The notes under the pieces: generated by a model
What the model was told of the DNA's origin: nothing
Database searches by the model: none
What the model saw: only the letters and a program-made list of their open reading frames with translations
Translations under genes and position numbers: made by a program
IMG/VR virus record: IMGVR_UViG_3300011444_000143
Coordinates: 1-25,147 of that record
Strand: one strand, 5' to 3'
DNA: 25,147 bases
Origin: a virus
Lineage: Duplodnaviria; Caudoviricetes
In this document: positions 1-25,147 of the stretch, in pieces
How the letters are laid out: the number at the start of each line of letters is the position of its first letter
Position numbering within the stretch: the first letter of the stretch is position 1

Positions 1-240
1 GAGAAGCCGAGCGAAGACGGCGGCGATCAGCAAATCATGCAGACGATCGCCAACGGCGTGATCGTCGGGACAAACGTGCCCTACGCCAGCGTCCACAACA
101 ACGGCAACGCCAAACGCGGGATTCCCAAGCGGCAGTTTTTGCCCAAGGAAGCTCCGACGGTCTGGTTGCAGAGGTGGGCGGCGGTGGCGAATCAGGCTTT
201 ACTGGCGGCGGCTCGAATGGCTTTCCAGGTGAGGGCATGA
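1..240 (+). CDS. Phage virion morphogenesis protein (Mu gpG-like), 5'-truncated by the window edge
   Basis: Frame is open from base 1. Motifs VIVGTNVPYASVHN.G and IPKRQFL are typical of the family. Stop overlaps the next ATG (ATGA 237-240). Confidence 0.8.
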   Translation, partial: EKPSEDGGDQQIMQTIANGVIVGTNVPYASVHNNGNAKRGIPKRQFLPKEAPTVWLQRWAAVANQALLAAARMAFQVRA

Positions 241-800
241 AAGCCGCTGAAAAAAACCTTTTGATCGCGGTTCGCAATCGCTTGCGACTACCTGTTGCCG
301 TCGGCGGTGGAGGATTCTCGGAGAACGAATGCCAAGTCGAATACGATGCAATGGTCGCCCCCGCAACGTCGTCGGATCGCTATGTCGTCGTAGTGCCAAA
401 CGGATGGCAGCCGGGGCCGTACCACGGAAAACAAGGCGATAAGAACGACCTCCTTTATTCCGTTGACGTGACGGTAGTGAGGCGAGCGACCAGCACTCCC
501 AGGGATCGGACGCGAGAAATCGCCCTGACTAATTTCGGATCGCTGGCCGACGAAATGGATTTGATTTTTCAGGCCATCGATTGGAAATATGAAGTGACTA
601 CGGCGGCGGAAGTTTTGATTGCAGCACAACCTGGACTGCCGGCCGTTGTGGGCTTCATGCACCCGCTTGTGTTCGCCGGGATGGACCCAAAGCCGCGGCC
701 CTATATGGCTTCCGGGTTTGGCGGAGCCGAAGGCGTGATCGCCGGAATATCACGAACGATTCATTTTGCAAACGCCAGAAGGATGACGGTGAAGACATGA
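237..800 (+). CDS. Putative tail completion/terminator-like structural protein
   Basis: ATGA-coupled at both ends (start MKAAEKNLL, 187 aa). Lies between the gpG-like gene and the tube gene. Function is inferred from position only. Confidence 0.5.
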   Translation: MKAAEKNLLIAVRNRLRLPVAVGGGGFSENECQVEYDAMVAPATSSDRYVVVVPNGWQPGPYHGKQGDKNDLLYSVDVTVVRRATSTPRDRTREIALTNFGSLADEMDLIFQAIDWKYEVTTAAEVLIAAQPGLPAVVGFMHPLVFAGMDPKPRPYMASGFGGAEGVIAGISRTIHFANARRMTVKT

Positions 801-1219
801 GTGACCAACTTATTATCCCAAGCGACCGCACCAACAAGCAGCCCGTCGCGTGCATTTGCCGCAACCCGGAGTGCTTGGAAAATAGCAACGATCCGCACTT
901 CGCGTTTGTTACCGACAAGACACCGATCGAGTGCCCGAAGTGCGGCGCAAATCAGTCGCCGATGGTCGGCTTGCTGTCGCTTGTGCATTTCCTCTATCGC
1001 GAGAAAAAGGGCCCGATTGTCGGCTACGGCGGCCTGCGTTACGCCCTGGCGTGCAGCTCGACGCGAGCCTATTTGGCGACGAACTCAAATCAAGAGGCGG
1101 CTACCGGCGACTTCGCGTCGGTCAATTGCCCCGGTTGCCTGAAAAATGCGATCGACAAAAAACTTGTTCCCATCACCGGCTGGGCACTTCAGCAGCCGAC
1201 TTTTGACGAGAAAGTGTAG
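797..1219 (+). CDS. Hypothetical Zn-finger protein
   Basis: 140 aa with CxCRNPEC, CPKC and CPGC motifs; ATGA-coupled to the upstream gene. Confidence 0.7.
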   Translation: MSDQLIIPSDRTNKQPVACICRNPECLENSNDPHFAFVTDKTPIECPKCGANQSPMVGLLSLVHFLYREKKGPIVGYGGLRYALACSSTRAYLATNSNQEAATGDFASVNCPGCLKNAIDKKLVPITGWALQQPTFDEKV

Positions 1220-1225
1220 GCTCAC

Positions 1226-1702
1226 ATGGCCTTTCTTGCTGGCCGATATACCGCGACGTGGAATAGCTTGGCCCTCGGTCAAACTGCCGATGGGTTCCGG
1301 CTTAGTCACTCGTTTTTCAAACGGCTGATCACCGGCGATGCCTTCGCTCAAGCCCCTCAGGACGGCATCTATCAAGGTGCTGAAGTGTTCATTGCAGGGC
1401 GGCTGATCGCTTACGACACGGCCGCGATGCCTACGATCATGTGGCCATATGCGGCCACGTTTCTCGACATGGGCGTGATCGGACGCACGGATGTTGGCGG
1501 CTCGGTGGCAAAGTCGCTGATCTTGACGGCCGTGGCCGGTACGCCATCCGCGGCGGCCCCGGCGTCGCTCACGTTGCCGCTATCCATTCTGGCGGAAGGT
1601 TTCCCCGTCGAATTGCTGTTCGCACCTGATCTACGGGAAGTGCCGTTACGGCAGCGGGTGTACCCCAACGGAACTACCGGCGTATTCGGAACGCAGACGT
1701 GA
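1226..1702 (+). CDS. Putative major tail (tube) protein
   Basis: 158 aa, beta-rich, with an N-terminal LGQTADG motif resembling the LG.T.dG of tail tube proteins; position fits. Confidence 0.6.
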   Translation: MAFLAGRYTATWNSLALGQTADGFRLSHSFFKRLITGDAFAQAPQDGIYQGAEVFIAGRLIAYDTAAMPTIMWPYAATFLDMGVIGRTDVGGSVAKSLILTAVAGTPSAAAPASLTLPLSILAEGFPVELLFAPDLREVPLRQRVYPNGTTGVFGTQT

Positions 1703-1711
1703 TAACTACGC

Positions 1712-3001
1712 ATGGCCGAACAACTAGAAGTCATATTCGTCGATCAGGCCGGGGCTTCCACAACCCCACGACAGAGCCCGTCTGCGCCGGATGACAGCGG
1801 CAATTCATCGCCAAGCCGCACTCCCGGTCCCGCTGATCGCGTCGTTGGCCCGAAGAAGCCTGACAGTCAGGGTATTGGGAGAGATTTAGAAAACGCCGCT
1901 CAGAGGATCGCAAATGCTCTGGGGATTGGCGGGTTAACTGGAACCGCTCTGGAACTTCGGAAGGCGTTTAGCCGGCTGTATGAGTCGGTGACGTCGGCGG
2001 AGAAGGCGGTGGAGTCAAAGCGGCGGGCGGATAGCGGCAATGGCAGCACTGGCGTTAGCGGTGAAGTGAAGGGACCGGTTAAGCCTGTTCCAAAGCCAGG
2101 AGATATTGAAGCCCCGCCAGTCATTAGGAAGCCGCTCAATCCGTCAGTGCCCAACGTCGGCACATTCGAGCGACAGGCGGCGAAGGGTGATATTGCGGGA
2201 CCGGCAGTGTCGCAGGCTGTGCGAGGGCCAACGCCGAACATTGGTTGGTTTGAAAGGATGACTGCGGCGCGGGGTGGCGCTGCGGCTCCGCCTGTGAGTG
2301 GTTCGGGAATACCGCCAGCGGTTCCAGGTGTGCCAGTTGCTCCGCCCGTGGTGGGGCCGATGGCCGGTGCGGGGACTGCGGCGAGCGGGATGGCGAGATT
2401 GGCGGCGGCGGCCGGGCCAGCGGCGTTGGCTGTGGCAGGCATTGCGGGAGCCATCGCGGCGGGCGTTGTCGTCATCAAAAAGACATTCGCAGCCATCGAC
2501 AAAGAAACGGAGCGATTGTCGGGATATTCAGGGGCGTTGGCTGGCGCTCAAGCACGGGCTGAGATTCGCCAGTTGGGCGCGGATATGCGGCGGGCTCAGC
2601 GGATTGGTCCGCAGTTGGCGAGGGCGAGAGATTTCACGTCGTCAGTCGAGACGAAAATTGCGGATTTGAAGACGAGCATGTTGAAGTTTGGACTCGATGT
2701 ATCAGAGGGGATCGGCGGTATCCCGAAAGCACTCGGCGATGCGAATTCAAAAATAGAGGACGCATTCAAAATTCTGGTTGCCGAAGCGACGGGAACCAAA
2801 GAAGAGGCGAAGGAAGTGCGAAAGCAACTCGAAAAAATGCGTGCCGAAGCGGAGCGGGCTCGCAAGAAGGCAGAGGAAAAAGACGCGCTTATGAATTTCG
2901 GCGACGACTTCATGGATGCGTTTCTCGGTCAATTCACAGGGGGCATGTCGTCGCAAGATCGCCGCAGGGCAGCAAGGGACGCCGCTATGGTGAGAAAATG
3001 A
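1712..3001 (+). CDS. Putative short tape-measure-like protein
   Basis: 429 aa, Ala/Gly-rich, with a hydrophobic AGPAALAVAGIAGAIAAGVVVI segment and a charged helical C-terminal half; follows the tube gene. Confidence 0.5.
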   Translation: MAEQLEVIFVDQAGASTTPRQSPSAPDDSGNSSPSRTPGPADRVVGPKKPDSQGIGRDLENAAQRIANALGIGGLTGTALELRKAFSRLYESVTSAEKAVESKRRADSGNGSTGVSGEVKGPVKPVPKPGDIEAPPVIRKPLNPSVPNVGTFERQAAKGDIAGPAVSQAVRGPTPNIGWFERMTAARGGAAAPPVSGSGIPPAVPGVPVAPPVVGPMAGAGTAASGMARLAAAAGPAALAVAGIAGAIAAGVVVIKKTFAAIDKETERLSGYSGALAGAQARAEIRQLGADMRRAQRIGPQLARARDFTSSVETKIADLKTSMLKFGLDVSEGIGGIPKALGDANSKIEDAFKILVAEATGTKEEAKEVRKQLEKMRAEAERARKKAEEKDALMNFGDDFMDAFLGQFTGGMSSQDRRRAARDAAMVRK

Positions 3002-3009
3002 GCGACAGT

Positions 3010-3513
3010 CTAATTGTTGCCAGGCGGCGGAGTCTTACTGTCGATGGATGCAGCGGCATTCGCGATATTAAAAAGCACGATCATTGCCTCAAGTGCAACG
3101 CGAGCCCACAACAGGCCGATCACGGTCGATATGATTGTCACGACAAACATGAACGCACGCATAAAGAGCAATCGAACCTCAAGGCTAACCGTCGAGTCCT
3201 TTATCTCGCGCAACGGCATTGCGCCGTAGCCCGCAGAGCCTCTGATTTCTCCGAATCCCTTTTGCGGCATGGACGCTATGATGCCGACGGTTGCGGCGGT
3301 AATCCACAGGCCGGCAATCACCACCACCAAAACCCATGTGACCTTCACGATAATCGGGGTGACGTACTTCTCAAATTTGAAGTCGAAAATATCGAAAAGC
3401 GATGTAGCCATCGTCATGCCGCCGCGATTAACGTGACGCCGGTACGACGATGGCTGGCCAGGGGAAACGACAACAAGCGGTGGCGGCACTGGAGGGATGT
3501 TGGAACTGCTCAT
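3010..3513 (-). CDS. DUF4282-like membrane protein (antisense insert)
   Basis: FDFKFEKYVTPIIVKVTWVL...RVALEAMIVLFNIA with two hydrophobic segments matches the DUF4282 pattern as recalled. It fills the gap between two + strand genes. Confidence 0.75.
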   Translation of the reverse strand: MSSSNIPPVPPPLVVVSPGQPSSYRRHVNRGGMTMATSLFDIFDFKFEKYVTPIIVKVTWVLVVVIAGLWITAATVGIIASMPQKGFGEIRGSAGYGAMPLREIKDSTVSLEVRLLFMRAFMFVVTIISTVIGLLWARVALEAMIVLFNIANAAASIDSKTPPPGNN

Positions 3514-3563
3514 ATCTTCGCATCCTGCGCCATCTCTCCCGGAAAAGCAACTGAGGTGGCGGC

Positions 3564-5276
3564 ATGAGCTTCGCGCATCTCGCTACAATCGGCACGCTTT
3601 CCTACAACGGATATGCCTTCGACGGGGCCAGCGGCGTCAAAGTAAACGTCGAATTCGTGAAGGATGACGCCGAGCGAACCATCGTCTATAGCCAACACAC
3701 AATTGAAGTTCATACCTTCGTTTCGGACTCAGCCAGCACTGACGGACAACTCGAAAACATCCGCGCCAGACTGAACCATCCAGGACAAGCGTTCATCTTT
3801 GTAAATAAGGGGTTTGGGGATGATTTGATCGTCAATGCCAATGGTGGCGCGGGCGTGCGGGACGTGAAATGGGGTCCGATGCCGGAAATGCTCTACTGGG
3901 AGCCAGTTGGGTCGGCCGGTGCTTGCGAGGTGATTTGGAAAGTAGTTGTCTGCGTCCCATGCTGTGGGAACGGTTTAAGCGACCGCACAGCCGGCGTGAT
4001 GGCTTTCAATTTTGGCGTCGATATTGCGATTGACATTCGCGGCCTGTCAACGCGGACAATCGACGGCTATATCGAAATCGCTCAAACGCGAGGGGCAGGA
4101 AAAACCGTTCCCGACTGCGCCGACAATTACCGCTTTATGATCCAGCCGGATTTGCCGAATGGATTCCAGCGCGAACAGCACTGGGCAATTTCACCCAGCA
4201 AAAGCCGAGTCACGTTCACAATCACCGACCGCCAGCTACCTACCAAAAACCCCTACCCGCAACTCGTTACCAACATTCGCGGCAACCACCGCACGGCATG
4301 GAGGAGGGGACCGCAGGCGGCTTTTTTACTCAACTCGATCTCACTGGACATCGAGCTTGCATTAGGTGCTCCGCAGGCGTTGGCCTATAAGTTATTCGGG
4401 GGACTCATTAAAGCCCGCGTCGATTATGCGGCCCGCCAAGGGTTAATTGCATTTTTGGATGAAGTAGCGGCAGACGAAGAAATTTTCGGGTTAGGCTACT
4501 CATTTGGCTGTAGCTATCGGCTGCTAACTGACATCGGATCAGTACTGGCACAAAGCACCGGCGATGTGGCAAATGCAAATCCGAGCATTTCGGCAAACAC
4601 TTACGACTTCTCGCGAACCGGACAATGGCAGCCGGTTGGGACCGATTGGAGATTGTGGCGGGGCTCGCTGTCTCACGTCTCTGGGGAGAGGGGTTTGGCG
4701 GGCCTGACCGTCCCCGCGCAGAACGACGTAATCGTTGATCTCTGTGACGCTGGTTTAACTGTTTCAACTAGCAGCACGCAACAGCCAAACATTATTCCGG
4801 TTCAGGTCACGGTTCCGACAGTCCGAAACATAAAACCACCGCCACGACAAAGCTATCTGTCCTACCGCCAGCGAGCCGTCATTCGTCACCAAAAGTACGT
4901 CGCCCGCCAAAAGCCGATGCAAGCCGGCCAAAAGCCGAAAGCTGTTGGCGACATGATGGCCCCGGATCGAGCCGACTTCAGCATCGGAGCCGCTTCAAGT
5001 AGCATCACTCCATTCCCGGACGTGTTGCAAGAGTCGGGAGCTGGGAGTTTTCAAGTCGCCTACATCGGCTCAGCCGAGCGAGTGGGCTACGAAATCCCGC
5101 GGCCAAACATTCAAAGCGTCGGCGGGCAAACTCCCGTCGAAGTCGAGTCAATTTTTGACATGGAACAAACCGGCGTCACGTTCGGCGTGCCTGTGTTCCG
5201 TGCCAATTGGTACATCGTTTACGAACTACCTGGGGCTCCCGGCCAAGCGTCGGGACCGCCAAAACTTCAAGCCTAA
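3564..5276 (+). CDS. Hypothetical virion (tail-associated) protein
   Basis: 570 aa ORF with GAGGTG RBS, beta-rich, inside the structural module; no family recognised. Confidence 0.65.
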   Translation: MSFAHLATIGTLSYNGYAFDGASGVKVNVEFVKDDAERTIVYSQHTIEVHTFVSDSASTDGQLENIRARLNHPGQAFIFVNKGFGDDLIVNANGGAGVRDVKWGPMPEMLYWEPVGSAGACEVIWKVVVCVPCCGNGLSDRTAGVMAFNFGVDIAIDIRGLSTRTIDGYIEIAQTRGAGKTVPDCADNYRFMIQPDLPNGFQREQHWAISPSKSRVTFTITDRQLPTKNPYPQLVTNIRGNHRTAWRRGPQAAFLLNSISLDIELALGAPQALAYKLFGGLIKARVDYAARQGLIAFLDEVAADEEIFGLGYSFGCSYRLLTDIGSVLAQSTGDVANANPSISANTYDFSRTGQWQPVGTDWRLWRGSLSHVSGERGLAGLTVPAQNDVIVDLCDAGLTVSTSSTQQPNIIPVQVTVPTVRNIKPPPRQSYLSYRQRAVIRHQKYVARQKPMQAGQKPKAVGDMMAPDRADFSIGAASSSITPFPDVLQESGAGSFQVAYIGSAERVGYEIPRPNIQSVGGQTPVEVESIFDMEQTGVTFGVPVFRANWYIVYELPGAPGQASGPPKLQA

Positions 5277-5281
5277 TCACC

Positions 5282-5713
5282 ATGCCAACCAACCCCATCC
5301 AACTCGAAGACGGCCTTCTCCGCTTCACGATCCTGAACCGCGAAACCGGCGAATCGGTAAATCACTCGCTCGACGTGCTACTCCTGCGGCTCACCTGCCA
5401 GGAGTGCGAAGCCCTGCACAATCTCCAAGTCGAGAACGGCAGCTACGTCGTCACCGCCGCTTACCTGGCGGACCTGACCAGCCGCATCGCGGGCCTGGGC
5501 GTCCCCGAATGCACCGCCTCGATCGCCTATCAACTCTGGGGTGCGAGCGTTCGCGAGATTGACGCTTTGCAAAAAAAAACGAACGAGACGCAGAGCTTGC
5601 CTACTGGTTCGGAATCCAACCAGCAGCCGAGCGGCGAACCATCGGCGGAATCGACCTCACCGCCACCAATCAACCCACCATCAATCAGCGACTCGGAATC
5701 TGGACAAACCTAG
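5282..5713 (+). CDS. Tail assembly chaperone (gpG-like, unshifted product, 143 aa)
   Basis: ATG 5 nt after the previous stop. Contains LQKK encoded by an A9 run (5571-5579), followed by a low-complexity S/P/T/E tail typical of unshifted chaperones. Confidence 0.7.
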   Translation: MPTNPIQLEDGLLRFTILNRETGESVNHSLDVLLLRLTCQECEALHNLQVENGSYVVTAAYLADLTSRIAGLGVPECTASIAYQLWGASVREIDALQKKTNETQSLPTGSESNQQPSGEPSAESTSPPPINPPSISDSESGQT

Positions 5714-5892
5714 ACCGCTGCCAAGCTCAGCAAACAATTCACACCGGGAACTACGAACCAACGAACATGAGCCAAGTTTACGACCTCTACATCACGGCCT
5801 ACGGCGATGAGAACTTGGCACAGCGGGCCAGGTCGCGAGCAGCGGAAGCGTATGCGGACAAGATGATAGCCGAGAGACGGAAAGCGGGATAA
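5282..5892 (+). CDS. Tail assembly chaperone gpGT-like -1 frameshift product (~203 aa), join(5282..5578,5578..5892)
   Basis: The -1 frame after A_AAA_AAA reads NERDAELAYWFGIQP...AERRKAG* and stops at TAA 5890-5892, 3 nt before the portal ATG. It is absent from the supplied ORF track. Confidence 0.75.
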
Positions 5893-5895
5893 ACG

Positions 5896-7818
5896 ATGCA
5901 ATTCCTTGGATTCAATTTTGGTTCGACGAAGAAGAAGCCGCTTGTCACCGATGCGCCGGCAACCAGCGGCTATGAGCCGATCAAATACACGCAATGGTTC
6001 ATGCGTCCGCGCGACCTGCCGCCGTTTTCGTTTAGCACGATCTTGGCGATGATGCTCGACCCGACGATCCGCCTCGGACTGGCCATGCGATCTGCTCCGC
6101 TGTTCGGCTGTGAGTTTTCCTATCAAAAAGAGGGCAGTGACGAATGGACTCCGGGCATCAAGGCCAACAACCCGCTAGTGGCCGCTTTCGTGCTGCGTCA
6201 ATTTAAAAAGATTTGGCACGACCTGGATGCTCTTGTGCCGGCACAGCAATGGGGCTGGGCCGCGGCGGAAGTGCAATTGTGCTTTACCGAGCACCGAGCG
6301 ATTGAAGTTGATCGGCTGATTCCCCGCCACAGCAACGACACTCGCGCGTTAGTCCGCGACGGCGAAGTCTGCGGTGTGCGATTTCTGCGGATCAAGCACA
6401 GCGAGAAGGGTTACGTTGACCTGCCGTTCCCGAAGGCGATTTTCCACAGTTATGCTCCTGACCCTGGCTGTGAGTATGGCAACTCAGTGCTGAACGGTGC
6501 TTATTCACCGTGGGGCGACAAATGGCTCAACGGCGGGGCTCTCGACACTCGCCGGCTGTTCATGCACAAGGATGCGTACGGCGGCGGCGACATGGGGTAT
6601 CCGCCAGGGACGACGAACATTGCCGGCAAGGGAGCGGTCCCGAATCGTGACATCGCCCGCGAGATTGTGGAGCAATATCAGGCGGGGTCAGTCACGACGC
6701 GGCCGAGCCAACTTGACCCGACAACCGGCAAGGAATTATGGCCGTTCACTCGTGCCACCGTGCCGAGCAATCCGCAGCACATTTTGCAGTACCCGAAAGA
6801 CTTGGACACCGAAGAACTTCGCGGAATGGAGATCCCCGACGAAGTATTTATGCCGAGCGAGGCCGGCACGACGGGGTATAGCGGCAAGTCGATCCCGATG
6901 CAGGGTTTTTATACTGGGCTCGATCGGTGGATGATTCGCATGGTGGGCGATGTTGACCGCCAGGTGGTGCGACCGCTTGTGGCACATCGTTTCGGGCCAG
7001 GGCAGGTTTATGAGGTGACGACGAAGCCGCTCGGCAAGCAGGCGATGGAGAATCAGGGTGACGGGAAAGCGAATGCCGGATCGCAGCCGAGCGTATTTGC
7101 TGGCGGATGGGGGCGGGATGGTGATGATGATGGGCAGCGGGGTGAAGGCGGGAGCGGTGGCGGGCAACAGCCGCCACGGATTGGCCAGCGGATGAGTTTG
7201 GACCCGGTTGCTGCGGTCGGCGAGGGCGTGCTATCGGCAGCGGAGCTGGTGAAGGCGGCGAAGCATGTGATCGACGGCCGCGTGACTCGCCTGTCAACCG
7301 ACGCTCATCAATACAGCTCGACGCAATTCAACCTGACCGGCGATTTAGCTTTTCAGGTGCGGGAGCTTGGCTACCGTATTGCGTTCGATGACCTTGCGGA
7401 AGACGGCCGCGAAGAGAATCCGCATATCACGGTTAAATTTGGTTTGCACACAAACGACGCGGAAGAAGTTCGCACCGCCATGGCTGACAAGTCACCCGTC
7501 GCCGTGCAATTCGGGCCAGCGTCCTATTTCGCCAGCGACGAATATGACGTCGTGAAAATCGACGTGATCGGCAAGGGACTGCGAGAACTAAACGCGGCAA
7601 TCGCGGAAGCCCTGCCAAACACCGAGACGCATCCCGAGTACACGCCGCATGTCACGATCGCTTATGTGAAACCGGGACTGGGCGAGAAATACGCCGCCAC
7701 GTTGAACGACATGGAAGGGCGAACGGCTGTTTTCGACAGGCTGACGTTCTCGGACAATAACCGCGTTCACACGTCGATTCCGTTAACCGCCAAGGCGATT
7801 CGATTTTCGGCCGAATGA
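5896..7818 (+). CDS. Portal protein (DUF935/Mu gp29-like) fused to a C-terminal 2H phosphoesterase (Acb1-like) domain
   Basis: Portal motifs MLDPTIRLGLAMRS, AQQWGWAAAEV and PKAIFHSY..EYGNSVLNGAYSPW..K, then a Gly-rich linker, then two HxT motifs: PHITVKFG (His510) and PHVTIAY (His585). MuF follows. Confidence 0.85.
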   Translation: MQFLGFNFGSTKKKPLVTDAPATSGYEPIKYTQWFMRPRDLPPFSFSTILAMMLDPTIRLGLAMRSAPLFGCEFSYQKEGSDEWTPGIKANNPLVAAFVLRQFKKIWHDLDALVPAQQWGWAAAEVQLCFTEHRAIEVDRLIPRHSNDTRALVRDGEVCGVRFLRIKHSEKGYVDLPFPKAIFHSYAPDPGCEYGNSVLNGAYSPWGDKWLNGGALDTRRLFMHKDAYGGGDMGYPPGTTNIAGKGAVPNRDIAREIVEQYQAGSVTTRPSQLDPTTGKELWPFTRATVPSNPQHILQYPKDLDTEELRGMEIPDEVFMPSEAGTTGYSGKSIPMQGFYTGLDRWMIRMVGDVDRQVVRPLVAHRFGPGQVYEVTTKPLGKQAMENQGDGKANAGSQPSVFAGGWGRDGDDDGQRGEGGSGGGQQPPRIGQRMSLDPVAAVGEGVLSAAELVKAAKHVIDGRVTRLSTDAHQYSSTQFNLTGDLAFQVRELGYRIAFDDLAEDGREENPHITVKFGLHTNDAEEVRTAMADKSPVAVQFGPASYFASDEYDVVKIDVIGKGLRELNAAIAEALPNTETHPEYTPHVTIAYVKPGLGEKYAATLNDMEGRTAVFDRLTFSDNNRVHTSIPLTAKAIRFSAE

Positions 7819-7819
7819 C

Positions 7820-8839
7820 ATGCCCGAAGCCAAAAACAAAGCGACGAATCTAATCATCGGTACCGGTCTGATCACCGCCGAAACGATTGCGTCCGAACTC
7901 CGCGCCCGCCTCACCCGCTACCTCGGCAGCCAGTGGCGTTATCTCTCTCATCAAGAGTTAATGGCCCGCGCCCGCACCATCCTGTCGGAATTTGAGCCGA
8001 TCCTCGCAGAAAATTTCGCAGCGACGGACCTCGCCGCCTTCCTCGCCGGCTTCGACGACGTTGCCCGCAAACTCCCCGGCTTTGCCATCGACGCTTTCGG
8101 CAGTCGAATGGGCGGGCCACCGCGACCACCTGGCGGAATCATCCTGCCGAGCTGGTATGAAGGAGACGACGAGCCGATTGTCGAATTCCCGCTGATCCAA
8201 AAGGCGGCGGAGAAGCTGGCACAGAAAAACATCCTCACGCGGTACGAATTTGACCGGGCCAGCCAAGCGGCGAAGAATCAGGCGTTCACCGTGGCGGGTG
8301 ATATGACTCGCGATACGCTCGAAACGATTCGGGACGTGTTGAGTGAGACGGTGGATGAGGGGGCGAGTTTGGAAGGGTTTCGGCGGAACTTGGGGGAGCG
8401 AATCGAGAAGTCATTCATCGGGCCGGGGCACCTGGAAACTGTTTTTAGGACGGGAGTGCAGGGGGCGTTCGCCGAAGGGCACGACACGCTGGCCGATCAT
8501 CCCATCGTCGATGAGCTATTCCCGTACATGGAGATTTTGCCGATCCACGATGCGAGGGCACGGCCAACGCACCAATCGCTCGCTCACCTTGGATTGAGCA
8601 GCACTGGAATCTACAGGCGAGATGACAAAGCGTTTTGGCAGATTTTTCGGCCGCCGATCGAGTGGAATTGTCGATGCGGAGTGAACTTGCTGACGATTGA
8701 AGCAGCGGCCCGCGCGGGCGTGGCGGAGGCGAGCGAATGGCTCAGGACGGGCTATCGTCCTCCAATGATTAGTCGCTTGCCGTTTATTCCTTGGCGGCCA
8801 GACCCGAAGTTCGTTGGCGTTGGGAGGGTTGCGGCGTGA
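7820..8839 (+). CDS. Head morphogenesis protein MuF (Mu gpF/SPP1 gp7 family)
   Basis: AFTVAG, HLETVFRTGVQGAFAEG, DARARPTH and PPIEWNCRC motifs; immediately after the portal. Confidence 0.9.
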   Translation: MPEAKNKATNLIIGTGLITAETIASELRARLTRYLGSQWRYLSHQELMARARTILSEFEPILAENFAATDLAAFLAGFDDVARKLPGFAIDAFGSRMGGPPRPPGGIILPSWYEGDDEPIVEFPLIQKAAEKLAQKNILTRYEFDRASQAAKNQAFTVAGDMTRDTLETIRDVLSETVDEGASLEGFRRNLGERIEKSFIGPGHLETVFRTGVQGAFAEGHDTLADHPIVDELFPYMEILPIHDARARPTHQSLAHLGLSSTGIYRRDDKAFWQIFRPPIEWNCRCGVNLLTIEAAARAGVAEASEWLRTGYRPPMISRLPFIPWRPDPKFVGVGRVAA

Positions 8840-9038
8840 TATTGCTCTCCGCATCTACTTGCCTGGCTTCGTCAAAAAGATACTCCAACACTGTCTCCGC
8901 GAATTCGGCAGCATTGCCATATCCGTAGTGAGAAAAATCCATTTCCCCAGAAAGGTTTTCTGTGATGACGATAACAGCTTGCGAACCTTGCCGCTTTATC
9001 GCCGTGCTGCCACCCTGCATACGCTTGTCGTTTTTCAT
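8784..9038 (-). CDS. Small hypothetical protein (antisense insert)
   Basis: 84 aa ORF filling the 224-nt gap between MuF and the next gene. GGTGA RBS and a TAGAAT -10-like box (9055-9060, minus strand) lie upstream. Overlaps the MuF 3' end by 56 nt. Confidence 0.45.
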   Translation of the reverse strand: MKNDKRMQGGSTAIKRQGSQAVIVITENLSGEMDFSHYGYGNAAEFAETVLEYLFDEARQVDAESNITPQPSQRQRTSGLAAKE

Positions 9039-9063
9039 ATTTCACCAGCCGGCATTCTAACCA

Positions 9064-10503
9064 ATGGTCGATCGCTACGTAACTGTCGCCGGCAAAAAAG
9101 CCCTTCACCCGCTGCCAATCAAGCAGCTCTGTGACGATTACGGCTTGCCTGACAAGTTCTGGGGCCGAGCCAATTCCATTTCCTGCCCTGTCGGCATGGA
9201 ACCGGGCTCCGCGTGGTTCATCGTCAGCCGCGTGGATGGTGACGCGATCGCTGCCAACACGCTTTGCGATATTGTCTGGACCGAAGTGACGGGCGTGGGC
9301 TCTGCGGCCCCCGTTGTCACTACTTTCAAAAACTACGTCCCCCACCGATTCATCCTCATCGGCGCCGACGGCGACTCCAAAGCCCCCTACTTGGCGGAAT
9401 TCCGCGACAAGCGGCAAATTCTCCGCATGTCAGCCGTCAACAGAGAGTACAACGTCCGCCGCACGACCCGCCAGGGTGACAGTGCCACGACGGACCTCTA
9501 TTACACCGACTCGCGAAACAGCGGGAGCGACTGGACCTGGCAGACGATGTTCGAAGATTTGTGGGGGAATCTGCCGTCGGCGATTCGCGGCACGGCTCCT
9601 ACGCTTGCGACCAGCGGCTATGTGCCGGCGAATGAGCCAGAGAACTTTCGGTTTCACGGCAACGCGATGGATGCGATTGGCGAGATGCTGGAAGCCTCGC
9701 AGAACGTGCTTTGTTACGACCCCATCTTGGAAGTGTTCACTGTTCAACGAATCGGGTCCACGCAAACCGGGCTCACCACGGCGAAGAATGTGCTCGCCAA
9801 TGCCGGCCGCAGGCTGGTCGACGATACCCCGCGGCAAGACTTAAACCTGTCGTCGGCCCCTGAAAAAATCCGCTTCTACTTCCCCAAGCGGCTGGAACTT
9901 GAGTCGTCGCTATTTGACACAGCCGCCAACGCTCATCTAGTCGCGCCGTACTACACCGTTGACAAAACTACCGGATTAACCGGAGTCCAAGCCGGCACGA
10001 TCCTCCCCTACCGCACGAACTTCATCGCCGAGATCGACGCTGACGGCTCTACGGTCAACAACACCAGCACGCTCGATACCCTGGCGGATGAACTAAAAAC
10101 GAAGATCGTTGACCGAATCAACCTGGGGAGCGAGAGTGGGATTGTGATTTATGGCGGGCCAGTGACGACGATCAAGCCAGGTTGTGAAGTGCATGAAATG
10201 GTGTGGCGGGATTACGGGGACGATTGGGGGATGGTGACGGAGTTAAAACGCGATCCAAAATTGGGGAAGGTGAAGCAGCCGCCGCAGATTCAGTTGCAGC
10301 CGTTTACCGGGGAAATCTTGGTGAAGAATACGACAGGTGGTGACTTCTCCGCCGGCACCAACACTTTTGACATTATGAAGGACCAAACGAACACGAGCGG
10401 GCAGACGATTTCCGCGACCAACCTGACCACCGTAAAGGCTGGCAAGCGAGGGGCAGCGGCGTTGATAAACGGAATCGTGTTCGCCTCTCCGCAGGAAAAC
10501 TAA
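9064..10503 (+). CDS. Putative tail hub/baseplate-like virion protein
   Basis: 479 aa, Thr-rich and beta-rich. The EFRDKRQIL...WTWQTMFEDLW...AMDAIGEML pattern loosely resembles tail hub proteins; mostly a positional inference. Confidence 0.5.
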   Translation: MVDRYVTVAGKKALHPLPIKQLCDDYGLPDKFWGRANSISCPVGMEPGSAWFIVSRVDGDAIAANTLCDIVWTEVTGVGSAAPVVTTFKNYVPHRFILIGADGDSKAPYLAEFRDKRQILRMSAVNREYNVRRTTRQGDSATTDLYYTDSRNSGSDWTWQTMFEDLWGNLPSAIRGTAPTLATSGYVPANEPENFRFHGNAMDAIGEMLEASQNVLCYDPILEVFTVQRIGSTQTGLTTAKNVLANAGRRLVDDTPRQDLNLSSAPEKIRFYFPKRLELESSLFDTAANAHLVAPYYTVDKTTGLTGVQAGTILPYRTNFIAEIDADGSTVNNTSTLDTLADELKTKIVDRINLGSESGIVIYGGPVTTIKPGCEVHEMVWRDYGDDWGMVTELKRDPKLGKVKQPPQIQLQPFTGEILVKNTTGGDFSAGTNTFDIMKDQTNTSGQTISATNLTTVKAGKRGAAALINGIVFASPQEN

Positions 10504-11103
10504 ATGACCCGCGCCCGCCTAATCCTCTTGATCCGCGGTTTGACGCTGCTCTGCGTCGGCGCTCTGCTGTGCGGATCGGGCTGGCTCTATGCGGGATTGG
10601 CTTCGGTGTTGGTGGGGCTGATGATGCCGGTGTTTGCGGCGGCGGTAGTTAATTGCGGATCGTGCCAGACAGGACAGGTTGCCGGTTCCGTTCAGGTGGA
10701 CATTTCCGGCTCAGGTAACATAGACGGTTCTTACGTGCTCACGAAAGAATCCATAGAGGACAATGATTGCGCTGCTGTGTCTAGCTTGAGCGGCTGCTTG
10801 TGGGGATTAACTGACCAGTCTGGAGTTTGCGGAGCGAATCTGGTGTCCTTTTCTTTCTTCTTGTATGAGTTTCTTGGCAACCGAAGAATTGGCGTCAATG
10901 TTTGTTGCAGCTTCGACGCAGGCTTTACTTGGGTTTTGAAAAACGATTGGCAAGAGACATACAATCTAACTTCCGATCCAGAGCCAGATTGCACCGCGTT
11001 TAGCGCTTACGACATCGCGCACCTGGGCTCTGGATCGGGTGGTAACTGTTCCGCTGGCTGCGTAACAAACGACCCCGGAACGTGCCTCGTAACCTCATTG
11101 TGA
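10504..11103 (+). CDS. Cys-rich protein with hydrophobic N-terminus
   Basis: 199 aa abutting the previous stop (TAAATG); about 45 aa hydrophobic leader and 13 Cys. Confidence 0.7.
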   Translation: MTRARLILLIRGLTLLCVGALLCGSGWLYAGLASVLVGLMMPVFAAAVVNCGSCQTGQVAGSVQVDISGSGNIDGSYVLTKESIEDNDCAAVSSLSGCLWGLTDQSGVCGANLVSFSFFLYEFLGNRRIGVNVCCSFDAGFTWVLKNDWQETYNLTSDPEPDCTAFSAYDIAHLGSGSGGNCSAGCVTNDPGTCLVTSL

Positions 11104-11105
11104 CC

Positions 11106-11462
11106 ATGAACTGCAAATTCATCGCAACCAGCGACCAGCATCGAACTGGTCGCACGATATGCCGTTGCAGCCGTCGTGGATGCAAGCGATTTGGGTTGTT
11201 GCCTCAGAATGGTAAAATCTCAATGTTGAAGATGAGATGCTACGGCTCACCATTCCCCCATGAACTCGGTCACTGGCTTGCCGTCATTCTCGAAGCGTAT
11301 TTCCTCTCGAATCGATCGTGGCTACGCCTCAAGATTCTCTGCGGTTTCAAGCCCACCTGCGGCTGCCAATCCAGAGAAGCAGCCCTCAATCACCTCGGCC
11401 ACCACACCCTCACCGCCCTAGCCACCTCCTACTACGCCGCAAGCGGACTGCTAAGCCGTTGA
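11106..11462 (+). CDS. Small basic Cys-rich protein (CxC..C and CGCxxRxxxLN motifs)
   Basis: ATG 2 nt after the previous stop; MNCKF...CRCSRRGC...CGCQSREAALN. Confidence 0.6.
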   Translation: MNCKFIATSDQHRTGRTICRCSRRGCKRFGLLPQNGKISMLKMRCYGSPFPHELGHWLAVILEAYFLSNRSWLRLKILCGFKPTCGCQSREAALNHLGHHTLTALATSYYAASGLLSR

Positions 11463-11483
11463 CCACCGCACCCGCCGCAAAGG

Positions 11484-11699
11484 CTAACGCCCCCGCCGCT
11501 CGCGCAATTCCAACCCCACCACCGACGCGAGTTTAGCCGCATTTGCCACCGTGAGCGGACGGCAATCGACGAAAAATGACCGCATGGCCGTCATGCCTAC
11601 GCCGGATTCTTTGGCCAGCGCGTAGTAAGTTTTTCCGCTGGCTTTTGCGGCGCTGCGGAGCTTGGTTGACCAGGGGTCTGGTGAGTCGTCCATGGTCAT
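11484..11699 (-). CDS. XRE/Cro-like HTH transcriptional regulator
   Basis: LRSAAKASGKTYYALAKESGVGMTAMRSF...LTVANAAKLASVVGLEL is a classic XRE pattern; ATGA-coupled to the upstream gene. Confidence 0.85.
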   Translation of the reverse strand: MTMDDSPDPWSTKLRSAAKASGKTYYALAKESGVGMTAMRSFFVDCRPLTVANAAKLASVVGLELRERRGR

Positions 11700-12091
11700 C
11701 GCAGCACCAATTTTTTGATTGCTGGTATTTTACGCGGAGACGGGATCATTCTTCCGCACCACTTACCCACCGTGCGGCCGTCAACACGCAGCCTTCGGCC
11801 GCATTCCTTTAGTCCGATTCTCGCGACGGCAAAACGCAAACGAATCCGCAGTCTCGGCCATCCATCAGGCTGCGGATTTTGGGAATTCCCCAGAGTGCGA
11901 TGGCCTCTGGGGAGCGTGCCCAGCCACCGCTTCGCTGTCCGCACGAATTGTGTCGACGGCGATTCGCCGCCTAGTATTTTCGTCAACCCACCAATGCTCA
12001 TGCCAGTGGCCTTGGCTAGTGCCGTCTTTCTGCCGCGCTCGACAGAGACGGCCCGATTCAGTCGTTGTCTCAGGCTGCCAATCTCACTCAC
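11696..12091 (-). CDS. Tandem HTH-like DNA-binding protein (131 aa)
   Basis: GTG at 12091 with GGAGG RBS just after the upstream TAG. Two HTH-like blocks: KTALAKATGMSIGGLTKILGG and LKECGRRLRVDGRTVGKW. Confidence 0.65.
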   Translation of the reverse strand: MSEIGSLRQRLNRAVSVERGRKTALAKATGMSIGGLTKILGGESPSTQFVRTAKRWLGTLPRGHRTLGNSQNPQPDGWPRLRIRLRFAVARIGLKECGRRLRVDGRTVGKWCGRMIPSPRKIPAIKKLVLR

Positions 12092-12095
12092 TGGT

Positions 12096-12398
12096 CTAGC
12101 CCTCCCATGCCATATCGGCCAGATGGGCGTGAGCTTCGTCGGCCGATATTGGGCGATTCCACGACCCGCATACCCACCCCTGAGTGCGGCACGACCAGAC
12201 CGCATATCCGAGATAGCTCCAGCCAGAGCCGCGACGGCGGCGGAGGACATGCACGCTACCGGCCCCTTTGCTCGCTACCAGCGGGTTGCTGTCGCTGCTG
12301 GCGAGATTGGCATCGGCCGAGTTGCTGGCGAGGGTCATTTCGCGAACGTCGGCCAACACGGACTTCAGATTCATTTTTGTGGCAGTCGTCATTGTCAT
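12096..12398 (-). CDS. Hypothetical protein, first gene of the leftward operon
   Basis: 100 aa with a purine-rich RBS region, about 60 nt downstream of a consensus-like promoter. Confidence 0.6.
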   Translation of the reverse strand: MTMTTATKMNLKSVLADVREMTLASNSADANLASSDSNPLVASKGAGSVHVLRRRRGSGWSYLGYAVWSCRTQGWVCGSWNRPISADEAHAHLADMAWEG

Positions 12399-12461
12399 TC
12401 CCTTTTTTCTCTCCCACTGATCCGCGTGGGCCGGCTCGCGTCAGTTGATCGCGATGGATGT

Positions 12462-12490
12462 ATATTAGACAAGTCGTCACTGTCTGTCAA
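12462..12490 (-). promoter_or_regulatory. Sigma70-type promoter TTGACA-N17-TAATAT
   Basis: Minus strand reads TTGACA gacagtgacgacttgtc TAATAT, pointing into the 12398 operon. Confidence 0.8.
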
Positions 12491-12496
12491 CAGACA
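12467..12496. promoter_or_regulatory. Putative operator: inverted repeat TGTCTG-TCAA-CAGACA over the -35 box, plus an AGACA half-site at 12467
   Basis: Perfect 6-bp inverted repeat at 12481-12496; AGACA (12467-12471) and TGTCT (12481-12485) form a second pair. Confidence 0.55.
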
Positions 12497-12527
12497 TAAC
12501 GCCAATCGGGAAAGATTTCTCGGAATT

Positions 12528-12559
12528 GTGGAAATACGTGGGAAATCAGTGGTGGAAAT
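12528..12559. repeat. Three short direct repeats GTG(G)GAAAT
   Basis: Copies at 12528, 12538 and 12552, between the integrase stop and the promoter. Could be phased UP-element tracts or protein-binding sites. Confidence 0.4.
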
Positions 12560-13446
12560 TAGCCGGAATCGGGCGATTGCCAGGGAATGAATAGCTTCGG
12601 CTGCTCTTTGTCGGTCATCCGCGGATCGAGGTAATGCCGCTTCGTGGTGTCCTCGCTGGAATGTCCAAGCGCCCGCGTTGCATCCCCGCCAATCGCCGCC
12701 AGCCATGTTGCGTGCGAACATCGGAGGCAATGCGTCTTGTGCTTGCGATCGTTTGGTAGCCCGGCCCTCAATAAGATGCGGCCAAAGTTGTGAAAGTACC
12801 GGCCCTCACTGGCGGGCCACGGAAACACAAGTTCGCGCGGCGGCATCCTCATGCGGTCAATCAGCGTGACCACTTCCGGCCAGAGGCGATAAACACCAGC
12901 CTTGCGACCGCCCTTGCGTGCTGATGGGGGAATCAGGGCAACTCCCGCTGACAGGTCCACGTTCTCCCAACGCAGAGACAGTGCGGCTGTGCGACGTTCT
13001 GCGGTTGACCAGACAAATGATAAGTAGCCCTGCCACCACCAGCCAGCCCGAACACCGCCGATCTTACCGGGTTCGTACATTGCCGATTCAAAAAGCAAGC
13101 CAAGTTGCTCCTGGGACATGGCCACCGGCACTGGATCGGGCGCGGGCGGACGCCGAATGGTTGGCCATCGCTCCACAATCCTCCGGGCCGCCAGGAATCG
13201 CCAGAGCGTGAGCACCCGCCCCATACGCTCACGAACGGAATAGGCGCTGCCTGCCGCGTCAAGCTGATGCCCAATCCAGACGGTTACTAAGTCGTCGTCT
13301 AGGTCATCCAGGGTTGGCTCGTGGCCAAGGTGTCGCCCGTAGTGATTGAGGGCGAAGCGGTAGGCGTTGCGAGTCTTCTGACTGCGAAGCTCTAGCCGTC
13401 TGGGGAAAAAATAATCAACGCAAACTTGCCAAAGCGTGTCGGGCAT
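12559..13446 (-). CDS. int: Tyrosine recombinase/integrase
   Basis: Catalytic set R (TAER), K (RKGGRK), HxxR (HCLR), LGH and Y (KRHY), plus an N-terminal SAM-like region. Start is ATG 13446 or GTG 13455. Confidence 0.92.
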   Translation of the reverse strand: MPDTLWQVCVDYFFPRRLELRSQKTRNAYRFALNHYGRHLGHEPTLDDLDDDLVTVWIGHQLDAAGSAYSVRERMGRVLTLWRFLAARRIVERWPTIRRPPAPDPVPVAMSQEQLGLLFESAMYEPGKIGGVRAGWWWQGYLSFVWSTAERRTAALSLRWENVDLSAGVALIPPSARKGGRKAGVYRLWPEVVTLIDRMRMPPRELVFPWPASEGRYFHNFGRILLRAGLPNDRKHKTHCLRCSHATWLAAIGGDATRALGHSSEDTTKRHYLDPRMTDKEQPKLFIPWQSPDSG

Positions 13447-13738
13447 ATTGACCACCGGGAGTTACTAAAACTGTGCATCACGACTTCCCTGCGGTCCACG
13501 TCTCCGACGGTCCTTTATCCCTAATTTTGGTTGTGCTCTGCGGTGCATTCCTCAAATTCGTTGCGGCAAACTGGGCAAGCGATCCTACCTCGTTCAACTT
13601 ATGTCGACCGCAACTTAAAAACCTATGACATGCCCTCTGGAAACGTGCAATCCGACGCGAGTTTTCCAGCCGGCACAGTCTTCGGAATCGAAACAGTTTG
13701 AAAAAACGCGGCTCGATTGGTTGGGTTCTCGCAGGGGG

Positions 13739-13753
13739 ATCCTCTACGACCCA
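13739..13753 (+). other. Putative attP core: tRNA(Lys)-like 3' fragment ATCCTCTACGACCCA
   Basis: Matches 13/15 to the E. coli tRNA-Lys 3' end ATCCTGCACGACCCA as recalled. No 5' half of a tRNA is present. Lies between int and the xis-like gene. Confidence 0.65.
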
Positions 13754-13769
13754 TTCGAGCCGCGTCCTT

Positions 13770-13798
13770 TTGACACGTTTTACACAGTCGAGTAATAT
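13770..13798 (+). promoter_or_regulatory. Sigma70-type promoter TTGACA-N17-TAATAT
   Basis: TTGACA cgttttacacagtcgag TAATAT, with the same boxes as the 12490 promoter, 24 nt upstream of ATG 13823. Confidence 0.8.
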
Positions 13799-13822
13799 AT
13801 GGGCAAGGTAGGCAGTAAAACA

Positions 13823-14032
13823 ATGGTGTGTCTCACGGATTACATCTCGCCCCAAGACGCGGCTCAGCTTATCGGCTGTACGCCAGGCCGCATCTATCAA
13901 ATGATTCGCGGCAAGGAATTCCGCGATGTGCTGCGCTTCGGCAAGCACACCGTCATTGGACGTAAAGAGGCGGAGAAGGTTGCGAATAATCCGGCACAGA
14001 CTGGACGGCCGCGAAAAAAACTTGCGTCGTAA
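13823..14032 (+). CDS. Excisionase-like/HTH_17 DNA-binding protein
   Basis: YISPQDAAQLIGCTPGRIYQMIR winged-HTH pattern and a C-terminal AT-hook-like TGRPRKK; divergent from int. Confidence 0.8.
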   Translation: MVCLTDYISPQDAAQLIGCTPGRIYQMIRGKEFRDVLRFGKHTVIGRKEAEKVANNPAQTGRPRKKLAS

Positions 14033-14269
14033 TTGCCGTGTTTTCACACGCACCTTTAACATAATGGAATCTCAATGAAGAATCCCACTTGCCAAGTTTT
14101 AATGAAAGTGTAAAACTACCGCCATCACGCTTTCGGTTAGGTGTCGTAGCCGAGCCGGAAGCGATTAGCCCTGCGGCCTTCTGAGCATTCTCGCTCACCT
14201 GTCCGCATCCGAGACAGAAAAACCCAACTCACTTTGACGGCATCGCGTCGTCGATTGGAAAGAACCATC

Positions 14270-14602
14270 ATGTTGCGCGGAACATTCCCGGAACTTCACG
14301 CTGCCGGCTGCATTCAGACCGGAGCGGACGTTGAGGCGAACGAAGTCACGGCTCGCCTTCGATTTGGCGACATGCTTCGCGGGTTAATGTTTACATCGAA
14401 CGGCGACCCGTGCCACGGCTGCCCTGCATATGAACGCGGGCAATGTCCTGCGTTCCTGCAATTCAACGACAGGGCTAGTCTCTCGCAGCCGAAGCAGCGG
14501 CCATTCCAGAAGCCTGCCGAGCGGTGTCCGCAATGCAGGATGAAGGTTCGCGGGCCGAATCATGTGAATGGATGGGACCATACGCACAGAGTTACAAGTT
14601 GA
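14270..14602 (+). CDS. Hypothetical Zn-binding protein
   Basis: GGAAAG RBS; CHGC..C and CPQC..H..H motifs; 110 aa. Confidence 0.6.
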   Translation: MLRGTFPELHAAGCIQTGADVEANEVTARLRFGDMLRGLMFTSNGDPCHGCPAYERGQCPAFLQFNDRASLSQPKQRPFQKPAERCPQCRMKVRGPNHVNGWDHTHRVTS

Positions 14603-14648
14603 CTGTTTCAGCCTCCCGACACCTCGTCAACTCAAACGGAGCTTCCCA

Positions 14649-14813
14649 ATGACCACCAACCCAATCGACCTAACCGCCTTCTTCCACGGCTACAACGCTC
14701 GCTCCTACGGCTGCTATCGAATCCTCTGTTGCCCAGAGAGTGCAGAGCAAGAGGCGGAGTGGAAGCGTGGTTGGGATGCGAGAGACGCGGAACTACGGAG
14801 TGCATCGCAATGA
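14649..14813 (+). CDS. Ribosome modulation factor (Rmf/CrpP-fold)-like small protein
   Basis: 54 aa AFFHGYNARSYG...CP...EWKRGW matches the RMF pattern AxxxGYxAxxxG..CP..WxxGW; GGAG RBS. Confidence 0.65.
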   Translation: MTTNPIDLTAFFHGYNARSYGCYRILCCPESAEQEAEWKRGWDARDAELRSASQ

Positions 14814-14926
14814 CCATCACCCTCATCCTCATCGCCCTAACCATCTTCGCCAGCGGGTTGTTTATCGGCTTGCTCGTGGGGTGGGAGTTGAGGCGGGCAC
14901 CAATCATTAACGATCGCAACCAATAA
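14810..14926 (+). CDS. Single-TM small membrane peptide (38 aa)
   Basis: ATGA-coupled; MTITLILIALTIFASGLFIGLLVGWELRR. Confidence 0.6.
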   Translation: MTITLILIALTIFASGLFIGLLVGWELRRAPIINDRNQ

Positions 14927-14937
14927 GGAGCAATGCA

Positions 14938-15750
14938 GTGCCGGTAACTATTAAAAATCGCTGGTCAGGTGAAACGATCGCGACGGTAGAAGACACCGAC
15001 GATCTTCGCGAAGCCGTGATTCGGCTTGTGAAGCAGGGCGTAAGCCTGAACGACGCGGATTTGTATCGTGCCAGCCTCGATGGTGCCAGCCTCGTTGGTG
15101 CCAGACTCGTTGGTGCCAGCCTCGATCGTGCCAGCCTCGTTGGTGCCAGACTCGATCGTGCCAGACTCGATGGTGCCAGCCTCGATCGTGCCAGACTCGA
15201 TGGTGCCAGCCTCGATGGTGCCAGCCTCGTTGGTGCCAGCCTCGATGGTGCCAGCCTCGATGGTGCCAGCCTAGTTGGTGCCAGACTCGATGGTGCCAGC
15301 CTCGTTGGTGCCAGACTCGATCGTGCCAGACTCGATGGTGCCAGCCTCGTTGGTGCCAGACTCGATGGTGCCAGCCTCGTTGGTGCCATCCTCGATAGTG
15401 CCAGCCTCGTTCCGATTCGCAATGACATGTGGGCCGTGTTGACGATGGCTCCGCTGGAAGTGCCCGCGCTAATTGCGGCTCTCAATGAGGGTCGCGTTGA
15501 CGGATCGGCTTATGAGGGCGAGTGCGCGTGCTTGGTCGGGACGATTGCAAATGCGCGCAAGTGCAGTCACGACGCAATCGAAGGCCTTGAGCCCGACTCA
15601 TCGCGGCCGGCTGAATGCTTTTTCATGGGAATCAAAAAAGGCGACACGCCCGAAACGAATCAAGTCTCGAAGCTGGCCCGTGATTGGTCCTTGGAGTGGT
15701 ACGAGCGGATGCAAAAGGCGTTTGGGCCAGTGGAGGCGGCCGCAAGTTAA
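14938..15750 (+). CDS. Pentapeptide repeat protein with a non-repetitive C-terminal domain
   Basis: AAGGAG RBS plus GTG; IKNRWSGETI N-cap; 23 A[S/R]L[D/V][G/R] units; C-terminal GRVDGSAYEGECACLVGTIA domain. Confidence 0.92.
   Translation: MPVTIKNRWSGETIATVEDTDDLREAVIRLVKQGVSLNDADLYRASLDGASLVGARLVGASLDRASLVGARLDRARLDGASLDRARLDGASLDGASLVGASLDGASLDGASLVGARLDGASLVGARLDRARLDGASLVGARLDGASLVGAILDSASLVPIRNDMWAVLTMAPLEVPALIAALNEGRVDGSAYEGECACLVGTIANARKCSHDAIEGLEPDSSRPAECFFMGIKKGDTPETNQVSKLARDWSLEWYERMQKAFGPVEAAAS
15070..15414 (+). repeat. Coding tandem repeat, 23 x 15 nt GCCAG[C/A]CTCG[A/T]T[G/C]GT
   Basis: Read directly from the sequence; no spacers between units. Confidence 0.95.
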
Positions 15751-15902
15751 TCGAACACCGTGCCACCCGTCGTGGCGCGACACCCCGCTTGTTGTTTAGC
15801 ACCTGCTGGCGTTGTTCGGCAGGCGGGGATTTGAACAGCAGTGAAGGGGCGACACGGACGAACCGGAGGGCTTGGATGCCCAATTTTCAAGGAGGGAAAA
15901 CG

Positions 15903-16142
15903 ATGTTGGTGCTCAGTAGAAAAATCGGCGAACGACTTGTGATCGGATCAAACATCATCCTCACGATCAATCGCGTGGCTGGCAACCGCGTGACGTTTGG
16001 AATTGAAGCTCCGCCAAAGGTTTCGATTAAACGTGGCGAATTAGTGGAGGTGAGTAAAGGCGATGCCATACGACCCATACGGATTTGCAGCGACGGAACA
16101 ACGCCACCTGTCGTTTCAGAGGCAGCAGAGGCGGGAAGTTGA
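15903..16142 (+). CDS. csrA: Carbon storage regulator CsrA/RsmA homologue
   Basis: MLVLSRKIGERLVIGSNIILTI...RVTFGIEAPPKVSIKRGEL, with the RNA-binding Arg retained; GGAGG RBS. Confidence 0.93.
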   Translation: MLVLSRKIGERLVIGSNIILTINRVAGNRVTFGIEAPPKVSIKRGELVEVSKGDAIRPIRICSDGTTPPVVSEAAEAGS

Positions 16143-16167
16143 ACAGCGGGCTTGTCCGCCAGTGGTG

Positions 16168-16323
16168 ATGAAAACTGAAATTTACATCGTCGAATTCCGT
16201 CATCCGTATTTCGGCTGGCTGGACTACGAACGCGAATTCCAGAGCCGAGAGGCCGCGGAGTATTGGCGAGACGTGAGCGGCGGCAAGGCATATCCAACAA
16301 GAGTCAGAAAGGTGGGTGAGTGA
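16168..16323 (+). CDS. Small hypothetical protein (51 aa)
   Basis: MKTEIYIVEFRHPYFGW..., GGTG upstream; stop overlaps the next start. Confidence 0.5.
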   Translation: MKTEIYIVEFRHPYFGWLDYEREFQSREAAEYWRDVSGGKAYPTRVRKVGE

Positions 16324-17099
16324 TGTTGATCTGGGACATCGAAACTGGCGGATTAGATGAGAAGGTACTCGCGGCACTCTGCCCCGCATTTGAATCTCCT
16401 CCGCACCCCGGAGAATTCAATCCTGCCGCGGTGAAGTACGGCAACACTAAGGACGAGGCGAAGCGAGCCGTCATATTGGCGGAAGCTCGCGACAGGCACA
16501 CCGCACTGTCGGCAAACCACGAATCAATCTGCAAGGAAGGTGCTGAACAACACTTCGCCGACTTCAAATCCAAGGCCGCCCTAGACGCCACTACGGGCCG
16601 CGTCGTCGCGATTGGCTATCAAGCTGCCGACAGCGGCAAGGTAGCGATCAGCGACGGCAAAGGCGACGAAGCAACCATCCTGGCGGAATTTTGGGGCAAG
16701 TATCAGAAGTGCCGTCAGCAAGCAGGCTCACCGCGAAAGATGGTCGGCAGCAACATCTTTGGCTTCGATCTGCCGTTTTTGATTCGGCGTTCGTGGATGA
16801 ACGGCGTCGATGTTCCCGCCAGCGTTGTGGTGAACCGCCGTTACTTCGATCAACTGTTCGTCGATCTCCGTGAAGTGTGGTTGCTCGGCCAACGGTGGGG
16901 GGATTGCGGTAGCTCGCTCGACACGATGGCCAGAGCGTTGGGGGTGGGCGAGAAGCGGGATGGCGTGAATGGCGTGAAGGGAACGGACTTCGCGAGATTG
17001 TGGAATGGGACTGCGGAGGAGCGGGCGTTGGCTGTCGCGTATTTGAAAAACGATCTGGAATTAACCGCTGGTGTCGCTAAGCGGCTCGGCGTTGTGTGA
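16320..17099 (+). CDS. 3'-5' exonuclease (DnaQ-like/PolB-exo type, RNase H fold)
   Basis: ExoI WDIET, ExoII GSNIFGFDLPFL and ExoIII YLKND motifs. Confidence 0.85.
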   Translation: MMLIWDIETGGLDEKVLAALCPAFESPPHPGEFNPAAVKYGNTKDEAKRAVILAEARDRHTALSANHESICKEGAEQHFADFKSKAALDATTGRVVAIGYQAADSGKVAISDGKGDEATILAEFWGKYQKCRQQAGSPRKMVGSNIFGFDLPFLIRRSWMNGVDVPASVVVNRRYFDQLFVDLREVWLLGQRWGDCGSSLDTMARALGVGEKRDGVNGVKGTDFARLWNGTAEERALAVAYLKNDLELTAGVAKRLGVV

Positions 17100-17299
17100 A
17101 GGAAAAACGGCGTCACCTGCCGGCCGGTTGCAAACGGCGAAGTGGCGAGCATCCCCGTAACGCAAAGCGGGTACTGCGGCTTAGCGGCTGCGGAAGCGAC
17201 ACATGCTGACGAACCGACTCACTATCGGGGAGTGAAGTTGAGTGACACTAGGGAGAGTTACCAGCCATTTTGAACATCAAAAACGAAAGGGTTGAACTT

Positions 17300-18421
17300 A
17301 TGTCAGATGGAACTTTAACAGCGGCAGTGCCGCGAATTCACAATGCGATAGTCGAGATCATGCGGGCCGTTGGTCCCGTGGCTAAGAGCCAGAACAACAA
17401 GCAGCAGGGCTTCAACTATCGCGGCATTGATCAGGTTTATAACGCGGTGCATCCGCACTTCGCAGAGCAAGGCGTTTATTCCACGTCCACGATTCTGGAC
17501 GCAAAGCATATCGACGGAAAGAACGCGGCCGGCAAGGCGTATGTCCATGCGATCTTGCGAATGCGGTTCACGTTTTGGGCTGGCGATGGATCATCTGTCG
17601 CCACGGAAGTGATCGGCGAGGGCATCGACTACGGCGGCGACAAGGCCAGCAATAAGGCCATGTCGGTCGCCGACAAGTACGCCATTTTACAACTGCTGAA
17701 AATTCCCACGGCGATGGTCGATGCGGATGGGGTTGCGATTCCAACCGAAGAATCTGTCAATGGGAACGGCCAGGCGAAGCCAACGGAGCCGCGGAAGTCG
17801 GTCGAGGAGTTAATGAAGGAAGCAGCGGCGCAGGCGGAAGGCGACAAGGCGGACGCGAAAGAGTCTGAATTCACTACCGCCGCACATCGAACACGGATCG
17901 AGCAGCTATTCAGCGAACTCGGGATGACTGCGGACCAACAGACGAAGGCTATCGCCAAGAGGAATGCCAGCACACTTCGCGACATGAAATCCACTGCCGC
18001 TGTCGAACTAATTAGCACTCTTGAATTGCGGCTCGCGTCTTACAAGGAAAAACGCGAAGCCAAAATGGAGTTGCCTCTACCCGGCAGCAGTCCAGGCGGC
18101 GCAACGTGCGGGCCATGCGTGCAATCGCAGAAGGACGCCATCAATAAGGCGTTCGAAGAGTGGGCTCAAGTCGATAAGGAAGCCTGCGACAAGGCCATCA
18201 TTGAATACAAAAAGAGACTGTTCGCGGCCGGATTCAAAGGCACACTCGACATGTCTGCGAACGACGCAACTCGTATTTGTAACGCAATTAAGACGCGGAG
18301 CATGGACAGTTTTTTTCAACGCTCTCTAGAGCAGTGGCGACCACTAGAGCAGACGAATCAGAAGCCAGCGGATGCGGCAGCGAAGCAGGAGGCGGCCGAG
18401 AACGCGATCCTCAAAGCATAG
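17300..18421 (+). CDS. erf: ERF-family single-strand annealing protein with long C-terminal extension
   Basis: KSQNNKQQGFNYRGIDQVYNAVHP and GEGIDYGGDKASNKAMSVADKYAILQLLKIPT; GAAAGGG RBS. Confidence 0.85.
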   Translation: MSDGTLTAAVPRIHNAIVEIMRAVGPVAKSQNNKQQGFNYRGIDQVYNAVHPHFAEQGVYSTSTILDAKHIDGKNAAGKAYVHAILRMRFTFWAGDGSSVATEVIGEGIDYGGDKASNKAMSVADKYAILQLLKIPTAMVDADGVAIPTEESVNGNGQAKPTEPRKSVEELMKEAAAQAEGDKADAKESEFTTAAHRTRIEQLFSELGMTADQQTKAIAKRNASTLRDMKSTAAVELISTLELRLASYKEKREAKMELPLPGSSPGGATCGPCVQSQKDAINKAFEEWAQVDKEACDKAIIEYKKRLFAAGFKGTLDMSANDATRICNAIKTRSMDSFFQRSLEQWRPLEQTNQKPADAAAKQEAAENAILKA

Positions 18422-18441
18422 GCGATCATTACCGCCAGTGC

Positions 18442-18606
18442 ATGGACCGCGAAGACAACGAATCACTCGCGGAACTAATCAAAAATCATGGTCATGAGAA
18501 GGTTTGGCAAGCGTCAGTTGAGGCTCTTGGTTTTCCGCCAACGTGGGAACTGGGGCCGCAGAGTTTAGTTTCAATTTCAAGTTTTTTAGAGTTACGAAAG
18601 GGTTGA
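18442..18606 (+). CDS. Small hypothetical protein (54 aa)
   Basis: Fills the gap between erf and the SSB-like gene; weak RBS. Confidence 0.45.
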   Translation: MDREDNESLAELIKNHGHEKVWQASVEALGFPPTWELGPQSLVSISSFLELRKG

Positions 18607-18610
18607 ATTT

Positions 18611-19249
18611 ATGGCTCTCACAGTTGCAATGCCGGATACCGTCGATGGTTCTGCTGGTAATTTTCTATCGGAGCCTGGCGTGTATCACGTCGCTGTCTTG
18701 GAGGCGACGGAAACACCGACGAAACGGGATGGCAATCCGATTCAAAACGCCGCCTTCGGTGTTGACTTAGAGATTCTGGCGGGGCCGCAAGCGAAGAAAC
18801 AGAAGGATGTTGTTTTCTTCAATGCGGACACGGATAAGCCGAAGGATGACAAGGGCTATCAAATGGACCTGCGAAAGATTCGCCGGTTCTTTGAGGCGGT
18901 CTGCGTCGCGCCGGAACGCCAGCCGGGAGGAACTGAGTACACCGTCGATGTTGAGAAGGCACGCGGCCGGCAGTTGATCATTCAATTCGAGCGCAGCACG
19001 CAAGCTGGCAAAGAGAAGAATTTGCAGGTTCACTACGCCAATATCTGGCACGTCGATGATCCCGATCCGGCCGCGAAGTGCGAGCGGAATCAAGACGCCT
19101 TGAAGTTGTTACCTGCCGCACTGCGCCGCAAGCCAGAATCGTTTAAGCCGGCAGAGAAGAATACGAACGGCAACGGGAATGGTTCGGCTGGCAAGTCGCA
19201 ACAGTCAGCAGCACCAGCCAGCACCGGAGTTGATCTCGACGACGTTTGA
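18611..19249 (+). CDS. Putative phage ssDNA-binding protein (DUF669-like)
   Basis: EPGVYHVAVLEA...DLEILAG pattern, low-complexity linker and acidic tail DLDDV; downstream of the recombinase. Confidence 0.65.
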   Translation: MALTVAMPDTVDGSAGNFLSEPGVYHVAVLEATETPTKRDGNPIQNAAFGVDLEILAGPQAKKQKDVVFFNADTDKPKDDKGYQMDLRKIRRFFEAVCVAPERQPGGTEYTVDVEKARGRQLIIQFERSTQAGKEKNLQVHYANIWHVDDPDPAAKCERNQDALKLLPAALRRKPESFKPAEKNTNGNGNGSAGKSQQSAAPASTGVDLDDV

Positions 19250-19294
19250 TCATTTAAAAATTGATCTGGACGGTTATTCACGTCCGGTCAACCG

Positions 19295-19340
19295 CCTGTC
19301 CGGTGGTTTACTAACCCTTTCCGCCGGACAGGTTTTTCTT
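19295..19340 (+). terminator. Rho-independent terminator
   Basis: 12-bp stem CCTGTCCGGTGG/CCGCCGGACAGG, 14-nt loop, followed by TTTTTCTT. Confidence 0.75.
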
Positions 19341-19366
19341 ATCTCTCTTAGTGTGGAGCGCAAGTC

Positions 19367-19654
19367 GTGGACGATCAATTGCATCGCGATCAGCCATTGG
19401 ATGGAAAGTTTCATGGGCGAGTTTTTCGCAACCGCGACAACAAAGAGGAGGACGTTTTCGTTGTCTTCGTTCCGCGCGATCGGCATCTGATTGAAGTTCT
19501 GCACCATTACTACGCACTGTGTGAATCCGACCCGAACATCGGCATAGAACAACTCGACGCCATTCAGCGATTGATTGAGCGAGTAGCGGTCTGGCAAGAG
19601 GAAAACGCAGACAAGATCAAGACACCAGACGCCTTGCCCGGCGAATGCAAGTAG
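19367..19654 (+). CDS. Hypothetical protein (95 aa)
   Basis: GGAG RBS plus GTG; FVVFVPRDRHLIEVLHHY; fills the gap before the helicase. Confidence 0.65.
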   Translation: MDDQLHRDQPLDGKFHGRVFRNRDNKEEDVFVVFVPRDRHLIEVLHHYYALCESDPNIGIEQLDAIQRLIERVAVWQEENADKIKTPDALPGECK

Positions 19655-19665
19655 GAAAGATCACA

Positions 19666-22020
19666 GTGCCTCCCAAGACTGAAGAAATCGTCGCAACCTT
19701 CCTGGCGGAAAAACACCGCTTCGCGAACGCAGACGGAGACGTGGCAATCATCACGGCGTGGTGCAACTCGTCGATCAATGACGAAATATCAATCAAGGTT
19801 CAGTGCGACCACGACGAGCTAAAACGCGGTCAGACTTACACCTTTCACGGTGAGTGGACGAAGTACAAAAACCGCCGCACCAAGCAATCCGAAGATCAGT
19901 TCGTCGCCTCATCGTTCGCAATGCAAGTTCCAGTCTCCCGCGAGGCGGTAATCAAATATATTGCCGATGCCGGCGCAGGTCACGGCGTTTCAATTCGCTC
20001 GGCAACCTACCTCTGGGAGGCGTTCAAAGAGAACGCGGTGAAGAAGGTCCGCCAGGAGCCGGAGGAAGCGGCCGGATTTCTGCGGCTGAGAGGCATTCAC
20101 GTATCCGACACCGATGTAAAACAAATCGCCGAAACGCTCATCCGCCAGGAGGCGACTGAGAATTGCTTGATTCGCGTGAGTGGTTTGCTGGCCGGTTACA
20201 AATTCCGCAAGACGCTGGCCAAGCAAGTTGTCCGTGATATCGGGGCGACGGCCGCCGAAGACATTGCCGCCAATCCTTTTATCCTGCTGCCCTACTCTGG
20301 CTGTGGCTTTCGCAAATGCGATGCAATGTGGATGGGGCTCAAACTCCCGGCCGCGTCGATTGAGCGACAGGCCTATTGTGCTTGGGACGCAATCAACCGC
20401 GATCGAAACGGCAGTACGTGGATTCCCCGCACCGTGGCGGAATGTGCCATCGCCGAGAAGATTGGCAGTGCGGAACTGAAAAAAGACGAAGCGATCGCAC
20501 TGGCGATCGAAAAAGGGATGCTGGTTGAGTGCAAAACCCGCGGCGTTACTGGCCCGATTGCCGACGACGGAAATATCTCTTGGCTGGCTTTGAAGTCGAG
20601 CCACGAAGATGAGATTGAACTTGCCAGGATGTTGGTCGATGCGATGACTGAGCCGCACTGCTGGCCGGATGTTTCGACCATTGAGAACATTGACGGCGAA
20701 CAGCCGCAACAGCTATCGCTCGCCCTTCGTGGCTCGGTGGCGATTCTAGTGGGCAGGCCGGGGACGGGGAAAACCTTCGTTGCCGCTAATCTCATCCGCA
20801 GACTGCTGGAAGTGTTTGGGTTTGGCAATGTTGGTATTGGGGCACCGACGAACGCCGCGGCACGCCGCCTCAGTACGGTTATGGAACTGAATAGGGTTTC
20901 CGCCAGGGCGAGGACAAATCACAGCTTGCTCGGAAGGCCCGACGTAAAAGGCCAAAAGTGGCATCACAACGAATCCCGGCCATTCCCATTCAAGGTGCTG
21001 GTTTTCGACGAAGAGAGCATGAAAGACCCGTCAATCGCGTGTTCGATTTTCCGCGCGAGGGCTAAGGGAACGATGGTGCTCATGCTTGGCGACACGTGCC
21101 AACTCCCTTCCGTGGATCGCGGGGCGTGGTTGTTTAATCTGATTCAGGCCGGGCTACCTCACGGTGAGTTAAAAGAGATTCGACGCAACAGCGGTGGGAT
21201 CGTTGAAGCTTGTGCTGCCATCGCCGAAGGTCGCGAGTTTAAGCCGGGCGACAACCTACAAGTGATCGAGGTTGACGGGGAAAATGAGCAAACCGAAGCC
21301 GTCGTCCGCTCACTTCATGAATGCAAATCGACGGGCCTCGATCCTGTTTGGGATTCCCGCGTCATCACCGCAAAGAACATTACCCGGCATCATTTTAATA
21401 AGGTGCTGCAAGGCGAATTCAATCCCAATCCGGCCATTGAAGGATGTGCGTTTCGCATCGGCGACAAAGTAATTCACCGCGAAACCGGCAAAGACTACAA
21501 GATCGTATCCGTGGATCGTGGCGACGAGGATGTTGAGCTTAACGAGTCTGGAGACTCTTGCCGCGTCACGAATGGCGAGCTTGGGGAAGTTCTCGAAATC
21601 CTCCCATACAACAACGGCCAGGCCGGGCGACTCACGATCAAGATGCTGGACCCGACGCGAGTGATTCACGTTCCGCTCGGCAAGTTCATCGAAACGAAAG
21701 ATGACGGCGACGACGAAGAGGACGGCCGGAAAACGAATACCGGCTGTGCTTTTGATCTGGCCTACTGCGTCACATTCCATTCGAGCCAGGGCAGTGAATT
21801 CCCTTGGGCGATCTGCGTGGCCAGCACTCGCGACGTCCGCATGGGCTACCGCGAATTGCCATACACCGGATTCAGCCGCGCCAAAATGCAGTGCGTGGCG
21901 ATTGGAACGATGGCCGTTTGGAATCGGTTTTGCAAACGGGTGGCATTGAAAGAGCGGAAGACGTTTTTGCGTGAACGGATTTTGATTGAGCAGGCGAAGA
22001 GGGAGCTTGAGTTGTTATGA
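19666..22020 (+). CDS. recD2: RecD2/TraA-like SF1B DNA helicase
   Basis: GRPGTGKT, VFDEESM, GDTCQLPSV, AYCVTFHSSQGSEF and YTGFSRAK motifs, with an N-terminal RecD2-type region (IAANPF..GCGFRKCD). Start is GTG 19666 or ATG 19645. Confidence 0.9.
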   Translation: MPPKTEEIVATFLAEKHRFANADGDVAIITAWCNSSINDEISIKVQCDHDELKRGQTYTFHGEWTKYKNRRTKQSEDQFVASSFAMQVPVSREAVIKYIADAGAGHGVSIRSATYLWEAFKENAVKKVRQEPEEAAGFLRLRGIHVSDTDVKQIAETLIRQEATENCLIRVSGLLAGYKFRKTLAKQVVRDIGATAAEDIAANPFILLPYSGCGFRKCDAMWMGLKLPAASIERQAYCAWDAINRDRNGSTWIPRTVAECAIAEKIGSAELKKDEAIALAIEKGMLVECKTRGVTGPIADDGNISWLALKSSHEDEIELARMLVDAMTEPHCWPDVSTIENIDGEQPQQLSLALRGSVAILVGRPGTGKTFVAANLIRRLLEVFGFGNVGIGAPTNAAARRLSTVMELNRVSARARTNHSLLGRPDVKGQKWHHNESRPFPFKVLVFDEESMKDPSIACSIFRARAKGTMVLMLGDTCQLPSVDRGAWLFNLIQAGLPHGELKEIRRNSGGIVEACAAIAEGREFKPGDNLQVIEVDGENEQTEAVVRSLHECKSTGLDPVWDSRVITAKNITRHHFNKVLQGEFNPNPAIEGCAFRIGDKVIHRETGKDYKIVSVDRGDEDVELNESGDSCRVTNGELGEVLEILPYNNGQAGRLTIKMLDPTRVIHVPLGKFIETKDDGDDEEDGRKTNTGCAFDLAYCVTFHSSQGSEFPWAICVASTRDVRMGYRELPYTGFSRAKMQCVAIGTMAVWNRFCKRVALKERKTFLRERILIEQAKRELELL

Positions 22021-22280
22021 GCAAAAAGACACGGAAGCCGGATGCGATCCAGGCAATTGCACAAACACTCAGCAAGGCATTGCGAAAGAAACCTTTCCGA
22101 AAGTTCACACTCAATCAACCAATCACCGTCCCCTCCCACGTCCACCCGTCCTGCAAAGGTCAAATTGTCGGCATCGGAATCAAAAACAAAGGGACCATCA
22201 ACATCTACTACCTGCTGTTCAATGAAGGCGGCAGGACGTGGGAAGCCACGGAGGAGGAGTTAATCGCATGGCAGCAATAA
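22017..22280 (+). CDS. Hypothetical protein (87 aa)
   Basis: ATGA-coupled to the helicase; small beta-rich domain. Confidence 0.6.
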   Translation: MSKKTRKPDAIQAIAQTLSKALRKKPFRKFTLNQPITVPSHVHPSCKGQIVGIGIKNKGTINIYYLLFNEGGRTWEATEEELIAWQQ

Positions 22281-22519
22281 CATCACCAGCAACACCACCA
22301 ACCACCCACCTAAAAACCTACCGCTTCGCCATCCACGTCCGCGTGCGAATTCGGCTGTGCTCAAACCACTGCCGGCTGTGTCGCAACGGCCAGCACGAAA
22401 TGACTGAACCGCTAGACGCGGAACGGCTTGGTTATCGCCGCGTGAGGATCACACAGCCGGATGACGTTTGGTTTGGGGCGGAGTTGTGTGATAGCGATTA
22501 TGTGATTGAGGGGGCGTAG
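22268..22519 (+). CDS. Hypothetical protein (83 aa, CxxHCxxC)
   Basis: GGAGGAG RBS before ATG 22268; ends 2 nt before the next gene. Confidence 0.55.
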   Translation: MAAITSPATPPTTHLKTYRFAIHVRVRIRLCSNHCRLCRNGQHEMTEPLDAERLGYRRVRITQPDDVWFGAELCDSDYVIEGA

Positions 22520-22521
22520 CC

Positions 22522-23883
22522 GTGATTGCCAACTACAAAAACTTTCTCGAATCGAAAACGCAAGTCGGCTCGTCTGGTGGATTCTCACCGCTGTGGATGC
22601 CCGACGCCGCGTTTCCATTCCAACAGTCATTGGCCGACTGGGCGATTCGCAAGGGCCGCGGAGCATTGTTCGCCGATTGCGGGCTCGGGAAAACTTTAAT
22701 GGAGTTGACCTGGGCGGAGAACGTAGTCCGCAAAACAAACCGTCCGGTCCTGCTACTCACACCCCTGGCGGTATCTCACCAAACATGCCGGGAGGCTGAG
22801 AAGTTCGGCATCGAATGCACGCGATCAAATCTCGGTGTGTTCAAATCGAAAATCGTCACGACGAATTATGAACGACTGCAACACTTCAATCCCGGCGATT
22901 TCGCGGGCGTGATCTGCGACGAATCATCGGCACTGAAAAACGCCTCTGGGAAGACTCGGCTGGCCGTCACTGAATTCATGCGGACGGTTCCGTATCGTCT
23001 GCTAGGGACCGCCACGGCCGCCCCCAACGACTTCGTGGAACTCGGCACATCTTCCGAAGCATTAGGCGAACTTGGCTATGCCGACATGATCACACGTTTC
23101 TTCAAAGAGGAAACAATCAAAGATTATCTCGGATGGGGACGGAAGATGTACAAGTTTCGCGGTCACGCGGAGCAACCATTCTGGCGATGGGTTTGCTCGT
23201 GGGCTCGCTCGTGCCGCAAGCCGTCCGACATTGGATTTTCCAACGTTGGTTTTGAATTGCCGCCGCTGGTCGAAAAAGAGCATCTAGTCGAAAACTCAAC
23301 CGCTCGGCCGGGGATGCTGTTTTCGACTCCCGCCCGCAACTTACATGAGCAACGAGAAGAACGCCGCATCACGATCAAAGAGCGGTGCGAGGCCGCTGCT
23401 CAATATGCAGAGGCCCATAACGGGGCGTCAGTGCTGTGGTGTCACTTGAATGCGGAGGGTGATTTGCTGGCGGAATGCGTGAAGGATTGCGAACAAGTTT
23501 CCGGCACCATGAGCGACGAATCGAAGGAAGAGAAGCTTGTCGCGTTTCAGAACGGCCAGATTAAGCGGCTCGTTATCAAGCCAAAAATCGGTTGCTTCGG
23601 TTTGAACTGGCAACACTGCCATAACGTAATCACGTTCCCGTCGCACTCGTTTGAGCAGTACTACCAAGCTGTTCGCCGCTGCTGGCGGTTCGGCCAAAAG
23701 CATTCCGTCAACGTGACGATTGTGACGACGGAAGGCGAGCAAGGCGTGCTGAACAACTTGCAACGCAAAGCCGCTCAATCTGAGGCGATGTTCAAGCAAC
23801 TATCCCAAAACATGCTCGGGGCGATTGCGATCGACGACGGATGGAAGTTCGTGCTACGGGAAAGGAAACCAAAATGGCTGTGA
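22522..23883 (+). CDS. SF2 (SNF2-like) helicase
   Basis: FADCGLGKT, ICDESS, TATAAPND, FGLNWQ and QAVRRCWRFGQ motifs. Confidence 0.9.
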   Translation: MIANYKNFLESKTQVGSSGGFSPLWMPDAAFPFQQSLADWAIRKGRGALFADCGLGKTLMELTWAENVVRKTNRPVLLLTPLAVSHQTCREAEKFGIECTRSNLGVFKSKIVTTNYERLQHFNPGDFAGVICDESSALKNASGKTRLAVTEFMRTVPYRLLGTATAAPNDFVELGTSSEALGELGYADMITRFFKEETIKDYLGWGRKMYKFRGHAEQPFWRWVCSWARSCRKPSDIGFSNVGFELPPLVEKEHLVENSTARPGMLFSTPARNLHEQREERRITIKERCEAAAQYAEAHNGASVLWCHLNAEGDLLAECVKDCEQVSGTMSDESKEEKLVAFQNGQIKRLVIKPKIGCFGLNWQHCHNVITFPSHSFEQYYQAVRRCWRFGQKHSVNVTIVTTEGEQGVLNNLQRKAAQSEAMFKQLSQNMLGAIAIDDGWKFVLRERKPKWL

Positions 23884-25058
23884 TTTCGCAGGAAGTAAAC
23901 GACAACTACGCCCTATACAACGGTGATTCATGTGAGGTTTTGCCGTCGCTGCCGAGTGAGTCGATCCATTTATCGATCTACTCTCCGCCGTTCGCAACGG
24001 ACGGCGGAGGCTGTTTATACCGCTACACATCGTCCCCTCGCGATCTGTCCAACTGTCGCAGCTACGGCGAATTCTTCGATCACTATGAATTCATCGTTTC
24101 CCAAATCGCTCGCCTCACAATCCCTGGCCGAATTTCCGCTGTGCATTGCATGGACGTTCCGTCAAAGGGGGCGAACATCGCGGCCTATATCGACTTCCCA
24201 GGCGACATCATTCGGCTTTACGAGAAGCACGGATTTGAATACCTGCCCCGGATTTGCATTTGGAAAGAGCCGCTGGCCGTCCGCAATCGAACGATGAGCA
24301 AGGCACTGGCTCATCGGCAGATCGTGGAAGACTCGACACGTACTAACGTCGCGGCCAGTGACTATCTGATTCCATTCCGAAAGAATGGAGTCAACCCAAC
24401 GCCAGTTGTGCATCCAGTCGGGCTTCTCGAATACGCCGGTAGTCGCGAAATGCCGAACGAGCTTCGCGGCTACAAGGGCTGGGAAGGCAAGCAAACTGAG
24501 AACCGATTCAGTCATTGGATCTGGCGGAACTATGCGAGCAGTTTTTGGGATGACATTCGCCTAGATGAAGTCCTGCCATATGAGGAGGCACGCGATGCAG
24601 ACGACGAACGCCATTGCCACCCCCTTCAATTAGATGTGATCGAACGAGCTTGCGTGCTGTGGTCAAACCCAGGTGAGAATGTGTTGACCCCGTTCATGGG
24701 CGTTGGCAGTGAAGTCTATGGAGCCGTGAAGAATGGCCGCCGCGGCGTGGGGATCGAGCTGAAGCCGTCGTATTACCGCCAGGCTGTGCGGAACGTGGCG
24801 ACCGCATTGGAAGTTCGCAAGGTCGAGCAGATGCCGTTGTTGGCGTCGATCGATGATAGCCAGGTGAGTAGTGAGCAGCCACCGCCTGACCATCGGCCGC
24901 AAACCGGAACAAACCTCCCCTGCGGCCATCCAAACACCGACGCGAATTGGTCGAACAACTACGGCTGCATCATGTGTGATTGCGGGGCGAAGCCAGTGCC
25001 GTGTGAGTTATTAGCCACCGCCAGCACCACCACCGACAGCAGTTTGGATGACATTTAA
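23874..25058 (+). CDS. DNA methyltransferase (N4-C/N6-A, beta-class motif order) with a C-terminal Cys/His extension
   Basis: GDSCEVL, catalytic SPPF, HCHP and SAM-binding TPFMGVGSE...GIELK motifs; AAGGA RBS. Confidence 0.9.
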   Translation: MAVISQEVNDNYALYNGDSCEVLPSLPSESIHLSIYSPPFATDGGGCLYRYTSSPRDLSNCRSYGEFFDHYEFIVSQIARLTIPGRISAVHCMDVPSKGANIAAYIDFPGDIIRLYEKHGFEYLPRICIWKEPLAVRNRTMSKALAHRQIVEDSTRTNVAASDYLIPFRKNGVNPTPVVHPVGLLEYAGSREMPNELRGYKGWEGKQTENRFSHWIWRNYASSFWDDIRLDEVLPYEEARDADDERHCHPLQLDVIERACVLWSNPGENVLTPFMGVGSEVYGAVKNGRRGVGIELKPSYYRQAVRNVATALEVRKVEQMPLLASIDDSQVSSEQPPPDHRPQTGTNLPCGHPNTDANWSNNYGCIMCDCGAKPVPCELLATASTTTDSSLDDI

Positions 25059-25074
25059 CGAAGGGAGTTGGGTA

Positions 25075-25147
25075 GTGTTCGACACTCGCTTGCAAAAACT
25101 AAAAGACCATTTCGGCATCTCCACCGCCACGGATTGGCAAGGCGTGC
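25075..25147 (+). CDS. Start of a hypothetical gene truncated by the window edge
   Basis: AAGGGAG RBS, GTG, open to the end of the window (MFDTRLQKLKDHFGIS...). Confidence 0.45.
   Translation, partial: MFDTRLQKLKDHFGISTATDWQGV

What the first reader, a model, noticed from the sequence alone, without database searches (positions are those of the whole stretch)
5896..7818. Portal protein carries an Acb1-like 2H phosphoesterase: candidate virion-packaged anti-CBASS enzyme
Seen: one uninterrupted 640-aa ORF with a DUF935-type portal (about aa 1-385), a Gly/Asp/Gln linker, and an approximately 170-aa domain with two intact HxT motifs (His510 PHITV, His585 PHVTIAY). Known: T4 Acb1 (gp57B) is a 2H phosphoesterase that degrades cyclic di/trinucleotide CBASS signals, and portals are dodecamers. 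Portal-Acb1 fusions are recalled from other portal families, so the concept may not be wholly new. Inference: about 12 enzyme copies per virion could act at DNA entry or during head assembly. An RNA 2',3'-cyclic phosphate repair role (LigT-like) is an alternative.
Basis: partly seen in the sequence, partly recalled or inferred. Interest (0 to 1): 0.85.

Follow-up and report, generated by a model that had tools for sequence, protein, structure and literature searches.

The report
Phage portal with detachable 2H enzyme
This phage's DNA-entry gate (portal) protein ends in an intact two-histidine phosphoesterase domain, a fusion type already described in print; short repeated motifs on both sides of the domain suggest that the phage's head protease likely cuts it free, and the freed enzyme would likely destroy bacterial alarm nucleotides.

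Summary
One 640-aa ORF joins a Mu-type portal (aa 1-385) to a 2H phosphoesterase (aa 468-635) with both HxT motifs intact; 25 of 119 other homologues share the fusion. The domain is not Acb1 proper. It scores below Pfam's Acb1 cut-off, has no conserved lid, and its predicted fold is no closer to Acb1 (Z 11.3) than to CPDase, YjcG or LigT (Z 14-16). It belongs to a large 2H subfamily of phage polyvalent and head proteins. Portal-2H fusions and their proposed anti-signal role were published in 2017 and 2022; I found no test of one. Here the 2H is one swappable cargo among many (topoisomerase IB, ART, DarB-like) on portals of likely Planctomycete phages. New here: an R-[FML]-[SAG] motif flanks the domain (R432, R465, R636) and sits at fixed places in the relatives' prohead-protease/scaffold protein. 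A second portal lineage uses Q-F-x-E in both proteins. Mu's portal tail is reported to be cut off by its protease. So the enzyme is likely released during head maturation and does not stay tethered. Substrate and site of action are untested. Interest 0.38.

The parts
5896..7050 (+). Mu-type portal core, aa 1-385
   Evidence: Pfam Portal_Mu 20.5 bits here, up to 46 bits in homologues; Atlas Portal_Mu 0.97; lies before MuF and in a conserved head-tail gene order in relatives
7051..7188 (+). Gly/Gln/Asp-rich linker, aa 386-431
   Evidence: sequence; variable among homologues
7189..7197 (+). motif R432-M-S, candidate prohead-protease site 1 (also present in cargo-free portals)
7198..7287 (+). conserved segment of about 30 aa, aa 435-464, function unexplained
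   Evidence: BLAST hit in 58 of 119 homologues
7288..7296 (+). motif R465-L-S, candidate site 2; the closest relative P0003 has an insert of about 250 aa at this place
7297..7800 (+). 2H phosphoesterase domain, aa 468-635; H510/T512 and H585/T587
   Evidence: Pfam PF13563 44.8 bits; model pLDDT 94.2; 2H fold; H510, T512, H585, T587 each 99% conserved in 179 aligned sequences
7801..7809 (+). motif R636-F-S, candidate site 3; further cargo follows at this place in homologues
7820..8839 (+). MuF-type minor head protein gene, directly downstream
   Evidence: Pfam Phage_Mu_F E 3.8e-5, under cut-off; phrog_220 E 6.8e-28

Best explanation
The gene encodes a Mu-type portal with an intact 2H phosphoesterase as optional C-terminal cargo; the phage's prohead protease likely cuts the enzyme free at the R-[FML]-S motifs during head maturation, and the freed enzyme would likely hydrolyse cyclic or 2'-5' oligonucleotide immune signals of the host (CBASS, type III CRISPR or related). 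Steps: (1) shown: fusion, fold, catalytic residues, cargo swapping in relatives. (2) From knowledge of portals: 12 subunits per head, with the C-terminal end inside the shell (orientation recalled), so up to 12 copies are loaded. (3) Inferred, about 0.7: cuts near S434, S467 and S638 release a domain of about 171 aa; the exact bond is unknown. (4) Inferred, about 0.5: the freed domain stays in the head and is delivered with the DNA. (5) Inferred, about 0.6: the substrate is an immune-signal nucleotide.
For: Motif: R[FML]S occurs 103 times in the tails of 120 non-redundant portal homologues against 22.3 +/- 4.6 in shuffles (highest of 200: 35), but 13 times against 17.9 in the portal cores. A motif lies within 14 aa after the 2H domain in 31 of 48 portal fusions and in 6 of 115 other carriers of the same 2H. 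In the model the two flanking motifs lie outside the folded domain. Protease: the gene between terminase and head-decoration gene in relatives has conserved His, Ser and Asp (invariant in 8 of 8; nearly or fully invariant in 117). Its model (pLDDT 90.7) matches VZV protease (Z 9.6, rmsd 2.9, 114 aligned) and T4 gp21 (Z 8.7, rmsd 3.0, 116 aligned), with unrelated rows at Z 5.0 or less. In 116 homologues [RK][FML][SAG] sits at three fixed columns in 112, 95 and 114 sequences, the first right behind the protease domain. Covariation: in 8 of 8 loci with portals 45-53% identical to this one the scaffold has more R-type motifs; in 6 of 6 loci with portals 27-36% identical it has more Q-type motifs, and the portal tails mostly follow. 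Precedent: the last 124 residues of Mu portal gp29 are absent from the virion structure, which the authors attribute to protease I (PMC11915804, passage). Cargo that must act inside a cell: DarB-like methylase-helicase on portals of up to 2,952 aa, topoisomerase IB, ART, PBECR, LPD3, InPase. Substrate: nearest PDB sequences are PDE-9 (E 7.8e-5) and Acb1 (E 0.0019); W74 and F107 of T4 Acb1 align with F545 and H579; no RNA ligase found in 5 related records that carry the fusion; SMODS nucleotidyltransferases found in 11 of 151 genomes of the likely host phylum.
Against: No cleavage, packaging, delivery or enzyme activity is shown. The motif was picked after looking at alignments, and the counts are inflated by common ancestry; the covariation rests on two or three lineages. 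Of 14 pairs, 10 agree, 3 are ties and 1 disagrees, and three rows count a QFNL that lies inside the 2H domain. R[FML]S is also above chance in the protease domain itself (24 against 9.0). Some portal fusions lack the motif after the 2H (17 of 48), and L022 has none in the first 150 tail residues. The protease gene is not in this contig, and it has no Pfam, PHROG or PDB sequence hit; Foldseek's best E-value is 5e-3. The fold does not single out Acb1 (Z 11.3 against 14.1-15.6 for drCPDase, YjcG, archaeal 2'-5' ligase and 4qak). Two of the tested viral 2H groups cut none of 18 signals (Doherty 2025). CBASS is reported to fire late, on prohead proteases (abstracts), which fits action in the producer cell better than action at entry. 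Only about 7% of sampled host-phylum genomes had a SMODS hit.
Confidence: 0.4

Rival explanations
1. The enzyme destroys immune signals in the cell that makes the phage, late in infection, either on unassembled portal or after release and exit from the prohead. The fusion serves timing: it is made together with the protease and head proteins that trigger CBASS.
For: Prohead proteases activate CD-NTases late in infection (PMC12991175, abstract); CBASS escapers map to protease, capsid and tail-fibre genes (10.1101/2023.05.21.541620, abstract). Iyer 2022 raise the option that head-linked enzymes (there ARTs) counter immune processes aimed at the portal or terminase (passage). Cut fragments of scaffolds normally leave the prohead (recalled).
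Against: The same slot carries DarB-like antirestriction proteins, whose role is tied to incoming DNA. The subfamily is almost always part of long virion-type proteins: 7 of the best 150 hits are 320 aa or shorter, median 1,596 aa, whereas late expression alone would not need a fusion.
Confidence: 0.25
2. The 2H domain works on RNA: it heals 2',3'-cyclic phosphate ends after host ribonuclease attack (LigT/CPDase-like), or it is an Usb1-like RNase delivered to the host.
For: The fold search ranks drCPDase, YjcG, archaeal 2'-5' ligase and Usb1 (Z 13.8-15.6) above Acb1; Foldseek's top rows are Usb1 and CPDase. Iyer 2017 name an RNase role as one of two options. PBECR RNases occupy the same slot.
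Against: TIGR02258 gives 25.6 bits against a cut-off of 65.7. No RNA ligase among 20 window ORFs scanned, none found in 5 related records, only one of them complete (the PF09511 search had no positive control), no tRNA genes in the window. Iyer 2017 report that this class does not associate with RNA ligases.
Confidence: 0.17
3. The domain stays tethered to the portal inside the head, the motifs are not cut sites, and the enzyme never reaches a new host.
For: No direct evidence of cleavage; the motif could be a short binding motif shared by scaffold and portal tails.
Against: The motif sits right behind the protease domain and at cargo borders, and changes with the protease lineage; the Mu portal tail is missing from virions.
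Confidence: 0.13
4. The domain is a decaying passenger or the ORF is an assembly artefact.
For: Close relatives P0004 and P0007 (74% and 71% identical portal cores) lack it.
Against: Catalytic residues are 99% conserved in 179 sequences; 25 of 119 homologues have the fusion; a second assembly of the reads spans the junction.
Confidence: 0.05

Closest known systems
2H phosphoesterase domains fused to MuF or portal in phage polyvalent and head proteins (Iyer et al. 2017, PMC5512222; Iyer et al. 2022, PMC9503650)
   Same: Same architecture (portal plus 2H), same co-cargo set (ART, PBECR, LPD3, InPase, DarB-like), same proposed role against nucleotide signals, no linked RNA ligase.
   Different: In the passages read, release of domains is ascribed to built-in metallopeptidases; none is annotated here. 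Evidence here points to the prohead protease and a lineage-specific motif. Iyer 2017 does not contain the word Planctomyc-; topoisomerase occurs there only in a reference.
Acb1 (T4 gp57B; FBB1 Acb1, PDB 7T26/7T27; Pfam PF23474; Hobbs et al. 2022, PMC9117128)
   Same: 2H fold, HxT/HxT tetrad, aromatic at W74 (F545) and a ring residue at F107 (H579), Y-x-P-H-x-T-x-x-Y stretch.
   Different: 19% identity, below the Pfam cut-off, no conserved C-terminal lid (W147) or E141, about 20 aa longer core, fused to a portal; activity untested.
PDE-9 of Burkholderia phage BCSR5 (PDB 9Q2G/9Q2Y; Doherty et al. 2025, 10.1101/2025.08.21.671373)
   Same: Best PDB match by sequence profile (E 7.8e-5); shows that cGAMP cleavage tolerates loss of the lid.
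   Different: 14% identity in the structural alignments; its lid is N-terminal; the solved chain is 165 aa.
Phage Mu portal gp29 (gpH) and protease gpI
   Same: Same portal family and neighbouring MuF gene; the C-terminal tail beyond about residue 390 is missing from the Mu virion.
   Different: Mu's removed tail is 124 aa with no enzyme noted in the passage read; here the tail holds enzymes. The protease of this clade has no Mu-like_Pro hit.

Membership tests
Portal_Mu (PF06074) portal | Profile score above the Pfam cut-off | tested here: inconclusive
   20.5 bits against 23.9 for this protein; many homologues at about 50% identity pass, up to 46.2 bits
Portal_Mu (PF06074) portal | Position in a head module with terminase, protease, capsid, adaptor and MuF genes | tested here: met
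   MuF follows in the window; relatives show terminase, protease, decoration, capsid, adaptor upstream. The window itself starts in the neck gene.
Portal_Mu (PF06074) portal | Dodecameric ring in the virion | not testable with these tools
   no particle data; the portal part was not folded
2H phosphoesterase superfamily | Two HxT/S motifs | tested here: met
   H510-I-T512, H585-V-T587
2H phosphoesterase superfamily | 2H fold | tested here: met
   the top 21 VIA-align rows are 2H proteins, best Z 15.6, rmsd 3.8, 162 aligned
Acb1 (PF23474) | Profile score above cut-off | tested here: not met
   13.8 bits against 27; a few homologues pass, e.g. P0053 36.7 and P0087 29.3
Acb1 (PF23474) | Base-stacking aromatics Y12, W74, F107, W147 | tested here: inconclusive
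   W74 aligns with F545, F107 with H579; Y12 is not reliably aligned (no aromatic at the place by eye); W147 has no counterpart
Acb1 (PF23474) | C-terminal lid (145-152) and E141 | tested here: not met
   no conserved residue after L630 apart from G632 in 179 sequences
Acb1 (PF23474) | Cleaves 3'3'-cGAMP and cAAA; rescues phage on CBASS hosts | not testable with these tools
   needs assay
LigT / RNA 2',3'-cyclic phosphodiesterase (TIGR02258) | Profile score above cut-off | tested here: not met
   25.6 bits against 65.7; Pfam LigT_PEase 23.2 against 23.3
Phage RNA-repair 2H | Linked RNA ligase or tRNA genes | tested here: inconclusive
   none found in the window or in 5 related records, 4 of them incomplete
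Polyvalent/head-protein 2H of Iyer 2017 | Fused to portal, MuF or long polyvalent proteins | tested here: met
   131 of the best 150 hits are 600 aa or longer; carriers include Portal_Mu, HK97-type portal, Phage_portal_3, MuF, Mu-like_Pro and LPD38 proteins (61 of the 143 new hits were scanned)
Polyvalent/head-protein 2H of Iyer 2017 | Sequence membership in their published alignment | not tested
   their alignment files were not seen
Prohead protease, assemblin/T4 gp21 fold (gene of relatives) | Fold and conserved His/Ser/Asp | tested here: met
   Z 9.6 (1vzv) and 8.7 (5jbl); H, S-P and D conserved
Prohead protease, assemblin/T4 gp21 fold (gene of relatives) | Cuts scaffold and portal at the motif | not testable with these tools
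   inferred from motif placement only

The most novel reading that the evidence does not exclude
In this phage clade the portal tail is a protease-addressed loading dock: any cassette flanked by the lineage's cut motif (R-[FML]-[SAG] here, Q-F-x-E in a sister lineage) is built into the head at up to 12 copies, cut free and injected. The 2H cargo is a lidless immune-signal nuclease of a large untested subfamily, distinct from Acb1, that disarms cyclic-nucleotide immunity from the moment of DNA entry.
Probability: 0.25. Interest if true: 0.7.

Novelty: new member of a known kind. Interest (0 to 1): 0.38.

Why it matters
The idea that phages pre-load signal-destroying enzymes in the head has been in print since 2017, and I found no test of it (searches). 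This locus makes it testable. It gives a compact domain, predicted cut sites, a candidate protease with no database family, and natural relatives with and without the cargo. If release and delivery hold, the portal tail is a general route for loading proteins of up to about 2,500 aa, and a 2H subfamily of thousands of clusters (4,819 hits at E 0.001 or better, which include other 2H groups) gains a function. The fusion itself is common and not a discovery.

Tried and rejected
phmmer of the 2H domain alone against PDB: no hit at E 10. No annotated phage record holds the portal (tblastn), so no cultured phage was found to test; the 2H alone hit 114 records at under 40% identity. No RNA holder listed; this says nothing about expression. 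Sequence searches for the protease family found nothing in Pfam, PHROGs, NCBIfam or PDB; only folding identified it. The conserved 30-aa segment looks by eye like the N-terminus of MuF, but hhalign gives 3.6% probability: not supported. A tree of 74 2H domains was a quick tree only, with 6 of 71 inner branches well supported; it mixes the two portal lineages but does not force more than 2 changes, so repeated transfer is not shown. GC and GC3 of the 2H part (0.557, 0.659) are close to the portal's (0.585, 0.696): no sign of recent foreign origin. Hobbs 2022 tested 9 further acb1 genes; in the passages read and the 9 supplementary files searched there is no mention of portal fusions. I recall curated Acb1 entries with portal N-termini but could not confirm it (one search found no paper with Acb1 and DUF1073). 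Supplementary Table 2 of Doherty 2025 lists 13 multi-domain 2H PDEs and was not seen; it may include portal fusions. The protease was not found with the queries used in 7 of 20 handle searches (one of these, G009, was then recovered by fetching the region); pairs without a protease were left out of the covariation count. The metagenome scan with a tail-tube query gave one short locus. No complex prediction was run.

Full report
Observation. The N-terminal 385 aa are a Mu-type portal. The Pfam score here is under the cut-off (20.5 against 23.9), but homologues at about 50% identity pass it, the Atlas gives Portal_Mu at 0.97, and a MuF gene follows. The C-terminal domain is a 2H phosphoesterase by profile (E 1.7e-11) and by fold (model pLDDT 94.2). 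The fusion is real: 25 of 119 other homologues have it, and a second assembly of the probable source run spans the junction without differences.

Setting. The window is a whole 25-kb virus contig that begins in a neck gene, so terminase, protease and capsid genes are missing from it. It also holds an integrase, Erf, RecD2-like, SNF2 and methylase genes. Relatives keep the order terminase, protease/scaffold, decoration, capsid, adaptor, neck and tail genes, portal, MuF. Host hints point to Planctomycetes: 5 of 7 genome loci, the other two being short contigs in Acidobacteria and Bacteroidia bins, and the source names. The host is inferred.

The 2H is one cargo among many. Of 119 homologues, 44 are 520 aa or shorter and 75 are longer. 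A Pfam scan of 60 of the longer ones found 2H, topoisomerase IB, ART, LPD3, PBECR, InPase and DUF5661 behind the portal. Viral loci add DarB-like methylase-helicase portals of 2,935 and 2,952 aa and a Zeta-toxin domain. P0004 and P0007, with portal cores 74% and 71% identical, have no 2H; P0003 (86%) has about 250 extra residues before it. The same 2H subfamily is large (3,167 clusters at E 1e-10 or better) and nearly always part of long proteins (median 1,596 aa of the best 150). It also rides on HK97-type portals, Phage_portal_3, MuF and a Mu-like protease.

Is it Acb1? Not by membership tests. The Pfam Acb1 score is 13.8 against 27. Against T4 gp57B (fetched) identity is 19%; hhalign local gives 81.5%. 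The tetrad, W74 (F545) and F107 (H579) align, while E141 and the W147 lid have no conserved counterpart. VIA-align gives drCPDase Z 15.6 (rmsd 3.8, 162 aligned), YjcG 14.4 (2.8, 150), archaeal 2'-5' ligase 14.3 (3.1, 159), Acb1 11.3 (3.7, 135) and PDE-9 11.3 (3.7, 143). By sequence profile, however, PDE-9 and Acb1 are the two best PDB matches. Doherty 2025 (parts 1-3 of 5 read) show that viral 2H groups differ widely in substrate, that two groups cut nothing in their panel, and that the core and not the lid sets specificity. So 'works like Acb1' is plausible at about 0.6 for some immune signal; 'is Acb1' is not supported.

A likely release mechanism. The alignment of 2H domains showed R-F-S-like motifs at the domain end, and the protein has R432-M-S, R465-L-S and R636-F-S, the last two just outside the folded domain. 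I chose the motif after seeing this, then tested it. R[FML]S is 4.6-fold enriched in 120 portal tails and not in the cores. A motif follows the 2H in 31 of 48 portal fusions and 6 of 115 other carriers. The gene upstream of the head-decoration gene in relatives has no family hit, but folds like herpes assemblin and T4 gp21 and keeps His, Ser and Asp. Its scaffold part carries the same motif at three fixed columns in 112, 95 and 114 of 116 homologues, the first directly behind the protease domain. A second portal lineage, 27% identical in the portal yet 66% identical in the 2H (L033), uses Q-F-[SAEDN]-E at the same places in the portal tail and in its scaffold. Over 14 protease-portal pairs the motif type agrees in 10, ties in 3 and disagrees in 1. 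These pairs are related and amount to two or three lineages, so the P value there overstates the case. Zhou-type structural precedent: in the Mu virion structure the last 124 residues of portal gp29 are absent, attributed to protease I (PMC11915804, passages; the cited Grimaud 1996 paper was not read). Cargo-free portals here keep the first motif, as expected for a general trimming site. I put release at about 0.7.

Where it acts. If the portal tail faces the inside of the head (recalled), up to 12 freed copies could be packaged and injected, as Iyer 2022 propose; the DarB-like cargo in the same slot favours delivery. Against this, CBASS is reported to be triggered late by prohead proteases (abstracts), so action in the producer cell is a serious rival. 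SMODS domains were found in 11 of 151 genomes of the likely host phylum and in 1 of 5 bins that hold related portals. RNA repair is less likely, since no ligase or tRNA gene was found, but those records are mostly incomplete.

What is known. Iyer 2017 (PMC5512222, passages) describe 2H domains fused to MuF or portal and propose RNase or signal-degrading roles. Iyer 2022 (PMC9503650, passages) say such fusions suggest packaging and injection to counter SMODS and CRISPR signalling. Hobbs 2022 (passages and supplements searched) define Acb1. Other papers opened (PMC13728456, PMC3447690, 10.1101/2025.06.06.658234; passages) added nothing on the fusion. Searches for a test of a portal-2H fusion or for this cut motif found none in the listings; subscription papers are largely outside the library. 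The scan's own notes list 16 portal-Acb1 findings in at least 15 genomes, one of which also suggests protease release; these are unchecked AI notes and were seen after my analysis.

Verdict. It is a new member of a known kind. The added value is the predicted, lineage-specific cut motif and an unannotated protease family, which turn a published guess into concrete experiments. Interest 0.38; the boldest reading has probability 0.25 and would deserve 0.7.

Noticed in passing
L012:9938-18745, L025:9944-18802, L022, L027, L028: Portals of 2,350-2,950 aa; L012 and L025 carry a DarB-like methylase-helicase module, L027 SNF2 and helicase domains.
   Followed up: partly
P0017, P0025, P0029, P0030, P0031, P0037, P0043, P0059: Topoisomerase IB domains fused to the portal; topoisomerase is not discussed in Iyer 2017.
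   Followed up: no
L043-L050, L051:1853-3154 (-), P0275-P0392: A prohead protease/scaffold family with no Pfam, PHROG or NCBIfam model; assemblin/gp21 fold by prediction.
   Followed up: yes
L080/L082 (G015): The protease/scaffold protein is about 810 aa, with a long insert that holds several QHGE/QHAE-type motifs: cargo may also ride on the scaffold.
   Followed up: no
L085 with L077; L075: A third motif flavour, Q-[LM]-S, in scaffold and portal tail.
   Followed up: partly
L033:8678-12163: Portal, 2H and MuF in one 1,161-aa chain; MuF genes of L007 and L009 run to 2,305 and 1,875 aa or more.
   Followed up: partly
window 7198-7287: Conserved 30-aa segment between two motifs, duplicated in P0020 and placed after the 2H in P0035 and P0102; role unexplained.
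   Followed up: partly
window 3010-3513 (-): A DUF4282 membrane-protein gene lies inverted inside the tail module, after the tape-measure-like gene.
   Followed up: no
window 174-5713 and 9064-11103: Portal and MuF lie downstream of the tail genes and far from terminase; the order is conserved in relatives, and several of these genes have no Pfam or PHROG hit. No sheath gene was recognised.
   Followed up: partly
window 14938-15750: Pentapeptide-repeat protein gene among early genes.
   Followed up: no
L051:5152-7833 (-): Terminase large subunit interrupted by an intein-like LAGLIDADG insert.
   Followed up: no
L020:9917-13015: Portal frame ends at aa 391 and the tail continues in a separate ORF, unlike its near twin L017; a break or a sequencing error.
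   Followed up: no
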